From Sumerlaeia bacterium (GTDB lineage: Bacteria; Sumerlaeota; Sumerlaeia; SLMS01; JAHLLQ01): a DNA stretch of 64,000 nucleotides. The position numbers were made by a program, and so were the translations under genes. The first letter of the stretch is position 1; every line of letters starts with the position of its first letter. Under the pieces are notes generated by a model. It had not been told where the DNA came from, did no database searches, and was given only the letters and a program-made list of their open reading frames with translations. The stretch is taken from assembly GCA_040219255.1 (NCBI GenBank), contig JAVJSW010000037.1, positions 96,001 to 160,000 on the forward strand, in the 5' to 3' direction. Below are positions 1-64,000 of the stretch, piece after piece.

Positions 1-22
1 AAGTCTGATGGAGTTCGAGTAA
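1..22 (+). CDS. 3' end of an upstream gene (partial), possibly a biotin-carrier/decarboxylase subunit
   Basis: Frame 2 reads ...SLMEFE* (TAA at 20-22), resembling a biotinyl-domain C-terminus; it lies just upstream of a decarboxylase beta subunit. Only a few codons are visible. Confidence 0.3.
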
Positions 23-90
23 ACGGGCCACCACGCCACCCTGTGCTATTGCTCTGTACTGTCTTGCGGTAAGAACGGAAATTCAGCCCC

Positions 91-1521
91 ATGTTGCAAT
101 CCCTCTTGGATTTTCTCCATAGCTCCGGCTTTGGGCAGGTGACCTACGGCAACGTGATCATGATCGCCATCGGCGGCTTGTTCATCTTCCTGGCCATCAA
201 GAAGGGCTTCGAGCCCCTCCTGCTCGTTCCCATCGGTTTCGGGATGCTGATCGGCAACATCCCCTACGATGCGAGCAAACTGAGCCTGAGCGTTTACGAC
301 GGTCCCGTGAACGAGGACAAAATCACCTACGTCACGGCCGCCGAGCCCGTGACGATCGCGGGCGAAACTTACGGCCCATTCACCCCATTGCTTGATGTCA
401 AGCCAGCGGACAAACTGGTCGATCAGGGCAAGGTCCTGATGACGTACGATGGGGAAAAGCTGCGCTATCCCAACAGCGCCATCACGACGATTCCGTCGAC
501 GTACCATCTCGAGAAGGGTGGCCATACCGTCTTCGTGGCCGAAATTAGCGATGATTCGCGCTATCCGATCGTGATCGAGCCCGAGCGGCAAAACATCTTC
601 AACGCCAGCGTGCTCTGGATTTTGTTCCGGGGGATCGAGTGGGGATTTTTCCCCCCATTGATTTTCCTGGGTGTGGGAGCGCTCATCGATTTCGGTCCGC
701 TGCTTTCCAATCCCAAGACTCTGCTGTTGGGCGCGGCGGCCCAGTTCGGCATCTTCGGGGCGCTGTTTCTGGCGGTCATGATGGGCTTCGATATGAAGGA
801 AGCGGCCTCCATCGGGATCATCGGCGGCGCCGACGGACCGACCGCGATCTTCACCTGCACCATGCTGGCGCCTCATCTCCTGGGGGCGGTGGCGCTGGCG
901 GCGTACAGTTACATGGCGATGGTTCCGATCATTCAGCCGCCGATCATGAAGCTCCTCACCACGAAGGCCGAGCGGAAAATCCGCATGGAGGCTCCCAAGC
1001 ATGTGCCGCGCATCGTGCGCATCATGTTCCCGGTGCTTGGGTTCCTGCTGACGGCTTTCATCGCCAATGGGGCGCTGCCACTCCTGGGCATGCTGTTTTT
1101 CGGCAACCTGCTGCGCGAAAGCATGGTGACCGAACGGCTTTCGAAAACCGCCTCGAACGCCATGATCGACATTGTGACGATCCTGCTGGGCGTGACGGTG
1201 GGCGCGAAGACGCAGGCGAGCAATTTCCTGACCGTTGAGACGCTCGGGATTTTCGTCCTCGGCATCGTGGCCTTCGCCATCGCGACGGCTACCGGGGTGC
1301 TGGCGGCGAAGCTGATGAACGCGGTGTGCAAGGAGCAGATCAATCCTCTGATCGGCGCCGCGGGCGTGTCCGCCGTGCCGATGTCAGCCCGAGTGGTGCA
1401 CCGTGTGGCTCAGGAAGAGGACCCGCAAAACTTCCTCCTGATGCACGCGATGGGTCCGAACGTGGCGGGCGTGATCGGTTCGGCGCTGGCGGCCGGGGTA
1501 CTGCTCTCCACGCTGTCCTGA
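91..1521 (+). CDS. oadB: Na+-translocating carboxybiotin decarboxylase beta subunit (OadB/GcdB/MmdB family)
   Basis: Motifs FEPLLLVPIGFG, IGIIGGADGPT, AAYSYMAMVPIIQPP, NPLIGAAGVSAVPMSARV, HAMGPNVAGVIGS; many TM helices. Confidence 0.93.
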   Translation: MLQSLLDFLHSSGFGQVTYGNVIMIAIGGLFIFLAIKKGFEPLLLVPIGFGMLIGNIPYDASKLSLSVYDGPVNEDKITYVTAAEPVTIAGETYGPFTPLLDVKPADKLVDQGKVLMTYDGEKLRYPNSAITTIPSTYHLEKGGHTVFVAEISDDSRYPIVIEPERQNIFNASVLWILFRGIEWGFFPPLIFLGVGALIDFGPLLSNPKTLLLGAAAQFGIFGALFLAVMMGFDMKEAASIGIIGGADGPTAIFTCTMLAPHLLGAVALAAYSYMAMVPIIQPPIMKLLTTKAERKIRMEAPKHVPRIVRIMFPVLGFLLTAFIANGALPLLGMLFFGNLLRESMVTERLSKTASNAMIDIVTILLGVTVGAKTQASNFLTVETLGIFVLGIVAFAIATATGVLAAKLMNAVCKEQINPLIGAAGVSAVPMSARVVHRVAQEEDPQNFLLMHAMGPNVAGVIGSALAAGVLLSTLS

Positions 1522-1607
1522 TCGCCGATTGTCATAAAAACCCTTTGGTTGCCGCCCGGAAGTCGTGAGACATTCGGGCGGCATTCTTTTTCTTCCGGAG
1601 TTTTTCC

Positions 1608-2870
1608 ATGCCTGTTCGTTTCGTTCCCATGCTCGCCGCTTCCGTCTTTTCGCTCTTGGCCACGGTGGGCGGGGCCTTTCCCAATCCCATCGAACCCACG
1701 CGCTCGGACGCGTTTTCCGAACTCGACGCCGTTATGGAATCTGGCATCGCGGATGGCCTCTACCCGGGCGGCGTGTTGGTCGTCGGAACGCCGGGGGAGA
1801 TACTGTGGGCCCAGCCTTACGGCCGCGTTTCCTGGGAAGACGACGCCGCCACCGTGACGCTCGATACGATTTACGACCTGGCGTCGGTGTCCAAGGTCGT
1901 CGGTACGGCCACCGGTGCCTGGCTGATGCTGGGCGAGGACGAACTTTCTCTGTCCGATCCCGTGGAGGAGCACATCGCCGGCTTCGGCACGGAAGGCAAA
2001 GAGACCGTCACGATCAAGGAACTGATGACGCACACCTCGGGATTGAAGGCCTACGACAGCCGTGACCGGGTGGAGGCGTTGCGCCGCCCCGGTGAAACCC
2101 ATGCGGACGCTTTGATTCGGGCCTACGCGGCGCTGCCGGCGTCCTATACCCCGCGCGAGAGTTACACATACAGTTGTCTGAATTTCCAGACGCTCGCCCG
2201 CATCGTCGAGAACGCGGCGGGCAAGCGGCTGGAGACGTTGCTGGTGGAGCGCGTCTTCGGGCCGATGGGGATGAACGACACGCGGTATCTGCTTTCGGCG
2301 GAGCAGTTGGCCCGCACCGCCCCGACGCACCGTGACGCGGCGGGCAAACCGGTCAGTGGGACGATCCACGACCCCTTGGCCAGCTACCACGGCGCCGAGG
2401 CCCATTGCCCGGGAAACGCAGGGCTCTTCGGCACCGCCCCGGACCTCGCGAAGTATTGCGCCATGGTCTTGCAGGACGGGGCCTGGGAGGGCGGTCAACT
2501 CATCCCGGCGGAGGTGATGCGGGAAGCGAAGCGGTCTCAGATCGGCTCGGAACTTGGCGAGGAGCGCGGCCTTGGCTGGGACGTTTTCGAGTCGAGGAAG
2601 TGGGTGACGCCACTTAACTCCGAGGAGGGTGAACGCGTGATCGGGCACCTGGGCTATACCGGAACGATGCTCTGGCTGGACCAGAGGACGGGGACGTATT
2701 TCGTGATGCTGACGAACCGGACGTTGCCGAGGGAACGGCGGGCGGGCGATCAGGCACCGAGCATCAACGCGGTGCGCGGCGAGGTCTGTCAGGTGGTGCT
2801 GCGAGGGTTGACGGAGTACGAGGGGCAATTCTTCGGGGGCGAGGAGAAGACGGCGGGCGGAGGGCTTTGA
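1608..2870 (+). CDS. Secreted serine hydrolase, beta-lactamase class C/AmpC-like family
   Basis: Signal peptide; SxxK (LASVSK), LMTHTSG, YSCLN, GNAGLF and GHLGYTG motifs. Confidence 0.88.
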   Translation: MPVRFVPMLAASVFSLLATVGGAFPNPIEPTRSDAFSELDAVMESGIADGLYPGGVLVVGTPGEILWAQPYGRVSWEDDAATVTLDTIYDLASVSKVVGTATGAWLMLGEDELSLSDPVEEHIAGFGTEGKETVTIKELMTHTSGLKAYDSRDRVEALRRPGETHADALIRAYAALPASYTPRESYTYSCLNFQTLARIVENAAGKRLETLLVERVFGPMGMNDTRYLLSAEQLARTAPTHRDAAGKPVSGTIHDPLASYHGAEAHCPGNAGLFGTAPDLAKYCAMVLQDGAWEGGQLIPAEVMREAKRSQIGSELGEERGLGWDVFESRKWVTPLNSEEGERVIGHLGYTGTMLWLDQRTGTYFVMLTNRTLPRERRAGDQAPSINAVRGEVCQVVLRGLTEYEGQFFGGEEKTAGGGL

Positions 2871-3085
2871 AAATACGGCGATTTCCGCGTTTTGAGATAA
2901 TGCGGAGAGTCGGCGTGGGGTTTGGGGGACGGGGCCTATTCCGTTCCTGATCGCGAGGTTTGGACGATCCGAAACCACTTGCGAAGGGGCCCGGGGCTTT
3001 CTATCGTCGATTCCATTTTGCGAACCTGTTTCGCGGCGGTGGCGCAAGTGGCTGCCCGAAACGAATCTCCTGCAATTTCTGAATC

Positions 3086-6000
3086 ATGTCCGACTCGACA
3101 GATCCGCCGTCCGATCGCACACAACTTCCCCACGCGCCTGGCGATCCGGAGATGTCTTACGATTTCGACCGGACGTTGCTCTATCACGATGAGCACCCGC
3201 TCCGCCGGCCCGAGCCCGCCAACCCGATTTTCTATTCCGACTGGCAAACGCTGACGCAGGTTTCGTTGAGGGAGACGACGAGCGAAAAGAGCGCGGAGCT
3301 TCTCGTTCAGCGCTACGATCTGATTCGCATGCTGGGCCGGGGCGGCGTCGGCGAAGTCTGGGAAGCGCGCCAGGGATCGCTTCAGCGCTCGGTGGCGGTG
3401 AAGCGGCTGGCCAAGGAAGTGCGCGATCATCTGGGCAGTTCCTCCGTGTCCGGCTCCTATGAAACGCTATTCCATCAGGAGGCGCTGACGGCGGCTCAGC
3501 TCGACCACCCCAACATCGTGCCGGTGTACGATCTCGTGCCCGATGGCAACGGCATGCCTCAATTGGCGATGAAGCTGGTGCGGGGCCGAAGCTGGAAGGA
3601 ACTGATCGAGGAGGACCGGCACCAGAGCATCACGGAGATCCTGACGCGCCATCTGCCGATTCTGGTGGATGTGGCGCAGGCGGTGGCGTTCGCCCATTCC
3701 CGCGGCATTGTGCATCGCGACCTGAAACCGACGCAGGTGATGGTCGGGGATTTCGGCGAAGTGTACCTGATGGATTGGGGTTTGTCGCTGGTTTACGATC
3801 CGGAACGGCTGGGCGCCTCGCGCCAACTGGTGGACGAGCGTTACCTGCCAACCCCCGAAACGGCCAGCAGCCCCGCCGGCACGGCGGCGTTCATGGCGCC
3901 GGAGCAGACCTTGCCGACCGCCGAGCAGATCGGTCCCTGGACGGATATCTTCCTGTTGGGGGCGACGCTCTATTATCTTCTGACCGGTCAGCCGCCGCAC
4001 ACCGGCGCGACGTACTCCGAGTCCTTCCAGAAAGCGATCCGCTGCGATATACCGCACCCGTCCAAGGCCTGCCCGGACCGGCGGATTCCTGACGCCCTTT
4101 CGGCGATCTGCATGCGCGCGCTGGCGAAGCTGCCGCCCGATCGTTACGCCAGCACGCGCCAATTCCTCGATGAGCTGCGCGATTACCTGACGGGTTCGCG
4201 GAACCACCGCGAGTCGGAGGCCATCGCCGCCGCGGTGGAGGCCGAGACCGCTTCGAAAGCGCTGCCGGAGTACCGCGACCTGGTGCGCAGCCTTTCCCAG
4301 CTGGACAACTCGCGGGCCTTGTGGCCGGAAAATCCGCGCATTCCGGCGCTGCGCGAAGTGCTGCTGACCGCCTACGCCCGGGCGGCCCTGCGAAACAAGG
4401 ACCTCAAGCTGGCGCAAGTGCAGGCGGAGCAATTGGCTCCGGGGCCGGAGCGGCGCGCCCTGCTGGAGGACATCGAGGGCCTGGAGCGCAAGGAGCGGGT
4501 TCACGCGTTCCAGCGGCGTTTCGCCCTCGCCACCGCGGCGGCGATGCTGGGGGCTCTTTTCCTGGTGACGCTGCTGGCGATCGACCGGGCCCAGGACGCG
4601 TCGCACGCGCGCCGCGTGGCGGAGGATGCGAATCGCGTGGCCCTGGAGGCCAACCGGGCTGAGCAGGCGGCCCGCGCCGAAGCGCTGGAGCGCGCGGCGG
4701 CGGCGGAGTACGGCCTTTACCTGACCAATGTGCAATTCGCCCAGCTTTGTCTGCGGGATGGGCGCGTCGCGGCGGCCCGAGAATATCTGAGCCAGTCCCC
4801 GCCGGCCCTGCGCAATTGGGAGTGGGGCTTCCTGATGCAGAGCACGGAGGCGGCCCTGGGCACGCTGACGGGCCACACGCGCAAGGTCAACACCGCTCAA
4901 TTCGGTCTCCGCACGGGCCGTCTCCTGACCTCCTCACGCGATCATCAGGCGATCCTTTGGGACCCGATCCGCGGCGAGGTGCTGCACCGGCTCGCGGGGC
5001 ACGGAGAAAACGTCGAGTACGCCAGCTTCGATTCCCTGGAAGAGCGAGTCCTGACCGTTTCCGACGATCAGACGGCCCGCCTTTGGGATGCCCGGTCGGG
5101 CGAGCTTCTGCACCTTCTCAAGGGGCATACCGGCAATGTGGCCTTCGGGGCGTTCTCGCCCGCCGGCGACCGGGTGGTCACCGCCAGCATCGACAACACG
5201 GCGCGCGTCTGGGACGCGGAGACGGGGGCTGAACTCCATGTTCTTCGCGGGCACGAAAAATCCGTGGTCCACGCCGTCTTCGACGCCACCGGGGCGCGGG
5301 TCGTGACGTCCTCGTCGGATGGCACGGCGCGTCTCTGGGATGCGGTGTCGGGCGCCGAACTGGTGGCTTTTCGCGGCCACGGCGATGGCCTGAGCATGGC
5401 GGCGGTGGGTCCGGACGGGCGCCTTCTGGCGACGGCTTCACTCGATCACACGGCGCGGCTGTGGAATCTGGAAACGGGCGAGGCGCTTCGGACCTTCGCC
5501 GGTCACAGTGGCGTTGTGCTGACGGTGGATTTCAACACCGACGGCAGCCGTCTTCTGACCGCTAGCATGGATCACACGGCCCGGGTCTGGGAAACCGCCA
5601 CGGGCCAGGAGAGTCTGCTCCTGGAAGGCCATCAGGCGGGCGTCAAACGCGCAACCTTCAGCCCCGACAGCGCAACCATCGCGACCGCTAGCATGGACAA
5701 TCGGGCCCTGGTGTGGAATGCCAAGACCGGCCGGCAGGTGAACGAACTCTCTGGCCACAGCGACTGGGTTTACTGGGCCACCCACAGCCCCGACGGCTCC
5801 ATGGTGGCCACCGCGTCGAAGGACGGCACGGTCGGTCTGTGGAGAGCCACGCTGGGCGGTCCGACGACGCGCCTGACGAGCCATGCCGGCACGGTGACGG
5901 ACGCGGACTTCAGCCCCGACGGCAGACTCCTTGCCACCTCGTCGAACGATTCCACTCTTTGTCTCTGGAACCTGGAAGAGGGCCGGCTGGAGCGGCGTCT

Positions 6001-8062
6001 GCAAGGCCATCAGTGGGGGATCGTCTGCGCCGAATTCAGCCCCGGCGGCACACGCCTCGTCTCCGCCTCCTTTGACGAAACCGCCCGGCTCTGGGATTTG
6101 ACCGGGGAGTCGGCGCCGGTCATTCTCGCCGGTCACCACGGCACGGTCGTGGACGCGCATTTCTCCGCCGACGGTTCGTTGCTGGGCACGGCGTCCGAGG
6201 ATGGGGTGCTGCGGCTTTGGGACGGCAAGACCGGGGAGCCACGGGCTGTGCTGGAGGGCCACGATGGCGCCCTGACGGAGTTCGAGTTCTCGCCCGGCAA
6301 TCAGTTCGTCGTCAGTACCTCCACCGATGGTACGGCTCGGGTCTGGTCCGTTTCCGGCGAGCCGGAGCCGCTGGCCGTGCTGCGTCACGATTCGGCAGTG
6401 CGGGCCGCCCATTTCGCCGCGAAGGGCGGAAGCCTCATCACCGGAACGGCGTCGGGCCAGTTGCATTTCTGGGATCCACGCACGGGCGAGCGCCACAAGC
6501 GCCTGAGCATCAGCGCCGAGCCCATCAGTTGTCTCCACGTGTCGCCGGCCGGCGACCGCGTTCTGGCCTGCTCGGAAGGTGGCCGCTCCTGGCTTCTGGC
6601 GGTGCCCCAGGGCGACATCGTGCAGGAGTTCACCGGCCACGGTGCGGCGATTACCGCCGCCGCCTTCAGCCCCGACGGGTCGCGAATCGTCACCGGATCG
6701 CGCGATCAGACGGCCAAGGTCTGGGATGCCCGGACGGGGCGCGAGCTGCTGACGCTGGCCGGTCACGGGCGGGAAGTGGTGGCCGTTCAGTTCTCCCCCG
6801 ACGGCCAGACCATCGTGACGGCCTCGGCGGACAATACGGCCTGTCTGTGGCACGCCGCTCCCTGGCAAGGTCCGAAGACCGACGGCCCGATGACCCACGC
6901 CCCCGTTCTGCTGGCGAGCGCCGGTGCCGGCGGTCTGGCCGCCTTCGGATCGACCGAAGCGCCCGCGGAAGAAGCGGAGCGCAGCCTGTTCGTTTCCGCC
7001 TTTGGCGAGCTGGTGGCCGGCGCCCACGGCCCGCTGACACTGGACGAGCAACTGGCGGTTCCGGCGGGGGCGCCGTTGCGGATCGTGGCCCTGGTGCCCA
7101 GTCACCTGCGCGACAAGACGCTCTCCATCGCCGGCAGCCATCCCGACCTGGGCGACTGGGAGGCCAACAAGGTCCCGATGGACTTTCTCCATACCGGACC
7201 CTACGGCGATCTGTTCGAAAAGCGCACCACCTTTCAGCCGCCCCTGACCTTCAAAATGACCCTCGGTCATCAGGGGGAAGGCTGGACCGGCACGGGCGAA
7301 TGGGCCGGACCGCCGGACCGGGTCCTGCCCCATCCGGACGCACTCCTGTTCCGTGCACCGGATGGCGAGTATCTCCTGATTTGCCAGTTCGGAACGCCGC
7401 CCGACGGCAAGATGAAGCTCCACGATGTGCCCCCCACCTGGATGACGAATCAGCACCAGCGCCCCGGCCATGCCCTGCCGGTGAAGACGGAGGTGCAAAA
7501 CATCCTGGGGGAACTGCTGGCGCGCCTGGAAGAAGCGGAAGCGATGGAACCGGAGCAGGGCCGGCAGGTTCTCGAAAGCGCTCTGGAAGAATTCGAGCTG
7601 CGCATGCAAGGCATCAGCCCCGAGCATCGCGTCCTCAAAGACATCGTTCGGCCCGGCTGGCGCCTCCTCACCATGCCCGAGCAGGAAGACTTGCTCAACG
7701 GCGGAGACACCATCACCCTGATGGCGATCCTGAGCGAGCCCTCCACCGACAAGAAAATCCACGCCGCCGGCAACACCGAGTCCCTGGGCAGTTGGATCCC
7801 GAACCAACAAGCCTTCACTTATGAGGGGACAGTGGGCGAGGGGGCACATCTCTGGACTTTGGAGGTGCCGTTCGAGCCGATGGAGTTCAAACTGACCCAC
7901 GGCCAGGCGGGCGATGGCTGGATCGGAACGCAGGAATGGGCCGGAGAACCGAACCGGCGGGTCCCCAGCGCCTCCTCCCTCATCTACGTCACGCCGGAAG
8001 GGGACTACCGAATGGTTTGCCTCTTTGGCGAACTCGACGAAGCCACCGGCGCCGTGCCCTGA
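3086..8062 (+). CDS. Ser/Thr protein kinase with TM helix, 16 WD40 repeats and two C-terminal CBM20-like domains
   Basis: GRGGVG P-loop, VAVK, HRDLKPTQ, DWG, GTAAFMAPE; hydrophobic helix FALATAAAMLGALFLVTLLAI; repeated GH...WD units; duplicated G-x4-LGxW...FKxT...EW-x4-(D/N)R domain. Confidence 0.9.
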   Translation: MSDSTDPPSDRTQLPHAPGDPEMSYDFDRTLLYHDEHPLRRPEPANPIFYSDWQTLTQVSLRETTSEKSAELLVQRYDLIRMLGRGGVGEVWEARQGSLQRSVAVKRLAKEVRDHLGSSSVSGSYETLFHQEALTAAQLDHPNIVPVYDLVPDGNGMPQLAMKLVRGRSWKELIEEDRHQSITEILTRHLPILVDVAQAVAFAHSRGIVHRDLKPTQVMVGDFGEVYLMDWGLSLVYDPERLGASRQLVDERYLPTPETASSPAGTAAFMAPEQTLPTAEQIGPWTDIFLLGATLYYLLTGQPPHTGATYSESFQKAIRCDIPHPSKACPDRRIPDALSAICMRALAKLPPDRYASTRQFLDELRDYLTGSRNHRESEAIAAAVEAETASKALPEYRDLVRSLSQLDNSRALWPENPRIPALREVLLTAYARAALRNKDLKLAQVQAEQLAPGPERRALLEDIEGLERKERVHAFQRRFALATAAAMLGALFLVTLLAIDRAQDASHARRVAEDANRVALEANRAEQAARAEALERAAAAEYGLYLTNVQFAQLCLRDGRVAAAREYLSQSPPALRNWEWGFLMQSTEAALGTLTGHTRKVNTAQFGLRTGRLLTSSRDHQAILWDPIRGEVLHRLAGHGENVEYASFDSLEERVLTVSDDQTARLWDARSGELLHLLKGHTGNVAFGAFSPAGDRVVTASIDNTARVWDAETGAELHVLRGHEKSVVHAVFDATGARVVTSSSDGTARLWDAVSGAELVAFRGHGDGLSMAAVGPDGRLLATASLDHTARLWNLETGEALRTFAGHSGVVLTVDFNTDGSRLLTASMDHTARVWETATGQESLLLEGHQAGVKRATFSPDSATIATASMDNRALVWNAKTGRQVNELSGHSDWVYWATHSPDGSMVATASKDGTVGLWRATLGGPTTRLTSHAGTVTDADFSPDGRLLATSSNDSTLCLWNLEEGRLERRLQGHQWGIVCAEFSPGGTRLVSASFDETARLWDLTGESAPVILAGHHGTVVDAHFSADGSLLGTASEDGVLRLWDGKTGEPRAVLEGHDGALTEFEFSPGNQFVVSTSTDGTARVWSVSGEPEPLAVLRHDSAVRAAHFAAKGGSLITGTASGQLHFWDPRTGERHKRLSISAEPISCLHVSPAGDRVLACSEGGRSWLLAVPQGDIVQEFTGHGAAITAAAFSPDGSRIVTGSRDQTAKVWDARTGRELLTLAGHGREVVAVQFSPDGQTIVTASADNTACLWHAAPWQGPKTDGPMTHAPVLLASAGAGGLAAFGSTEAPAEEAERSLFVSAFGELVAGAHGPLTLDEQLAVPAGAPLRIVALVPSHLRDKTLSIAGSHPDLGDWEANKVPMDFLHTGPYGDLFEKRTTFQPPLTFKMTLGHQGEGWTGTGEWAGPPDRVLPHPDALLFRAPDGEYLLICQFGTPPDGKMKLHDVPPTWMTNQHQRPGHALPVKTEVQNILGELLARLEEAEAMEPEQGRQVLESALEEFELRMQGISPEHRVLKDIVRPGWRLLTMPEQEDLLNGGDTITLMAILSEPSTDKKIHAAGNTESLGSWIPNQQAFTYEGTVGEGAHLWTLEVPFEPMEFKLTHGQAGDGWIGTQEWAGEPNRRVPSASSLIYVTPEGDYRMVCLFGELDEATGAVP
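4860..6853 (+). repeat. Intragenic WD40 repeat array (16 units of about 42 aa, one degenerate)
   Basis: Counted repeated LxGH...FSPDG...TAS.D.TAR.WD units in the translation. Confidence 0.85.
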
Positions 8063-8293
8063 GAACTTCAGGAATTCAATAAGCCAAGCAGAATTTCTTT
8101 AAGTTTTATTCAAGTTGCTTCGCACTCGGTTTGGATCGGGTGCGCTCCAAACCTTGAGTATCTCGTGAATTTTCAGTTGCCTATTTGTAATGCGAGGGTA
8201 ATTTCAGAGGCGTCCAAGAAAGACATCCTTCGGAATAGAGGGAAATGTTCTTGGTACGTACAAGAAAATTTTTTGAAGTGAGGACCCCCTCCC

Positions 8294-9181
8294 ATGCGGA
8301 AATCATTCGCTCTTCTTCTCTCGGCGCTCGCTCTGACCGCCGGGACCGGCTTTGCCCAGACGGTCGGCATCGAAACCTTCGAAAACCTGACCTCGCTGGA
8401 CCCGGACCCCGCTCCCGTCACCGGCAGTTCGACCGTGACGGACGCGGAATTCAGTGACGACCAGGGTTCGTCGGACTTCGGCCCGCCCCAGGTGACCCTG
8501 ATCAACGACGACGGCACCGATTATCCCAACGCTGCCGACAACCAATATCTGCAATGGAACGGCAGCACGGACCAGTACCTCGCCCTGATCCACACCGGCG
8601 CCGGGTTCCCCAACACCGCCGACACGATCAACGTCGCCTTCGCCCTGCGCGTGGATACGCTGGAAGCCACCGCGGCGAACAACACCCTCGACATCACCTT
8701 CGTGGCCGGTGGCGGGACCTTCAGCAACCTCTTCGGCCTGGCCGTCGATGCGGGCACCTTCCGCATGGCCAGCGGCAATGCCTGGGGCGCCGCCAACGTT
8801 CTGTCCACCACCGCTTTCGGCGACGCCGGCAGCACCGGCGCCTGGGACGATGGGGAATGGCGCGTGATCATCTGCAGCGTCACCCCGAAGACCGACGGCA
8901 CGGGCGAGGCGCGCTTCCGCGCCTTTGCCCTCAGCACCGGCGCCGAGGAATTCGACGTCTCCTTCTCCGGCGCCACCAACACCAACGCCGCCACGGCGGG
9001 CCTTGGCCAGTTCAGCTTCGGCGCCAGCCTCGCCGATCCCTCCGGCGCCGCGACGGCCGTGTCTCTCGATACGCTGGCGATCTACGAAAGCACCCTCACC
9101 CCCGAGGCCCTGCTGGCCGCCGTGAAGGCGGACTTCGGCCTGCCGGCCAACGCCAATGTGGATAGCTGGGACCTGTACTAA
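8294..9181 (+). CDS. Secreted beta-rich hypothetical protein with C-terminal NVDSWDLY tail
   Basis: Signal peptide MRKSFALLLSALALTAGTGFA; T/A/G/D-rich beta-sandwich-like body; strong GC3 codon bias; GAGGA RBS-like sequence upstream. Confidence 0.8.
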   Translation: MRKSFALLLSALALTAGTGFAQTVGIETFENLTSLDPDPAPVTGSSTVTDAEFSDDQGSSDFGPPQVTLINDDGTDYPNAADNQYLQWNGSTDQYLALIHTGAGFPNTADTINVAFALRVDTLEATAANNTLDITFVAGGGTFSNLFGLAVDAGTFRMASGNAWGAANVLSTTAFGDAGSTGAWDDGEWRVIICSVTPKTDGTGEARFRAFALSTGAEEFDVSFSGATNTNAATAGLGQFSFGASLADPSGAATAVSLDTLAIYESTLTPEALLAAVKADFGLPANANVDSWDLY

Positions 9182-9227
9182 ATCCACCGCGCCGCGAGCC
9201 CGATTCGCGGCCCAACGGATATAGCCC

Positions 9228-9279
9228 AAGGCGGAGCCAGGGAGGACATCGCGTCCTTCGGCTCCGCCTTTGTCATTTT
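9228..9279. terminator. Long hairpin between convergent genes, likely intrinsic terminator
   Basis: AAGGCGGAGCC (9228-9238) pairs with GGCTCCGCCTT (9260-9270), with an inner AGGAC/GTCCT stem, followed by TGTCATTTT. Confidence 0.6.
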
Positions 9280-9357
9280 GCCGCGGCCAGTTTGAGAATT
9301 CGCTGCCCTGTCGTCTGTCGTCGTGGCGCGCCACTCCTCATCAGAGCCCAGGCGGGT

Positions 9358-10836
9358 TCACTGCGACCCGATGCTACTCTTGATATCGTTCAGCGGGATT
9401 TCCAGCTTTTCGATCTTGTCGTAAAGATTCCGGCGGCTCATGCCGGCTTGGCGGGCGGCTTCCGAGACGCTGCCGTTGAACTGGCGCAGGAGCGCCTCCA
9501 GGTACTCGCGCTCGAAGCTATCGCGGGCGGTTTTGAAATCGGGGACTTCTTCGACCATGGCCTGGGCCGAGAGGGAGAGTTTGGTGACCACGGTGGAGCT
9601 GCTGCCGCGGCGGCTGGCGCCGAATTCTTCCGGCAGCATCTCCGTCGTGATGATGTCGGTGTCCGAGAGCACCACCAGCCGTTCGATGAGGTTGCGCAGT
9701 TCACGGACGTTGCCGCGCCATGAGGCTTTGCGGAGGCAGTCGGTGAGGGGTTCGGAGAAGCGGAGTCCGGGGCGGTTGTACTTGAGGGCGAGGTGCCGCA
9801 GGAATTGTTCGGCGATGATGGGGATGTCTTCGCGGCGCTCGCGCAGGGGGGGCATCTGGATCGTGATGACGTTCAGGCGGTAGTAGAGATCTTCGCGGAA
9901 GGTGCCGTCGTTGATGGCGGCGCGCAGGTCGCGGTTGGTGGCGGAGACGACGCGCAGATCCACGGGGATGTGGGCGACGCCGCCGACGCGGGTGATTTCG
10001 CGCTCTTGAAGGACGCGCAGCAGTTTGGCCTGCATCGCTAGGGGAAGCTCACCCATTTCATCCAGGAACAGGGTGCCTCCATCGGCCAGTTCGATCAGGC
10101 CGATCTTCGTGCGGTCGGCTCCGGTAAAGGCTCCGCGTTCGTGGCCGAAAAGTTCGCTCTCCAGCAGGTTTTCCGGGATCGAGGCGCAATTGATGGCGAC
10201 GAAGCGCCCCTTCTTGCGGGGGCTCAGATCGTGGATGGCCCGGGCGGCGAGTTCCTTTCCGGTGCCCGACTCGCCAGTGACGAGAACGGGGCTGTCGGAG
10301 GGGGCGACTTTCTTGAGCATCTCGCGGGCTTTGTCCATGGCGGGCGAGACGCCCATCAGGCGGCGCTCTTCCTTCAGGGAAGCGGCCGCTGGCTGGGGAC
10401 CCCGATTGTAGGCTTCGGACAGGGCCGAGTTCATTTCCTTGAGCCGCTTGTGCTCGAAGGCCCGCGCGATGGTCAGAAGCATCTCGTCGGTCTTGAAGGG
10501 CTTGGTGATGTAATCCAGCGCCCCCAGCTTGACGCACTCGATGGCGCCGGCGATGGTGCCATAGGCGGTCATCATGATGACTTCGCAGGGCAGGCCCATC
10601 TCGCGAATGCGGGCCAGGACGTCGCGGCCGTTCATCTCGGCCATGCGGATGTCGGAGAGGACGACGTCCGTCGGGGTGGCTTCCAGGGCCTTGAGAGCGG
10701 CTTCCGGCGACGTGAAGGCCGTCACCGAATAGCCTTCCATGGTCAGGACTTTGGTCAGGATCTTCCCCATGTTCTCTTCATCGTCGAGAACGAGGATAGT
10801 GCCGCGAAAGGGTCGTTGGTCCTGGGGTCGGGTCAT
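9358..10836 (-). CDS. Sigma-54-dependent response regulator (NtrC/AtoC family: REC-AAA+-HTH)
   Basis: REC (VLDDE, SDIRM, TKPF), [38 protein letters not shown], Fis-type HTH. Confidence 0.95.
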
Positions 10837-10872
10837 GGGTCGGTGGGAAGATTCGGCGCCGGTTTCGATCTC

Positions 10873-12873
10873 TCAGGCGTTGGAGGCCTTTTCGATGTGG
10901 CTGGCGATCCGGCTGGCGAGCTGCGCCGGCAGGAGGCCGAGTTCTTCGTAAAGCTCCGTTTGCTTGCCATGGTCCACGAATCGGTCCGGGATGCCAAAGG
11001 GAACGGCGCGCCGGGGCGAATCGTTCTCCAGGAGGCTCTCGTTGACCGCGGACCCGAATCCGCCTGTCACGGCATTGTCTTCCACTGTGAAGATGTAGTC
11101 GTGATCTTTCGCCACCTGCAACAACAATTGCGTGTCGAGGGGTTTGACAAAGCGCGCGTTGACGACGGTGACCTTGTGGCCGAGGCGCTTCTCGAGGATC
11201 GCGGCCACCTCGAGGAAATCGCGCACCGTCTTGCCAATGCCGACGAGGGCGATGCGCTTGCCCTGTTGCAAGATCTCGCCCTTGCCGATGGGGAGGGGTC
11301 TGGCGGGGGCGCCAGTATCGACGCCGAGGCCGCTGCCACGAGGATAGCGGACGGCGATGGGCCCCTTCTTTTCGGCCTGGTAGGCCACTCCGGTCGCCAC
11401 CATGTCGCGCAGTTCCGCCTCGTCCTTGGGCGCCATGATGACCATGTTCGGGATGATGCGCAGGTAACTCAGGTCGAAGGTGCCGTGGTGCGTCGGGCCG
11501 TCCGCTCCCACCAGACCTCCGCGATCCAAGACGAAGAACACCGGCAGATCTTGCAGGGCCACGTCGTGGATGACTTGGTCGAAGGCCCGCTGGAGGAACG
11601 TGGAGTAAATCGCGCAGACCGGTTTCATGCCCTCTGTGGCCATGCCCGCCGCCATGGTCACGGCGTTTTCCTCGGCGATACCGACGTCGAAGTAGCGGTC
11701 CGGGTGGACCTTGGCGAAGACATCGAGGCCGGTGCCGGAGTCCATCGCCGCCGTGATCCCGACAATGCTGCGGTCGCTGTTGGCGATTTCCGCCAGACAC
11801 GTTCCGAAAACCTTGGTGAACGGAGGCGGACCCGAGGATTTCTTCATTTCGCCAGTCTCGATCTTCATGTCGGCGGCGGCGTGGTACTTGATCGGATCCT
11901 TCTCGGCGAAGCTGTAGCCTTTGCCCTTCTGCGTGATGACGTGCAGGCAAATGGGACCGTCGAGGTCCTTGATGTGCTCGAGCGTCTCCACCAGCGAGCG
12001 CATGTTGTGGCCGTCGATGGGACCGATGTATCGGAAGCCCATCTCCTCGAAGAACATGCCGGGAACGATCAGGTTCTTGATGCTTTCTTCGAACCGGTGG
12101 GCGTAATCGACGAAGGTGCGGCCGCTGTGCTTCTTGATGAAGCTGCCGATTTCGCGCCGCGCCCGGGTGTAGAGCGGATGCGTCACGGTCTTGCGGAAGA
12201 CTTTGTGGCCGACCCAGACGTTTTCGCTGATCGACATTTCGTTGTCGTTGAAGACCATCAGCATCTTGGTCTTGCGAAGGCCCGCGTTGTTGAGGGCCTC
12301 GTAGGCCATGCCGCCGGTCATGGCACCGTCGCCGATGACGGCGGCCACGCGGAAGTCTTCCTCTTTCAGGTCGCGAGCCGTCGCGATGCCCAGCGCCGCG
12401 GAGAGCGACGTGCTGGCGTGCCCCGCGCCAAAGCAGTCGTACTCGCTCTCCTTGCGCTTCAGGAAGCCGGAGAGGCCGTTGTATTGGCGGATGGTTTCGA
12501 AGCGCTCGTTGCGGCCTGTGAGAATCTTCCAGGCGTAGGCCTGGTGACCCACATCCCAGACCACTTTGTCCTTGGGCAAATCGTACTGGTGCATGAGGGC
12601 GATGGTGAGGTCCACCGCGCCCAGGGGAGCGCCAAAGTGGCCGCCGACGCGGGCGATCACCTCGATGATGCGGGCCCGCACCTCGCCGGCCAGTTGCTCA
12701 AGCTCCGCGATCGAAAGTTTTCGCACATCCCCGGGCGATTGGATACGAGGCAGCAGCGCGTCTCCAGAGCGGAGCGAGGCCTCGCCGTGGGCCGCCGTCG
12801 TGGCGGGGGCTTCCGGCTGGGGAGCGGGAGTGTGGAGCAGGCGGGCCATCTCCTCGGCGTGGGTGTGAGACAT
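10873..12873 (-). CDS. dxs: 1-deoxy-D-xylulose-5-phosphate synthase
   Basis: GGHFGAPLG, WDVGHQAY, GHASTS, GDGAMTGG, GPIDGH, DVGIAE, YSTFLQRAFDQ, DGPTHHG, AVRYPRG; start reassigned to ATG at 12873. Confidence 0.96.
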   Translation of the reverse strand: MSHTHAEEMARLLHTPAPQPEAPATTAAHGEASLRSGDALLPRIQSPGDVRKLSIAELEQLAGEVRARIIEVIARVGGHFGAPLGAVDLTIALMHQYDLPKDKVVWDVGHQAYAWKILTGRNERFETIRQYNGLSGFLKRKESEYDCFGAGHASTSLSAALGIATARDLKEEDFRVAAVIGDGAMTGGMAYEALNNAGLRKTKMLMVFNDNEMSISENVWVGHKVFRKTVTHPLYTRARREIGSFIKKHSGRTFVDYAHRFEESIKNLIVPGMFFEEMGFRYIGPIDGHNMRSLVETLEHIKDLDGPICLHVITQKGKGYSFAEKDPIKYHAAADMKIETGEMKKSSGPPPFTKVFGTCLAEIANSDRSIVGITAAMDSGTGLDVFAKVHPDRYFDVGIAEENAVTMAAGMATEGMKPVCAIYSTFLQRAFDQVIHDVALQDLPVFFVLDRGGLVGADGPTHHGTFDLSYLRIIPNMVIMAPKDEAELRDMVATGVAYQAEKKGPIAVRYPRGSGLGVDTGAPARPLPIGKGEILQQGKRIALVGIGKTVRDFLEVAAILEKRLGHKVTVVNARFVKPLDTQLLLQVAKDHDYIFTVEDNAVTGGFGSAVNESLLENDSPRRAVPFGIPDRFVDHGKQTELYEELGLLPAQLASRIASHIEKASNA

Positions 12874-12955
12874 GGAGATCGAGGTATCCTTAGCGTATGA
12901 CGAGTCGGTCAAAACCCGGAAGGGGAGAAGCTGAGGCGCAAAATGCGGGCCGCGC

Positions 12956-13201
12956 TCAGCTCTCTTCCGCGCTGGGGGAAAATTCTTCCTTGGTGAGGGC
13001 GCCGCCCGGCTCTTCCCGGACGAGCCGTACCCGGCGCTCGAGACTCTCGAGCTTGCCGAGGCATTCCTGCCCCAGCTTGCGTCCTTCTTCGTAGAGGGCG
13101 ATGGATTTTTCCAGGCTCGCCTCGCCGCTTTCGAGCTTGGCGACGATGGCTTCGAGGCGCTCGAGCGATTTTTCGAAGGGTTGATCTGTCTTTTCTGACA
13201 C
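12956..13201 (-). CDS. xseB: Exodeoxyribonuclease VII small subunit
   Basis: FEKSLERLEAIVAKLESGEASLEKSIALYEEG motif; canonical position upstream of dxs. Confidence 0.93.
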   Translation of the reverse strand: MSEKTDQPFEKSLERLEAIVAKLESGEASLEKSIALYEEGRKLGQECLGKLESLERRVRLVREEPGGALTKEEFSPSAEES

Positions 13202-13474
13202 TCGGAAAGTCGCTTTAGGAAGGTTGGATCGGGGGAAGAGCGGGGTCCGTGGCGAGAAATCGGCGGTACCCTGAAATCCAGAGCTATGCGGGCAAGAGGA
13301 GCGCAGGTCAAGGCGAAGGCGTTGTCATCGCCGATCCGAAATCCTGTTCCGCTTGCAACGGTCTCAAACCCGTGATTCATTCCTTCAATAGGCGATTGAA
13401 ACCCGTTTGACATTGTCCGCATTGCAAGTCCCGGTGTTTTATGCCACATCCATGACGAAGGGTGCGCTTGAGCC

Positions 13475-16126
13475 ATGATGCCACTTCTGAAACCCCTTTC
13501 CTCTTCCCGCAGGCGCTTTGCATACTCGCTAAGCCTCCAGGCGGCGATCTTCTTGCTTCTCCCGTTCCTCGCTTTGGCACAGGAAAGCCCCACCACTCAA
13601 CCAACGGATGACGGCATGATTACCATCCACTACCACCGTTTCGACGGCGATTACGAACGCGTCAGTCTCTGGACCTGGGACGGGCGCGATCAGCAAACGC
13701 CCGAGCAGGCGGAAGTCTTCCCCGCCGGAACGGACGATTTCGGCCCTTACTTCCACGTCGATCCCAGCCAGTATGGCGACGACGATGGCCCCGGCGACCG
13801 CATCGGATTCATCCCCCGCCTGCGCCAGGACTGGAATGAGAAGGACGGGACGGATCGGTTCTGGACTCCCCGTTTGGGCAGGGAAATCTGGCTCATCGGC
13901 AATAACTCGAAGTTGTTCACCGAGCGTCCCGAGACCAGCCCGAAGGTGGCCCGCGCCTACCTCGACGGCGCGCAGGAAATCGTCGCCGTGCTCTCCCACC
14001 CGATGGATCGCGACCGTGTCACCGTTGAGAACTTCAAAGTCGAGCAGGTGATCGGGTCGCCGTCCGACGCGGCGGCCGGGCTCTCCAGCTCGAAGAATAT
14101 CGAGATCACGGAAGTCGTGCCGGGCGGATACGCCAACGGGCAGGTCGAGCAGGTCATCATCCGCACCGCCGAGGAACTCCAGTACCCGGGCCCGACTTAT
14201 CATGTCAGCGCCAAGGAATACCGCGCCGGCGCCGTTTCGCCCCGCGCCCTGCTGGACGATCCGACTCGCTATCACACCGCCAAGCCGATGGGCGCCATCT
14301 ATACCCCAGAGGCCACGACGTTCCGCCTTTTCTCTCCCAAAGCCACGGAAGCCACCGTGATCCTTTTCGATGAACCGGTGGGCGAGCAGGGCCGCCAGGA
14401 AATTCCCATGACGAGCGTGGGCAAGGGCGTCTGGGAGGCCACCGTGGAGGGCGACCTGGAAGGCCGCCACTATCGCGTCAGCGCGGAAACCATCTATGGC
14501 ACCGAGCCCCTGGAAGTGAACGATCCCTACGCCACCAACACGGTCGGTCTCGACGGCAACGCGCGCATCACGGACCTGCGGGCCCTCGATCCGGAAGGCT
14601 TCCGTCCGGTTCAGCATCCCTTCACCGGCCGCCCAACGGACGCCGTCATCTGGGAAATCCACATCCGCGACTTCACCATCGCGGAGAATTCCGGCGTGGA
14701 CGCCGACAAACGAGGCAAGTACCTGGGCTTCGTGCAGCCCGGAACGACCCATCCCGACGATCCGTCGATCTCCACCGGCCTCGATCACCTCAAGGAGTTG
14801 GGCATCACCCATGTCCAAATCCTGCCACCCCAGGATTACGACAACCGCGAAGACGATCCCGATTACAACTGGGGCTACATGACCAGCTTTTTCAATTCGC
14901 CGGAAGGCAGCTACTCGAGCGATTTCCGCACCGCGTCCCGCGTCCACGAGTTCAAGAAGATGGTTCAGGAACTGCACAAATCCGACATCGGCGTCGTCAT
15001 CGACGTGGTGTACAATCACACCGCGCCGACGGCGACCTTCGAGGCTGTATGCCCCGGGTATTACCACCGCATGAAGGCCGACGGCTCGATGTGGAACGGC
15101 TCGGGAACGGGTAACGAGTTCCGCAGCGAAGCCCCCATGGGCCGCCAGTTCATCGTGGACTCCCTCAAGTTCTGGGTCGAGGAGTACGGCGTGGACGGCT
15201 TCCGTTTCGACCTGATGGGTCTGATCGATCTGGAGACGCTCAAGCAGGCCAAAGCCGAGCTGGAAGAAATGTATCCCCACATCCTGTTCTATGGCGAGCC
15301 TTGGGCCGCCGCCGGCCAGGATGGCGTCGGCATCAAGAAGATCACCTACAAGAACGTCGTGACCGGCACCGGCATCGGCGCCTTCAACGATCACTTCCGC
15401 GACGCCCTCAAGGGCTCGACGGAAGGCCGCGATGGAGGCTTCGTCCAGAACGGCTCGCGCCGCGACGCCGTGAAGGTCGGCATCATGGGCGGCATCGACG
15501 ATTGGGCCAGCGACCCGATCCAGACGATCAACTACGCCACCTGCCACGACAACCTGGTGCTGTGGGACAAGCTGGAAATCTCCAGCGACGCGGCCGAAGA
15601 AACCCGCAAGAAGATGCAGATGCTGACCGGCGGGATCCTGGGCGTGTCGCAGGGCGTCATGTTCCTGCACGCGGGCCACGAAATGTGCCGCACCAAGTTC
15701 GGCGATCACAACAGCTACAGCAGCGGCGACGAAATCAATCAGGTCGATTGGGACCTGAAAAAGAAGAACAAGGACGTGGTGGATTACCACACGGGCATCA
15801 TCGCCCTGCGCCGGGCCCACCCCATCTTCCGCCTCGACAGTGCCGAAGAAGTCCGCAGCCGCCTGACCTTCCTTGAGGAAGAATTGCCCCATCACAACGC
15901 CATCGTGTTCACCCTGGATGCGGAGGAGTTGGAAGGCGAGAGCTGGAATGGAGCCGCGGTCTTCATCAACCCGACCACGGAGACGCTGACGTTCGAGAAC
16001 CCGCTGGTGGAAGGCGCCATGGTTTACGTTCACGGAACCCAAGCCAGCGCCGAGCCGCTGCGCGCGCTGGACAGCCCAGTCATCGAAGTTCCCGCTCACA
16101 CGATGGCGGTCATCGCGACGGAGTAA
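13475..16126 (+). CDS. pulA: Secreted type I pullulanase (GH13) with N-terminal CBM41-like and CBM48 domains
   Basis: Signal peptide; IHYHRFDGDY..LWTW (CBM41-like); YNWGY, DVVYNH, DGFRFDLM, YGEPW, YATCHDN. Confidence 0.92.
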   Translation: MMPLLKPLSSSRRRFAYSLSLQAAIFLLLPFLALAQESPTTQPTDDGMITIHYHRFDGDYERVSLWTWDGRDQQTPEQAEVFPAGTDDFGPYFHVDPSQYGDDDGPGDRIGFIPRLRQDWNEKDGTDRFWTPRLGREIWLIGNNSKLFTERPETSPKVARAYLDGAQEIVAVLSHPMDRDRVTVENFKVEQVIGSPSDAAAGLSSSKNIEITEVVPGGYANGQVEQVIIRTAEELQYPGPTYHVSAKEYRAGAVSPRALLDDPTRYHTAKPMGAIYTPEATTFRLFSPKATEATVILFDEPVGEQGRQEIPMTSVGKGVWEATVEGDLEGRHYRVSAETIYGTEPLEVNDPYATNTVGLDGNARITDLRALDPEGFRPVQHPFTGRPTDAVIWEIHIRDFTIAENSGVDADKRGKYLGFVQPGTTHPDDPSISTGLDHLKELGITHVQILPPQDYDNREDDPDYNWGYMTSFFNSPEGSYSSDFRTASRVHEFKKMVQELHKSDIGVVIDVVYNHTAPTATFEAVCPGYYHRMKADGSMWNGSGTGNEFRSEAPMGRQFIVDSLKFWVEEYGVDGFRFDLMGLIDLETLKQAKAELEEMYPHILFYGEPWAAAGQDGVGIKKITYKNVVTGTGIGAFNDHFRDALKGSTEGRDGGFVQNGSRRDAVKVGIMGGIDDWASDPIQTINYATCHDNLVLWDKLEISSDAAEETRKKMQMLTGGILGVSQGVMFLHAGHEMCRTKFGDHNSYSSGDEINQVDWDLKKKNKDVVDYHTGIIALRRAHPIFRLDSAEEVRSRLTFLEEELPHHNAIVFTLDAEELEGESWNGAAVFINPTTETLTFENPLVEGAMVYVHGTQASAEPLRALDSPVIEVPAHTMAVIATE

Positions 16127-16175
16127 ATTCCGGACCCGGCCTGGTTTCATGGCCGCCGGTTCCAACAGTCTTGAG

Positions 16176-16206
16176 GCCCCCCGCTCGCCCGGGGGGGCTT
16201 TTTCTT
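16176..16206 (+). terminator. Rho-independent terminator after pullulanase
   Basis: GCCCCCCG-loop-CGGGGGGGC followed by TTTTTCTT. Confidence 0.8.
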
Positions 16207-16382
16207 AGCCTTTCCGGCAGATCGCTCCAATCCCGCCATCAGCCTCGTATTGACTCGCTCGACGCATGGACTCCAGCGTGGTGCGGCACCCTCGGTTCCG
16301 CCAGGAATTGAAGAATCGCGGGTCGCCAAGGGAGCGTCATACAGCTTCCGCCCCCGCCCTCGCTAGAAACGCCCACCCGCCC

Positions 16383-17201
16383 ATGCCGATCCATCCCACC
16401 GCCTCCATTCACCCCTCCGCTCAGATCGCCGACGACGCCGAGATCGGCGCCAACGTCATTGTCAAGGAGGAGTGCGTGATCGGTCCCGGATGCGAGATCA
16501 TGGCCGGGGCCGTGATCGGCCCGAGAACGCGCATGGGAGCCGGCAACCGGGTGCATTACTATGCCGTCATCGGCCATGAACCGCAGTTCATCGGCTTCGA
16601 TCCCTCGACCCCAAGCGGGACGCGCATCGGCGACCGCAACGAATTCCGCGAGCACTCCTTCATCCACCGCGGCCTGAAACCGGGCCAGGACACGGTGATC
16701 GGCAACGAGTGCTACATCATGGGCCACGGCCACATCGCCCACGATTGCATCATCGGCAACAACGTCGTCATCGCCAGCTTCTGCGCCGTGGCCGGTCATG
16801 TGGAAGTCGGCGACCGGGCCTTTCTGTCGGGCAACGTGGCGATTCATCAATTCGCCCGCATTGGCCGCATGGCGATGGTGGGCGGCATGACGGGTGTGAG
16901 CCAGGACATCCCGCCGTTCTGTATCGCGAAGGAGTCGCTGGCGCGCATCTACGGCTTGAACGTGGTAGGTCTGCGGCGTGGCGGCGTGGATCAGGCGGCG
17001 CGCAAGGGATTGCAGCGCGCATTCCGGGCTTGTCTGCGCACGAGCCACTCGCCCGCCAAGGGCGCCGCCGCCTTTCGCGCCGAATGGGGGGGCGAGCCGC
17101 TGCCCGGGGTCGTCGAGGAATTCCTGACCTTCTGCGAGACGAAATCCAAACGCGGCATCACGTCGGCCGTTCGCGAAACGGCGGGAGCGAGCGACGAGTG
17201 A
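16383..17201 (+). CDS. lpxA: Acyl-ACP--UDP-N-acetylglucosamine O-acyltransferase (LpxA family)
   Basis: IHPTASIHP hexapeptide repeats, IHRG, HIAHDC, LSGNVAIHQF, QDIPPF, GLNVVGLRR. Confidence 0.9.
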   Translation: MPIHPTASIHPSAQIADDAEIGANVIVKEECVIGPGCEIMAGAVIGPRTRMGAGNRVHYYAVIGHEPQFIGFDPSTPSGTRIGDRNEFREHSFIHRGLKPGQDTVIGNECYIMGHGHIAHDCIIGNNVVIASFCAVAGHVEVGDRAFLSGNVAIHQFARIGRMAMVGGMTGVSQDIPPFCIAKESLARIYGLNVVGLRRGGVDQAARKGLQRAFRACLRTSHSPAKGAAAFRAEWGGEPLPGVVEEFLTFCETKSKRGITSAVRETAGASDE

Positions 17202-18223
17202 CCACCGCCTCGGCGGAGTCGCCGCCGCGCGCCGCCGCCCAGCCTTCGCCGCAATCATCCGATCTCATCTCGGTGGTCGTCGTGTTTTGGAACGGCCGCG
17301 ATCAGGTCGCCCCGTTCTTCTCCGCCATCGAAGCGGCCAAGAAAACCCTCCCTTATCCGCTGGAAGTCATCGCCGTGGATAACGCCTCGGAGGATGGAAC
17401 CGCCGCCGCCATCGCCAGACAGGCCCCGTGGACGGCGCTCGTGGAGAACGCCGGCAACGAGGGCTTCGCGGGGGGGTGCAATCGGGGACTGGAAGCGGCG
17501 CGGGGCCAGTGGCTCCTCTTGCTCAATCCCGATTGCGAAGCCAACGCCGAAGCTCTCGCGGGCATGGTGGACTACCTGAAGTCCCATCCGAGCGCCGGAG
17601 CCGTGGGCCCCCTGCTGCTGCACGAGGACGGCCTGCCGCAGCACAGCGCCCATCGCGAGCCGTCCTGGCAGTCTTACTGGGCAACCCATTCCCTGGCCAG
17701 CCCGTGGATCGAGACCCTGGGCAAGCGGCTGTGGAAACTGGGCCTGCGCCGCCGCCAGCCCCGGGCCGTGGGATGGCTGATGGGGGCCTGCCTGATGGTC
17801 CGGCGGGAATGCCGCGAGCGGGTCGGTGACCTGCATGAGGCGTATTTCATGTACAGCGAAGACGCCGATTGGTGCCACCGGATCCGGGACGCGGGCTGGC
17901 GGACGGTTTTCCTGCCCGGGTTGACGTTGCCGCACGGCGGGGGAGTTTCCGCCAAGAAGCGGCGCGAATTCACCTTCCGGCGCCTTTACCGAAGCCTGAT
18001 CCTTTACAGTCGGCGCCATCATTCGGCGGGGCAGAACCTCGCGCTGCGGATCTCCATCGCGCTGGATTTATGGCTGCGGCTGCCGATCTATCGGGCCCAG
18101 GGCGATCTCGACCGCCTCGCCAGCACCCGCGCCGTTCTGGCGATGGTGCGGGCGAACGATCCGGAGTTGGCCCTGGAAGCGGAAGCGCCTCGGCCCGCCA
18201 AGAAACCGAAGCGCAAGCGATGA
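17198..18223 (+). CDS. Glycosyltransferase family 2
   Basis: VDNASEDGT, NEGFAGGCNRG, LLNPD, FMYSEDADWC; GTG start overlaps the lpxA stop. Confidence 0.9.
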   Translation: MTTASAESPPRAAAQPSPQSSDLISVVVVFWNGRDQVAPFFSAIEAAKKTLPYPLEVIAVDNASEDGTAAAIARQAPWTALVENAGNEGFAGGCNRGLEAARGQWLLLLNPDCEANAEALAGMVDYLKSHPSAGAVGPLLLHEDGLPQHSAHREPSWQSYWATHSLASPWIETLGKRLWKLGLRRRQPRAVGWLMGACLMVRRECRERVGDLHEAYFMYSEDADWCHRIRDAGWRTVFLPGLTLPHGGGVSAKKRREFTFRRLYRSLILYSRRHHSAGQNLALRISIALDLWLRLPIYRAQGDLDRLASTRAVLAMVRANDPELALEAEAPRPAKKPKRKR

Positions 18224-19416
18224 GCGGCGGCCCGCTAACCATCGCCGCGAATTTTCTGCACGCCCCGCGCGAGTTGACGGGCACCGGCTATTACGCCCTG
18301 CATCTGGCCCGGGCGCTGCTGCGGTTGCCGCAACAGGCCCGCATCGTCGCTTTCTGCACCGCCGAGAACGTGGAGTCCTTCGCCATTCCGGAGGCCCCGC
18401 CGGAGCGGTATCGGCGGATCGTCTGGGGCCGGAGCCGGGGCAACTTGATGCTGCGGCGCGCGGAGGAATGGCTGGGGCTCCACCGGGCCGTGCGGCGTCT
18501 GCCGGCGGAATGGCGGCCAGATGTCTTCTTCGGTCCGTCCAATTTCCTGCCTCCTTTCTCGCCGGGCGTGCCCTGCGTCGTGGCGATCCACGACATGACG
18601 TTTCACCGCCATCCAAAAATCCTGCCGCCGGTGAAGCGCGCTTACTGGCACGCCTGGACCTGGCGCACCGCCCGCGCCGCCGATGCGGTCCTGACGGTCA
18701 GCGAGTCCGCCAAGGCCGACATCGTCCATTACCTCGGACTTCCCTCGGACCGCATCACCGTGACGCTCAATGGCGTGGCGGAGCGCTTTCGCATCGGCGA
18801 GGACGAAGCGGGCCGGCCCACGCGCCAGGCGGCTCTGCGGGCGGCCTTTCCCACCTTGCCCGGCCGCTACATTTCCTTCGTCGGGACCTTGGCGCCGCAC
18901 AAGAATGTGCCGCTCCTGATCGAGGCTCTGGCCCAGGCTCGGCGCAAGCCGGGTTGCGGTGAGATGGCGCTGGCCCTCGCGGGCAAGCGCGGCGCGGGCT
19001 ACGACGCCATCGCCCAGGCCATCGGGCGCCACGGCCTGGGAAAGGCCGTGCTGGAGCTTGGCTACATGAGCGACGCGCACCTTCCGGCGTTCATGGAGGG
19101 AGCCGCCGCCCATGTGCTCCCCTCCATCGCGGAAGGTTTCGGCCTGCCCATCGCCGAGGCGATGGCCTGCGGAACGCCCGTGGTTACCGCAAGCCGGGGC
19201 GCCACGGCGGAGGTCGGTGGCGAGGCCGCTGTCCTGGCGGATCCGGAGGACGCGGGAGCGTGGGCCGAGGCGCTTGCGAGAATGTGGACGGACCCGGAGG
19301 AGCGGACTCGGAGGCGAGGGGCGTGTCTGGCGCGAAGCCGGTGTTTTTCCTGGGAGGAAGCGGCGGTTCGGACGCTGGAGGTTTTCGAGCGAGTCAAATT
19401 AAAGGCGGATTTGTAA
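18220..19416 (+). CDS. Glycosyltransferase family 4 (GT-B)
   Basis: IHDM, VSESAKADI, PHKN, EGFGLPIAEAMACGTPV; ATGA overlap with the upstream gene. Confidence 0.92.
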   Translation: MSGGPLTIAANFLHAPRELTGTGYYALHLARALLRLPQQARIVAFCTAENVESFAIPEAPPERYRRIVWGRSRGNLMLRRAEEWLGLHRAVRRLPAEWRPDVFFGPSNFLPPFSPGVPCVVAIHDMTFHRHPKILPPVKRAYWHAWTWRTARAADAVLTVSESAKADIVHYLGLPSDRITVTLNGVAERFRIGEDEAGRPTRQAALRAAFPTLPGRYISFVGTLAPHKNVPLLIEALAQARRKPGCGEMALALAGKRGAGYDAIAQAIGRHGLGKAVLELGYMSDAHLPAFMEGAAAHVLPSIAEGFGLPIAEAMACGTPVVTASRGATAEVGGEAAVLADPEDAGAWAEALARMWTDPEERTRRRGACLARSRCFSWEEAAVRTLEVFERVKLKADL

Positions 19417-19578
19417 AACATGGCTTGAAACCTGGATAAGAAAATGCTTGCAAGAGACCGCAATTAGTTGCACTCCCCTCCCCATCATTTCCGCGCTCCT
19501 CATTGAACTGTTGACTATTTGGCTTCGATCAGGGTAGCGTGCAACGACACATCCAAACGGAGGCATCCGTCCCTTATT

Positions 19579-20949
19579 ATGCCGTCTCTTTCCCTTTCGC
19601 CCCACGCGAGGTCCAAAGTCCTTGCCGCAGTGCTGCTTTGCCTGACCGTTCCCTTTGCCGGTTTCGCCTCTTCGCAGTGGATCACCAAGGGTGTTCTCAA
19701 CGTGCCCAGCTATCAATACTCGTTCCTGGCGGCGACCCCGGATGGCGACTTGCTGGCCGCGACGTTCAACGGAACGAACGAGCCGGCGCAGGCTCCCATG
19801 CTCCTCATCAAGGACCCGACGGGCGTCAATCCCCAGGTGGAAGTCATCACCTCGGTCCTCTTCGATGGCCAGCGCGGCTATTCCGGTGTGGCCTGCATGC
19901 CCGACGGCAGCTTCTTCGTCGCGGGGGACACGGGGGACGAAGGCACCAGTTTCATCAAGAAGTTCCGCAAGAACGGCACGCTGGACACGTCCTTCGGCAA
20001 CAATGGCGAAGTCCGCCCCGGCCGCCGCGCCCTTGGCGTCGATGTCATGGGCGAGTACCTGCTGGTGGCGCTCAATTGGGGCAAGGTGGGTGTGATCCGC
20101 GCAAACGACGGCGCCATTCTCGGTGGCCTGCCGGACCCGGAGGCGGGCTTCTTCCTCCGCGATATCTCCATCGACCCGGGGACCCTGGATATCTTCGGCG
20201 TGGCCGAAGGCGACGTTTACCTCTGGGAGGGCGGTTCGCCCTGGAATCCGACGAGCTACCGCCGCCGCATGCTCTCCCAGTCCGAGGGCAGCCTGCGCTC
20301 TGGCGAGGGCATCTCCATCGATCCGCTTTCCAAGTCCGCCCTCACCACGCCCATTCCCGGCAACGTCCTGGCCAGCGTTTCCCCCGATGGCGTCATCACC
20401 CGCAGCACGGTGAATACGGCCCAGGAAGATTCGGAACTGACCGATTCCTCGCTCTCCTTCGATGGCCGGACGCTCTTCGTTTCCGACCTGAAGAAGCGCC
20501 GCATCCACGTCATGGAGCGTGAAGGAGCCGGCGCCGCCGGCAATGAACTGCGCCAGATTGCCCAGGCGCCCCGCAGCGCCGCCGCCGCCGAAGCTCCCCA
20601 GACCACCTATAAGACCCAGACCAAGTGGTATCGCTCCTACCTGGGCATCGTGGAAGCGGCCCGCCGGTACAACAAGCCGATGCTGGTGTACTTCCGCTCC
20701 GGCACCTTCCCCGAGTGCCTCGAGTTCGAGCGCAGCACCCTCCTCACACCCCAGTTCGACGCCGCCGTGCAAAACCGCGTCGTCTGCGTCTTCGAGGACG
20801 TCAGCAAAGACCCCCTGATCGCCTATCGCCTCGGCGTGTTCCGCGTGCCTCACGTCACGGTGTTCAATTCCGCGGGCGATCCGGTCGCCCGGTTCACCCG
20901 CGAGATCAGCACGCCTGAGCTGATCGGCGCGATCCAGTCGGTGAATTAA
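19579..20949 (+). CDS. Secreted beta-propeller protein with C-terminal thioredoxin-like domain
   Basis: Signal peptide; propeller-like repeats (LDTSFGNNG, SFDGRTLFVSD); C-terminal WY...AARRYNKPMLVYF...C...VPH thioredoxin-like pattern. Confidence 0.65.
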   Translation: MPSLSLSPHARSKVLAAVLLCLTVPFAGFASSQWITKGVLNVPSYQYSFLAATPDGDLLAATFNGTNEPAQAPMLLIKDPTGVNPQVEVITSVLFDGQRGYSGVACMPDGSFFVAGDTGDEGTSFIKKFRKNGTLDTSFGNNGEVRPGRRALGVDVMGEYLLVALNWGKVGVIRANDGAILGGLPDPEAGFFLRDISIDPGTLDIFGVAEGDVYLWEGGSPWNPTSYRRRMLSQSEGSLRSGEGISIDPLSKSALTTPIPGNVLASVSPDGVITRSTVNTAQEDSELTDSSLSFDGRTLFVSDLKKRRIHVMEREGAGAAGNELRQIAQAPRSAAAAEAPQTTYKTQTKWYRSYLGIVEAARRYNKPMLVYFRSGTFPECLEFERSTLLTPQFDAAVQNRVVCVFEDVSKDPLIAYRLGVFRVPHVTVFNSAGDPVARFTREISTPELIGAIQSVN

Positions 20950-21049
20950 GCTCGCCCGCTTTCCGAGCATCACGCAAGCCGAGGAGCCGCCCCCGCACCG
21001 GAGGCGGCTTTCGCGTGCCGAGGGCCTTCGCGGTGGACCGCGATAATCA

Positions 21050-21078
21050 TTGACTGCGAAGAGTTGCATCTCTACAGT
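21050..21078 (+). promoter_or_regulatory. Putative sigma70 promoter of the pseudopilin gene
   Basis: TTGACT - 17 bp - TACAGT, ending 36 bp before the ATG. Confidence 0.5.
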
Positions 21079-21114
21079 TGCTCCGAATTTCACATACTCC
21101 GGGAGTCCGATTCG

Positions 21115-21777
21115 ATGCGAGTCAAAGCCTTCACACTGATCGAATTGCTGATCGTTGTCGCCATCATCGCCATTTTGGCGGCGATCGCCGTGCCCAACTT
21201 CCTGGAGGCTCAGGTCCGTTCCAAAGTATCGCGCACGAAAGCGGACATGCGCAGCATCGCCACCGCCCTCGAGAGCTACCGAGTGGATTCGAACAAGTAC
21301 CCCCCCTTCGACCTCGATCCGCAAAGCTTCAGCGTGCCCAGTAACGGCAACCCGGCTGCGCCAGCCCCCGGGAACACGTCCACCGCCGATCCCTGCTTGC
21401 GTTCCGGCGGGGGCTTGACAACTCCCATTTCCTACATGACCTCCATCCCGGCGGACCCCTTTGGGGATGCGCTTCCCGACGACCTTTTCACCTTCGGTGG
21501 TGCGGCGACGGTTGCCGAAGCTTATTACTACAACACGAAGGACTGGTTCGATTGCCGGAATTTCGCCTGGACGATTTACACGGACGATCCGTCGGAAACG
21601 CCGACGAATCCCGCTCAGTGGGTCTTGCAGAGCAAGGGGCCGGACAAGTGGTTCGCTCCGCCAAACAGCGTGGCCGCCGGTACCGGCGTCGCGCATGTGG
21701 ACCGCGCGGTTTATTACCAGTACGACGCCACGAACGGCACGGTGAGCATCGGTAACATCGTCCGGGTCGGGCCGTAA
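21115..21777 (+). CDS. Type IV pilin/T2SS GspG-like pseudopilin
   Basis: KA|FTLIELLIVVAIIAILAAIAVPNF N-methylation motif; YRVD..YP, IPADPF, SKGPD. Confidence 0.92.
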   Translation: MRVKAFTLIELLIVVAIIAILAAIAVPNFLEAQVRSKVSRTKADMRSIATALESYRVDSNKYPPFDLDPQSFSVPSNGNPAAPAPGNTSTADPCLRSGGGLTTPISYMTSIPADPFGDALPDDLFTFGGAATVAEAYYYNTKDWFDCRNFAWTIYTDDPSETPTNPAQWVLQSKGPDKWFAPPNSVAAGTGVAHVDRAVYYQYDATNGTVSIGNIVRVGP

Positions 21778-21882
21778 CGGGGGAAGGGCTCGTCTCCGGG
21801 TTTGGCCTTCTTCTCCGCGGCCCCAATGTGGAGTTGACGGAGGGGGCTCGCTTCGGGTGACTGCTGAGCAGGAGCCCGCGCC

Positions 21883-24498
21883 ATGAGTTCGACGGACCGC
21901 GTTTTTCCGCCGCCGCTCTTTCCGCCTCCGCTGCCGCGCCCCGTGGTGCATGGCCTGCGGCGGCGGATCTTGCTGTTGGTGCTGCTGTTGACCACGCTGC
22001 CGGCGGCGGTGGCGCTGGTAGTGTTCTGGATCAGTGCCGCGGGGGCGGTGCGATGGCGGGCGACGGACGAGGCCCGCAGCATCGCCGAGCAGATGTCGGT
22101 GACGCTGGAAACGTCGATCCAGCGCCGGATGAACAGTTTGCGCCGGCTGGCCCAATCACCGGAATTGCTGACCTTGTCGACCCCGGTTTTGCAGGGTCAG
22201 AAGAGCGCCTCGACGCTGCTGCCGCTGCCCGATCACGTCTTGACCCTGACGAGTGAGGTTTGCGGGGAAGGCGGGCGGATTTTTCTGCTGGGAGCCAGCG
22301 GCAACCCCCTCGCCGAAATCCGCGGGGGCCGACTGGCGCCGCCGCCCGCGGCGGTCAGCCTGCAATACTACAACGCTTTCCCGCACATTCCGGCCGGGGA
22401 TCGGGACACCTTCATCGCCGCGCTGCCCATCGAACGGTCCACGCCGGTCTTGTTCATCGGCGTGGCGTTGCGGGGAGGCCGGGCGCCGGAGGGCAGTTTC
22501 CTCGCCGCGCTGCTGCCGACGCAGCCGTTCCTCGACGAAGCGGAACGATTCTCGTCGCCGGTGGCGTCGCAGCCCATGATCCTCGTGTCGCGGTCACGAG
22601 GCGTCGTTTACAATACATGGAACGACGGAGGTCTGAGCCAACGCATCAGCGAGATTCGCGAAGAGCTGTTCGCCGGACCGCCCGCCGGCCAGATCGCTCC
22701 CATGACCTATCGCCGGCACAAGGTCGTTTTGGCCTTTAGCCGCACCCGTTCGCTGCAAAGTCTCGCCGATCCCTCGATGCTGCCGATCGAGTGGGCGATC
22801 GTGCAGCCGGTGGATTTGGACGAAGTGCTGGAACCGCTGACGACTGGCCTTTGGACCACGGCCTTCGCGGGAATCGCGGCGGTGCTGATGGCCTCGGTGC
22901 TGGCTTCGTGGCTGTCGAATCGGCTGGTGCGCCCCATCCGCGTCTTGTCCCAGGGCATGCAGCGTTTCGCTCTGGGGGAACTCGACTACCGGGTTCGACT
23001 GCGCACGGGCGACGAAATCGAGGCGCTGGCCGAGTCGGCGAACCAGATGGCGGATTCGCTCGAGAAAAGTTATCACGAACTCGGCGCCCGCCTGCTCGAA
23101 CTCGACGAGCAGAAACGCCAACTCGAACTCGTCCACTCGATCAGCCACTCCATCAATCGCGAGCTGAACCTGTCGGTGCTCTTCGACCGCATCGTGGACG
23201 AGATCCTTTCGCAGGTGCCCTCGGACCGGCTTTGGCTGGCGCTGGCGGACGAATCGACGGGTCAGCTCCGGGTGGCCTTCCGCTATCCCAAGCGCCTGGG
23301 TCCGTGGACCGAGGGGACGGTTCTGGACCGGGAGCGTTCGCTGACGGCGCGCGCACTGGCCCAGCGCACGCTGGCGATCAGCTCACTCCTGGAGGAGGAC
23401 GAGGCGCGGCAGGAGGCGGAGGAGCTTCTGCCGGAGCAACTCCACAGTCTTTGCGTCGTGCCTTTGATTTCCAGCGATGGGGTCGTGGGAGCGATGTTGC
23501 TGGCGAGCAACGAGGACTCGCACTACAGCTCGAACGAGGCGGCGTTCCTGCGCCAGTTGGCGGAGACGCTGGCACTGGCGATTCATCAATGCCGGCTCTA
23601 CGAACGCATCAGCCACTTCGCCACTGAATTGGAAGGCACGGTGCAGCGCCGCACGGAGGAACTGCGCGAAGCGCAGGAACGGCTGGTGGAGTCGGAGAAG
23701 TTGGCGGCGGCGGGGGCGCTGGCGGCGAATGTGGCGCACGAAATCAACAACCCGCTCTCCATCATCAAGAACTACCTGCGGCTTGCCTCCGGGCAATTGG
23801 GTAAGCAGGCGAAAGCTTCCGCCAACCCCGACGGCACCGTGGAAAACATCCGCCGGAGTCTGGGCGTGGTGGAGGAAGAAATCGACCGCATCGCCCGCAT
23901 CGTGGCGCAGCTGCGGCTTGTGGGGGCGATGCCCAAGTCCGAGTCGGCGCCCGTGGCGGAGCTGGTCGACGTGCCGGAGGAAGCCCGGGCACTGCTGGGC
24001 TTGCTGGATCATTCCCTCAAGTCCAAGTCCATCGACGTGGCTGTCGAGGAAGACGTTGGGGTTTCGGCCATCTGGACGGTGCGGGACTATCTGAGGCAGA
24101 TTCTGCTGAACCTTCTGCGCAATGCCATCGACGCCATCGAGGCGGCGCAGCGCCCCAGCGGCGAGATCGTCGTCCGCATCCGCCACGCCCGGGGATCGCA
24201 ACAGGGCATCATGCTCGAGGTGGAGGACGACGGCTGCGGCATCGATGGGTCCAAGCGGGGCCGCATCTTCGATCCGTTCTTCACGACGAAGGCGGAGGGC
24301 AAAGGGACGGGGCTTGGCTTGTCGGTCTCCTACGGGCTCGCCCGGCGCATGGGCGGGGCGCTGTCGGTGGAAAGCGAAGTCGGCGTCGGCTCCGTGTTCC
24401 GGCTCACGCTGCCCCTGGGCGAACGTCCCAAAACTCCCGAGCCGCCGGAGCACTCAACGGGGGTTCGCCGTGTCGGAGGCCGCATCATCATTGGCTAA
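21883..24498 (+). CDS. Membrane sensor histidine kinase (periplasmic Cache-like, HAMP, GAF, HisKA, HATPase)
   Basis: Two TM helices; HAMP (GDEIEALAESANQM); GAF; AHEINNPL; NAIDA, DDGCGI, FFTTK, GTGLGL. Confidence 0.93.
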   Translation: MSSTDRVFPPPLFPPPLPRPVVHGLRRRILLLVLLLTTLPAAVALVVFWISAAGAVRWRATDEARSIAEQMSVTLETSIQRRMNSLRRLAQSPELLTLSTPVLQGQKSASTLLPLPDHVLTLTSEVCGEGGRIFLLGASGNPLAEIRGGRLAPPPAAVSLQYYNAFPHIPAGDRDTFIAALPIERSTPVLFIGVALRGGRAPEGSFLAALLPTQPFLDEAERFSSPVASQPMILVSRSRGVVYNTWNDGGLSQRISEIREELFAGPPAGQIAPMTYRRHKVVLAFSRTRSLQSLADPSMLPIEWAIVQPVDLDEVLEPLTTGLWTTAFAGIAAVLMASVLASWLSNRLVRPIRVLSQGMQRFALGELDYRVRLRTGDEIEALAESANQMADSLEKSYHELGARLLELDEQKRQLELVHSISHSINRELNLSVLFDRIVDEILSQVPSDRLWLALADESTGQLRVAFRYPKRLGPWTEGTVLDRERSLTARALAQRTLAISSLLEEDEARQEAEELLPEQLHSLCVVPLISSDGVVGAMLLASNEDSHYSSNEAAFLRQLAETLALAIHQCRLYERISHFATELEGTVQRRTEELREAQERLVESEKLAAAGALAANVAHEINNPLSIIKNYLRLASGQLGKQAKASANPDGTVENIRRSLGVVEEEIDRIARIVAQLRLVGAMPKSESAPVAELVDVPEEARALLGLLDHSLKSKSIDVAVEEDVGVSAIWTVRDYLRQILLNLLRNAIDAIEAAQRPSGEIVVRIRHARGSQQGIMLEVEDDGCGIDGSKRGRIFDPFFTTKAEGKGTGLGLSVSYGLARRMGGALSVESEVGVGSVFRLTLPLGERPKTPEPPEHSTGVRRVGGRIIIG

Positions 24499-26448
24499 AC
24501 CGGGGAGGCGGAGCGAGCCGCGAAGAATCAGGTCGGTGCCGTTGGCGGGGCCTTCGAGCGACCAGTCGCGCGCCCCTCCGTCGTCCTGGCCATCGGGCCC
24601 GCGGCTCCAGACGCGCCAAGCCTGAGGGCTCTCTCGCTCGTAAATGTAGGGGTCCGATCCCCCAGGCGAAAAGACGTCCGCCACGGGAAAGCCGATCCCG
24701 GTGTCGAGCAACCGGTCCAGGCTGGCGGGTGGCTCGCCGTGTTCGTCGGCATAGCTCTTCACCCATTCCGACACGGTCTCCAGGCGTGTCCTCGTGCCCT
24801 CGATGAGTCTCAAGTCCTCGCGGAGCCATTTCGCTCGCAATCGCGGCAGCTTCATCAGGGCGAGAATCGCCTGTGGCGGCGCTGCGACCGCACCCCTGGC
24901 CTGGACGTCGCCCTCGCTGTCCATGGTCAGGGTCAAGGTCCCCGTCCCCATCGCGTCGCCGCCCGCGCTCCGCCAGGCTTCATCGGGGCGGCGGCGGTCG
25001 AGACTGCGGCCGGCGAGAGCCAGGGCGGCCCGGTAGGCTCTCGCCGTGTCCCATGTCATGTGGATCGTGATCGGCGCGCCGTTCGCCTCGGCGGTCTGGA
25101 CGCGGGTCGCTTCGAAGAGTTGGCCTGCTTTCTCGGAGTCGTTTCCGATGACGAAGTGGGTGCCGTCTTGCCGCCAGGTCAACAGGCGGGATGTCGCCGC
25201 GTCGCTGGACCAGAGGGTGGCGGCCATGCCCGTTTCGCTCGTTGCGGTCTGGGCGCCCCGCAGCAAAGCGAATTCTTCCCAGAGCGCAGCGAGGAGGGCC
25301 GGGTCGCCGCTGGGTGTGGCGGCCGCCCACAGGAACGGGGAGGAGGCGGATTCTTCGCCCGGAGCCAGCGCGAGGGTTAGAGGACCCTCGATCAGGGGCA
25401 GTAGCATTTCACGAACGGAAAACCCTGCCGACCGATCGAGCGCCCTCAGGGAATTCTCGAGCGCCAGGCGGTCTCGCCGGAACTGCGTTTCAAAGAGCGC
25501 TTCCGCCCAAAGATCGTAGAGGGAAGTGAAGTCGGGGGTGGAAAGCGTGACGGTCAGCAGCGAACCGCTGGAAAGTGCGGGAGGATGGCCGCCGCCCACC
25601 TCCGCCTCGAGGCCCGGAAAAGGGAAAGGCGACGACTCCTTGGCCGGATCGTTGGGCGAGAGCGCGAAGGCGAACCGCAGGCCGTCCTCCGTCCAGTCCG
25701 CGCTGCCGGCGAGCGATTTCCAGCCCGCGGCCGCATCCGCCCGGGCGCTCAGCCGCGGCAGGGAGAGCGAGGGAGAGAGTTCTTGCCAAAGATCGTCGAG
25801 AGCCACGACGAACTGAATGGGAGCCTTCGGTTCGGCGTCGCGCAACGCCGCAGCCAGCGCGGGGGTGCGGGTCCCGCGGCTGCCGTGGCCCTGCATCAAT
25901 TCGCCGAATTCGCCCCAGGCATTGGCTGTGGCGACGAAGTCTTCGGCGAGAAAATAGAAGTAGGTGCCGAAGGCGTCTCGTTCGTCGACCTTGGCGAGTT
26001 CTTGCGGGCCTGAACCGCGGGTCGCTCCGATCGCCGTCGTGTCGCCGATGCGCCGCTCGGGCAACCTCTTGGGCCACAGATCGTCGACGAGCGTCTGAGT
26101 GTCGGCGTGAAAGAGCAGGGCGTAGAACAGGGCGCGTTCGGCGGAGAAGCTGGCGAGCAGAGGCGAGCGGGCTTCTCGGCTGAGGGGCTGATCCAATCCC
26201 CACTGGCGCTCCTCGGGGAACGATTCGGCGCTGGGGAAGGCGCCGTGGAGAACATCCCAAAGCGCGGCTGGATCGCGCACCAGGAGAGCGCAGGACGCAT
26301 CGCGCGGCAGGAGGGAAGCGCGCGTCCACAACTCGTCCTCGCGCCAATCCGGGGGCGGGTCTTGCGCGGCGATTTGCGGGCCCGATGCGAAGCTCGCCGC
26401 CAGCAAGGCGGCCATCACCCGGGCGTACCATTTTCCGTCATTTGGCAT
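24454..26448 (-). CDS. Exported hypothetical protein with GspG-like C-terminal module
   Basis: Signal-like N-terminus; C-terminal Y..EHGEPPASLDRL...DVF...YIY...VWSRGPDGQDDGG; 3' end overlaps the kinase gene by 45 nt. Confidence 0.65.
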   Translation of the reverse strand: MPNDGKWYARVMAALLAASFASGPQIAAQDPPPDWREDELWTRASLLPRDASCALLVRDPAALWDVLHGAFPSAESFPEERQWGLDQPLSREARSPLLASFSAERALFYALLFHADTQTLVDDLWPKRLPERRIGDTTAIGATRGSGPQELAKVDERDAFGTYFYFLAEDFVATANAWGEFGELMQGHGSRGTRTPALAAALRDAEPKAPIQFVVALDDLWQELSPSLSLPRLSARADAAAGWKSLAGSADWTEDGLRFAFALSPNDPAKESSPFPFPGLEAEVGGGHPPALSSGSLLTVTLSTPDFTSLYDLWAEALFETQFRRDRLALENSLRALDRSAGFSVREMLLPLIEGPLTLALAPGEESASSPFLWAAATPSGDPALLAALWEEFALLRGAQTATSETGMAATLWSSDAATSRLLTWRQDGTHFVIGNDSEKAGQLFEATRVQTAEANGAPITIHMTWDTARAYRAALALAGRSLDRRRPDEAWRSAGGDAMGTGTLTLTMDSEGDVQARGAVAAPPQAILALMKLPRLRAKWLREDLRLIEGTRTRLETVSEWVKSYADEHGEPPASLDRLLDTGIGFPVADVFSPGGSDPYIYERESPQAWRVWSRGPDGQDDGGARDWSLEGPANGTDLILRGSLRLPGLANDDAASDTANPR

Positions 26449-26563
26449 GGAGGTCGGGCGGAGTCCTTGGAGAAAGGGCGTTCTGGCCTTGTACCGGCGC
26501 GCGGCGGTGCGTTCCACTCGGCGGCGCGCACCCCACAACGCCACTCTTTCTGGAGAATCCTTC

Positions 26564-27520
26564 GTGACGCAAGAAAACCCGCCCGGGCAAAACGCAGACA
26601 TCGCAGCTTCCGCTTTCCGCTCGGGATTCGTGGCCCTGCTCGGCCATCCCAACGCCGGCAAGTCCACCCTGCTCAACGCCCTTGTCGGGTATAAGTTGGC
26701 CGCCGTCAGCGGCTTGCCCCAAACCACCCGCGACCGCATCAACGGCATCGTCTCGCGAGCCGACATGCAGGTGGTCTTTGTCGACTTGCCCGGCCTCATC
26801 GATCCCAACGACCGCCTCAACGAGACCCTGCGCTGGCGCGTTCTGGAAACGCTCAACGACGTCGATGTGGTGGTCCATCTGGTCGACGTCAGTGAAGAGA
26901 AGCCCGTCAGCGACGACATGGCCGCGATCCTGGGGGACGTCAAACGCCCGATGATCTTCGCCGCGAACAAGGTGGACCTGAAGACTTCGGAGTTTCATCT
27001 GGCCTCGTTCATGGGGGAACTGCCGGGCCCCGGCCCGGGCGGCTACAGCGCCTCGCTCGTGCTTTCGGCCGCTCAGGAAGCAGGCCTGCCGGAGCTTCTC
27101 GAAGCCATCCGGCCCCATCTGATCGAGGGTCCGCCGCTCTACGATACCGATCACCTGACGGATCGGACCATGCGGTTCCTGGTCTCGGAGATCGTCCGCG
27201 AGAAAGTCTATCACTATACGCACCAGGAAATTCCCTACGCCACCGCCGTGACCATCGACGAGTTCATCGAACGCAAGAAGGCCAAGTGGTATATCGGGGC
27301 GACGATCCATGTGGAACGCGACAGCCAAAAAGGCATCGTGATCGGCAAGAAGGGCGACCTGCTGAAGCGCATCAGCCGCACCGCGCGCCAGGACTGCGAG
27401 AAGCTCTGTGGCTCGCCGATTTTCCTGGAACTGTTCGTGAAGGTGACGCCGAACTGGCGCAAAAACGACGCGCGGCTGAAGGAATTCGGGTATGATCCGC
27501 CGAAGCGGCGAAAGGAATAG
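26564..27520 (+). CDS. era: GTPase Era
   Basis: FRSGFVALLGHPNAGKSTL, PQTTR, DLPG, NKVD, EIVREK..EIPY, KH domain QKGIVIGKKG. Confidence 0.95.
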   Translation: MTQENPPGQNADIAASAFRSGFVALLGHPNAGKSTLLNALVGYKLAAVSGLPQTTRDRINGIVSRADMQVVFVDLPGLIDPNDRLNETLRWRVLETLNDVDVVVHLVDVSEEKPVSDDMAAILGDVKRPMIFAANKVDLKTSEFHLASFMGELPGPGPGGYSASLVLSAAQEAGLPELLEAIRPHLIEGPPLYDTDHLTDRTMRFLVSEIVREKVYHYTHQEIPYATAVTIDEFIERKKAKWYIGATIHVERDSQKGIVIGKKGDLLKRISRTARQDCEKLCGSPIFLELFVKVTPNWRKNDARLKEFGYDPPKRRKE

Positions 27521-27545
27521 CAGGCGGCTATTCCTCTTCTTTCGT
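27513..27545 (+). terminator. Hairpin at the era stop, likely terminator
   Basis: AGGAATAGC-AGGCG-GCTATTCCT followed by CTTCTTT. Confidence 0.55.
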
Positions 27546-27956
27546 CCTCCGGTCCTTGTCTTCCGTGGGTGGAAGCAAAGCGCGGAGATCTTCGTCAAGG
27601 AAGTCGGACTTGTAGGCGCCTTGAATAATCTAAGAAAGTGATAATGGAGGCATGGGAGCCTCGTGGATGGTTGCGAACCCTTGTTCGATCAGGCGGTCCA
27701 GGATTTCGGGTGTCAGGGCTCGGGCATGGCGGTAGTCCACCACGGACGCTTGGCGGATAAAGGGATGACAACCCGGGTTCAAAGTACACGAAGTATCCTG
27801 TGCAGTCCGGCGCCGGGTCACCACGCAAGGCAACAGCATCAGGTGTTCGGGATGGTCCTTCGGCGATGTAATCACGAGGTAGAGGTGAGACTTGCTGCCG
27901 GGCCGCAGGACATCGGCGATCAACACGCAATCGCCCACCGCGTATTGGCGGGCCAC
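27528..27956 (-). pseudogene. Putative PemK/MazF-like toxin interrupted by an in-frame TAG at 27632-27630
   Basis: HLYLVIT...DTSCTLNPGCHPFI..SVVDY; the frame continues after the TAG as IIQGAYKSDFLDEDLRALL... to a second TAG at 27530-27528; GTG start shares one base with the antitoxin stop. Confidence 0.6.
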
Positions 27957-28519
27957 TACTCAGGGTCCTCGGCCACGCGGGAAATCAGCCCATCGGTCCT
28001 CTGAAGTGAAAGCAGTTCTTCGATTTCCTCATCGTCGAATCCCTGGACTTCCAGAATCGCGCGCATGGATATGGGACGGGACGAGGAGCCGGGGTCCTGC
28101 CACTCGGGGAATGTGTGGGTGAGATCGCTGAGGACGAATGGGTCTTCGACCGGCCCGAACTTCTCAACGATTTCCTCCACGATTCGCTGATCGGCGCGGG
28201 ACAAGGTCGTCGCCGGGGTGGACTTCAGAATCGCCATCGTCTGCGAGTTCTCGATGTGATCGAGCCAATAGGCGCCCACACCGGACGCGAGCGGCTCGTC
28301 CACCTTCATCAGGTCGTAAACCTTCGAGAGTACCGGGCCCCAGCGCATGGAATAGGGCCGGTCGCCCGTGATGGGGCTGCCATAACGGCCAATCGCCAGC
28401 CGATCCGCCAAATACATCAACTTGAGCAAGTGAATCCGGGACAACGGCCCGCCTGCCGCCTGCAAGAAGCGGGCGGCGAGTTGCGTGGCCTTTTTCTCGT
28501 TGAAACTCCACTCGAGCAT
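27956..28519 (-). CDS. Panacea-domain (DUF4065/SocA-like) antitoxin
   Basis: FNEKKATQLAARFL, LLKLMYLADR...YGSPITGD, MRWGPV...YD, LSDLTH.FPEW. Confidence 0.85.
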   Translation of the reverse strand: MLEWSFNEKKATQLAARFLQAAGGPLSRIHLLKLMYLADRLAIGRYGSPITGDRPYSMRWGPVLSKVYDLMKVDEPLASGVGAYWLDHIENSQTMAILKSTPATTLSRADQRIVEEIVEKFGPVEDPFVLSDLTHTFPEWQDPGSSSRPISMRAILEVQGFDDEEIEELLSLQRTDGLISRVAEDPE

Positions 28520-28579
28520 TGCTCACCGCCGGGCGAAAACTAGGCGAATGTTGACACAGGCCAGTCCTGTCATCAAGGG

Positions 28580-28611
28580 AAAACAAGAAGCCCCGCCAAC
28601 ACTGGCAGGGC
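28580..28611 (-). terminator. Terminator of the tRNA operon
   Basis: Minus strand GCCCTGCCA-GTGT-TGGCGGGGC followed by TTCTTGTTTT. Confidence 0.65.
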
Positions 28612-28643
28612 GCTTGACGAGAATAATGCTGTAAAAAAAGAAG

Positions 28644-28720
28644 TGGTGGCGAGGGGGAGACTCGAACTCCCGACCTACGGGTTATGAGTCCGTCGCTCTA
28701 ACCACCTGAGCTACCTCGCC
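28644..28720 (-). tRNA. tRNA-Met(CAT), elongator type
   Basis: GGCGAGG/CCTCGCC acceptor stem, D-arm, CTCATAA anticodon loop, GTTCGAGTC T-arm, encoded CCA; paired G1-C72, so not an initiator. Ile2 is less likely but not excluded. Confidence 0.9.
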
Positions 28721-28769
28721 ACACGGACGGATTGCGCCAGGGACGTGTGCCTGACGCAATCCTAAGTTT

Positions 28770-28845
<76 letters not shown>

Positions 28846-28900
28846 ACAAGGACCCGCGTTCAAAGGTCTGAAAACCCTGAATTTGAGCCCTGAATATGTT

Positions 28901-28976
<76 letters not shown>

Positions 28977-29015
28977 ACACGCGCCGCCGCAACCCTTTGT
29001 CGCGAGCGGACAAGG

Positions 29016-29064
29016 AGTGTGCTTAAAGCCACGCCCCCTGTCAAGCCCCCTTCCACGTTTTTTT
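29016..29064 (-). promoter_or_regulatory. Putative sigma70 promoter of the tRNA operon
   Basis: Minus strand A-tract, then TTGACA (29044-29039), 17 bp, CACACT. Confidence 0.55.
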
Positions 29065-29124
29065 TCCTTCCCGCCGAGACCCCCTTTCCTCTTCCATAAC
29101 CCCACTCCCCGGGAAAGGCCGACC

Positions 29125-30261
29125 ATGACCGCCGAAAAACCGCTTCGCATCTTTCACATCAACATGCACCACAAGTGGGGCGGCCAGCCGAACCGCATCC
29201 TGACCACCGCCTTGGGCCTGCGAGCGCGCGGCCACCACGTCTGCGTGTCCGGCCCGAAGGGCGCCATGCTGGTCGAGCGCGCCGGCGCACAGGGACTTGC
29301 CGCCTTCGACGATCTGGAGCTTCACCGTGGATTCCGCCCCGCCAGCATGTGGCGCGACATCAAGGCTCTGGAAGCGCACTTTCGCGCCGAGAAGTACGAT
29401 GTGATCGACACCCACGGCAGCCAGGACACTTGGGCCAGCGCGTTCGCACTGCGGCGCCTCGCGGCGGGCGAACGGCCCGCCTTCGTCCGCACCCGGCACA
29501 ACATCTTCCCCGTGGCGAAGCATCCGCTCAATCGCTGGCTCTACCGTCAGATCGACCACGTCGTGACGATCAGCCCCCAGGTCATCCCGCTGATGGAAGG
29601 CCTGCTCCCGGCCGAGGCCTTCACCGCCATCTACAGCGCCCCGGACCCGAAGCGCTTCGACGTGGGCGATTGCCGCGCGGCGGTGCGGGAGGAATTGGAC
29701 GTCGCCGCGGACGCGGAAATCGTGGGGGTTGTGGCTCGCCTGGCGCCGGAGAAAGGCCACCGGGTGCTGCTGGACGCGGCGCCGGCGATCTTGGAGGCGC
29801 GGCCTCAGGTGCGCTTCATTTTCGTTGGCACGGGCCGCAGCCGCCCCGCCATCGAGGAGCAGGCCGCCGCCCTGGGCATCGCGGACCGGGTGATTCTGAC
29901 GGGCTTTCGCGAGGACGTGCCTCGGCTCCTCCAGGCCTTCGATCTATTCGTCCTGCCGCCGATCAGCGGCGAGTCGCTGGGCACGTCGATTCTGGAGGCG
30001 TTCCTGATGGAGCGGCCGGTCGTCGCGACGGATGTGGGCGGCGTGCGCGAATCGGTGCGCGACGGCGAGACGGGGCGGCTCGTCCCGGCGGAGAACCCGG
30101 CGGCGCTGGCGGAGGCGATCCTGGACCAGCTCTCGCACCCCAATCGCGCCAAGGACTGGGCGCGGGCGGGAAAGGCCCTGGTGGAAGCGGAGTTCACCCC
30201 GGAAATGATCGGCCGCAAGACCGAGGACGTGTACCGCCGGGTTCTGGCGGCGCGGAGGTGA
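29125..30261 (+). CDS. Glycosyltransferase family 4
   Basis: WGGQ, RTRH, ARLAPEKGH, GFREDV, ESLGTSILEA, VATDVGGV. Confidence 0.92.
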   Translation: MTAEKPLRIFHINMHHKWGGQPNRILTTALGLRARGHHVCVSGPKGAMLVERAGAQGLAAFDDLELHRGFRPASMWRDIKALEAHFRAEKYDVIDTHGSQDTWASAFALRRLAAGERPAFVRTRHNIFPVAKHPLNRWLYRQIDHVVTISPQVIPLMEGLLPAEAFTAIYSAPDPKRFDVGDCRAAVREELDVAADAEIVGVVARLAPEKGHRVLLDAAPAILEARPQVRFIFVGTGRSRPAIEEQAAALGIADRVILTGFREDVPRLLQAFDLFVLPPISGESLGTSILEAFLMERPVVATDVGGVRESVRDGETGRLVPAENPAALAEAILDQLSHPNRAKDWARAGKALVEAEFTPEMIGRKTEDVYRRVLAARR

Positions 30262-30280
30262 GGGGGAGAAGAGGAATTCG

Positions 30281-30338
30281 AAACCGCGAGATGGACGCTG
30301 AGGGACGCGGAAGCGTTCGTAGTCGCGCCTTCAGGCGG
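30281..30338. repeat. REP-like elements between convergent genes
   Basis: ACCGCGAGATGGACGCTGAGGGACGCGGA periodic unit, plus a GTAG-initiated GTAGTCGCGCCTTCAGGCG hairpin. Confidence 0.4.
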
Positions 30339-30383
30339 AAAAGGTCCGAAGATAGAGAGCTTGATCCGCGGGACGAATGCGCT

Positions 30384-31511
30384 TCACGGCGTCATCTCCG
30401 CCGCGATCTTATCCCACGCTTCGCCGTTCAACTCCTCGCTTGTGCCCCAGACCAGGGTGCCGTCGGGGGCGTACCGCATTTGGGCGCCGAGCGTGGCGGC
30501 GATGGTTTCCACCACTTGCGAGCCTTTGCTGCCCGGCTTGAAGATCGAGAGGCGCTGGCCCGCGATTCCCGGCAGGACGCGCACGGGGAGGCCGAGTTGC
30601 TTGAATGTGACTTTCAGAACCTGCTCGGCCGGTGCGTGATTGAAGACGAGCTTGACCTCGCGGTCTTGCGCATCCCGGGGCATTCCGGCAATCCAGAAAT
30701 CGCTGTCGCCGATGGCCACCCGGGCGTCGGGGTGCTCGGTGCCGACGGATAAAACCCGGACTTCGATCCCCTCCGTCCCTGGCAGTTCGAGAGAGACGCT
30801 CTCTCCCTCGCGGAGCACGCGGTTGTCGTTTTCGCCCACTTGAACGGCCACGGCCTCTTGATCCGCGAGGCGCTGGAAAGCGCCGGCTCCGAGCAGGAAG
30901 CGGAAGGCGTCTTCGCCCGAACCCGTCTCGATCTTGTCCGGGGGATACAGGAAGTAGGCGCCATCGGGGCGGCGGGCGACTTCGACGCGGGTTTGCTCGC
31001 TTTCCTCGATGCTGCGCCGGATCGCATCGAGCGCCTTGGTGAGGGGGCTGTCGGGTTCGTAAACAGAAACCCTCGCATCCGCGAGCGAAGGATGAAGTTC
31101 GATCGGCGTTTCCGCCTGATTCTTCATGACTTGCAGAACGATGGGCACGCGAGCGTCGCTGAAGATCGCTTTGACGCGGGGTTCTTCGCCAGGGCCTGGC
31201 CAAGGCGGAATCGGGCCGTGGTCGAAGCTGCGGAAGCTGGCATCGGGAATGTCCGGCGTCGGCTCCTGCCGTTGCTCCGTGTCCGCCGAGTGGCCGTCAA
31301 GTTCCCGTTCCGCTTTGCGGCGCTCGATTTCAGCGCGTACTCGCTCCCGGTGCTTACCGATCCTTTCCTCCCGAACTACGTTGGTCTCTTGCGGGTCAAC
31401 TTGGGGAGCAGATGATTCGGTGGCCGGGGCTTCGGAGGCCATGCCCTCACTCGCCAAAACAGTCACAGCAAGCACCCCCATCAGCAGGGTGGCACGAAGA
31501 AAGAAACGCAT
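30384..31511 (-). CDS. Exported hypothetical protein with two STN/secretin-N-like domains
   Basis: Signal peptide; two similar segments, VKAIFSDARVPIVLQVM...RVSV and VKLVFNHAPAEQVLKVT...RLSI. Confidence 0.6.
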   Translation of the reverse strand: MRFFLRATLLMGVLAVTVLASEGMASEAPATESSAPQVDPQETNVVREERIGKHRERVRAEIERRKAERELDGHSADTEQRQEPTPDIPDASFRSFDHGPIPPWPGPGEEPRVKAIFSDARVPIVLQVMKNQAETPIELHPSLADARVSVYEPDSPLTKALDAIRRSIEESEQTRVEVARRPDGAYFLYPPDKIETGSGEDAFRFLLGAGAFQRLADQEAVAVQVGENDNRVLREGESVSLELPGTEGIEVRVLSVGTEHPDARVAIGDSDFWIAGMPRDAQDREVKLVFNHAPAEQVLKVTFKQLGLPVRVLPGIAGQRLSIFKPGSKGSQVVETIAATLGAQMRYAPDGTLVWGTSEELNGEAWDKIAAEMTP

Positions 31512-31596
31512 GGCTTGCACCTTTGGTCTGTTGAGTTGCAGATGCTGCTGAGCACAATACCGGCCGCCGCTTTGCCGCAACCTGGAATCGCTCCAA

Positions 31597-32226
31597 ATGC
31601 TTGATCGCCTCCATTCCATCGCCATCACGAATCGCCACCTCTGTGGCGGGATGGAGCCGATGCTGGTCCGCGCGGAAGCCATCGCAGGGGCAGGCGTGGG
31701 GGCGATCATGCTGCGCGAGAAGGACCTGACGCCGCGCGAGTTGTTCGCGGTTGCGCGGTCCCTGGCCGTGATTTGCCAAAAAGGGGGGACGATGCTGATC
31801 GTCAACGGGTCGGTGGAAGTCGCGCTCGCCGCCGGGGTCGAAGGGGTGCAATTGGGCTTTGACGCTTTGCCAGCGGACGCCGCGCGGCGCGTCGCGGGGG
31901 GCAGGCTCCTGATCGGCGTTTCGGCCCACAGCCTCGTGGACGTCCAGCAAGCCCACGCCGGCGGCGCCGATTACGCGACGATTTCGCCGGTCTTTCCGCC
32001 CAGTTCGAAGGCCGCCTCGGGGCCCGCGATGGGCGTCGAAAGGCTGCACGCCATCGCCCGCGAGAGCCCCCTGCCGCTGGTGGCCCTCGGCGGGATTGAG
32101 GCCGCCAACGCCCGCGCCTGCATTGAGGCTGGAGCCTGTGGCGTCGCGGCGATCGGTGCGTATTGGTCCGCCGCCGATCCCGCCGCCGCCGCCCGCGCGA
32201 TGGTAGAGGCGGTGCGCCGTGGCTGA
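31597..32226 (+). CDS. thiE: Thiamine-phosphate synthase (ThiE/TenI family)
   Basis: MLREKDL, LIVN, GVSAHS, GADY, SPVFPPSSK, VALGGI; could be a TenI-like paralog. Confidence 0.8.
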   Translation: MLDRLHSIAITNRHLCGGMEPMLVRAEAIAGAGVGAIMLREKDLTPRELFAVARSLAVICQKGGTMLIVNGSVEVALAAGVEGVQLGFDALPADAARRVAGGRLLIGVSAHSLVDVQQAHAGGADYATISPVFPPSSKAASGPAMGVERLHAIARESPLPLVALGGIEAANARACIEAGACGVAAIGAYWSAADPAAAARAMVEAVRRG

Positions 32227-33016
32227 CCTACCCGCCGGCACCACGCCGCTTGGACGCCTGACCCGGTCGATGCTGTTCTCCCGCATCCGCGAGTCCCCGC
32301 CGGTCTTCGTCTGCCAGGAGCACCGCGCCGTCCTCCTCGCCGCCTGGGCCGCCGAGCGCCAGGGGCTCTTCGGCGAGGGCGCGGCGCCCTTCCTGGTGCG
32401 CCTCGACGCCCATCCCGACATGGGCGAGCGCCCGCGACATTGGGCCCACGAGCGCTCCCTCGCGACGACCTTCGAATCGACCTTCGAACTGATCGAGCAG
32501 CAACGCCCGGACGACGGCGGCTGGGTCGTCACGGCGATGCAGTGGGGCCTGTGCGCGGGCGTGGCGACGTTCTTCGTGCACGATTACCACCGCATGCCGC
32601 TCGACAACGCGCCCTACGACGACCACCTCGGCGCGGCGCATCCGCTGTGGACGTTCGGGTCCTTTCGCGAGGCCCTCGATCGGGGGTTCGCCAGGGGCCG
32701 TGGGCGGCGGCTGGCGTGGGAGCTGGGGCTCGATCCGGAGACGGGCGCGTTTGCCGGGCAGGGGCCGCCGCTCTGGGTCGATATCGATTTGGATTTCGCG
32801 ACGCACCGCCGGGACGACGGCTCGCCTTTGGCCTGGACGGCGGAGGATTGGGAACGGGAGTTGGGCGGCGCGGTGGGAGCACTGCTGGATGGGCTGCTGC
32901 GGCGGGCGCGGCTGGTGACCATCGCCACGGAGCCGGAGTTCTGCGGCGGGATGGCGGGATGCGGCGCGGTGGCGCGGGAGCTGGGGCGGCGGTTTGAGGT
33001 GGTGGGGGCGATTTGA
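32219..33016 (+). CDS. UPF0489-like (arginase/deacetylase-fold) protein
   Basis: QEH, LDAHPD, VDIDLDF, TIATEPEFCGG motifs. Confidence 0.65.
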   Translation: MADLPAGTTPLGRLTRSMLFSRIRESPPVFVCQEHRAVLLAAWAAERQGLFGEGAAPFLVRLDAHPDMGERPRHWAHERSLATTFESTFELIEQQRPDDGGWVVTAMQWGLCAGVATFFVHDYHRMPLDNAPYDDHLGAAHPLWTFGSFREALDRGFARGRGRRLAWELGLDPETGAFAGQGPPLWVDIDLDFATHRRDDGSPLAWTAEDWERELGGAVGALLDGLLRRARLVTIATEPEFCGGMAGCGAVARELGRRFEVVGAI

Positions 33017-33020
33017 TTCT

Positions 33021-33224
33021 AGCAGCAGATGACGCAGATGAAAATAGATGGGGTGGATGGCGGGAGAGGAGGGGCTTCGATCAGAGAAAAGGAAATTTAT
33101 TAAAAAATACTTTTCGAGGCACACCGTTGAACCTCAATTAATTATTATTTAATCATCAGATTCAGCAACCACACTCCACCGCCCGCCACCTCAAATCTGT
33201 GCCTATCCGTGTTCATCCGTGGCT
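33021..33224. repeat. MITE/REPIN-like element with imperfect periodic inverted ends and an AT-rich core
   Basis: Left AGCAGAT-GACGCAGAT-GAAAATAGAT; right ATCTGTGCCT-ATCCGTGTTC-ATCCGTGG. Confidence 0.55.
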
Positions 33225-33621
33225 AAAAATTGGAGTCCCCACCACTGCGTCTCCGCTCCTCGACAGCTTCCGCCAGTTCCTCCACGCTCACCACTCGGAA
33301 TTCGAGGTCTTCCGCCGTGGGGATTTCTTCCGCCGCGGCGCCCGTCAGGTTACGCAGCCGCACGGCGTCGCGCCGCGTGGCCCAGCGGAAACCCTTCTCG
33401 CGCAGCACCTGCAAGTCCCGCGCGCCCCGCCACCACCACAGCCCCGCCATCACCGCCACCGCCAGCAGCACCACCGGCGCCTCGCCGCTGCTCAGGTTCA
33501 GCACGTCGAACACACCGCCGATCATCAGCCCCAGCAGCACGAACGCCACCACGGCGCCCGCCAGCACAACGCCGACGCCGACAAACAGGTTCGGGGGTTT
33601 GGGGTGATCGGGTGGGGGCAT
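33223..33621 (-). CDS. Small membrane hypothetical protein (2 TM)
   Basis: ATG at 33621; two hydrophobic helices; fills the gap divergent from the flippase. Confidence 0.55.
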   Translation of the reverse strand: MPPPDHPKPPNLFVGVGVVLAGAVVAFVLLGLMIGGVFDVLNLSSGEAPVVLLAVAVMAGLWWWRGARDLQVLREKGFRWATRRDAVRLRNLTGAAAEEIPTAEDLEFRVVSVEELAEAVEERRRSGGDSNF

Positions 33622-33708
33622 CAGTCCGTCGCTTTCCCAGGAATTGCAAATCTCGTCTACGTCTCGCGCCTTGACATCGTACGCCCTCCCGGCGGCTTGC
33701 TCGCAAGC

Positions 33709-35151
33709 ATGAGCCTGTCCGCCTCCGACGCCGTTGTCACGCCCGATCCCGCCGCGAACCTTCGCGCTAAAGCGGTTCGTGGGCTCAAGGCGGCTTCGCT
33801 GGGCCAGGCGGGCAAGACCATTGTGGACATGCTGGCCCAGTTGGCGCTCATCCGCCTTCTGGCGCCCGAGCACTTCGGCGTGTTCGCCTTCGCCCAGGCC
33901 CTCACCGGCTTCATCAGTTGCTTTACCGATGTCGCCGGGACGAAATTCATCGTCCGCGAGGGCGACCGCCTCGACCGGCGCGGTGTCTCCACGGTGTTTT
34001 GGATCGAGCTGGGCCTGGGCCTCGTGGTCGGCGCGGTGTGGCTGGCGGCCTGCATTCCGCTGCTGGCGGCCTTTGGCAAACCCGAACAAGTGCCCTTCGC
34101 CCAGGTCCTCGCGCTCTGGATCATCGCCGAGCGGGTCATTCTGCCCCGTGCGCTGCTCGATCGCGGGCTGCAGTTCGGCAAGACCAACCTCGCGCTCTTC
34201 GTCGGTGTCGTCGTGGGAGCCATCGCCGCCATCACCGCGGCGGCGTTCGGCGCCGGGCCCTGGAGCTTTATCGTCAATCTGCTGGTGCGCACCTTCGTGG
34301 CGGCGGCGGGCATGTGGATCATCACGCGGTGGCATCCTCTCGGGGCCATTGACTGGGGCACGGTGCGGGCGCTCTTTCGCTTTGGCGGGCCGCTGATGCT
34401 GACCACGGCGCTGACCTTTGCCTATACCAACCTCGACTACATCATCGTCGGCCAGGTGGCGGGGTATTCCGCCGTCGGGTTTTACTACGCCGCGTACCGC
34501 TATCCGCACTATCTGCACCAATTCAACATCATCATCGCGTCGGTTCTCTTCCCCAGCTTCGCCCGCGCCAAGGATGACGCCCAGCTCGCGCGCGGTCTGC
34601 GGCTCGTGACGCGATACGCGTCGGTGCTGGCGATGGCGCCGGTGCTGGCGATGTGGACCGAGGGCGAGACCATTCTGCGGCTGCTCCTGGGTGAGAAATG
34701 GCTCCCGGCGCTTTTCCCGTTCCAGTGCTTCACCACCCTGGCGGCGGCGCGGCTCGCCTTTATCCACTGGGGCCAGGTCTATGTCGCCAAAGGCCACACC
34801 CACACCCTGATGTGGGTCAGCGTGATCAACACCCCTCTCATCCTCGGAGCCGCCTGGGCCGGCGTCACCTGGTGGGGCATCGAAGGCGCCGCCCTCGGCG
34901 TGACCCTCGTGGGCGTGGTGACGTTGGCGATTTGCTGCGGGGTCCTGGTGCCGAGGGTCCTGCCCGGCTTCCGCTACGGCGAAGCCCTGCGCCCAGTGCT
35001 CCTGGCGGGGGCGGGGGCGCTGGCGGTGTGGCTGCTGGGCGAGTGGATTTGGGCCGAAGGGTGGCTGGGGTTTGTGGGGGCGGTGGGGGTGTATATCGCG
35101 ATTCTCGTTTTGACTTGCAGAGCGGAATTTGCTTCAGTGATACGAAAGTAG
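33709..35151 (+). CDS. Wzx-like oligosaccharide flippase
   Basis: RLLAPEHFG, multiple TM helices, NLDYIIVG, VGFY, LFPSF, LLLGEKW, WWGIEGAA. Confidence 0.88.
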   Translation: MSLSASDAVVTPDPAANLRAKAVRGLKAASLGQAGKTIVDMLAQLALIRLLAPEHFGVFAFAQALTGFISCFTDVAGTKFIVREGDRLDRRGVSTVFWIELGLGLVVGAVWLAACIPLLAAFGKPEQVPFAQVLALWIIAERVILPRALLDRGLQFGKTNLALFVGVVVGAIAAITAAAFGAGPWSFIVNLLVRTFVAAAGMWIITRWHPLGAIDWGTVRALFRFGGPLMLTTALTFAYTNLDYIIVGQVAGYSAVGFYYAAYRYPHYLHQFNIIIASVLFPSFARAKDDAQLARGLRLVTRYASVLAMAPVLAMWTEGETILRLLLGEKWLPALFPFQCFTTLAAARLAFIHWGQVYVAKGHTHTLMWVSVINTPLILGAAWAGVTWWGIEGAALGVTLVGVVTLAICCGVLVPRVLPGFRYGEALRPVLLAGAGALAVWLLGEWIWAEGWLGFVGAVGVYIAILVLTCRAEFASVIRK

Positions 35152-35184
35152 GCATTCAGAGCGGGTTCTTGAAAGGCGAATAAC

Positions 35185-35700
35185 ATGGTTGGCTTTTGGG
35201 ATGATAGTGGCGTCTGGACCGTAGAAGTTCAGCTGCCAACCTGGAGAGGATTTCAAGGTTTTGAGTGTGGTAGCATGGAATTTCACTTGATGTGGGATGG
35301 CCGTGAAGAAATCCCTCCTCAGCCGTACGAAATTGAGCAGGCCGAATGGATCATCAAGCACGAAAGGGAATTGCATGACGCGTTTGTGAACTATATGTTC
35401 AAAGAGTATCCGGCCATTCGACACGATGTGCAGGAAACAACCGACATCAGTCAGGAGGAAATGGATCGAGTTTTGCCTCTAATTGATAGCATTACTGAAC
35501 TTAAAGCTCTTATATTGCCGTGTCATTTTACCATTTGTGCCATTGAGGGCGAGAGCGTTCCCATGATTGGAATTGGCGGCGACTGCACTTGGGAGATGGA
35601 GCATGGATTTGGAGTCATCATGAAAGGCTTAGAGCCACTAAAATATGGGCACGAGGATATTTCGTTTACTTGGTATGATTTTGAAGATTTCATGAAGTAG
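35185..35700 (+). CDS. AT-rich acidic hypothetical protein (DUF6985-like)
   Basis: IGIGGDCTWEMEHGFGV motif; composition atypical for the window. Confidence 0.6.
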   Translation: MVGFWDDSGVWTVEVQLPTWRGFQGFECGSMEFHLMWDGREEIPPQPYEIEQAEWIIKHERELHDAFVNYMFKEYPAIRHDVQETTDISQEEMDRVLPLIDSITELKALILPCHFTICAIEGESVPMIGIGGDCTWEMEHGFGVIMKGLEPLKYGHEDISFTWYDFEDFMK

Positions 35701-35749
35701 AGAGGGGGTCCTGCGATTTCAATGACAACAGTGCACCCGTACTTTATCT

Positions 35750-35801
35750 CCACGGATAAGGTCTCAGATATTATCCAATCCCCATCCGTGTAAATCCGTG
35801 G
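35750..35801. repeat. REP-like inverted repeat (CCACGGAT...ATCCGTGTAA-ATCCGTGG)
   Basis: Perfect 8-bp inverted ends; same unit as 33205-33222. Confidence 0.6.
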
Positions 35802-35809
35802 CCAACACC

Positions 35810-37654
35810 TCACTCCACCGTCACACTTTTCGCCAGATTCCGCGGCTTATCCACCTCCAGGCCCTTCATATCCGCGACGTAGTACGCCAGAAGTTGCAGC
35901 GGCACCACCGTCAGCAGAGGCATCACCGGCGCCATCACTTGCGGCACGGTGATGACGTGGTCGGCGATGGTGTCGAGTTCCGTGTTGCCTTCCGTGGTGA
36001 CGGCGATCACGTGGCCTTTGCGGGCTTTGATCTGTTGGATGTTGTTCATCACCTTGTCATAGATGCGGTCGCGGGGGGCGATCACGACGACGGGCATTTC
36101 TTCGTCGATGAGGGCGATGGGGCCGTGTTTCATTTCCGCGGCGGGGTAGCCCTCGGCGTGGATATAGCTGATTTCCTTCATCTTGAGGGCGCCTTCGAGC
36201 GCTACCGGGAAGTTGAACCCGCGCCCCAGGTACAGGAAGTTGCGCGTGGATCGCGCCACCACATCGCGCGCGATGGTCTGGATTTGTTCGAGGCGCTCTT
36301 TCGCCAGCATCTGGTCGATCAGGCGGGGCACGGCCTGCATGGCGTCGATCAGGTCCTCGGCCATGAAGCTCGACATGTCGCGGGCGCGACCGATGTGGAT
36401 CGTCAGCAGCATCAGCGCCACCACCTGGGCCGTGAAGGCCTTGGTGCTGGCGACGCCGATTTCGATGCCGGCGTGGGTGTAGAGGCCGCTGTGGACTTCG
36501 CGGGCGATGGTGGAATTGACCACGTTACAGATGCCGAAGGTCCGGGCGCCCTTGCGCTTCAGCTCACGCAGCGCCGCGAGCGTGTCCGCCGTCTCGCCCG
36601 ACTGGCTGATGAAAATCGCCAAGTCGTCGCCGGGGCGCACGATGGGGTTGCGATAGCGCAGTTCGCTCGCGTACTCGACCTCGACGGGGATGCGCAGCAG
36701 GTCCTCAATGATGTACTTGCCGATCAGGCTGGCGTGCCAGGATGTGCCGCAGGCCACGATGATGATGCGCTTGAGGCTGCGCATTTCGTCGACGGTCAGG
36801 CGAGCGCCGCCCAGGTGGACGTCGTTGCCTTCCGGCCGGATGCGGCCGCGCATGGTCATGCTCAGCGCCTGGGGCTGGTCGAAGATTTCCTTGAGCATAT
36901 AGTGCGGGAAATCGCCCAGTTCGATGCTCTCCAGCTTTTGATCGAGCGCCTCGACTTTGGGCGAAATCGGCGTCTTGTCCAGCGTGTACACGCGGTAACC
37001 ATCGCGGCGGGCGCAGACCACCTCGCCGTCGTTCATGTACATGACCTGATTGGTGCGGCCGATGATGGCGGGGGTGTCGCTGGCGAAGACGGTGAAGCCA
37101 TCGCCGATGCCCATGACGAGCGGCGATCCCATGCGCGCGGCGACGATGGTGTCGGGTTCGCGGCTGCTGACGACGAGAATGCCGAAGGTGCCGCGTAACT
37201 CTTTGGCGGCCAGACGAACGGCCTCCGTCAGGTCGTCCTCGTAAAGCTTCGAAATCAGGTGGGCGATGACTTCCGTGTCGGTTTCGCTGCGGAACTCGAC
37301 GCCCTCGCTCTCCAGAACGGCGCGCAAGATCTCGTAATTCTCGACGATGCCGTTGTGGATCACGGCGATTTCGTTGCTGCCGTCCAGGTGGGGGTGGGCG
37401 TTCTTCACCGTGACTCCGCCATTGGTGGCCCAGCGCGTGTGGGCGATGCCGACGGAGCCCCGGCGTGGCATGGATTCGCAGGATTCGACCTCCAGGTTAT
37501 GGACTTCGCCGACGGCTTTGCAGCTGCTCAGTTGGTGATCGTGCACGATGGCCATGCCGGCGCTGTCGTAGCCCCGGTATTCGAGCCGCTTAAGCCCAGA
37601 GATGAGAAAGTTCCAGGTATCTTCGATGCCGATGCATCCCACAATTCCGCACAT
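35810..37654 (-). CDS. glmS: Glutamine--fructose-6-phosphate aminotransferase
   Basis: MCGIVG, LEYRGYDSAG, HTRWAT, SQSGETADT, EGALKMKEISY, PRNLAKSVTVE. Confidence 0.98.
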   Translation of the reverse strand: MCGIVGCIGIEDTWNFLISGLKRLEYRGYDSAGMAIVHDHQLSSCKAVGEVHNLEVESCESMPRRGSVGIAHTRWATNGGVTVKNAHPHLDGSNEIAVIHNGIVENYEILRAVLESEGVEFRSETDTEVIAHLISKLYEDDLTEAVRLAAKELRGTFGILVVSSREPDTIVAARMGSPLVMGIGDGFTVFASDTPAIIGRTNQVMYMNDGEVVCARRDGYRVYTLDKTPISPKVEALDQKLESIELGDFPHYMLKEIFDQPQALSMTMRGRIRPEGNDVHLGGARLTVDEMRSLKRIIIVACGTSWHASLIGKYIIEDLLRIPVEVEYASELRYRNPIVRPGDDLAIFISQSGETADTLAALRELKRKGARTFGICNVVNSTIAREVHSGLYTHAGIEIGVASTKAFTAQVVALMLLTIHIGRARDMSSFMAEDLIDAMQAVPRLIDQMLAKERLEQIQTIARDVVARSTRNFLYLGRGFNFPVALEGALKMKEISYIHAEGYPAAEMKHGPIALIDEEMPVVVIAPRDRIYDKVMNNIQQIKARKGHVIAVTTEGNTELDTIADHVITVPQVMAPVMPLLTVVPLQLLAYYVADMKGLEVDKPRNLAKSVTVE

Positions 37655-37872
37655 ATTCCGCCACGTCCTCTTGCGATAGCTGGCGGTCCGAAGACCGCCG
37701 CGTTTCCACGTTGGCGGTAAGTGGAACCCGGACGGGGCCGCATTGGCAAGATGATCGAAAAAGTGAGAATGGTTGCGGTCCGGCGGGGGAGAGGAAGCGC
37801 TTGATTGAAATCGGTTGCGTCACGATGGATTTTTGAGGTCGTCTATTTAGCATTTCATCAAAGGAAAATACC

Positions 37873-40290
37873 ATGGTTTTTTCGCCCTCTCTCACGTTGA
37901 CTTGCCTGTTTATGACCGGATTGCTCTTTGCACAATCCATCAGTCTTCCGGGAGAAGATCAGGATCGAGATGGAGAAATGGACCCCGGAGAATCCAATCC
38001 AGCGGCGGCGGATTCTCGCCCTGCTGTAAATGCAACGGATAGTGACGGGGATGGTTTGCCAGACTACTATGAAGTCAGCTTTTCCATGAATGATGAATAC
38101 CTCTACGGACTCGATCCTTATGATAAGGACACGGACGACGACGGCATCTCCGATTTCGACGAACTGGCATCCAGTAGGTACTATCGTGCGGGTCGTGAAG
38201 ACCCGAGTGACCTCGCCCTGACAGCCCACAATTACTGGCGTACGTACATACAACTTGACCCGCTCGATCCCGATTCGGATGACGATGGCGTTCCCGATGG
38301 AACGGAAATTGGAGTGGTCAGTCCTATACCCGATGGGCCGGAAATCGTAACGCCAGAGGGTGAAGTGATCACAATCAAGGGAACAGACACCACCGCCCGC
38401 TATGTGTTCAGTTTTCAACTGCGGAATCTTCCGAGCTATGAGGGTGATGAACCGGACCGTTTCATAAACCAAAAGCGATTTAACTTTCGTGCGGATGCCG
38501 ATCCCGGCTATGGGGAAGGGCATTATTTCACAAACCCGGGCAAGTATGACAGTAATCATGACGGTTTTTACGATGGCTTAGAGGACTACAACCAACTGCC
38601 TCTCGAGGATCTCGCTAAGCTTGAAGACGAAAACTACTACAATGCCCCGACCAATTACAATGGTGCCTATGATGTCAGCGATCAGAATGGCGAGATCCTT
38701 GAAACCGACCCTATGATGGGGCTTCACGAGGTGGACTGGAGTTGGGAGACAAATACTAAGTTGACTCCTGGAGGCGGGTTTTTCGTCGGGCATCCACAGG
38801 ATGACAATCTTGGACCAGACGCAGAGGTCGTCGTTCAATTTTACTATCTTGGCGGCCCCAGTTTTTCCGGTGACATCAAGTTGTCAATTGAAGACAGGTT
38901 TGCGAGAGTCGAGCCTTCCATACTGGAAGATGTTTCTATGGGAAAGAGGTTTCTTATTACGATTTCCCAGAAGAGAAAGATATTTAAGCCGGGAGAGGAG
39001 CATGAGCCCTCCGCACCACTGAAATTTGATTACATTCCCGATTCGCAGGCACAGAGCATGATGATGCTCGACAAGACCCTTTTTCCAAGAGAGCAATATC
39101 CTCCAGAGAAGGTAAGAGAGGAACTCCCAGCGGTCAAAATTTGTATCAGTTCGGTGTTCAAGGTTGTTGGCCGCAGCGGTGTTGGCCGGCAACCGTTGAT
39201 TTTTGATGCTCCAACCGCAAGCCGGTACATCAATCGTTTTCTGTATGGGGAATCTTTGGAGGTGGGCAGCGGCTCTGTTTTCAACATCGAAGGCGAGGAT
39301 CAGCTTAGAACCTCAGGCTTTACCGTGAATGAGATTTTGAGTGAATGTTTCATTGAGATAGATAACTCATGTGTGGTTTCAGGCTTGCCGGGAGAAGCCT
39401 CAATCGCGCCACGGAGGTCCGAGAGAATCGAAGATTTGCTGGAAGTGCGGGTACCAGAGAGCGTTCCGTCGCTCGCCAGACACTCTCAATCCATCCAAGT
39501 TCTTCGACGAAAGCTAGCAATTTATTTTTCGGAAAGATTTCAGCAAAGAGGTCCTGTGCTATTGGCGATGGGCTTTGTAACAGATTATGATGTTGAAGAT
39601 TCATCGGGTCTCTTGCATTATTTGGGAAAGTCCATTGATTGCTGGCAATGCGTTCCGCCAGGCCCAGTTTACTCGCCAGACGAGATCCTTGGCTTTGGCA
39701 CAAATTTAAACTCAGTGAGATTTTCTGATTCAGGGCTACAGAATTCCGGAATGCCAGCCCCAACTGCGTTTGTGATCAATGACAGCGCCTTGGGTGAGAA
39801 GAGCGACATGTCTAAATACCGAAGAATACTGAATGATCTCTACAAGGAGACTGGAGTACCCTTCGACGAGTTGACAGGACCTGAAAGGAGATTGATTAGC
39901 GCTCGGGCCCTCGAAAAATACAAAGAAGAAGATGGTCAATTTCAGCTTGTAGGCCGAGACGATAGTGATGTAATCCGCGGTGCAATCCGCACAATAGCCC
40001 ATGAAATCATACACTGTTTGCGAGTTACTTGTGAAGTGCCATACACTGGCGGTGGTATAGTTACATCAGAAACACATTCAAATTCTTTGGACAATCTCAT
40101 GTTTCCATTCGGAGACAAGGGTGACATCGAATTGACTCCCAGCGAGCGGTTGCAGGCGAATCTGTTTGCCCGAAGAGTGATGGAGAGCAACCGAGGATTC
40201 TATAGTCAGGATAATCAGTTTATCTTCTACAACGATAACCACCAAGAAGTGCAAATTTGGGTACATGACGCTTCGAAAGGGGAAGATTGA
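37873..40290 (+). CDS. AT-richer secreted protein with TSP3-like Ca-binding repeats and a C-terminal HExxH metallopeptidase-like domain
   Basis: Signal peptide; DSDGDGLPD, DTDDDGISD and DSDDDGVPD repeats; TIAHEIIH...H...NLM. Confidence 0.7.
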   Translation: MVFSPSLTLTCLFMTGLLFAQSISLPGEDQDRDGEMDPGESNPAAADSRPAVNATDSDGDGLPDYYEVSFSMNDEYLYGLDPYDKDTDDDGISDFDELASSRYYRAGREDPSDLALTAHNYWRTYIQLDPLDPDSDDDGVPDGTEIGVVSPIPDGPEIVTPEGEVITIKGTDTTARYVFSFQLRNLPSYEGDEPDRFINQKRFNFRADADPGYGEGHYFTNPGKYDSNHDGFYDGLEDYNQLPLEDLAKLEDENYYNAPTNYNGAYDVSDQNGEILETDPMMGLHEVDWSWETNTKLTPGGGFFVGHPQDDNLGPDAEVVVQFYYLGGPSFSGDIKLSIEDRFARVEPSILEDVSMGKRFLITISQKRKIFKPGEEHEPSAPLKFDYIPDSQAQSMMMLDKTLFPREQYPPEKVREELPAVKICISSVFKVVGRSGVGRQPLIFDAPTASRYINRFLYGESLEVGSGSVFNIEGEDQLRTSGFTVNEILSECFIEIDNSCVVSGLPGEASIAPRRSERIEDLLEVRVPESVPSLARHSQSIQVLRRKLAIYFSERFQQRGPVLLAMGFVTDYDVEDSSGLLHYLGKSIDCWQCVPPGPVYSPDEILGFGTNLNSVRFSDSGLQNSGMPAPTAFVINDSALGEKSDMSKYRRILNDLYKETGVPFDELTGPERRLISARALEKYKEEDGQFQLVGRDDSDVIRGAIRTIAHEIIHCLRVTCEVPYTGGGIVTSETHSNSLDNLMFPFGDKGDIELTPSERLQANLFARRVMESNRGFYSQDNQFIFYNDNHQEVQIWVHDASKGED

Positions 40291-40299
40291 AGCTGAATC

Positions 40300-41124
40300 T
40301 TACTGCAAGAACACCCCCGGCTGGAACAGCGCCAGATACCCATGAAAAGGCACCGCCACGATCAGCGCCGCGTCGATGCGGTCGAGGGCGCCGCCGTGGG
40401 CGCCGAGGGCTCGGCCGCTGTCTTTGACGCCGGCGTCACGTTTGAGGAAGGACTCGGACAGGTCACCGAGTTGGGCGAGGCCGCTGAACAGAATCGCCAC
40501 CGCGGCGAGCTCCAGCGCACCCGTGCCGTGGAACAGCTCCGGCAGGCAAATCATGAAAATCAGCGGTGGCAATAAAGCTCCAGACAGCCCCCCGATGCTG
40601 CCTTCCCAGGTCTTGCCGGGGCTCAGCGTCGGGAAAATCTTGTTCTTGCCGAACTTCTTGCCGAAGATCATCGCCGCCGAATCGGTGCAGAAGATGATCG
40701 TCAGCATCATCAGGAGCCACATGCGGGCCTCGAAACCGGCTGTGAAGAGAAACGCCAGCGATGCCAGTGGCAGCCCGACGTAAATGGCGGCGCCGAGGGT
40801 GGAGGCCACGTCGCGCCAGGCGCCCTCGATGCCGCCCACCTTCATTCGCGCCACGAACGCCGCCGGGGTCACGACGCCCAGGAACAGCGGCACCAGATCG
40901 TAGCGCCCGAAAAAGCCCAGAAGCAGCAGGATCACGACGCTGACCGAGGCGATGCGCCGCAGTACCCGCGAGCCGCGCTGCTTGGCCATGCCGCTCAATT
41001 CATTGACGGAAATCATCCCCAGGAGGCCGATCAAGACGACGGGAAGGAACCGCATCGGCGCCCAGAAAAAGCCCAACGCCAGAATGGCAAGGAGCGGAAT
41101 GGCGATCGCGATGCGGTTTTTCAT
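40300..41124 (-). CDS. cdsA: Phosphatidate cytidylyltransferase
   Basis: TDSAAMIFG, SPGKTWEG, GDLSESFLKRDAGVKDSG, HGGALDRID. Confidence 0.95.
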   Translation of the reverse strand: MKNRIAIAIPLLAILALGFFWAPMRFLPVVLIGLLGMISVNELSGMAKQRGSRVLRRIASVSVVILLLLGFFGRYDLVPLFLGVVTPAAFVARMKVGGIEGAWRDVASTLGAAIYVGLPLASLAFLFTAGFEARMWLLMMLTIIFCTDSAAMIFGKKFGKNKIFPTLSPGKTWEGSIGGLSGALLPPLIFMICLPELFHGTGALELAAVAILFSGLAQLGDLSESFLKRDAGVKDSGRALGAHGGALDRIDAALIVAVPFHGYLALFQPGVFLQ

Positions 41125-41217
41125 GGTCAGGGGAGGCTTTCGTGCAGGTTTGACATTGGAGCGAGCAACGAGCGTTCCCAACCTGCCCCGCCGGGGGCAA
41201 TTGGAAGGCGGAGGGCG

Positions 41218-42381
41218 TCAATCCACAACTTCCAGAACCAGGCTCGTCACATCGTCGGTGAGGGCCAGCGATCCGCCGCCGTTTCCGTTGGTGGGCAGGA
41301 TCGAGCTGATAGCCCGCACGATCTCCGGGGCGCTGCTTTGTCCGGCCTGCCGGAATATGCGGTGTGTGTCCCCGAGGTAGCTTTCCGCCTCCGGCCTCAT
41401 CAGACCGTTGGTGCAGATCAGCACCCGGTCGCCGGGTTCGAGGGCGACCGTTACCTCGGAGAAGGCGGCGTCGGCGAAGGCGCCGAGCGGCGGGCCGCTT
41501 GCCTGGATGCGCTCGCATTCTCCCCCCGCGGCGCGGTAGATCGTTGGCGCCGGAAGTCCGCCGCCGATGACCGTCAGTTGGCGCTGGTCCGGCGCGTAGC
41601 GCAGGTACGTCCCCAACGCGATGTCCCATTCCGACAGGATCGAGCACAGATGCGAGTTGATTCGCGCCATCGCCAGCAGCGCGTTCGTCATCGCCGGGAG
41701 TTGCGTCTGCAGCAGCGTCTTGAGCCGGAAGGTGTAAAGCGACGGCACCACGCCCGAGCCGGGGAAGTCCGCCACGATGATGCCCAGTGAACCATCGGCC
41801 AGCGAGACCACATCCCAGTAATCGCCACAGAGCGTTTCGCAGGGCTTCCAGACGGCGGCCAAGCGGATGCCGTAGGCGTCGGGCAAATCGGCGAGGCGTT
41901 CGGGCCCCGGGACCAGCGATTCCTGCATGCGGCGCGCCGCCTCCAGATCGCGGCGGATGCGCTCGTTCTGGCGTTGCGATTCGATCTGCAACGCCCGAAG
42001 CCGGGTGTGCGTTTCGATTCGAGCCAGAAGCACGTCCAGATCGATGGGCTTGGTCACGTAATCGTTGGCCCCGGCTCTCAGGCCCGCCACCACGTCCTGG
42101 CTGTCGCTGCGGGCGGTGACCATGATGACCGGCAGGTCGTGGGTTTTCGGGTCGGCGCGCAGGCGCTGGCAGACCTCCAGGCCGCTCATCCCCGGCATCA
42201 TCACGTCCAGCAGCACCATATCGGGAGGCGTGCGAGCGATCAATTCCAGCGCCACCGGGCCGTTTTCCGCCTCGGTCACGATGTAGCCCTGGTCCTCCAG
42301 GTCTTGCAGCAACAACTCGCGGTTGAACTCGTTGTCGTCCACCACGAGGATCTGACTCTTGCGATGCTTGCCGTCCGTCAT
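41218..42381 (-). CDS. Response regulator fused to a PP2C/SpoIIE-like domain (degenerate active site)
   Basis: REC (VVDD, LLDVMMP, TKP); CGDYWD, VADFPGSG, CTNGL, DDVT. Confidence 0.88.
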   Translation of the reverse strand: MTDGKHRKSQILVVDDNEFNRELLLQDLEDQGYIVTEAENGPVALELIARTPPDMVLLDVMMPGMSGLEVCQRLRADPKTHDLPVIMVTARSDSQDVVAGLRAGANDYVTKPIDLDVLLARIETHTRLRALQIESQRQNERIRRDLEAARRMQESLVPGPERLADLPDAYGIRLAAVWKPCETLCGDYWDVVSLADGSLGIIVADFPGSGVVPSLYTFRLKTLLQTQLPAMTNALLAMARINSHLCSILSEWDIALGTYLRYAPDQRQLTVIGGGLPAPTIYRAAGGECERIQASGPPLGAFADAAFSEVTVALEPGDRVLICTNGLMRPEAESYLGDTHRIFRQAGQSSAPEIVRAISSILPTNGNGGGSLALTDDVTSLVLEVVD

Positions 42382-42487
42382 ATCAGCCTTGCCGTCCTGG
42401 GGGCCGCGGGGCAGGGTTCGCCCCGCTGGCCGATGCGAAGAGGTTGGCGAATCTTTTCACCGGGGCCCGGCCAGGGGCCAACACTTT

Positions 42488-43177
42488 ATGGATGCTCAGA
42501 CCGCTTTGCAACGATATGTCCTCTCCGGGGGCATGATGATGGTCTTTCTGGTGCCGCTGGCGCTGATGACCGTCGCCTTCGCGGTCCAGGCATTCGTCAA
42601 TATCCGGCGCTCGCGCATTTGCCCGAAGGGCTACGCCGCCAAAGCCGCCCGCCTCGCCGCCAAAGCATCGCCGGACGGCCCCGCGCTGATCGGACGGCTC
42701 GCCGGAGACGGCCACGCCCTGGGGCGCGTCCTGGGGCGGACGCTGGCCCGCGTGGGCAAGGAACGCACCCCGGCCCCCTCGCTGACCGAGGAAATCCTTC
42801 GCGAGGAAATCACCGACGAGTGCGAAGCCCTCCTGGAAAAGAACAGCCAGCTTGGCGTGGTCTACACCGTGGCGCCGCTCATGGGGCTTCTGGGCACCGT
42901 GTTCGGCATGATCAGCACCTTCCGCGAATTCACCGCCGCCACCGATCCGAGCGTCAAGGAACTGAGCGCCGGGATCAACGTGGCCCTGATCACGACCGCC
43001 TGGGGGCTGGCCATCGCCATCCCGGCGTTCCTCTTTCTGGCTCTGATTCAGCGCCGCATCGCCGCCTACGAACGGCTTCACCTGCCCGCCGAAGCCTCCG
43101 CCTCCCTCGATGCCATCGCGTCCGCCCTCGCTGACCCGGCCGAGGCCGAGAGCGAACCTCTGGAAGAAGCGAGCTGA
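42488..43177 (+). CDS. exbB: MotA/TolQ/ExbB proton channel protein
   Basis: APLMGLLGTVFGMI, GINVALITTAWGLAIAIP. Confidence 0.9.
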   Translation: MDAQTALQRYVLSGGMMMVFLVPLALMTVAFAVQAFVNIRRSRICPKGYAAKAARLAAKASPDGPALIGRLAGDGHALGRVLGRTLARVGKERTPAPSLTEEILREEITDECEALLEKNSQLGVVYTVAPLMGLLGTVFGMISTFREFTAATDPSVKELSAGINVALITTAWGLAIAIPAFLFLALIQRRIAAYERLHLPAEASASLDAIASALADPAEAESEPLEEAS

Positions 43178-43181
43178 GCCC

Positions 43182-43625
43182 ATGCTGCACCGCCGGCCCA
43201 CGCGTCCCCGCCGCGGCCGCTCGCGCGCCTTCGCGGGCGATCTGAATCTGACACCGCTCATCGACATTCTCTTCAATCTGATATTTTTCTTTATCCTCGC
43301 CACGGAGATTCAGGACCGCGAGCGGTTCCGCGACATCGCCTTGCCCCCCTCCTCGTCCGCCTCGGCGGAAAAACCCTACGAGGACGAACCGCCGCCCGAG
43401 GTGGCTCTCGACCGGGACGGGCAGATCTACTTCGACGGCGAAGCGCTCTCCGACAGCGAGTTCATCGACCGGATGACACAGTTCGTTCGCGACCGCAAGG
43501 TGGACGAAATCATCCTGTCGAGCGACGCCGGTCTCAATTGGGGCCGAATCGTGGAAGTGACCGACCTTTGCCAGCAGGCGGGTGTGCGAGAGGTGATTTC
43601 GCGCCTGCGGAGGGCCCAAAACTAG
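43182..43625 (+). CDS. exbD: ExbD/TolR biopolymer transport protein
   Basis: LNLTPLIDILFNLIFFF with the conserved Asp; follows exbB. Confidence 0.9.
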   Translation: MLHRRPTRPRRGRSRAFAGDLNLTPLIDILFNLIFFFILATEIQDRERFRDIALPPSSSASAEKPYEDEPPPEVALDRDGQIYFDGEALSDSEFIDRMTQFVRDRKVDEIILSSDAGLNWGRIVEVTDLCQQAGVREVISRLRRAQN

Positions 43626-43816
43626 GCAGAGTCGCGGTTTGTCGAGAGATTGTCTTCGGTCTTCATGGATTTCGCGCCAAATCCGGACGGCGCGTCGAAA
43701 AAGGCACGGCTCTTGATGCTCCCGACCATCGACGATGACCCTGTTCGATCTCCCGGGTTGGGCTCATCGGTCTCGTGATAGAGGCGGGCGTGGCGCGATT
43801 GGGATGGAATCGGGGG

Positions 43817-43846
43817 TTGACGCGCCCCGCCCGGTCTCTTTATAGA
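43817..43846 (+). promoter_or_regulatory. Putative promoter of tRNA-Lys
   Basis: TTGACG - 18 bp - TATAGA. Confidence 0.4.
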
Positions 43847-43888
43847 ACGCAACCCTTCGGCGCGGACCCGCGGCGAAGAGTGTCATGT

Positions 43889-43963
43889 GGGCGCATAGCT
43901 CAGCGGTAGAGCAGGTGGCTTTTAACCACTTGGTCCTAGGTTCGAGTCCTAGTGCGCCCACCA
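43889..43963 (+). tRNA. tRNA-Lys(TTT)
   Basis: GGGCGCA/TGCGCCC acceptor stem, GGTGG-CTTTTAA-CCACT anticodon arm, TTCGAGT T-loop, CCA. Confidence 0.96.
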
Positions 43964-44073
43964 CCCTATCAACGCTTTTCAACCCGGCGCCGACTCACGC
44001 TTGCAGTCCGCGCCGGTTTTTTGTTTCATCGGCCCCAATCCGCGCATCTTGCCGCTCTCACAGGCCAGCCTTC

Positions 44074-44598
44074 ATGACTCTGCCGCCCCGCCACCGCATT
44101 CTCGCCATCGACGACACCGAAGACACCCTCGAACTGATCCGCCTCACGCTTCAGGACGACTACGACGTGCTCAGCCTGGCCGATCCGATGAACGCCTACG
44201 AGTACGTCGATCTCTTCGAGCCCGATCTGCTGATTCTGGATATCATGATGCCGCGCGTGTCGGGCTTTCAGATTCTGGAAATGATTCAGCAAGGCTCGCG
44301 CCCCCGCGAGCTGCCCGTCATTCTGCTGTCCGCCAAGACCGCGTCGTCCGACATCAAGCACGGCTATCAGCTCGGCGCGAGCCTCTACCTGACCAAACCG
44401 TTCCAGCCCGAGCGGCTGCGCAAGAACGTGCGGCTTCAGTTTGAATTCCACCCGCCCACCAGCGAACCGCACACGCAGGACCTGGCCGCGATTCTCAAGC
44501 ACATCCGGCAGAAGACCGGCTACCGCCAGGGCGGGGTGCAATTGGCCAGCGCGGTGCTGCCGGACCACGATTTCGGCGGGTCTTCCGCCGCGGGTTAG
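44074..44598 (+). CDS. Response regulator (REC domain plus short tail)
   Basis: ILAIDD, ILDIMMP, LSAK, YLTKPF. Confidence 0.88.
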   Translation: MTLPPRHRILAIDDTEDTLELIRLTLQDDYDVLSLADPMNAYEYVDLFEPDLLILDIMMPRVSGFQILEMIQQGSRPRELPVILLSAKTASSDIKHGYQLGASLYLTKPFQPERLRKNVRLQFEFHPPTSEPHTQDLAAILKHIRQKTGYRQGGVQLASAVLPDHDFGGSSAAG

Positions 44599-45011
44599 CC
44601 CTCGTTCGTCAGCCGCCCCAGCAACTCCAAAGGGATGCGAACGATGCGGTTCGACCGATCGAAGAACGCGTGCTTCGTCATTCCGGTCGCCGCCAGTTCC
44701 TGGCGCGCGTCGCAGTACAATTCATAACGGAACGTCAGCCGGGTGCGGGTGATTTCCTCCACAATGCTGCGCACGCGCACTTCATCGTCGTAGTAAAGAG
44801 GGCGTTTGAAATCGCAGGAGGCGTGAAGGACCGGGATGCGGAAGCCCGCCTCCTCCATCTCGCGATACGAGAGCCCCCGCGCCCGCAGGCCTTCGACCCG
44901 GCCGATCTCCATGTAGACAAAATAATTGCCGTGATACACCACGCCCATCTGATCCGTGTCGCGGTAAACGACACGGTGCCGATGGTCATGATGCGGAGAC
45001 CCAGGTGTCAC
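44595..45011 (-). CDS. Acyl-CoA thioesterase (YbgC/FadM hotdog family)
   Basis: RVVYRDTDQMGVVYHGNY...EIGR motif. Confidence 0.9.
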   Translation of the reverse strand: MTPGSPHHDHRHRVVYRDTDQMGVVYHGNYFVYMEIGRVEGLRARGLSYREMEEAGFRIPVLHASCDFKRPLYYDDEVRVRSIVEEITRTRLTFRYELYCDARQELAATGMTKHAFFDRSNRIVRIPLELLGRLTNEG

Positions 45012-45028
45012 AAGTTCAAGCCGCCGGC

Positions 45029-45940
45029 TCAGGTTCCGGAAATGTCGGAGGCGATTTGGTTTTGAGTGGACTGATCGACCACCTCGCCGACCACCATCGA
45101 ATCGCGGAAGCGATTCAGGTCCAGGTGCATCAGCGACCACTTGTCGTGGGTGTGGTGGGCCACGACCGGGCCCAGGTCGTCGACTCCCCAGTAAATCGCG
45201 TCCCATTCGCGGCCGGCGCCGAAGGTGATGCGCAGCTTGCGCCCGCGCAGGAGTTTCTTCGGCTCCTCATCCACGCTGTCTTCGATCGAGGTGACCGGTT
45301 TTTGAAAGAAGCCGGAGTGGCCCGTGGTGGCGCCGGCTCGGGGCTGCGGGATGAAGGCGCAGTAGTCGAACATGTCGAGGTGGAAAATCACCTCGTCGCG
45401 ATCCCAGGTCATGCGACGTTGCAGGCGAAGCATGAACTCGGCAGGCAATTGGCCGAGTTTTTTCACGTCGTAGGAAGCGAGGGCGACGCCCTGCGGTTTC
45501 ACCGAGCCGTCGGCCAGCAGCAGGTACACCACCTCGTATTCCTTGTCCGGCCGGCTGTCCTTGAAAACGCCGATGTGATCGTCTTCGAACCGCAGAATCG
45601 TGCCGACGGGGAAGGTGCCGTCTGAACCCAGTCGCGTCCGCGACGTGTCCAGGTCTTCCGGCGCCGGATGGGCACCGGCCTTGGTAGGGGCGCCTCCCAG
45701 CTTGGGCACCGTGGTGGAAGAAGGCGGCGCGGCGGAGGGGGGCTTGGGGATGGCGTGCCCCAGGGGAGGCGTCGCTGGGTCCGCCTCGGCTCTTTGCGTG
45801 CCCTGGACGCGGGGTTTGTAGTCCAGCTTCTTCTTCTTCAGCACCGAGTCCGCGAGTTTGCTCAGGTAATCTCTCTCGTCCGGGGACGGGGGACCTTCGC
45901 CCCCTCCCATATCGTCCGGCGCGGCATGCTTCCAATTCAT
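45029..45940 (-). CDS. Hypothetical protein (disordered N-terminus plus two small beta domains)
   Basis: Host-like codon usage; Pro/Ala/Lys-rich N-terminus; globular C-terminal half. Confidence 0.7.
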   Translation of the reverse strand: MNWKHAAPDDMGGGEGPPSPDERDYLSKLADSVLKKKKLDYKPRVQGTQRAEADPATPPLGHAIPKPPSAAPPSSTTVPKLGGAPTKAGAHPAPEDLDTSRTRLGSDGTFPVGTILRFEDDHIGVFKDSRPDKEYEVVYLLLADGSVKPQGVALASYDVKKLGQLPAEFMLRLQRRMTWDRDEVIFHLDMFDYCAFIPQPRAGATTGHSGFFQKPVTSIEDSVDEEPKKLLRGRKLRITFGAGREWDAIYWGVDDLGPVVAHHTHDKWSLMHLDLNRFRDSMVVGEVVDQSTQNQIASDISGT

Positions 45941-46094
45941 GTGTGTGACAGCCTTGATGGGCATTATCAATCCTCCGGCTAAGGCTAGCCGACAGTATTG
46001 CCAATGAGTTAGGGGCACGTTGGGCAGACTGTCAACCGATAGGAGTCGGTTAGTGTTCAGTCTTAGAATAAAAGAACCGAATTGGTCCGAGGGG

Positions 46095-47357
46095 TCAGGG
46101 AACGGGGACGGTGGTGGCGGCTTCTGCCAGTTTGCGGGCCGCGAGGGCGTCCTTCAGGGTGATCTGGCCGTCGCCGTCCAGATCGAGCCCGTCGTAGTTC
46201 TCGACATCGGCCGAGTCGAGCGCTTGCGAACCCGCCACCAGGCCGGTCAGTACGTCGCCGTCGGTGGAGTCGACGATCTCGTCGCCGTTCACGTCGCCGA
46301 GGCCGGGCTTGACCGCGTCGTCGGTAACCGCCGCCAGGCCGAGCTTCACCGCCTCGTAGGCGTCGAGATAGCCGTCGCCATCGGAGTCGGCGAGGCTGTC
46401 GTTCGGATCGATCGAAGCGGGCAGGCCGTCGCTGTCGGCGTCGACGAAGGAAGCGGGGGAGTTTTCGTCGAGGGGATCGCTGCCGAGGAGGAGGACTTCG
46501 ACGCCGTCCGGGATGCCGTCGCCGTCTGTGTCGGCGTTACGCGGGTCCGTTTCCAGACCCACGTCGTAGGCGAAGTTGAAGGCGATGCCGGGGGCGCGGC
46601 TGCCGTTGAGTTCGTCGAGGTCGGCGAGGCCGTCGCCGTCGCTGTCGTAGAGGGCGCCATTGGTCGAACCGGCGGCGGGAATGCGGACCGCGGGCTCGAC
46701 GCCGTCGGCGACGCCGTCGCCATCGAGGTCCGCCGCGCCGAGGAGGCCCTGCACCGCGGAGGCGAAGACGACGTTGGGGTAATCGTCTTCCGTGAAGCCG
46801 ATGAGCCGTGACAGGTCGCTGTTGTCCTGGAACAGGAGCGCCGGGTTGCGGGACAATTCGCGCCCGCGATCGTTTTCCGCGGCAAAGATGCTGACGATGC
46901 CGGCGGGCGAAATGGTCGTCCGGAAGGTCGCGTCGAAGAGCTGGAACGACGTCGGTTGGTCGTCGATGACAGCGGGGTTCGAACCGTCGATTCCGGCGAA
47001 GGCGAACACATGGTGGATGGCTTCGCCGCTGGGGCCGAAGTCCGGCATGGCGGACGCTGGCGGGATGGCTTCCGGGGCTGGAATGCCGTTGGCCGTCGGC
47101 GCGGTAACGGCTTCGACAGAGAGGAGTTCGAGTTGGTTTGGGTCGTAGAGCATCCGCAGATCGTAACCGGTCAGGGGCAGCGTGGTGGCGCTGGTGTCGA
47201 CCGCGAGGCGGACGGTGAAGCTCGTCTCCGGATTGGCCACAAGGGTAGCGTCCGATCCCGGGGCGAAATCCAGGGAAACGGGGACTTGGCCCAAGGCCAC
47301 TCCACAAGTGAGGGAAAACGCCGTGAGGCAGGGAAGAGCGATAGATTTGAGCGTCAT
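46095..47357 (-). CDS. Secreted cohesin-like + TSP3-repeat + dockerin protein
   Basis: Signal peptide; FTVRLAVD...GYDLRMLYDPNQLELLSVE (cohesin-like); DxDGDG repeats; GDVNGDEIVDSTD...DLDGDGQITLKD (dockerin). Confidence 0.8.
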   Translation of the reverse strand: MTLKSIALPCLTAFSLTCGVALGQVPVSLDFAPGSDATLVANPETSFTVRLAVDTSATTLPLTGYDLRMLYDPNQLELLSVEAVTAPTANGIPAPEAIPPASAMPDFGPSGEAIHHVFAFAGIDGSNPAVIDDQPTSFQLFDATFRTTISPAGIVSIFAAENDRGRELSRNPALLFQDNSDLSRLIGFTEDDYPNVVFASAVQGLLGAADLDGDGVADGVEPAVRIPAAGSTNGALYDSDGDGLADLDELNGSRAPGIAFNFAYDVGLETDPRNADTDGDGIPDGVEVLLLGSDPLDENSPASFVDADSDGLPASIDPNDSLADSDGDGYLDAYEAVKLGLAAVTDDAVKPGLGDVNGDEIVDSTDGDVLTGLVAGSQALDSADVENYDGLDLDGDGQITLKDALAARKLAEAATTVPVP

Positions 47358-47652
47358 GACCGAACTCGAGACCACGGGTGAACTAAAGATGGGCGACATT
47401 CGTACCAGCCTTTCGCGCGGTCAAGGTAAGTTCGCCGTGGTCGTGCCGGCCTGGCGATTCTTTGACCACAGCGAACGAAGAGGGGGGAGTTCATTGTTGA
47501 TTCACCGAAGCTCTTGGTCTCTTCGTGGGACAGAACTCGGCTCTTCCCAGTCGTCCCGGCGTCGAATCGCTCTCCGCTCTGGCAGCACGCAACCTCACTC
47601 GCACCAAGCGTTTCCCCGCCTCCGTTTCATCGTGCTGGATTTTCTTGAAGGA

Positions 47653-49662
47653 TCAAGGGACCTCCGTGCCGCGGGAAAGGACGCGATAGATGACCAGACC
47701 ATCCTTATCCCTGCGTTCGCCGGGCGGGTCGGACATGGTGCTCAGGCCGAAAATCGGCCCCGCGACCTTTTCCAGGGCGGGGTGTCTGTCCAATGTTCGA
47801 TGGCGGGTGACGATGTAGTCCGCGCCCGTGTGCTCCGCCAGCCAGGCCACGTACCAGGCGGGCAGGCGGTAGTAATCGCGATCGAGCAGGGCGCCCTGGT
47901 AATCGTGCAGAAACCATTCGCACATCGCCGGGTGCTCGCGCGGCTCGGGTATGCCTCGCACCTGGGCATAGAGTTCCAGCCAGGTTGCCCATTCCCGTTG
48001 TTTGAAGGGAAAGGTTTTGAAGAGGAACACGGCGGAGCGCTCGGACCAGATATGCCAGCTCTGGTTCGCTTCGCCCGGCGGTGTCAGAAAGAGGGCGTCC
48101 GGGGGCGTGTTGTCCTTGGCCCAAGCGGCCGCGCGCTCCAGTTCGCCGGTCGCGTAGGGCCAGACCTGATAGCGATCCGCCAGGTCCGCGTGCTCGCTCG
48201 TCAGCCAGTTCCATCGGTGAGCCTCCTGGACTCGTTCCTGGGGGAAAGGTGCCGCCAGCAGCACCGCAACGAGCAGCACCCCCAGCCCCGCGCCCAGGTA
48301 GGGCCACGCCGCCCGCCGGCCCAAAGCCGCGAGCCTCCGTCCGATCCAGAAGGTCCAGGGGCTCTTCCATTGCGTGATGGCGGCCAGGACAATCACCCCC
48401 GCCACCGCCGCCCGGTGATCCGAGTAGTCGTTGCTCAGCAGCGGCGCGGCGGCGAAGCCGGCGGCGCCGACCCAGACCGGCCGGGTCCCCCGCGCCAGGG
48501 CGGGAATCGCCGCGTAGAGGGCCTCCAGAAGGAAGACGAGGGCGAGAAGGCCTTCCCATTTTTCACCGCCGATCACGCCAACGAGAAAGGCCACGCCCCG
48601 GAACCATGGGACGGCCTCGCCCGCCTTCAGCAACTGGAGCAGGTGGAACGTGGCGATCAGGAAAACCGTGGCTCGGAAGATATTGTTCAGGCGGAACGGC
48701 TGAATCGCCACGACCGCCGCAACGGGCACCACATGGATCAGAAAGCTGGCTAGGACGAACCATGCCAGAAGCAACGCCACGAGCGGCACGAGAGGGCGTT
48801 CCGGGTCGTCCGGCCGGATCGCCCGGACCCGCGCCCAGAAAAAGAGCAGCATGGCCAGCGTTTCCCAATAATCGCCCGCGCTCATCATCAACGGGATCAT
48901 GTGGTGCGGATGGCGCAACCAGCCCAGGAGGTGAATCCGCTCGGCGGCCGTGTAGAGTTCCGGGCCCGCGACTAAGTCGGCCAGGAGCAAAGCCTGGACG
49001 CCGCAGATGGCACCCACCGGGGCGGCAAAGAGCAGGGCTCGCCGGGCCGCCTTGGCCGGCTGGTGGAGGGTAAATTGCCACGCCACCAGAACCGGCAGCG
49101 CCAGCAAAGCCGGCGCCGCCTGGAACAGGCTCAACGCCGCCATCGCCAGCCCCGCCACCAACGGGCGTCCTCGCAGCAGCAGGCCGATGGCGAACAGCAC
49201 CCCCAGATAGCCGTACATCCGAGGCAAGGTCGAGCGCTCGATCAGGAAGGTGGTGCCGAGGTCGCCATATTCGCCCGCGGAAACGAGAAACAGCAGCCAG
49301 ACCGCTATGAGTCCCACCCGCCCGCCGAGACCCCGCACGATGGCCCAACAGGCCGCCACGAAAGCCATCAGATAGGCGAGGTACTGCACGAACAACGTGA
49401 TCGCGATGGAACCGGTCAGGCGGTGGAGGTGAACCTCGAAGGCCAGGAAAATCCCGCGCGCCGTGTACGCCGCCTCGCCGCCGAAATACCAGTCCCGCTG
49501 GAACAGGCTCGGATCGAGCTTCGCCATCAGCATGGGCACTTGCGACAAATGATCGGTCCGGTAGGCGCCGTAGCCCAGGTTAAGGAGAATGAAGGTGACG
49601 GCACTGAACCAGAGCGCGATCAGCCGGGCCGGAGGAAGAGGGAAGGGGGAAGGGCGATCCAT
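47653..49662 (-). CDS. Polytopic membrane protein (DUF6798-like, GT-C-like)
   Basis: DH...DPSLFQRDWY, RHPHH, QPFR, WAKDNTPPDALFLTPP, SERS, FKTFP; many TM helices. Confidence 0.7.
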   Translation of the reverse strand: MDRPSPFPLPPARLIALWFSAVTFILLNLGYGAYRTDHLSQVPMLMAKLDPSLFQRDWYFGGEAAYTARGIFLAFEVHLHRLTGSIAITLFVQYLAYLMAFVAACWAIVRGLGGRVGLIAVWLLFLVSAGEYGDLGTTFLIERSTLPRMYGYLGVLFAIGLLLRGRPLVAGLAMAALSLFQAAPALLALPVLVAWQFTLHQPAKAARRALLFAAPVGAICGVQALLLADLVAGPELYTAAERIHLLGWLRHPHHMIPLMMSAGDYWETLAMLLFFWARVRAIRPDDPERPLVPLVALLLAWFVLASFLIHVVPVAAVVAIQPFRLNNIFRATVFLIATFHLLQLLKAGEAVPWFRGVAFLVGVIGGEKWEGLLALVFLLEALYAAIPALARGTRPVWVGAAGFAAAPLLSNDYSDHRAAVAGVIVLAAITQWKSPWTFWIGRRLAALGRRAAWPYLGAGLGVLLVAVLLAAPFPQERVQEAHRWNWLTSEHADLADRYQVWPYATGELERAAAWAKDNTPPDALFLTPPGEANQSWHIWSERSAVFLFKTFPFKQREWATWLELYAQVRGIPEPREHPAMCEWFLHDYQGALLDRDYYRLPAWYVAWLAEHTGADYIVTRHRTLDRHPALEKVAGPIFGLSTMSDPPGERRDKDGLVIYRVLSRGTEVP

Positions 49663-49772
49663 TTTGTCCGAGAGGACCAGGCCAAGCCGGGCGGTCCAAT
49701 TTCAAAACAAGAGTTTGGATGCCTTGTCTTGGGGTCAACGCCGACCTTGCCGCGCACGGCGGGAGCCGCGCG

Positions 49773-50477
49773 TCAGGAGTCCCGCGGCGGATTGATCGAT
49801 GCCCCGCGCAAATAGGCCGGCGCCGCGCCGGCGGGATCTTCGAAGAAGCCGGCCCGGGCCCGGGCGAGGCCCAACAAGGCGACGCTTTCCGGGGCGCACT
49901 GGCGCCGGTCCGCCGGGGCCAGGCGAATGTTTATCCCCGCGCCCAGCCAGGTTTCCCGGTACTGCAACGCCCCCTCGCCGGTGATCGCCGCAGGGCCTTC
50001 CGGCCACCGCGCCAGCGCGTCCTCCGGCGAAGCGCAGAAGTCGCCGCAGAGGCGTTCCAGCCCCCCCTTCGTCCGGCGAAAGAACGCGCCGTAGACTTCC
50101 CCCCGGCGGGCGTTCAACAGCGGCACCACCACGGTTCCTTCCGCCTCCGGGCAGGCCCGGTGGGCCAAGGCCTCCAGCGTGGAAACCAGCACCAGCCTCG
50201 GCCGCCCCGGTTCGCAGAAAGCCTTGGCCAGCGTCAGCCCAACACGCACGCCGGTGAAAGTCCCCGGCCCGGCGCTCGCCGCCACCACGTCCACGTCCTC
50301 GATCGTCAGCCCCGATTCGGCGAGCAGCGTCTCCACGGCGGGCAGGATCATGCGGCTGTGGGCGCGGGCACTGGTGATCGTTTGCGCCCCCAGGAAGCGC
50401 TCGGCGTCCGCCTCGCGCGCGTCCAGCAGCGCCACGCCGCCGGCCGGGCTGCACGTTTCCAGAGCCAGAACGATCAC
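49773..50477 (-). CDS. tsaB: tRNA threonylcarbamoyladenosine biosynthesis protein TsaB
   Basis: LALET, HSRMILP, GPGTFTGVRVG, STLEALA, NARRGEVY, PAYLR; GTG start overlaps the upstream stop. Confidence 0.93.
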   Translation of the reverse strand: MIVLALETCSPAGGVALLDAREADAERFLGAQTITSARAHSRMILPAVETLLAESGLTIEDVDVVAASAGPGTFTGVRVGLTLAKAFCEPGRPRLVLVSTLEALAHRACPEAEGTVVVPLLNARRGEVYGAFFRRTKGGLERLCGDFCASPEDALARWPEGPAAITGEGALQYRETWLGAGINIRLAPADRRQCAPESVALLGLARARAGFFEDPAGAAPAYLRGASINPPRDS

Positions 50478-51463
50478 GCCGGGGCTCCCTGGCTCAGACG
50501 CACAATGCGCGTCTCGCCGCCGGAGGGGCGCTCGATGGCGATCCAGGTCGTGCGCTCGGCGGGCAGTTCGGCGGGAAAAAGATTCGCCCACTCCACCAGA
50601 AGAACCCCGCGGCGGTTCTCGGCGCTTTCCGGAAAGCCGGTCGATTCCAGATCGGCGCCGCCCTCGAGGCGGTAGAAATCCCAGTGCTGAAAGGGCAGGC
50701 GGCTTTCCGTGTACTCGCGGCAAAGGGTGTAGGTGGGGCTGGCGATGGGGCCGGAAACGCCCAGGCCCCGGGCGAAGCCGCCGGCGAAACAGGTCTTGCC
50801 CGCACCCAGCGGCCCCACCAGCGCGAACACATCGCCGGGCTTGGCCCGCCGCGCCAGATCGCCCGCCAGCGCCCGCATCGCCGCCGGCGTTTCGATCCGC
50901 AGCTCGCCCGGCTTGGGCTTTGGAGCCGCCGCCATGGGCCAGAATTCCCGGGGTTCGAGGCGCTGTGTTTCCTCGTCGATTTCGAGTCCCTCCGGCGTCA
51001 GGGTCCACTGCTCCTGCCAAAGGCCAGGGAAAAACGTCGCCCCCGACGCCATCGCTTCCGACAAGGGATGCACCACGAAGGGGCGCTCGCGGATGCGAGG
51101 GTGGGGGAGCGCCAGCGCTTCCGAGGCGCTCGTTTGCTCGCCGAACAGCAGCAAATCCAAGTCGATATTTCTCGGTCCCCAGCGCCGCACGACCTTCTTG
51201 CCGAGCCGTTCCTCGAGGCGCTGCAGCGCCGCCAGCAGTTCGGCGCTGGTTCCCTCCCAGGTGCCCAGCACCACCGCGTTCAGAAACGGGTCCTGGTCTG
51301 GATCGCCCCACGGTTCGCTCTCGTAGAGCGAGGAGGTCGCGATCAGGTGGAAGGCCGGCAGCCGCAGCAGGCCCAGGAGGGCCTCGAAAGCGTTTTTCTC
51401 CCGATCCCCGAGATTCGTCCCGAGGCCGATGGCGACTGGTGTTCCTGCGGTTGAGAAAGGCAA
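50474..51463 (-). CDS. folK/tsaE: FolK (HPPK)-TsaE fusion protein
   Basis: N-half GLGTNLGD, FLNAV, RWGPRNIDLDLL, PHP..ERPFV; C-half GPLGAGKT, SPTYTL, HWDFYRL, VEW. Confidence 0.9.
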   Translation of the reverse strand: MPFSTAGTPVAIGLGTNLGDREKNAFEALLGLLRLPAFHLIATSSLYESEPWGDPDQDPFLNAVVLGTWEGTSAELLAALQRLEERLGKKVVRRWGPRNIDLDLLLFGEQTSASEALALPHPRIRERPFVVHPLSEAMASGATFFPGLWQEQWTLTPEGLEIDEETQRLEPREFWPMAAAPKPKPGELRIETPAAMRALAGDLARRAKPGDVFALVGPLGAGKTCFAGGFARGLGVSGPIASPTYTLCREYTESRLPFQHWDFYRLEGGADLESTGFPESAENRRGVLLVEWANLFPAELPAERTTWIAIERPSGGETRIVRLSQGAPA

Positions 51464-51596
51464 GCCGGTTGTCCGAGTAGAAAATCCATCCCGCCGAAAG
51501 CGGACAGAGAGTGTGCGTCAAAGCCCGCCCCGGCGCAAGCCCCGCAAACGGAGCCCCGCAACCGGCCGTTTCCGCCGCGTTGCGGCGAGAGGATCG

Positions 51597-52877
51597 TCAA
51601 ACGGCGAACTCTTCGACTTTGTTCATATAGCGCTTGGGATAGAGCACGTGGATGCTGGCGTGGCCATCTTCGTACTTTTCTTCCAGCACCTCGCCGTCGC
51701 GGTGGAGGGCGGTGATGAGGTCGAAGCGCGTCGTGGGGATTTTCAGGTGCAGGTCGGCCATCGTGCTGGCGATCAGGCGGGCCAGTGCCACGCGCAGTTC
51801 GTCGAGCCCCTGGCCCCGGCCCACGGCCGCGCGGATGGTCAGATCGGCCAGTCCTTCGAAGCGCCGGAAGTCCTCCTCGTCCGCCACCAGATCGGCCTTG
51901 TTCAACACCAGCAGCGTTGGCTTGTCCTTTGCCCCCAGCTCCGCCAGGACCTCGGTCGTGACCTGGAAGTGATCCAGGGCTTGCGGGTGACTGGCGTCGA
52001 GGACGTGGACGAGGTAGTCGGCGTATTTGGCTTCCTCGAGGGTGGACTTGAAGGCTTCGACCAGATTGTGCGGCAGTTTACGGATAAACCCGACCGTATC
52101 GGTCAGCAGCATGGAGGGCCCGCCGGGCAATTCGAGGCGCCGCGTGGTCGGGTCCAGGGTGGCGAAGAGCTTGTCCTCCTGCAACACGCCGGCGTCGGTC
52201 AGGGCGTTGAGGAGCGTGGACTTACCCGCGTTCGTGTAGCCCACGATGGCGGCCAGGGGAAGGCCGTCGCGGCGGCGGCCCTTGCGGACCGTTTCGCGGT
52301 GGCTCTGGACGTGTTTGAGTTCCCGCTTGGTGGCGGCGATTTTGTCGCGCACGAGCCGGCGGTCGATTTCGATCTGCGCTTCGCCGGCGCCGCCAACGAA
52401 TCCGCCGCCGCCTCGCTGGCGTTCGAGGTGCGTCCAGGCGCGTTTCAGGCGAGGCAGGGAGTATTCCATGATCGCCAGATCGACTTGCAGGCGCGATTCC
52501 TTGGTCGTGGCTCGGGCGCCGAAGATGTCGAGAATCACCTGGCGCCGGTCGATACAGGCCACGTTGTCCACCAGTTTCTCCCAGTTGCGCTGCTGCGATG
52601 GCGAGAGTTCGCAGTCGAAAATCACGACTTCGGCCTCATGCGCTTCGAGCCGCGTCTTGATCTCTTCGGCTTTGCCGCTGCCGATGAAGAACTTGGGGTG
52701 GATGGTGGCGACGTTGACGACTTCCGAACCGATCACCTCCAGCCCCTGCGTGCCGACGAGACTGACGAGTTCGTCGAGGTGCTCTTGCGCCACCTGGGGC
52801 GTTATCTCCTGGGTGCGAACGCCTATCAAATAGGCGCGCTCCTGGTATTTTCTCTGATCGTCTAAAAACTCGGCCAA
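51597..52877 (-). CDS. hflX: GTPase HflX
   Basis: GSGKAEE, LSPSQQRN, ILDIF, GAGEAQIEIDRR, GYTNAGKS, LFATLDPTTR, DTVGF, NKAD; TTG start with upstream GGAGG (start uncertain). Confidence 0.95.
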   Translation of the reverse strand: MAEFLDDQRKYQERAYLIGVRTQEITPQVAQEHLDELVSLVGTQGLEVIGSEVVNVATIHPKFFIGSGKAEEIKTRLEAHEAEVVIFDCELSPSQQRNWEKLVDNVACIDRRQVILDIFGARATTKESRLQVDLAIMEYSLPRLKRAWTHLERQRGGGGFVGGAGEAQIEIDRRLVRDKIAATKRELKHVQSHRETVRKGRRRDGLPLAAIVGYTNAGKSTLLNALTDAGVLQEDKLFATLDPTTRRLELPGGPSMLLTDTVGFIRKLPHNLVEAFKSTLEEAKYADYLVHVLDASHPQALDHFQVTTEVLAELGAKDKPTLLVLNKADLVADEEDFRRFEGLADLTIRAAVGRGQGLDELRVALARLIASTMADLHLKIPTTRFDLITALHRDGEVLEEKYEDGHASIHVLYPKRYMNKVEEFAV

Positions 52878-53158
52878 GCGGCGGCGTCCTCCATCGGGGG
52901 AAATCTGGTGGAAAGACCCTGCAAGACCCGGGCCGGAAAAGACAATGGAAAGTGGGGGTGTGGCGGTCAGCATGGCGGGCGCCCTCCTGAGGCGTGACGT
53001 TGGAGGGAGCCTCTCACAACCCCCGCCGTTTGTCCCCTCATGTGGAGCTTCGGGAACAAGAAAGACAAAATACACTTGTCAGACTAAACAGACAAGAGGA
53101 GATTAGGGGCGGGTAAGTCGTGTAATGGGTGTGGTTCGGAGGTGCGGAGTATGGGACT

Positions 53159-53280
53159 TCACCGCAGAGACGCGGAGCACGCTGAGGTTGGGGCTTTGGG
53201 GTGCTGGGCGTGGGGTGGGTGGGGCGCGGGTTTTCTGTTTTTAACGCAAAGCAGCGAAGGGGCGAAGGGTGCGTAGAGAA
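53159..53280. repeat. Periodic REP-like units (CACCGCAGAG-ACGCGGAG-CACGCTGAG; AACGCAAAG-CAGCGAAG-GGGCGAAG)
   Basis: 8-10 bp periodic purine-rich units of the same style as those at 30281 and 33021. Confidence 0.45.
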
Positions 53281-53293
53281 AGGTGAAATCCGC

Positions 53294-53551
53294 TCAGGCC
53301 AGCGAACTCAAGTACCACCGCGCCAGGAAGCACGCCCCCGCATGCACGATCAAGAGCGCGCCCGCTGCGAAGGTGAGCGGGTGGAGTCTCCGGACACCGA
53401 GCGTGTACAAGAGCAAGAGCGCCGACCCCGTGATGCCGAAAGGAATGAGGCCCTCAACAGCGAAGTCAAAGAACACGCCGCTCAAGACCGCGAGCACGAT
53501 GAGCGGAATGTTGAGAGCGATGGCGATGGCGAAGATTTGGTCTTTGGGCAC
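53294..53551 (-). CDS. Small membrane protein (3 TM)
   Basis: 85-aa hydrophobic ORF; AGGAG upstream of the GTG start. Confidence 0.6.
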   Translation of the reverse strand: MPKDQIFAIAIALNIPLIVLAVLSGVFFDFAVEGLIPFGITGSALLLLYTLGVRRLHPLTFAAGALLIVHAGACFLARWYLSSLA

Positions 53552-53575
53552 CGGTGACTCCTTGCGGCCTAAGCA

Positions 53576-54001
53576 CTAGTTTCCTTTTGCAACCTCGTAG
53601 TCATGCCTCGTGATCCGCCATTTGCCGCTCTCGTCGAGCGTGTAACGATAGGAAATGTAGTCTCGAGGTTCCAGGAATCCACTATCACCAAGCTCCTGGA
53701 TCGAGTGAGGCAAACGATCCATCTCGAGAGCGAATTGATTGATCGCGATCACAAGGCCCATCCGGTCGTAAGGCCATCGCAAATCTGGATCATTGAAGGC
53801 GCTCGACATACCCGGTCTTTGTGAGAACTCGAGATGCCCTTCACGCTGTTGCGTCAGCTCCTCGATTAACACACGCCGTTCTTCATCGCTTTCGGTATAA
53901 TATCGATAGCGAGTCAGGGAAAGATGAAGCCCTATTATGAGGAAACAAGAACCTGCAAATAACAGGAATCCGGCGATCAGAATTTTCCTTTTGCAGCCCA
54001 T
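53576..54001 (-). CDS. AT-richer membrane-anchored hypothetical protein
   Basis: N-terminal TM; AINQFALEMDRLPHSIQEL resembles a GspG-type helix-loop. Confidence 0.6.
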   Translation of the reverse strand: MGCKRKILIAGFLLFAGSCFLIIGLHLSLTRYRYYTESDEERRVLIEELTQQREGHLEFSQRPGMSSAFNDPDLRWPYDRMGLVIAINQFALEMDRLPHSIQELGDSGFLEPRDYISYRYTLDESGKWRITRHDYEVAKGN

Positions 54002-54272
54002 GGCTTGCTCTGATTCCCTTTCTCGATAGTCTCGTGAGCGTGGTCTTTCTGCCAGCTCAATTCATCCTTGCTCGCGATAAGAACGCTCTGCCAACCCCAA
54101 TCCCGCCACCTCCGCGAATCTCCTCCCTCCCCATCCTCCGTGTCCCCAACCCTTGCCGCCGCCCCCGCGCCTTTAATCCTTGCCATCGGACCCGGCTTTC
54201 CAGCCAATGCGCGGTGTGACGGGCGAAAGGATAGCCGATGACTTTTCTCAATTTTTGGGGCGAACGGCGCTG

Positions 54273-55118
54273 ATGGACTCCGATTCTCTCAACAGCCAAC
54301 TGGAACATTTGTACTCGAGCGCGGAAGCCGCCACCTACGAGGGCCTGGTGGACGAGGCCATTCGCCGGTGCGAGACGGCGATGACGCTGCTGGATCAGAA
54401 TTACGAGGAGGAGCTGTCCTTTACCCACTCGGATTTTCTGATGGTGGCCGGCCATGCGTGCTGGAAGGACGGCGACAACGAGGGCGCGTTCCGCTATTAC
54501 CGCCAGGCCTACTCGATGGAGATGGGCCGCACGGACGCTCTGGTGGCGATGGGGGTGGCGCTGTTTTATCTGTGCCGCTTTTCCGCCGCGGCGCATTATC
54601 TCGAGTTGGCCAGCGTCGAGGAGCCCGACAGCGGCGAGGTCTGGTATTTCCTGGGCATTCTGGCGCTGAGGGCCGGCGATGTGCAGAAGGCCGATTTCCA
54701 TTTCGAGCGGGCCGAGGAGCTGGAGCCGGAGCGCCAGCGCCCCGTTTTCCTGCCGGTCGAGCGCATCAGCGCCATCCTGGAGGAGATGTACTCGCGTTAT
54801 CCCGAGGACATTCGCCGCGCCATGGAGAACGTGCCGATTATCCTGGAGGATCGGCCCAGCGAGGCGATGCTGTTTTCCGACAATCCGCCGCTGGACCCGT
54901 TGATGCTGGGCATTTTCGAGGGCACGCCGTTGCCCGAGCGGGCCGATAACGACTTGGCCGCGGGCCTGACCCGCATCGTCCTGTTCCTGGAAAACATCGC
55001 CCTGGTGGCGCCGGACGAGGAGAAGCTGATCGAGGAGCTGGATATCACGCTGAAGCACGAGATCGGCCACTTCCTCGGCCTGGACGAGGACGATCTGCTG
55101 GCCCGCGGGTTGGATTGA
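54273..55118 (+). CDS. TPR protein fused to a zincin-like (Zincin_1/DUF1025) metallopeptidase
   Basis: TPR-like helices; LGIFEGTPL, RIVLF..NI, TLKHEIGHFLGLDEDDL. Confidence 0.88.
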   Translation: MDSDSLNSQLEHLYSSAEAATYEGLVDEAIRRCETAMTLLDQNYEEELSFTHSDFLMVAGHACWKDGDNEGAFRYYRQAYSMEMGRTDALVAMGVALFYLCRFSAAAHYLELASVEEPDSGEVWYFLGILALRAGDVQKADFHFERAEELEPERQRPVFLPVERISAILEEMYSRYPEDIRRAMENVPIILEDRPSEAMLFSDNPPLDPLMLGIFEGTPLPERADNDLAAGLTRIVLFLENIALVAPDEEKLIEELDITLKHEIGHFLGLDEDDLLARGLD

Positions 55119-55157
55119 TCGGCGGCGGGGCCGAATGCCTGGCGCGCGCTCAGGTCT

Positions 55158-56237
55158 TCATCCCTCGGGCTCCCCCCTCATTGCCCGAATCAGATCGGCG
55201 GCGTCATGCAGGGTGTCGTCGTTCGAGTCGAGATACGGCTCGATCTCCACCGTCGGCACGCAGCCACAGGTCACCACTTCGGCGATGCAGCGGCGGACGA
55301 CGCCCCAAGTGGGGACTTCGGGAAAGTTCGGCTTGGCGAAATCGCTTGGCGATGGGCCCGGGGTCTCGGAACCATCCATGTTCGGCGTGACAACGCCGTT
55401 GTATGTATAGCTATACAATGGCTGGGCATCCAGATGCAGCGTTTCTGTGGTGTAGCCATCCAGCTTGAAATGCACGTCCATCGGACCGACCGGAGCGTCT
55501 TCTCCGAAATAGGCAGAGGAAGGATCTTGTGGCTCCGGAATATCTCCCCAACGAAGAAAGAAATCCGCGAAGGGGCCATCGGTTATGGCCGATTTGAAGA
55601 TATGAGTATCCACTTTCCGTGTGACCAAATTGTTCCCCGGCAGGTACTCTATTGTAATCGTGACCGAACGGTGAAAAAGGTCCGGAATCCATTCCAGGTT
55701 AGGGTACATTGAAGGGACATGGCGGCTATCCGAAAAACTCATGTCGAACTCTATAAACAGATAGTCATCGGTTTCCTCCGGGAGAACGTCGCTTCGATCT
55801 GTCCCAAACGGCCGCAACTCCACCTCGCTCCCCTTCACGGGGGCGAGCCAGGCAAGACGGCTGCTGCCGAAGGCATAACTTTCCGCCCCAAGGTATCCGG
55901 TAATGCAGTGTCCTTCTCCGGAGAATTCTGGAGAAAAAACCTTGAACGCGAGTGGAGTGCCCGCTGGTGCCCCAACTAGGCCATTAAATCCAATAAAGGC
56001 ATCGCTCAAATACGGCTCTTCTCCGTCTACATAAACACAACTTATATCCTCTGGTCCAAATACAATTTGTCTATTCTGCATTCCGACACGCCCCTCCACA
56101 TCATAGAACGGACTGATTATAAAATTCGTCTCCGATGTGATGATGCCAAAAGCGTCCCATGGAAGAAGCGCCAGGCCACCGGCGAGCGCGAGGCCAATCC
56201 GGCTTGTCTTGCTGATTTTCATTCTACGATGGTCCAT
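55158..56237 (-). CDS. AT-richer secreted hypothetical protein with a dockerin-like C-terminus
   Basis: Signal peptide; C-terminal YLDSNDDTLHDAADLIRAM. Confidence 0.65.
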   Translation of the reverse strand: MDHRRMKISKTSRIGLALAGGLALLPWDAFGIITSETNFIISPFYDVEGRVGMQNRQIVFGPEDISCVYVDGEEPYLSDAFIGFNGLVGAPAGTPLAFKVFSPEFSGEGHCITGYLGAESYAFGSSRLAWLAPVKGSEVELRPFGTDRSDVLPEETDDYLFIEFDMSFSDSRHVPSMYPNLEWIPDLFHRSVTITIEYLPGNNLVTRKVDTHIFKSAITDGPFADFFLRWGDIPEPQDPSSAYFGEDAPVGPMDVHFKLDGYTTETLHLDAQPLYSYTYNGVVTPNMDGSETPGPSPSDFAKPNFPEVPTWGVVRRCIAEVVTCGCVPTVEIEPYLDSNDDTLHDAADLIRAMRGEPEG

Positions 56238-56285
56238 TCTCGTTACCCTTCCACTTCGACCGAAGCGGCGGCGTGCCTGCCCGTC

Positions 56286-57347
56286 TCACTCGTTCCTGAG
56301 CGACGCCATATCGATGCAGAAGCGGTACTTCACGTCGGACTTCAGCAGCCGGTCGTAGGCTTCGTTGACTTTCTGAATCGGGATGACTTCCACGTCGGCG
56401 GTGATGTTGTGCGCGCCGCAGAAGTCGAGCATTTCCTGGGTCTGGGGAATGCCGCCGGTGTTCGAACCGGACAGGTTGCGGTTGCCGAACAGGAGGCTGA
56501 AGGCCGACAGCGAGAGGGGCTCGGGCGGCGCGCCGACGAGTGTCATGTTGCCATCGACCTTGACCAGGTTCAGGTAGGCGTCGATGTCGTGCTTCGCCGC
56601 CACGGTATCGAGGATGAAGTCGAAGGTGCCCGCGTGCTTTTTCATCTGGTTGGCGTCGGTGGAAATGACGACTTCGTCGGCGCCCAGGCGCAGGGCGTCG
56701 CCCTTTTTGGACTCGGTGCGGCTGAAAACGGCGACGTGGGCGCCAAAGGCGCGGGCGAATTTGACCGCCATGTGGCCCAGACCGCCCAGGCCCACGACGC
56801 CCACTTTCATTCCCGCCCCCACATTGAACCGCCGCAGCGGCGAATAGGTGGTGATTCCCGCGCAGAGCAGCGGCGCCGCCCCCGCCAGATCCAGGTTCGC
56901 GGGCAGGCGCAGCGCGAAGTGCTCGTGCACGACGATGCTTTCCGAATACCCGCCAAAGGTCATCGGCGCCGTGCCATGGCGGTCGGCGGAGCCAAAGGTC
57001 ATGGTGGCGTCGGGGCAGAAGTTCTCGCGCCCCGCCTTGCACATCGGACACGACAGGTCCGACCCCACGAAACAGCCGACGGCGACCAGATCGCCGGTTT
57101 TGTGCTTCGTCACCTCGGGCCCCACCTTGGCCACCCGGCCCACGATTTCGTGGCCCGGAACGGCGGGATACATGGCGGGGATGGCATCGCTCCATTCGTT
57201 GCGGACAAAGTGCAGGTCCGAGTGGCAGATGCCGCAGTACAGGATTTCGATCTGCACATCGTGGCCTTGGGGGTCGCGGCGATCGATGGCGTCGAGGGCG
57301 AGGGGGGACGTGGCGCTGGCGGCGGAGTAGGCTTTGGCTTTGTACAT
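56286..57347 (-). CDS. Zn-dependent NAD(P)H alcohol dehydrogenase (cinnamyl-ADH/YahK-like)
   Basis: CGICHSD, GHEIVG, LLCAGITTYSPL, GLGGLGH, DVKYRF. Confidence 0.95.
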   Translation of the reverse strand: MYKAKAYSAASATSPLALDAIDRRDPQGHDVQIEILYCGICHSDLHFVRNEWSDAIPAMYPAVPGHEIVGRVAKVGPEVTKHKTGDLVAVGCFVGSDLSCPMCKAGRENFCPDATMTFGSADRHGTAPMTFGGYSESIVVHEHFALRLPANLDLAGAAPLLCAGITTYSPLRRFNVGAGMKVGVVGLGGLGHMAVKFARAFGAHVAVFSRTESKKGDALRLGADEVVISTDANQMKKHAGTFDFILDTVAAKHDIDAYLNLVKVDGNMTLVGAPPEPLSLSAFSLLFGNRNLSGSNTGGIPQTQEMLDFCGAHNITADVEVIPIQKVNEAYDRLLKSDVKYRFCIDMASLRNE

Positions 57348-57582
57348 GGGGCGGTGGCTCCTGAAGGTCGAGGGCGAATGTGCCCACAGCCGGGCGAAGA
57401 GATCAAGTGCGGATCGCTGGGCGGGAACCCGATGGCGCGCGGCGTGGGGCGGGGGAGAGGGGCGTGGGGCGATGAGTTCAGGCCACTTACGCCCGGGGGT
57501 GATTTTCGTCTTTACTTTGCCAGAGAAACGCTTTTTCTTCGTCTGAGAGAGAGACGAACGTTTCCGGACGGTGGTGGCATCG

Positions 57583-58206
57583 ATGTGGTTTTCCCTGCAA
57601 ATCTCCCGTGGCCTCTCCTCTCGCTTGCTGCGCGACCTCGCTCCGCTGGTGCGCCCCCCGGAAAGCGCTCTGTACTGCGTCGATGCGGTGAACGCCTTCG
57701 ATCCCTACGCCTTTGTCCAGGCGGCGCGGCTGTGGAAGGCGGACCCGGACGAGGTCCTGGGCCGGGTGTGGATCACGCGCACGTTCACCATTCATCAACT
57801 CTGTGCCGTGGCCGAGGACATGGTGCCGGCGCTTTTCGCCGAGGGGGCGGGCCCGCCGCCGGCCTTTGTGCTGCTGGGGCTGGACCATCTTTTTCGCGAG
57901 GAGTCGTTGCCCGAACGCGAGCGCGCCCTGGTGCTGAATCGGGTGCTGGCGGCGCTGGAGGGCCTGCCGGCGGAGGCGGAGCTGCTGATGACCTATGAGC
58001 CGCCGCCGACGCACGAGCCGTTCTGGCTGCCGTTGCGCGCGTTCGGCGGGGTGCGGGGGAGGGTTCGTCTCTTGTCGAACGAGGAACTTTGTCTGGAAAT
58101 TGAGGAGACGCCCGATGGGACGCACCGTACCGACTTTCAACATGTGGCTGCAAGAGGAGGAGGACTCCTGGCGTGCCTTTCGGCGAGCCTTGCGCGCGGA
58201 GCATAA
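57583..58206 (+). CDS. Inactive RadA/Rad51/RecA-fold protein (no Walker A), PolB2-associated
   Basis: YCVDAVNAFDPY...EVLGRVWITRTFTIHQL matches the RadA/RadB core (YID..F.P...L.RI.V.RA.T..Q); no GxxGxGKT; alternative GTG start at 57571. Confidence 0.75.
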   Translation: MWFSLQISRGLSSRLLRDLAPLVRPPESALYCVDAVNAFDPYAFVQAARLWKADPDEVLGRVWITRTFTIHQLCAVAEDMVPALFAEGAGPPPAFVLLGLDHLFREESLPERERALVLNRVLAALEGLPAEAELLMTYEPPPTHEPFWLPLRAFGGVRGRVRLLSNEELCLEIEETPDGTHRTDFQHVAARGGGLLACLSASLARGA

Positions 58207-58384
58207 GGGGGCCTTCGACCGCATTTTCACCCGCGCGCGGCGCCACAGCGCCGAATCCGCCGCCGCCGCCCGCGCCGTGCCGTTCGAGGCGCTGGTGTTC
58301 GCCGTGCTGCTGGAAATGGAGCTGGAACTCAAAGAACTGCGCGCGGAGCTGGAAGCCGCGCGGAAAGGCACCCCTGAACCATGA
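58115..58384 (+). CDS. Small helical PolB2-associated protein (arCOG07300-like)
   Basis: MGRTVPTF...W..FRRALR.E.K..FD.IF..AR.H...P.E signature; GAGGAG RBS upstream; ATGA overlap with polB. Confidence 0.8.
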   Translation: MGRTVPTFNMWLQEEEDSWRAFRRALRAEHKGAFDRIFTRARRHSAESAAAARAVPFEALVFAVLLEMELELKELRAELEAARKGTPEP

Positions 58385-60675
58385 ACGCGCAAGGCTGGCT
58401 TTTCGATCTCTACGCCCGCGGGCGTCAGATGGTGCTCTGGTTTGTGCTGGCCGATGGCGGGCGCCTGCGCCTGACCGATCCCTTCGCCCCGGCGGTGTAC
58501 CTCAGCGGCGCCGAGGCGGACGTGGCGGCCTGCGCCGCGCTCCTGGAACGCCACGGCGACGCGGAGGCGGACGGCTGGACCGAGCGGCGCGATTTCTGGA
58601 GCGGCTCCATGCAGCCGGTTTTCGCCGTGCGGCCCCTCGAACTCGACACCTGGCGGTTTCGCCTGCCCGAGTACGCCCACGAATTTCCGCTCCTGGAATG
58701 GTACAACGCCGATCTGCTGCCCGAGCAGCTGTATTGCTACGAGCGCGAACTGTTTCCCCTGATGCGCTGTGAGGTGGATTATGAGGGGACGGAGCTGAGG
58801 CGTCTCACCTCGCGCGACGACCGCTGGGCCATCGAATACGAACTGCCGCCGCTGCGCACCGCCGAGCTGTCGGGCGAGGGGCGGCTCCAGGGCAAGCGCT
58901 CCGTGCTGCGGTCGCTGACCATGGAGTGCGACGGCCGCGCCGTGACCTGGGACGAACCGGCCACGATTCTCGAAGCGTTTCAGGCGGCTCTGGACGATGC
59001 GGACCCGGACGTTTTGATGACGGCCCAGGGCGATGCGTTCTTGATTCCATTGCTCTTATCGATGGCGCGGCGAATGCGTTTCGATCTGCGGCTGGGGCGT
59101 GAATCGGCCGCCGAGGAGCGCCCCATCCGCACGGAAGGGCGGACGTATTTTTCCTATGGCCGGGTGCTCTATCAGGCGCCCGAGCACCAGCTTCTGGGCC
59201 GCTGGCATCTGGACCGGGCGAACAGTTTCGCCATCGCGCACAACGGCCTCGACGGGTTGGCGGAAACGGTGCGGCTCAGCCGAATCCCGCCGCAACGCGC
59301 GGCCCGGCGCTCCATCGGCACCGGCATCACATCGATCCAATTGGACATGGCCTATCGCGAGGGCTACCTGATTCCGTGGAAGAAGACGCAGCCCGAGGCG
59401 TGGAAGTCGGCGCGCCAGCTGCTCACCTCGGACCGGGGCGGCTTGGTGTACGCGCCCGATCCGGGGTTTCATGAAAACGTGGTGGAATTGGATTATATGT
59501 CCATGTACCCGAGCATTATGGCGTGGCGCAATGTGTCGCCGGAAACGGTGAATTGCGATTGCTGCTCGAACCGGACTGTGCCGGAAATCGGCTACACGAT
59601 CTGCGAGCGGCGGGCCGGTTTGGTTTCCCGTTCTCTCGCCCCCATTATCGAAAAGCGCCAAGGATTCAAGAAACTGCGGAAGGCGGCGAAAGAAAATGGT
59701 GATAAAGAGACTTATGATCGCTATCACGCACGCCAGGACGCCCTGAAATGGATGTTGGTTTGCTGTTTTGGCTACCTGGGTTATCGCAACGCCCGATTCG
59801 GCCGCATCGAAGCCCACGAAGCCGTCTCCGCCTATTCCCGCGAGGGGCTCCTGGTGGCGCGGGAGGTGGCGGAAGCCCACGGCTGGAGCGTCCTGCATGC
59901 CAACGTGGATTCGGTGTGGCTGAAAAAACCGGGCTTTCGCGACGAGGAAATCCCTTCGCTCTGCGATGCCATCAATGAAGCGAGCGGCCTGACGATTTCG
60001 CTGGAGGGCATTTATAAATGGGTGGTCTTTTTGCCATCCCGCCAGGTCCAGGACCGCCCCGTGCCGACCCGCTATTTCGGGGCGTTTCGCCATGGCGAAC
60101 TGAAATATCGTGGCATCGAATGCCGGCGGGGGGATTTGCCGATGTTTGTGAAAAAAGCGCAATTGGAGCTGCTGCATCGTCTCGCCGAGGCGGAAGACGA
60201 AAAAGACTATATCGCGATGTGTGAAGAGTTGAACGATCAAATCGACGAATGGGAGCAGCAATTGTGGCGCCGGGAAATTCCGCAGGAGGACCTCGTGATG
60301 CAGCAATCGCTCTCTCAGGACCCGGAAGAATATCGCGGCAATGGGCTTCAGGCGCTCGCCGCGCGGCAGTCGATGGCGGCGGGGCTGAATCTGCATGCCG
60401 GCGAATCGCTGCGCTACCTGATCACCTCGGCGGGCGACCCGGATCGGTCGCGGCGGGTGCGGCTGGAGCCCCTGTGGGATTTCGATACGACGTACGATCC
60501 GGCGGCCTACGTGAAGCTGCTGCGTCGGGCGATGAACACGCTGCTGTGGCCCACCGGCCATCAGCGCGACGAACACGCCATCCGGCCCCCCGGCGCGCCG
60601 CCGCCCGCCCCGCCCCGGCGCAAACGCCCGGGCCATCGCCAACTCGATTTGCTGGAAGGATTCGCGGCGCTATGA
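58381..60675 (+). CDS. polB: Family B DNA polymerase, archaeal PolB2-like
   Basis: Motif A LDYMSMYPS; motif B RQDALKWMLVCCFGYLGY; FGRIEAHE; variant motif C HANVDS; KYRGIECRRGD; degenerate exonuclease domain. Confidence 0.92.
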   Translation: MNAQGWLFDLYARGRQMVLWFVLADGGRLRLTDPFAPAVYLSGAEADVAACAALLERHGDAEADGWTERRDFWSGSMQPVFAVRPLELDTWRFRLPEYAHEFPLLEWYNADLLPEQLYCYERELFPLMRCEVDYEGTELRRLTSRDDRWAIEYELPPLRTAELSGEGRLQGKRSVLRSLTMECDGRAVTWDEPATILEAFQAALDDADPDVLMTAQGDAFLIPLLLSMARRMRFDLRLGRESAAEERPIRTEGRTYFSYGRVLYQAPEHQLLGRWHLDRANSFAIAHNGLDGLAETVRLSRIPPQRAARRSIGTGITSIQLDMAYREGYLIPWKKTQPEAWKSARQLLTSDRGGLVYAPDPGFHENVVELDYMSMYPSIMAWRNVSPETVNCDCCSNRTVPEIGYTICERRAGLVSRSLAPIIEKRQGFKKLRKAAKENGDKETYDRYHARQDALKWMLVCCFGYLGYRNARFGRIEAHEAVSAYSREGLLVAREVAEAHGWSVLHANVDSVWLKKPGFRDEEIPSLCDAINEASGLTISLEGIYKWVVFLPSRQVQDRPVPTRYFGAFRHGELKYRGIECRRGDLPMFVKKAQLELLHRLAEAEDEKDYIAMCEELNDQIDEWEQQLWRREIPQEDLVMQQSLSQDPEEYRGNGLQALAARQSMAAGLNLHAGESLRYLITSAGDPDRSRRVRLEPLWDFDTTYDPAAYVKLLRRAMNTLLWPTGHQRDEHAIRPPGAPPPAPPRRKRPGHRQLDLLEGFAAL

Positions 60676-61481
60676 TTCTGATGGGGACGTCGGGTTTTTC
60701 CTACGAGGATTGGCGCGGGCCGTTTTATCCGGCGGGCCTCGGCAAGAACCGCATGCTCGACGCCTATGCGGAGGTCTTTCCGGCGGTGGAAATCAACGCC
60801 ACCTACTACCGCACGCCGGGCCAGCGCACCGCCGAGGGGCTGGTCGAGCGCGCCGCCGGGCGCCTACGCTTCGCCATCAAAGCCCCCGGCGACCTGACGC
60901 ACAAACGGCGGCTGGACGCGGAAACGCTCGTGCCCTACCGGCGCTTTCTCGAGCCCTTTCGCCAGGCCGAATGTCTCGACGCGATCCTGTTTCAGTTCCC
61001 GAACGCCCTGCGCAATTCGGCGCCGTCGCGGGAGTTTCTCCGGCATGTGCATCAGGAATTCGGCGATTTGCCGCTCGCTTTCGAATTCCGTCACGAATCC
61101 TGGGACCACGACGATGTGGACGATCAGTTGCGGACGTGGGCGGTGTCGCGGGTGGGGGTGGATCAACCGGACCTGCCGGGTCTCTCGCGGTCGCGGCGTT
61201 TCGTGCGGACGGCGCCGCTGGCCTACGTGCGATTCCACGGGCGCAACGCCGCGGACTGGTACGGTCCGGATTCGGGGATGAATCGGTACACGTACACTTA
61301 CAATCAGGAGGAACTCTTCGAAACCGCCGCGCCGATCAAGGCCATGGCCGAGAAGGCGCAATCGACCTTCGTCTTCTTCAACAACCATCCAGAAGGCGGC
61401 GCCCCGCAAAACGCGCTGTTGCTCGGCCAACTCCTCGGTCTGCCGAGACGCCACAGCGAGCAGACGGACTTGTTCGGATAG
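60672..61481 (+). CDS. DUF72 (YecE/YunF-like) TIM-barrel protein
   Basis: GTSGFSYEDW.G.FYP, VEINATYY, FAIKA..LTH, LFQFP, EFRH.SW, YVRFHGRN, FFNN; ATGA overlap with polB. Confidence 0.93.
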   Translation: MILMGTSGFSYEDWRGPFYPAGLGKNRMLDAYAEVFPAVEINATYYRTPGQRTAEGLVERAAGRLRFAIKAPGDLTHKRRLDAETLVPYRRFLEPFRQAECLDAILFQFPNALRNSAPSREFLRHVHQEFGDLPLAFEFRHESWDHDDVDDQLRTWAVSRVGVDQPDLPGLSRSRRFVRTAPLAYVRFHGRNAADWYGPDSGMNRYTYTYNQEELFETAAPIKAMAEKAQSTFVFFNNHPEGGAPQNALLLGQLLGLPRRHSEQTDLFG

Positions 61482-61497
61482 TGGCTCAAAAAGGTGA

Positions 61498-61594
61498 CAC
61501 GGGCGTCTGAGCCCGTGCCGAAGACTCTGTGTAAGCCAAGACTTTTCAGTGATCGAGGAAGCGTGGCAGGTCATGGGCGGGACGCCCATGGTAC
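61498..61594. repeat. Pair of REP-like palindromes between convergent genes
   Basis: CACGGGC-GTCTGA-GCCCGTG (61498-61517) and CATGGGCG-GGA-CGCCCATG (61572-61590). Confidence 0.55.
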
Positions 61595-61599
61595 ATAGG

Positions 61600-62343
61600 T
61601 CAGTACTCCACAACCTCGGTGCCCTCGGGGAACTTGGTCTCGAACTTGTCTTCCGGAATGTCGGCGTTGAATTCGACTTCCTTGAGGTTCACCGTCACGA
61701 CGTCTTCTTCTTCTTCGAGGACGAGGACCATCGGCTCCAACTCGGCCGTGTCGAAGGTGATGGTGATCTTGGAGTAGCCGAGCGTGCGGTCGAGATCGCG
61801 GGAGACGAAATCGACGATCAGCAGGTTTTCCTCGGCCGGCTGGATCGGCGCCAGCTTGACGTCGAACAGTTCGAGGATGCGTTCGGTCTGAACGCCAAAG
61901 CCCACCAGCATCTGGTTGATGGGGGCGCCGTCGCCGCTTTCCAGGGTGTACTTTTCGACCTGCTTGAGTTCCGGCGTGTAGGTGGTGAGGTCGTTGCCGA
62001 GCATGTAGAAACTCATCCGCGTCGGCTCATAGTAGTCGCAGCGGAACTTGCTGGGCTTCTTGTACCAGAACTCGCCGTTGCTGTGGATTTCGTCGAGGAA
62101 CATCGTGTTGATGCGGGTTTGCTCGAACACGCCGTGGAGCGTGGTGACGTCCTTGTTTTTTTCTTCGATTTTGCGCAGGAAAGTTTCCGCCTGCTCGCGC
62201 AACTCCTGGGGCGTGACGACCTTGGGGGTGGTGGCGGCGGCGGGAGTGGCCGGGGCGGATTCCTGAGCCCAGGCGGCTCCTCCGGCGAAAAGGGCCAAGG
62301 AGAGTGCGAAGGCGGCAGCGATATGTTTCAATGAGGTAGTCAT
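61600..62343 (-). CDS. Outer-membrane lipoprotein carrier LolA-like protein
   Basis: Signal peptide; FEQT...GEFWYKKPSKFRCDY, YTPELKQV, N.DIPEDKF...P.GTEV. Confidence 0.85.
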   Translation of the reverse strand: MTTSLKHIAAAFALSLALFAGGAAWAQESAPATPAAATTPKVVTPQELREQAETFLRKIEEKNKDVTTLHGVFEQTRINTMFLDEIHSNGEFWYKKPSKFRCDYYEPTRMSFYMLGNDLTTYTPELKQVEKYTLESGDGAPINQMLVGFGVQTERILELFDVKLAPIQPAEENLLIVDFVSRDLDRTLGYSKITITFDTAELEPMVLVLEEEEDVVTVNLKEVEFNADIPEDKFETKFPEGTEVVEY

Positions 62344-62515
62344 TTCTGGTTCGGTCCTTTAGCGGAAAAGGGCGGGATCGCGATTAAGGAGGCGACCTTG
62401 ACGCCAATCTGGGAGATCAGACGAGACGGCGGCAAGGTTTGTTCCCGTCAATTTTGAGCGCCAAGTTCGTCATTGCGGTTGCCTCGCCCCGGGCCGCCTG
62501 TGTCCCGTTACGGCC

Positions 62516-64000
62516 ATGAACGCGCCCGCCGCCGCTCCGTCTGAACGCCATGAACTCGACCTCTCGCCCCTGGGTTTGGATTGGCGCGGGCTCTTGCCAT
62601 TCGCTCTGGCGGTGGCGGTTTTTTCGGCGCTGGCAGGGCGTTATTGGTACGTGGTGATGGACGATCCCTACATCACCTTCCGGTACGCGCGCAACGTGCT
62701 GGCGGGCGACGGATGGGCCTTCAATCCGGGCCAGCCGCTCGAGGGCTACTCGAACTTCTTGTGGCTTGTGCTGTCGATGGTGCCCATCGCCATGGGGATC
62801 GAGCCCCTCGGTGCCATGCGGGTGGCGGGGATCGGGTTCGCCGTGGGGCTGTTGGCGTGGCTGTGCTTTGCGCCGAGGGGCTGGGGACGGTATCGGCTGG
62901 CGGCGCCGTTGCTGGCGTCGTGCTATCCGTTCGCGGTGTGGGCCATCGGGGGATTGGAAACGCCGATGTACGCGCTGTTGGCCTTCGCGGCGGTGGTCTT
63001 CACGAATCGCACGGTGCATGGGCCGGGGCGGGGGAGCACGGCGGCGCTGGCGGCGAGTTTGCTCGCGGTGGCGCTCTCGCGGCCCGAAGGCGCTATGGTG
63101 CTGGCTTTGCCGCTGGTGGCGCTGGTTTGCGCGCGAGGCGGGGCGAGGCGCCATCTGCTGGCGGCTATTGCGGTTTTCGCCGCCGGGTTTGCGGTCTACA
63201 CGCTATGGCGGCTCGCGACCTTTGGCACGATGATCCCCAACACGGTTTCCGCCAAGGTCGGCGGGTCGCCGGTGCGGTCGGCGGTGGCGGGGATCAAGTA
63301 CACGGCGGCCTATTTTCTGGCTCCGCCGCTGGTTTTGTTGGGCTTGGCGGTGTGGGGTGCCTGGAAAGACCGCAGTCATCGCCCCCTCTTTTTGATCGGC
63401 GGAACCTGGGTGGGACTACAGATTCTTTTCACCATTCTGGTCGGAGGAGACTGGATGCCCGGCATGCGGTTTCTGGTACCGATGCTGCCGGTGCTGTGTG
63501 TTCTGGCGGCGATTGGGTTGTATCGCCTGCCGCGGTGGGCGTGGGTGGCGGTGCCGGCGGTCTTGATTCTGGCGGCGCCGATTCACGCCCGGTTCGAGGC
63601 GATTCAGGGCTGGCGTCCGCTCGAGTGGGCGCGGCGCAACGCCTGGGACCCGGATGTGCCGGGGCGGCGGGCGCTGATTATCGAGCAACCGCTGCGCATG
63701 GGCCGCGACATCGCCGCGATCGTTCCAACCGGCGAGACCATCGCGCTGACCGAGGCGGGGGCCGTGCCCTGGGTGGCGGACCGGCCGGTGATCGACATGT
63801 TGGGGCTGGTGGACGCGGAGATCGCGCAGGTCGGCGGCGCGCTGCACGAGGCTTTCGACGCACAGAGTGTCTTGCGCCGCGAACCGGACTGGATTCTGCT
63901 GGGGGTGGTGGAGCCGGAACCGGGGACGATGACAGGCGTTTGGCCGCCGGACCAGCAAATCCTGCTAGCGCCGGGCTTTCAAAGCGCTTACGCAGAGGCC
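62516..64000 (+). CDS. GT-C-type membrane glycosyltransferase (AftB-like), partial at the window end
   Basis: Not in the ORF track because it has no stop in the window; translated manually: DDPYITFRYARN...FNPGQPLEGYSNFLW, GLET, SRPEG, PNTVSAK, GGDWMPGMRFLVP, DMLGLVD. Confidence 0.85.
   Translation, partial: MNAPAAAPSERHELDLSPLGLDWRGLLPFALAVAVFSALAGRYWYVVMDDPYITFRYARNVLAGDGWAFNPGQPLEGYSNFLWLVLSMVPIAMGIEPLGAMRVAGIGFAVGLLAWLCFAPRGWGRYRLAAPLLASCYPFAVWAIGGLETPMYALLAFAAVVFTNRTVHGPGRGSTAALAASLLAVALSRPEGAMVLALPLVALVCARGGARRHLLAAIAVFAAGFAVYTLWRLATFGTMIPNTVSAKVGGSPVRSAVAGIKYTAAYFLAPPLVLLGLAVWGAWKDRSHRPLFLIGGTWVGLQILFTILVGGDWMPGMRFLVPMLPVLCVLAAIGLYRLPRWAWVAVPAVLILAAPIHARFEAIQGWRPLEWARRNAWDPDVPGRRALIIEQPLRMGRDIAAIVPTGETIALTEAGAVPWVADRPVIDMLGLVDAEIAQVGGALHEAFDAQSVLRREPDWILLGVVEPEPGTMTGVWPPDQQILLAPGFQSAYAEA

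What the first reader, a model, noticed from the sequence alone, without database searches (positions are those of the whole stretch)
57583..61481. Four-gene PolB2 cassette in a bacterium: inactive RadA-fold + small helical protein + PolB2 + DUF72 (candidate alternative mutasome)
Seen: four same-strand genes, each overlapping the next (one 92-nt overlap and two ATGA junctions), bounded by a divergent ADH gene and a convergent lolA-like gene. Established: archaeal PolB2 genes commonly sit with arCOG07300 and a RadA-like gene, Sulfolobus Dpo2 (a PolB2) is a damage-inducible polymerase, and bacterial imuA-imuB-dnaE2 mutasomes also pair an inactive RecA-fold protein with an error-prone polymerase. 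Inference: this is a bacterial analogue of ImuABC built on an archaeal-type B-family polymerase, extended by a DUF72 TIM-barrel as a possible lesion-processing partner. I know of no experimental characterisation of such a bacterial module.
Basis: partly seen in the sequence, partly recalled or inferred. Interest (0 to 1): 0.88.

Follow-up and report, generated by a model that had tools for sequence, protein, structure and literature searches.

The report
Bacterial PolB2 mutasome operon with DUF72
This is a four-gene DNA-damage-tolerance operon built around an archaeal-type, proofreading-less polymerase; the same kind of operon was described by computer analysis in 2025, so it is a good new example, not a discovery.

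Summary
Four same-strand genes lie at 57583-61481 with a 92-nt overlap and two ATGA junctions. They sit between a divergent Zn-ADH gene and a convergent LolA gene.

ORF1 is a RadA-fold protein without Walker A/B (iRadA). ORF2 is an all-helical 89-aa protein that starts with MGRT (PPB2/arCOG07300). ORF3 is a B-family polymerase with NVD in place of DxD, and it ends in a beta-clamp-type motif, QLDLL. ORF4 is DUF72.

Timinskas, Timinskas and Venclovas (2025, PMC11791011) describe bacterial iRadA-PPB2-PolB2 operons in this gene order. They report the MGRT arm, the clamp motifs and the enrichment of lexA and DUF72 nearby.

- The window carries a LexA-box-like site upstream. Relatives carry strong boxes of the same kind.
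- DUF72 lies directly downstream of PolB2 in 9 of 25 PolB2-bearing genomes of the phylum. It is linked in four different arrangements across phyla.
- A DUF72 subfamily ends in a canonical clamp-binding motif, QTDLF in the window. I found no report of this.
- The module co-occurs with DinB and a DnaE paralogue, so it does not replace them.

I saw no experimental work on any bacterial member.

The parts
57505..57521 (+). LexA-box-like direct repeat TTCGTC-N5-TTTGCC, 62 nt upstream of the iRadA ATG
   Evidence: The PWM was built from the lexA promoters of 19 relatives, with the window's own genome left out. The site scores 13.46 bits. 179 of 10.69 million genome positions score as high, so about 0.008 are expected in this intergenic region. 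The same PWM hits the genome's own lexA (19.8 bits), recA upstream (18.0) and dinB upstream (17.0 and 16.5). The homologous boxes upstream of 12 relatives' PolB2 operons score 11.5-21.9.
57583..58206 (+). iRadA: RadA/Rad51-fold protein with the ATPase motifs lost (207 aa). Residues 181-207 are a low-confidence tail encoded over the PPB2 start.
   Evidence: A profile of 55 relatives matches P. furiosus RadA (4a6p) at E 3.2e-10. The AF2 model has pLDDT 84.8 and pTM 0.80. The best Foldseek PDB hits are RadA/Rad51/DMC1 cores, with TM 0.66-0.74. There is no GxxGxGK[ST], and G stands where RadA has the Walker B Asp (my reading of the alignments).
58115..58384 (+). PPB2 (arCOG07300-type 'partner of PolB2'), 89 aa, with an N-terminal MGRT arm
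   Evidence: MGRT is the N-terminus in 57 of 65 relatives. The AF2 model has pLDDT 87.6, with five helices and a free arm at residues 1-7. All 30 nearest Atlas clusters are DUF8156, with bacterial and archaeal members; this is a lead only. The MGRT arm is described in PMC11791011.
58381..60675 (+). PolB2-type family B DNA polymerase, 764 aa
   Evidence: PF00136 matches at 4e-27. The best NCBIfam model is NF004418 at 406.8 bits, against 72 bits for the best Pol II model. The best PDB hits are Thermococcales PolB at 5e-46, against 7.9e-8 for E. coli Pol II. The motif A Asp is kept and motif C reads NVD.
60640..60654 (+). Beta-clamp-type motif QLDLL near the PolB2 C-terminus
   Evidence: Tails matching Qxx[LF][FLW] occur in most PolB2 proteins of the phylum and in the alignment. 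Clamp motifs in bacterial PolB2 or iRadA are described in PMC11791011. Binding was not tested.
60672..61481 (+). DUF72 TIM-barrel protein, 269 aa, translationally coupled to PolB2
   Evidence: PF01904 scores 180.6 bits against a cut-off of 25.3. It matches TM1631 (1vpq) at E 3.1e-43. It is the only DUF72 gene found in this genome.
61461..61475 (+). Clamp-type motif QTDLF at the DUF72 C-terminus
   Evidence: Among the 120 listed homologues, nearly all of the closest ones (about the top 38) end in ..D[LM]F plus 0-3 residues; the more distant ones lack the tail. In the phylum, 14 of 28 complete DUF72 proteins carry such a tail, including QLELF, QLSLL and QLDIF in genomes without PolB2.
61496..61519 (.). 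GC-rich hairpin between the convergent DUF72 and LolA genes (terminator-like)
   Evidence: It is a consensus match on the minus strand only. Seven such sites were found against 5.0 expected, so the evidence is weak.

Best explanation
This is a member of the bacterial PolB2 (G2) 'mutasome' operon family in a Candidatus Sumerlaeota genome. The four genes are made from one message by coupled translation.

Proposed mechanism. Each step below is inferred, from published models or from sequence features:
- One iRadA, probably three PPB2 and one PolB2 assemble into the heteropentamer that has been modelled for this family.
- PolB2 lacks proofreading. It extends mismatched or lesion-opposed primer ends, as Sulfolobus Dpo2 does.
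- PolB2 is brought to the replication fork by its C-terminal beta-clamp motif.
- Expression is probably under LexA. Relatives have a strong LexA box over the -10 region, abutting the iRadA start. The window has a weaker copy of that box.
- DUF72 is co-expressed. It is most likely a clamp-tethered nuclease related to Endo IV and UVDE that incises or trims damaged DNA, and so prepares or shares substrates with PolB2.

Shown here: the gene identities, the folds of ORF1 and ORF2, the motifs, the conservation of order, the recurrence of the DUF72 link, and the box.

Inferred: complex formation, TLS activity, damage induction, and any activity of DUF72.
For: Identity of the genes:
- iRadA.
- PPB2.
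- PolB2.
- DUF72.

Operon order. iRadA-PPB2-PolB2 holds in 57 of 57 loci that have both partners, and in 56 of 63 loci with enough upstream DNA.

Literature. PMC11791011 (sections 3.1 and 3.3 read) describes this order as the only one found in bacteria. It also describes the MGRT arm, the pentamer models, the clamp motifs and the enrichment of lexA, SRAP and DUF72. For archaeal Dpo2, damage induction and extender TLS come from PMC7390963 and PMC8764526; I saw only the abstract starts in the listing.

SOS box.

DUF72 link:
- 14 of 80 loci across phyla, and 11 of the 36 loci with at least 5 kb on both sides.
- 9 of 25 PolB2-bearing genomes of the phylum have it directly downstream.
- Four different arrangements occur in separate PolB2 clades. 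At least 9 changes of state are forced by well-supported branches.
- 22 of 25 PolB2-positive genomes have DUF72, against 24 of 50 PolB2-negative ones. These genomes are kin, so the counts are not independent.

Clamp-type tails on DUF72.

DUF72 as an Endo IV-like DNA enzyme has been predicted in silico for TM1631 (PMC3828134, abstract read).

The window's PolB2 sits inside the Sumerlaeota clade (support 100), so it looks inherited within the phylum.
Against: No experiment exists on any bacterial PolB2, iRadA, PPB2 or DUF72 in what I could search.

The window's copy departs from its family in three places:
- The conserved D(K/R) loop motif, said to contact the PPB2 arm, reads GR here and DR in the other 15 of 16 aligned sequences.
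- The LexA-type box has about four changes relative to kin and scores 13.5 bits, against 17-22 bits in 8 of 12 relatives.
- The ATG that abuts the box in kin is gone, so the start lies 62 nt downstream.

No sigma-70-like promoter was found by the consensus scan.

DUF72 is absent from the neighbourhood in most PolB2 loci. It also occurs, with the same clamp-type tail, in genomes without PolB2. It may therefore be an independent repair enzyme.

Seven of the 63 loci with enough upstream DNA have PolB2 without iRadA or PPB2 upstream. Two of those seven have masked stretches.

I could not place the polymerase on a tree with archaeal PolB1, PolB2 and PolB3, because no reference sequences could be fetched.
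Confidence: 0.72

Rival explanations
1. The three-gene PolB2 module is as described, but DUF72 is only a co-regulated passenger. It would be a general clamp-associated repair enzyme that often lands in SOS operons, with no functional or physical coupling to PolB2.
For: DUF72 is adjacent in only 9 of 25 PolB2-bearing genomes of the phylum, and in 14 of 80 loci across phyla. 24 of 50 PolB2-negative genomes have DUF72. Clamp-type tails (QLELF, QLSLL, QLDIF, QPDLF) occur on DUF72 in PolB2-negative genomes. The linked DUF72 copies of Ignavibacteriota are divergent in orientation and have no such tail.
Against: The link recurs in four arrangements in separate PolB2 clades. It is far more frequent than position by chance would give: roughly a 12-kb span in a genome of about 4 Mb, against 11 of 36 fully flanked loci. 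In the window and its kin the two genes are contiguous, and here the stop and start overlap. The window's genome has no other DUF72.
Confidence: 0.35
2. The polymerase is catalytically dead in this organism, and the module has a non-synthetic role such as lesion sensing, clamp occupancy or regulation. Alternatively, the copy is drifting towards loss.
For: The first Asp of motif C is Asn. Motif B is far from the KxxxNSxYG consensus (recalled), reading KWMLVCCFG. The D(K/R) motif is GR here only. The box is degenerate and the start is displaced.
Against: All four frames are intact, and the motif A Asp and the second motif C Asp are kept. Loss of the first Asp is the rule in PolB2. According to PMC11791011 and the abstract start of PMC8764526, it does not abolish activity in S. 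islandicus Dpo2. The same motif B variant is conserved in all 16 aligned sequences, which speaks for selection.
Confidence: 0.1
3. The cassette is part of a mobile element or an anti-phage defence system, not a chromosomal repair module.
For: One distant homologue carries TIR domains fused to the polymerase (P0106). PolB2 is patchy in the phylum, found in 25 of the 75 genomes searched.
Against: There is no PADLOC match except to the polymerase part of an intein or homing-endonuclease model. The flanks are housekeeping-type genes. GC content is 0.59-0.68, like the surrounding DNA. The polymerase tree follows the phylum. The box is of the lexA/recA/dinB type.
Confidence: 0.03

Closest known systems
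Bacterial PolB2 (group G2) operon iRadA-PPB2-PolB2 (Timinskas, Timinskas and Venclovas 2025, PMC11791011; called G2/PolB2 in PMC12926913)
   Same: Same gene order and strand. Same inactive RadA homologue, MGRT-armed small helical protein, PolB without the first Asp of DxD, and C-terminal beta-clamp motif on one component. DUF72 and LexA are associated in both.
   Different: The window's PolB2 has GR instead of the D(K/R) loop motif. DUF72 is fused into the operon by an ATGA junction and carries its own clamp-type tail; the main text of that paper reports neither. This member is from Sumerlaeota. I could not see the supplement to learn whether that phylum is in their set.
Sulfolobus islandicus Dpo2 (archaeal PolB2) with arCOG07300 and a RadA paralogue
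   Same: Same three-protein module. It has no proofreading and no canonical DxD. It is the only member with experimental support for damage induction and extender-type TLS (abstract starts).
   Different: It is archaeal, it uses PCNA and not the beta clamp, and its regulation involves Orc1/Cdc6 and not LexA. Sequence relatedness to the window was not measured here.
ImuA-ImuB-DnaE2 (ImuABC) mutasome
   Same: It pairs a RecA-fold accessory protein without recombinase function with an error-prone polymerase, is under SOS control and depends on the clamp (recalled knowledge).
   Different: The polymerase belongs to the C family, not the B family, and there is an inactive Y-family adaptor and no PPB2. 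It is not homologous. This genome also has a divergent DnaE paralogue cassette of its own, so the two are not mutually exclusive here.
E. coli Pol V (UmuD'2C-RecA-ATP)
   Same: It is a multisubunit TLS polymerase that uses a RecA-family protein and the beta clamp. PMC11791011 draws the architectural parallel (abstract).
   Different: It has a Y-family polymerase and uses active RecA from a filament. No UmuD-like protein was found in this genome beyond LexA and one weak S24 hit.
E. coli Pol II (PolB)
   Same: It is a family B polymerase in a bacterium, SOS-regulated, with a clamp motif (recalled).
   Different: Pol II has an active exonuclease and stands alone. The window's protein scores 72 bits against the best Pol II NCBIfam model (cut-off 570), against 407 bits for NF004418.
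TM1631 (DUF72, PDB 1VPQ); Endo IV and UVDE TIM-barrel nucleases
   Same: The window's ORF4 aligns with TM1631 over 254 residues at E 3.1e-43. TM1631 was predicted in silico to be an Endo IV-like DNA repair nuclease (PMC3828134 abstract). PMC11791011 calls the fold close to UVDE.
   Different: No DUF72 activity has been measured. TM1631 has no clamp-type tail in the aligned part, and I did not test conservation of catalytic residues.

Membership tests
Bacterial PolB2 (G2) mutasome operon | Genes in the order iRadA-PPB2-PolB2 on one strand | tested here: met
   The same order holds in 57 of 57 related loci that have both partners.
Bacterial PolB2 (G2) mutasome operon | iRadA: RadA/Rad51 core with the ATPase site inactivated | tested here: met
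   A profile matches RadA at E 3.2e-10. The model has pLDDT 84.8. Foldseek gives TM 0.66-0.74 to RadA/Rad51/DMC1. The Walker A and B residues are absent by my reading.
Bacterial PolB2 (G2) mutasome operon | PPB2: small helical protein with a conserved N-terminal MGRT arm | tested here: met
   The window starts MGRTVPTF. 57 of 65 relatives start MGRT. The model is helical with a free arm.
Bacterial PolB2 (G2) mutasome operon | PolB with the first Asp of motif C (DxD) replaced, and the motif A Asp and second motif C Asp kept | tested here: met
   Motif A reads LDYMSMYPS and motif C reads NVD.
Bacterial PolB2 (G2) mutasome operon | Inactivated 3'-5' exonuclease domain | tested here: inconclusive
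   Only a 15.6-bit match covers the Exo II region. The window reads GDAFLIP where Pyrococcus PolB has GDNFxFP. The Exo I-like stretch is LTMECDG. Which residues are catalytic is recalled, not tested.
Bacterial PolB2 (G2) mutasome operon | Conserved D(K/R) loop motif that contacts the PPB2 arm | tested here: not met
   The window has G-R, and the 15 other aligned sequences have D-R. This is a single-residue departure; the Arg is kept.
Bacterial PolB2 (G2) mutasome operon | Beta-clamp motif on PolB2 or on iRadA | tested here: met
   The PolB2 tail reads ..RQLDLLEGFAAL, and kin have Qxx[LF][FLW]. This is the sequence motif only; binding was not tested.
Bacterial PolB2 (G2) mutasome operon | Groups with archaeal PolB2 in a tree, apart from PolB1, PolB3 and Pol II | not testable with these tools
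   No archaeal or Pol II reference sequences could be fetched. Indirect evidence: NF004418 scores 407 bits and NF004416 349, against 72 for Pol II; PDB Thermococcales PolB matches at 5e-46, against 7.9e-8 for Pol II. NF004418 stays below its cut-off of 692. It passes that cut-off in one unnamed control genome.
Bacterial PolB2 (G2) mutasome operon | Heteropentamer of PolB2, iRadA and three PPB2 | not tested
Modelled only in PMC11791011.
SOS (LexA) regulon | LexA box in the promoter | tested here: inconclusive
   The window's site scores 13.46 bits, with about 0.008 expected in the region. Kin operons score 11.5-21.9. The box type is validated only by hits at the genome's own lexA, recA and dinB. 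No binding data exist.
ImuABC mutasome | C-family DnaE2 polymerase with a Y-family-like ImuB | tested here: not met
   The polymerase is family B. The module is an analogue, not a member.
E. coli-type Pol II | Passes the Pol II equivalog models | tested here: not met
   NF004421 scores 72 bits against a cut-off of 570.
DUF72 (PF01904) | Pfam gathering score | tested here: met
   180.6 bits against 25.3.
UVDE / Endo IV nucleases | Metal-binding catalytic residues and incision activity | not tested
   The fold relation is taken from papers. Nothing was computed here.

The most novel reading that the evidence does not exclude
DUF72 is a beta-clamp-tethered lesion-processing nuclease. In lineages such as this one it has been recruited as a fourth working part of the PolB2 mutasome. 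It would incise or trim at a lesion, and the clamp-bound PolB2 complex would then extend from that end: an SOS-induced 'nick and extend' route. This would give the large DUF72/YecE family its first function. The recurrent ~100-nt out-of-frame iRadA/PPB2 overlap might also allow an iRadA-PPB2 fusion to be made by frameshifting, mirroring the in-frame fusions reported in other bacteria.
Probability: 0.3. Interest if true: 0.62.

Novelty: new member of a known kind. Interest (0 to 1): 0.36.

Why it matters
Bacterial PolB2 mutasomes are known only from computer analysis, and no member has been purified or tested genetically. This window offers a compact, intact, translationally coupled four-gene version that could be cloned as one piece.

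It points to two testable additions. First, the operon sits behind a direct-repeat LexA box that also marks lexA, recA and dinB in this phylum. Second, a subfamily of the uncharacterised DUF72 proteins carries a canonical clamp-binding tail. If that tail works, DUF72 acts on DNA at sliding clamps.

Tried and rejected
Complex prediction of the genome's DnaN with DUF72 (collected) gave no verdict: the score was 0.30 and the mark is 0.32, and the controls were not run. It counts neither for nor against clamp binding.

Sequencing runs: no RNA holder was listed, and one DNA run held 0.40 of the words. This says nothing about expression.

RNA fold of the 5' region 57500-57600: z-score 0.12, so there is no support for a structured leader. 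I drop the hairpin TTCGTCT-N7-AGACGAA seen by eye as a feature. My first guesses at a palindromic LexA box (CGAA..TTCG) were replaced by the direct repeat once the relatives' lexA promoters were aligned.

PADLOC: only the polymerase part of a homing-endonuclease model matched. I rejected the defence reading.

Pfam and NCBIfam gave nothing for ORF1 and ORF2, apart from a 0.086 RadA hit. DUF8156, suggested by the Atlas, did not appear in the local Pfam copy even at E up to 10.

NF004418 and NF004416 in the control genomes: the output does not say which control passes, so it did not help to name the models as PolB2.

The 473-aa ORF upstream of the DnaE paralogue gave no PDB or Atlas match, so an ImuB identity is not shown.

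A search for Kazlauskas et al. 2020 did not find the paper. I know it only as reference [24]/[32] of the two papers I read.

The tree used FastTree.
- Of the loci with a PolB2 match, 97 gave rows with at least 600 aligned residues.
- Five duplicates of the same contigs were dropped, leaving 92 rows.
- L129, which has a partial DUF72 downstream, was wrongly labelled 'none'.
- 'None' also covers loci with short flanks.
- The counts of changes are therefore rough.

The PWM left out the genome's own lexA and one outlier (L198). L185, L196, L197 and L199 gave no instance by my rule.

Supplements of PMC11791011 (Table S1, data file 1) are closed. They may hold the DUF72 counts, the taxa covered and perhaps clamp motifs outside PolB2 and iRadA.

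Full report
Observation.
- ORF1 runs 57583-58206. A GTG at 57571 is an alternative start, and there is an in-frame stop at 57544.
- ORF2 runs 58115-58384.
- ORF3 runs 58381-60675.
- ORF4 runs 60672-61481.

All four are on the + strand. ORF1 and ORF2 overlap by 92 nt, with ORF2 in the +1 frame. The other two junctions are ATGA (..CCATGAAC.. and ..CTATGATT..). Upstream lies a divergent zinc alcohol dehydrogenase at 56286-57347 (-). Downstream lies a convergent LolA-family gene at 61600-62343 (-). GC content across the cassette is 0.59-0.68, like the flanks.

ORF1 is an inactivated RadA.
- Pfam finds nothing, and NCBIfam gives only a 0.086 hit to RadA.
- A profile of 55 relatives taken from related loci (alignment A2) matches Pyrococcus RadA (4a6p, 1pzn) at E 3.2e-10 and 6.5e-10.
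- The AlphaFold2 model has mean pLDDT 84.8 and pTM 0.80.
- Its best PDB matches are all RadA/Rad51/DMC1 ATPase cores, with probability 1.0 and TM 0.66-0.74.
- In the alignments there is no GxxGxGK[ST] after the first strand, and the Walker B Asp of RadA (..LLIVDSL..) is Gly in the family (..vilGlldtfyDE..). This is my reading of those alignments.
- Residues 181-207 have low confidence. They are the part encoded over the start of ORF2.

ORF2 is PPB2.
- It begins MGRTVPTF.
- Of 65 relatives found next to PolB2 genes, 57 begin MGRT, 4 begin MGRN and 2 begin VGRT. The other 2 are cut by contig ends.
- The model (pLDDT 87.6) is five helices behind a free seven-residue arm.
- All 30 nearest clusters in the ESM Atlas are 'DUF8156', with bacterial and archaeal members. 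This is a lead only; the local Pfam copy does not report it.
- The Atlas holds this protein only from residue 26.

ORF3 is a PolB2-type polymerase.
- PF00136 matches at 4e-27.
- NCBIfam ranks NF004418 (406.8 bits, cut-off 692) and NF004416 (349.4 bits) far above the 'DNA polymerase I' archaeal models (up to 156 bits) and the Pol II models (up to 72 bits).
- In the PDB the best relatives are Thermococcales PolB (5.4e-46), then S. solfataricus Dpo1 (1.4e-19), Pol alpha (2.7e-18) and E. coli Pol II (7.9e-8).
- Motif A keeps its Asp (LDYMSMYPS).
- Motif C reads NVD, so the first Asp of DxD is lost and the second is kept.
- Motif B is the family-specific KW(M/L)LVCCFGYLGY.
- The exonuclease region is barely recognisable, with a 15.6-bit match over Exo II.
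- The C-terminus reads ..RQLDLLEGFAAL. Relatives in the phylum have QPDLF, QTDLF, QMDLF, QLDFL and the like. This is the beta-clamp motif type.
- One departure: the loop motif D(K/R) is GR in the window and DR in the 15 other aligned sequences.

ORF4 is DUF72. PF01904 scores 180.6 bits. The protein aligns end to end with TM1631 (1vpq, E 3.1e-43). It is the only DUF72 gene found in this 92%-complete genome.

What is already known. A full-text search led to Timinskas, Timinskas and Venclovas 2025 (PMC11791011). I read its outline and abstract, section 3.1, passages and part 1 of section 3.3. It states the following:
- PolB2 passed from archaea to bacteria, probably once.
- Bacteria have only the order iRadA-PPB2-PolB2.
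- Most PolB2 proteins lack the first Asp of DxD.
- PPB2 is a trimer whose MGRT arm inserts between PolB2 and iRadA.
- PolB2 binds iRadA through a RadA-oligomerisation-like motif.
- Beta-clamp motifs occur on bacterial PolB2 or iRadA.
- lexA, SRAP and DUF72 are enriched near bacterial polB2.
- DUF72 is a TIM barrel close to UV-damage endonuclease.

A 2026 survey (PMC12926913, passages) calls the group G2/PolB2 and cites only archaeal experiments. Two older in-silico papers predict that TM1631 is an Endo IV-like repair nuclease (PMC3828134, abstract; PMC4939058, listing). Only the absence of bacterial experiments stands.

Distribution.
- The protein search found 4631 proteins with E at or below 1e-10 among the 8000 candidates scored. 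The nearest is 66% identical, and the named ones are Candidatus Sumerlaeota/Sumerlaeia.
- A scan of one genome per species found 578 confirmed relatives among 599 matched stretches, and 80 were kept. They come from Sumerlaeota, Acidobacteriota, Methylomirabilota, Thermodesulfobacteriota, Chloroflexota, Nitrospirota, Bacteroidota, Ignavibacteriota and others.
- In those 80 loci, iRadA was found in 57, PPB2 in 65 and DUF72 in 14.
- Of the 63 loci with at least 1 kb upstream, 56 have both partners and 7 have neither. Two of those 7 contain masked stretches.
- Of the 36 loci with at least 5 kb on both sides, 11 contain DUF72.
- In the window's phylum, 25 of 75 genomes have PolB2 and 46 of 75 have DUF72.
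- DUF72 is present in 22 of 25 PolB2-positive genomes and in 24 of 50 PolB2-negative ones.
- It lies directly downstream on the same strand in 9 of the 25. These genomes are kin, so the counts are not independent.
- On a FastTree of 92 PolB2 proteins the window sits inside the Sumerlaeota clade (support 100).
- The DUF72 link appears in four arrangements in separate clades: downstream same-strand in Sumerlaeota and one Nitrospirota; upstream same-strand in Bacteroidota and Kryptoniota; upstream divergent in Ignavibacteriota; downstream convergent in one Chloroflexota. Well-supported branches force at least 9 changes of state. The caveats are given under Tried and rejected.

Regulation.
- The lexA promoters of 24 relatives share TTGAC-n-TTC[GA]CC-N5-TTCGC, a direct repeat with an 11-bp period.
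- I built a weight matrix from 19 of them, leaving out the window's own genome, and scanned the window's genome (10.69 million positions).
- It picks out the genome's own lexA (19.8 bits, rank 7), a site about 150 nt before recA (18.0 bits) and two sites before dinB (17.0 and 16.5 bits). This supports the element as the LexA box of the lineage.
- Upstream of the PolB2 operons of 12 relatives the same box occurs, typically as TTGACA-N17-19 followed by TTCGCTTTTATTTCGCC and then at once by the ATG. The scores are 11.5-21.9 bits, and 8 of 12 score at least 17. The box covers the -10 region, and the message would be nearly leaderless.
- The window has the homologous element at 57505-57521 with about four changes. 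It scores 13.46 bits, and 179 genome positions score as high, so about 0.008 are expected in this intergenic region.
- The adjoining ATG is lost, and the start lies 62 nt further on.
- Damage induction is therefore likely in the family and plausible, but weaker, here.
- No RNA data were found. This is not evidence either way.

DUF72 tail.
- The window's DUF72 ends ..SEQTDLFG.
- Among the 120 best homologues, nearly all of the closest ones (about the top 38) end in ..D[LM]F plus 0-3 residues. Many come from contigs of the same size as contigs that carry PolB2 hits. The more distant homologues stop right after the barrel.
- In the phylum, 14 of 28 complete DUF72 proteins have such a tail. Some are in PolB2-negative genomes, and there the tail is canonical (TQLELF, EQLSLL, AQLDIF, TQPDLFG).
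- The tail is therefore a trait of a DUF72 subfamily and is not specific to PolB2.
- It matches the clamp motif QL[SD]LF, a consensus I recall and which is quoted as QLxLF.
- Searches for DUF72 with 'clamp' and for YecE with 'sliding clamp' found no report of it. The supplements of the 2025 paper could not be checked.
- The one complex prediction (DnaN with DUF72) gave no verdict.

Other TLS genes.
- The genome has LexA, RecA and DinB (NF002677, 312 bits, above its cut-off).
- It has no clear UmuD.
- Besides DnaE1 it has a divergent 1061-aa DnaE paralogue, preceded by two ORFs of unknown family.
- That paralogue is found in 60 of the 75 genomes of the phylum that were searched, including nearly all PolB2-positive ones.
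- PolB2 is thus an addition to, not a substitute for, other damage-tolerance polymerases in this lineage.

Verdict. This is a real, intact member of a computationally described but experimentally untouched system. I rate its novelty as a new member of a known kind. The most interesting loose end is DUF72: it recurs next to PolB2 in several arrangements, it is welded into the operon here, and it carries a clamp-type tail.

Noticed in passing
G000 contig C68, locus L092:863-6477 (outside the window): A second, divergent DnaE-like gene of 1061 aa carries a PHP domain, a partial palm and an HhH motif, and scores far below all NCBIfam cut-offs. It follows two same-strand ORFs of 214 and 473 aa that match no family, so this may be a diverged imuA/imuB/imuC-type cassette. 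The paralogue is found in 60 of the 75 genomes of the phylum that were searched. In G007 it lies about 3 kb from lexA. No LexA-type box lies upstream in the window's genome (best score 9.1 bits).
   Followed up: partly
window 27956-28548 (-): A strong LexA-type box (18.7 bits, ATTCGCCTAGTTTTCGCC) lies just upstream of a 187-aa SocA/Panacea-domain antitoxin-like gene (PF13274, 1.5e-18). This would be an SOS-controlled Panacea gene.
   Followed up: partly
loci L003, L025, L036, L048, L051, L052, L054, L069, L076 and others; window 58115-58206: A long out-of-frame overlap of iRadA over the PPB2 start recurs in 13 of 57 loci. Eight of them overlap by exactly 104 nt, and 12 of the 13 use the same +1 relation as the window. 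The iRadA tails look conserved only because PPB2's N-terminus is conserved in the other frame. Whether a frameshift makes an iRadA-PPB2 fusion is open.
   Followed up: partly
lexA loci L176-L199; PolB2 loci L120-L130: The lineage's LexA box is a direct repeat, TTCGC-N6-TTCGC, reminiscent of the alphaproteobacterial GTTC-N7-GTTC (recalled). In kin PolB2 operons it abuts the start codon, which implies leaderless or near-leaderless messages.
   Followed up: partly
G000 contig C78:47385-48467 (L118): There is a second DnaN paralogue (TIGR00663, 152.8 bits) besides the canonical one on C70. A 14.4-bit LexA-type site lies upstream.
   Followed up: no
protein P0106: A PolB2 homologue of 885 aa carries TIR domains (PF01582, PF13676) fused to the polymerase. 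Its context is unknown.
   Followed up: no
loci L007, L009, L013, L043, L060: PolB2 genes with at least 2 kb of readable upstream DNA but no iRadA or PPB2 next to them. In L007 the upstream genes are rimM- and KH-like, and that PolB2 still ends in QTDLF.
   Followed up: partly
window 58115 versus 58190: The public gene call held by the ESM Atlas starts PPB2 at residue 26 (TTG) and so loses the conserved MGRT arm. Automatic annotation avoids the 92-nt overlap.
   Followed up: yes
window 55158-56237 (-): A 359-aa ORF with a signal-like N-terminus and no Pfam match lies next to a TPR plus Zincin_1 protein at 54180-55118 (+).
   Followed up: no
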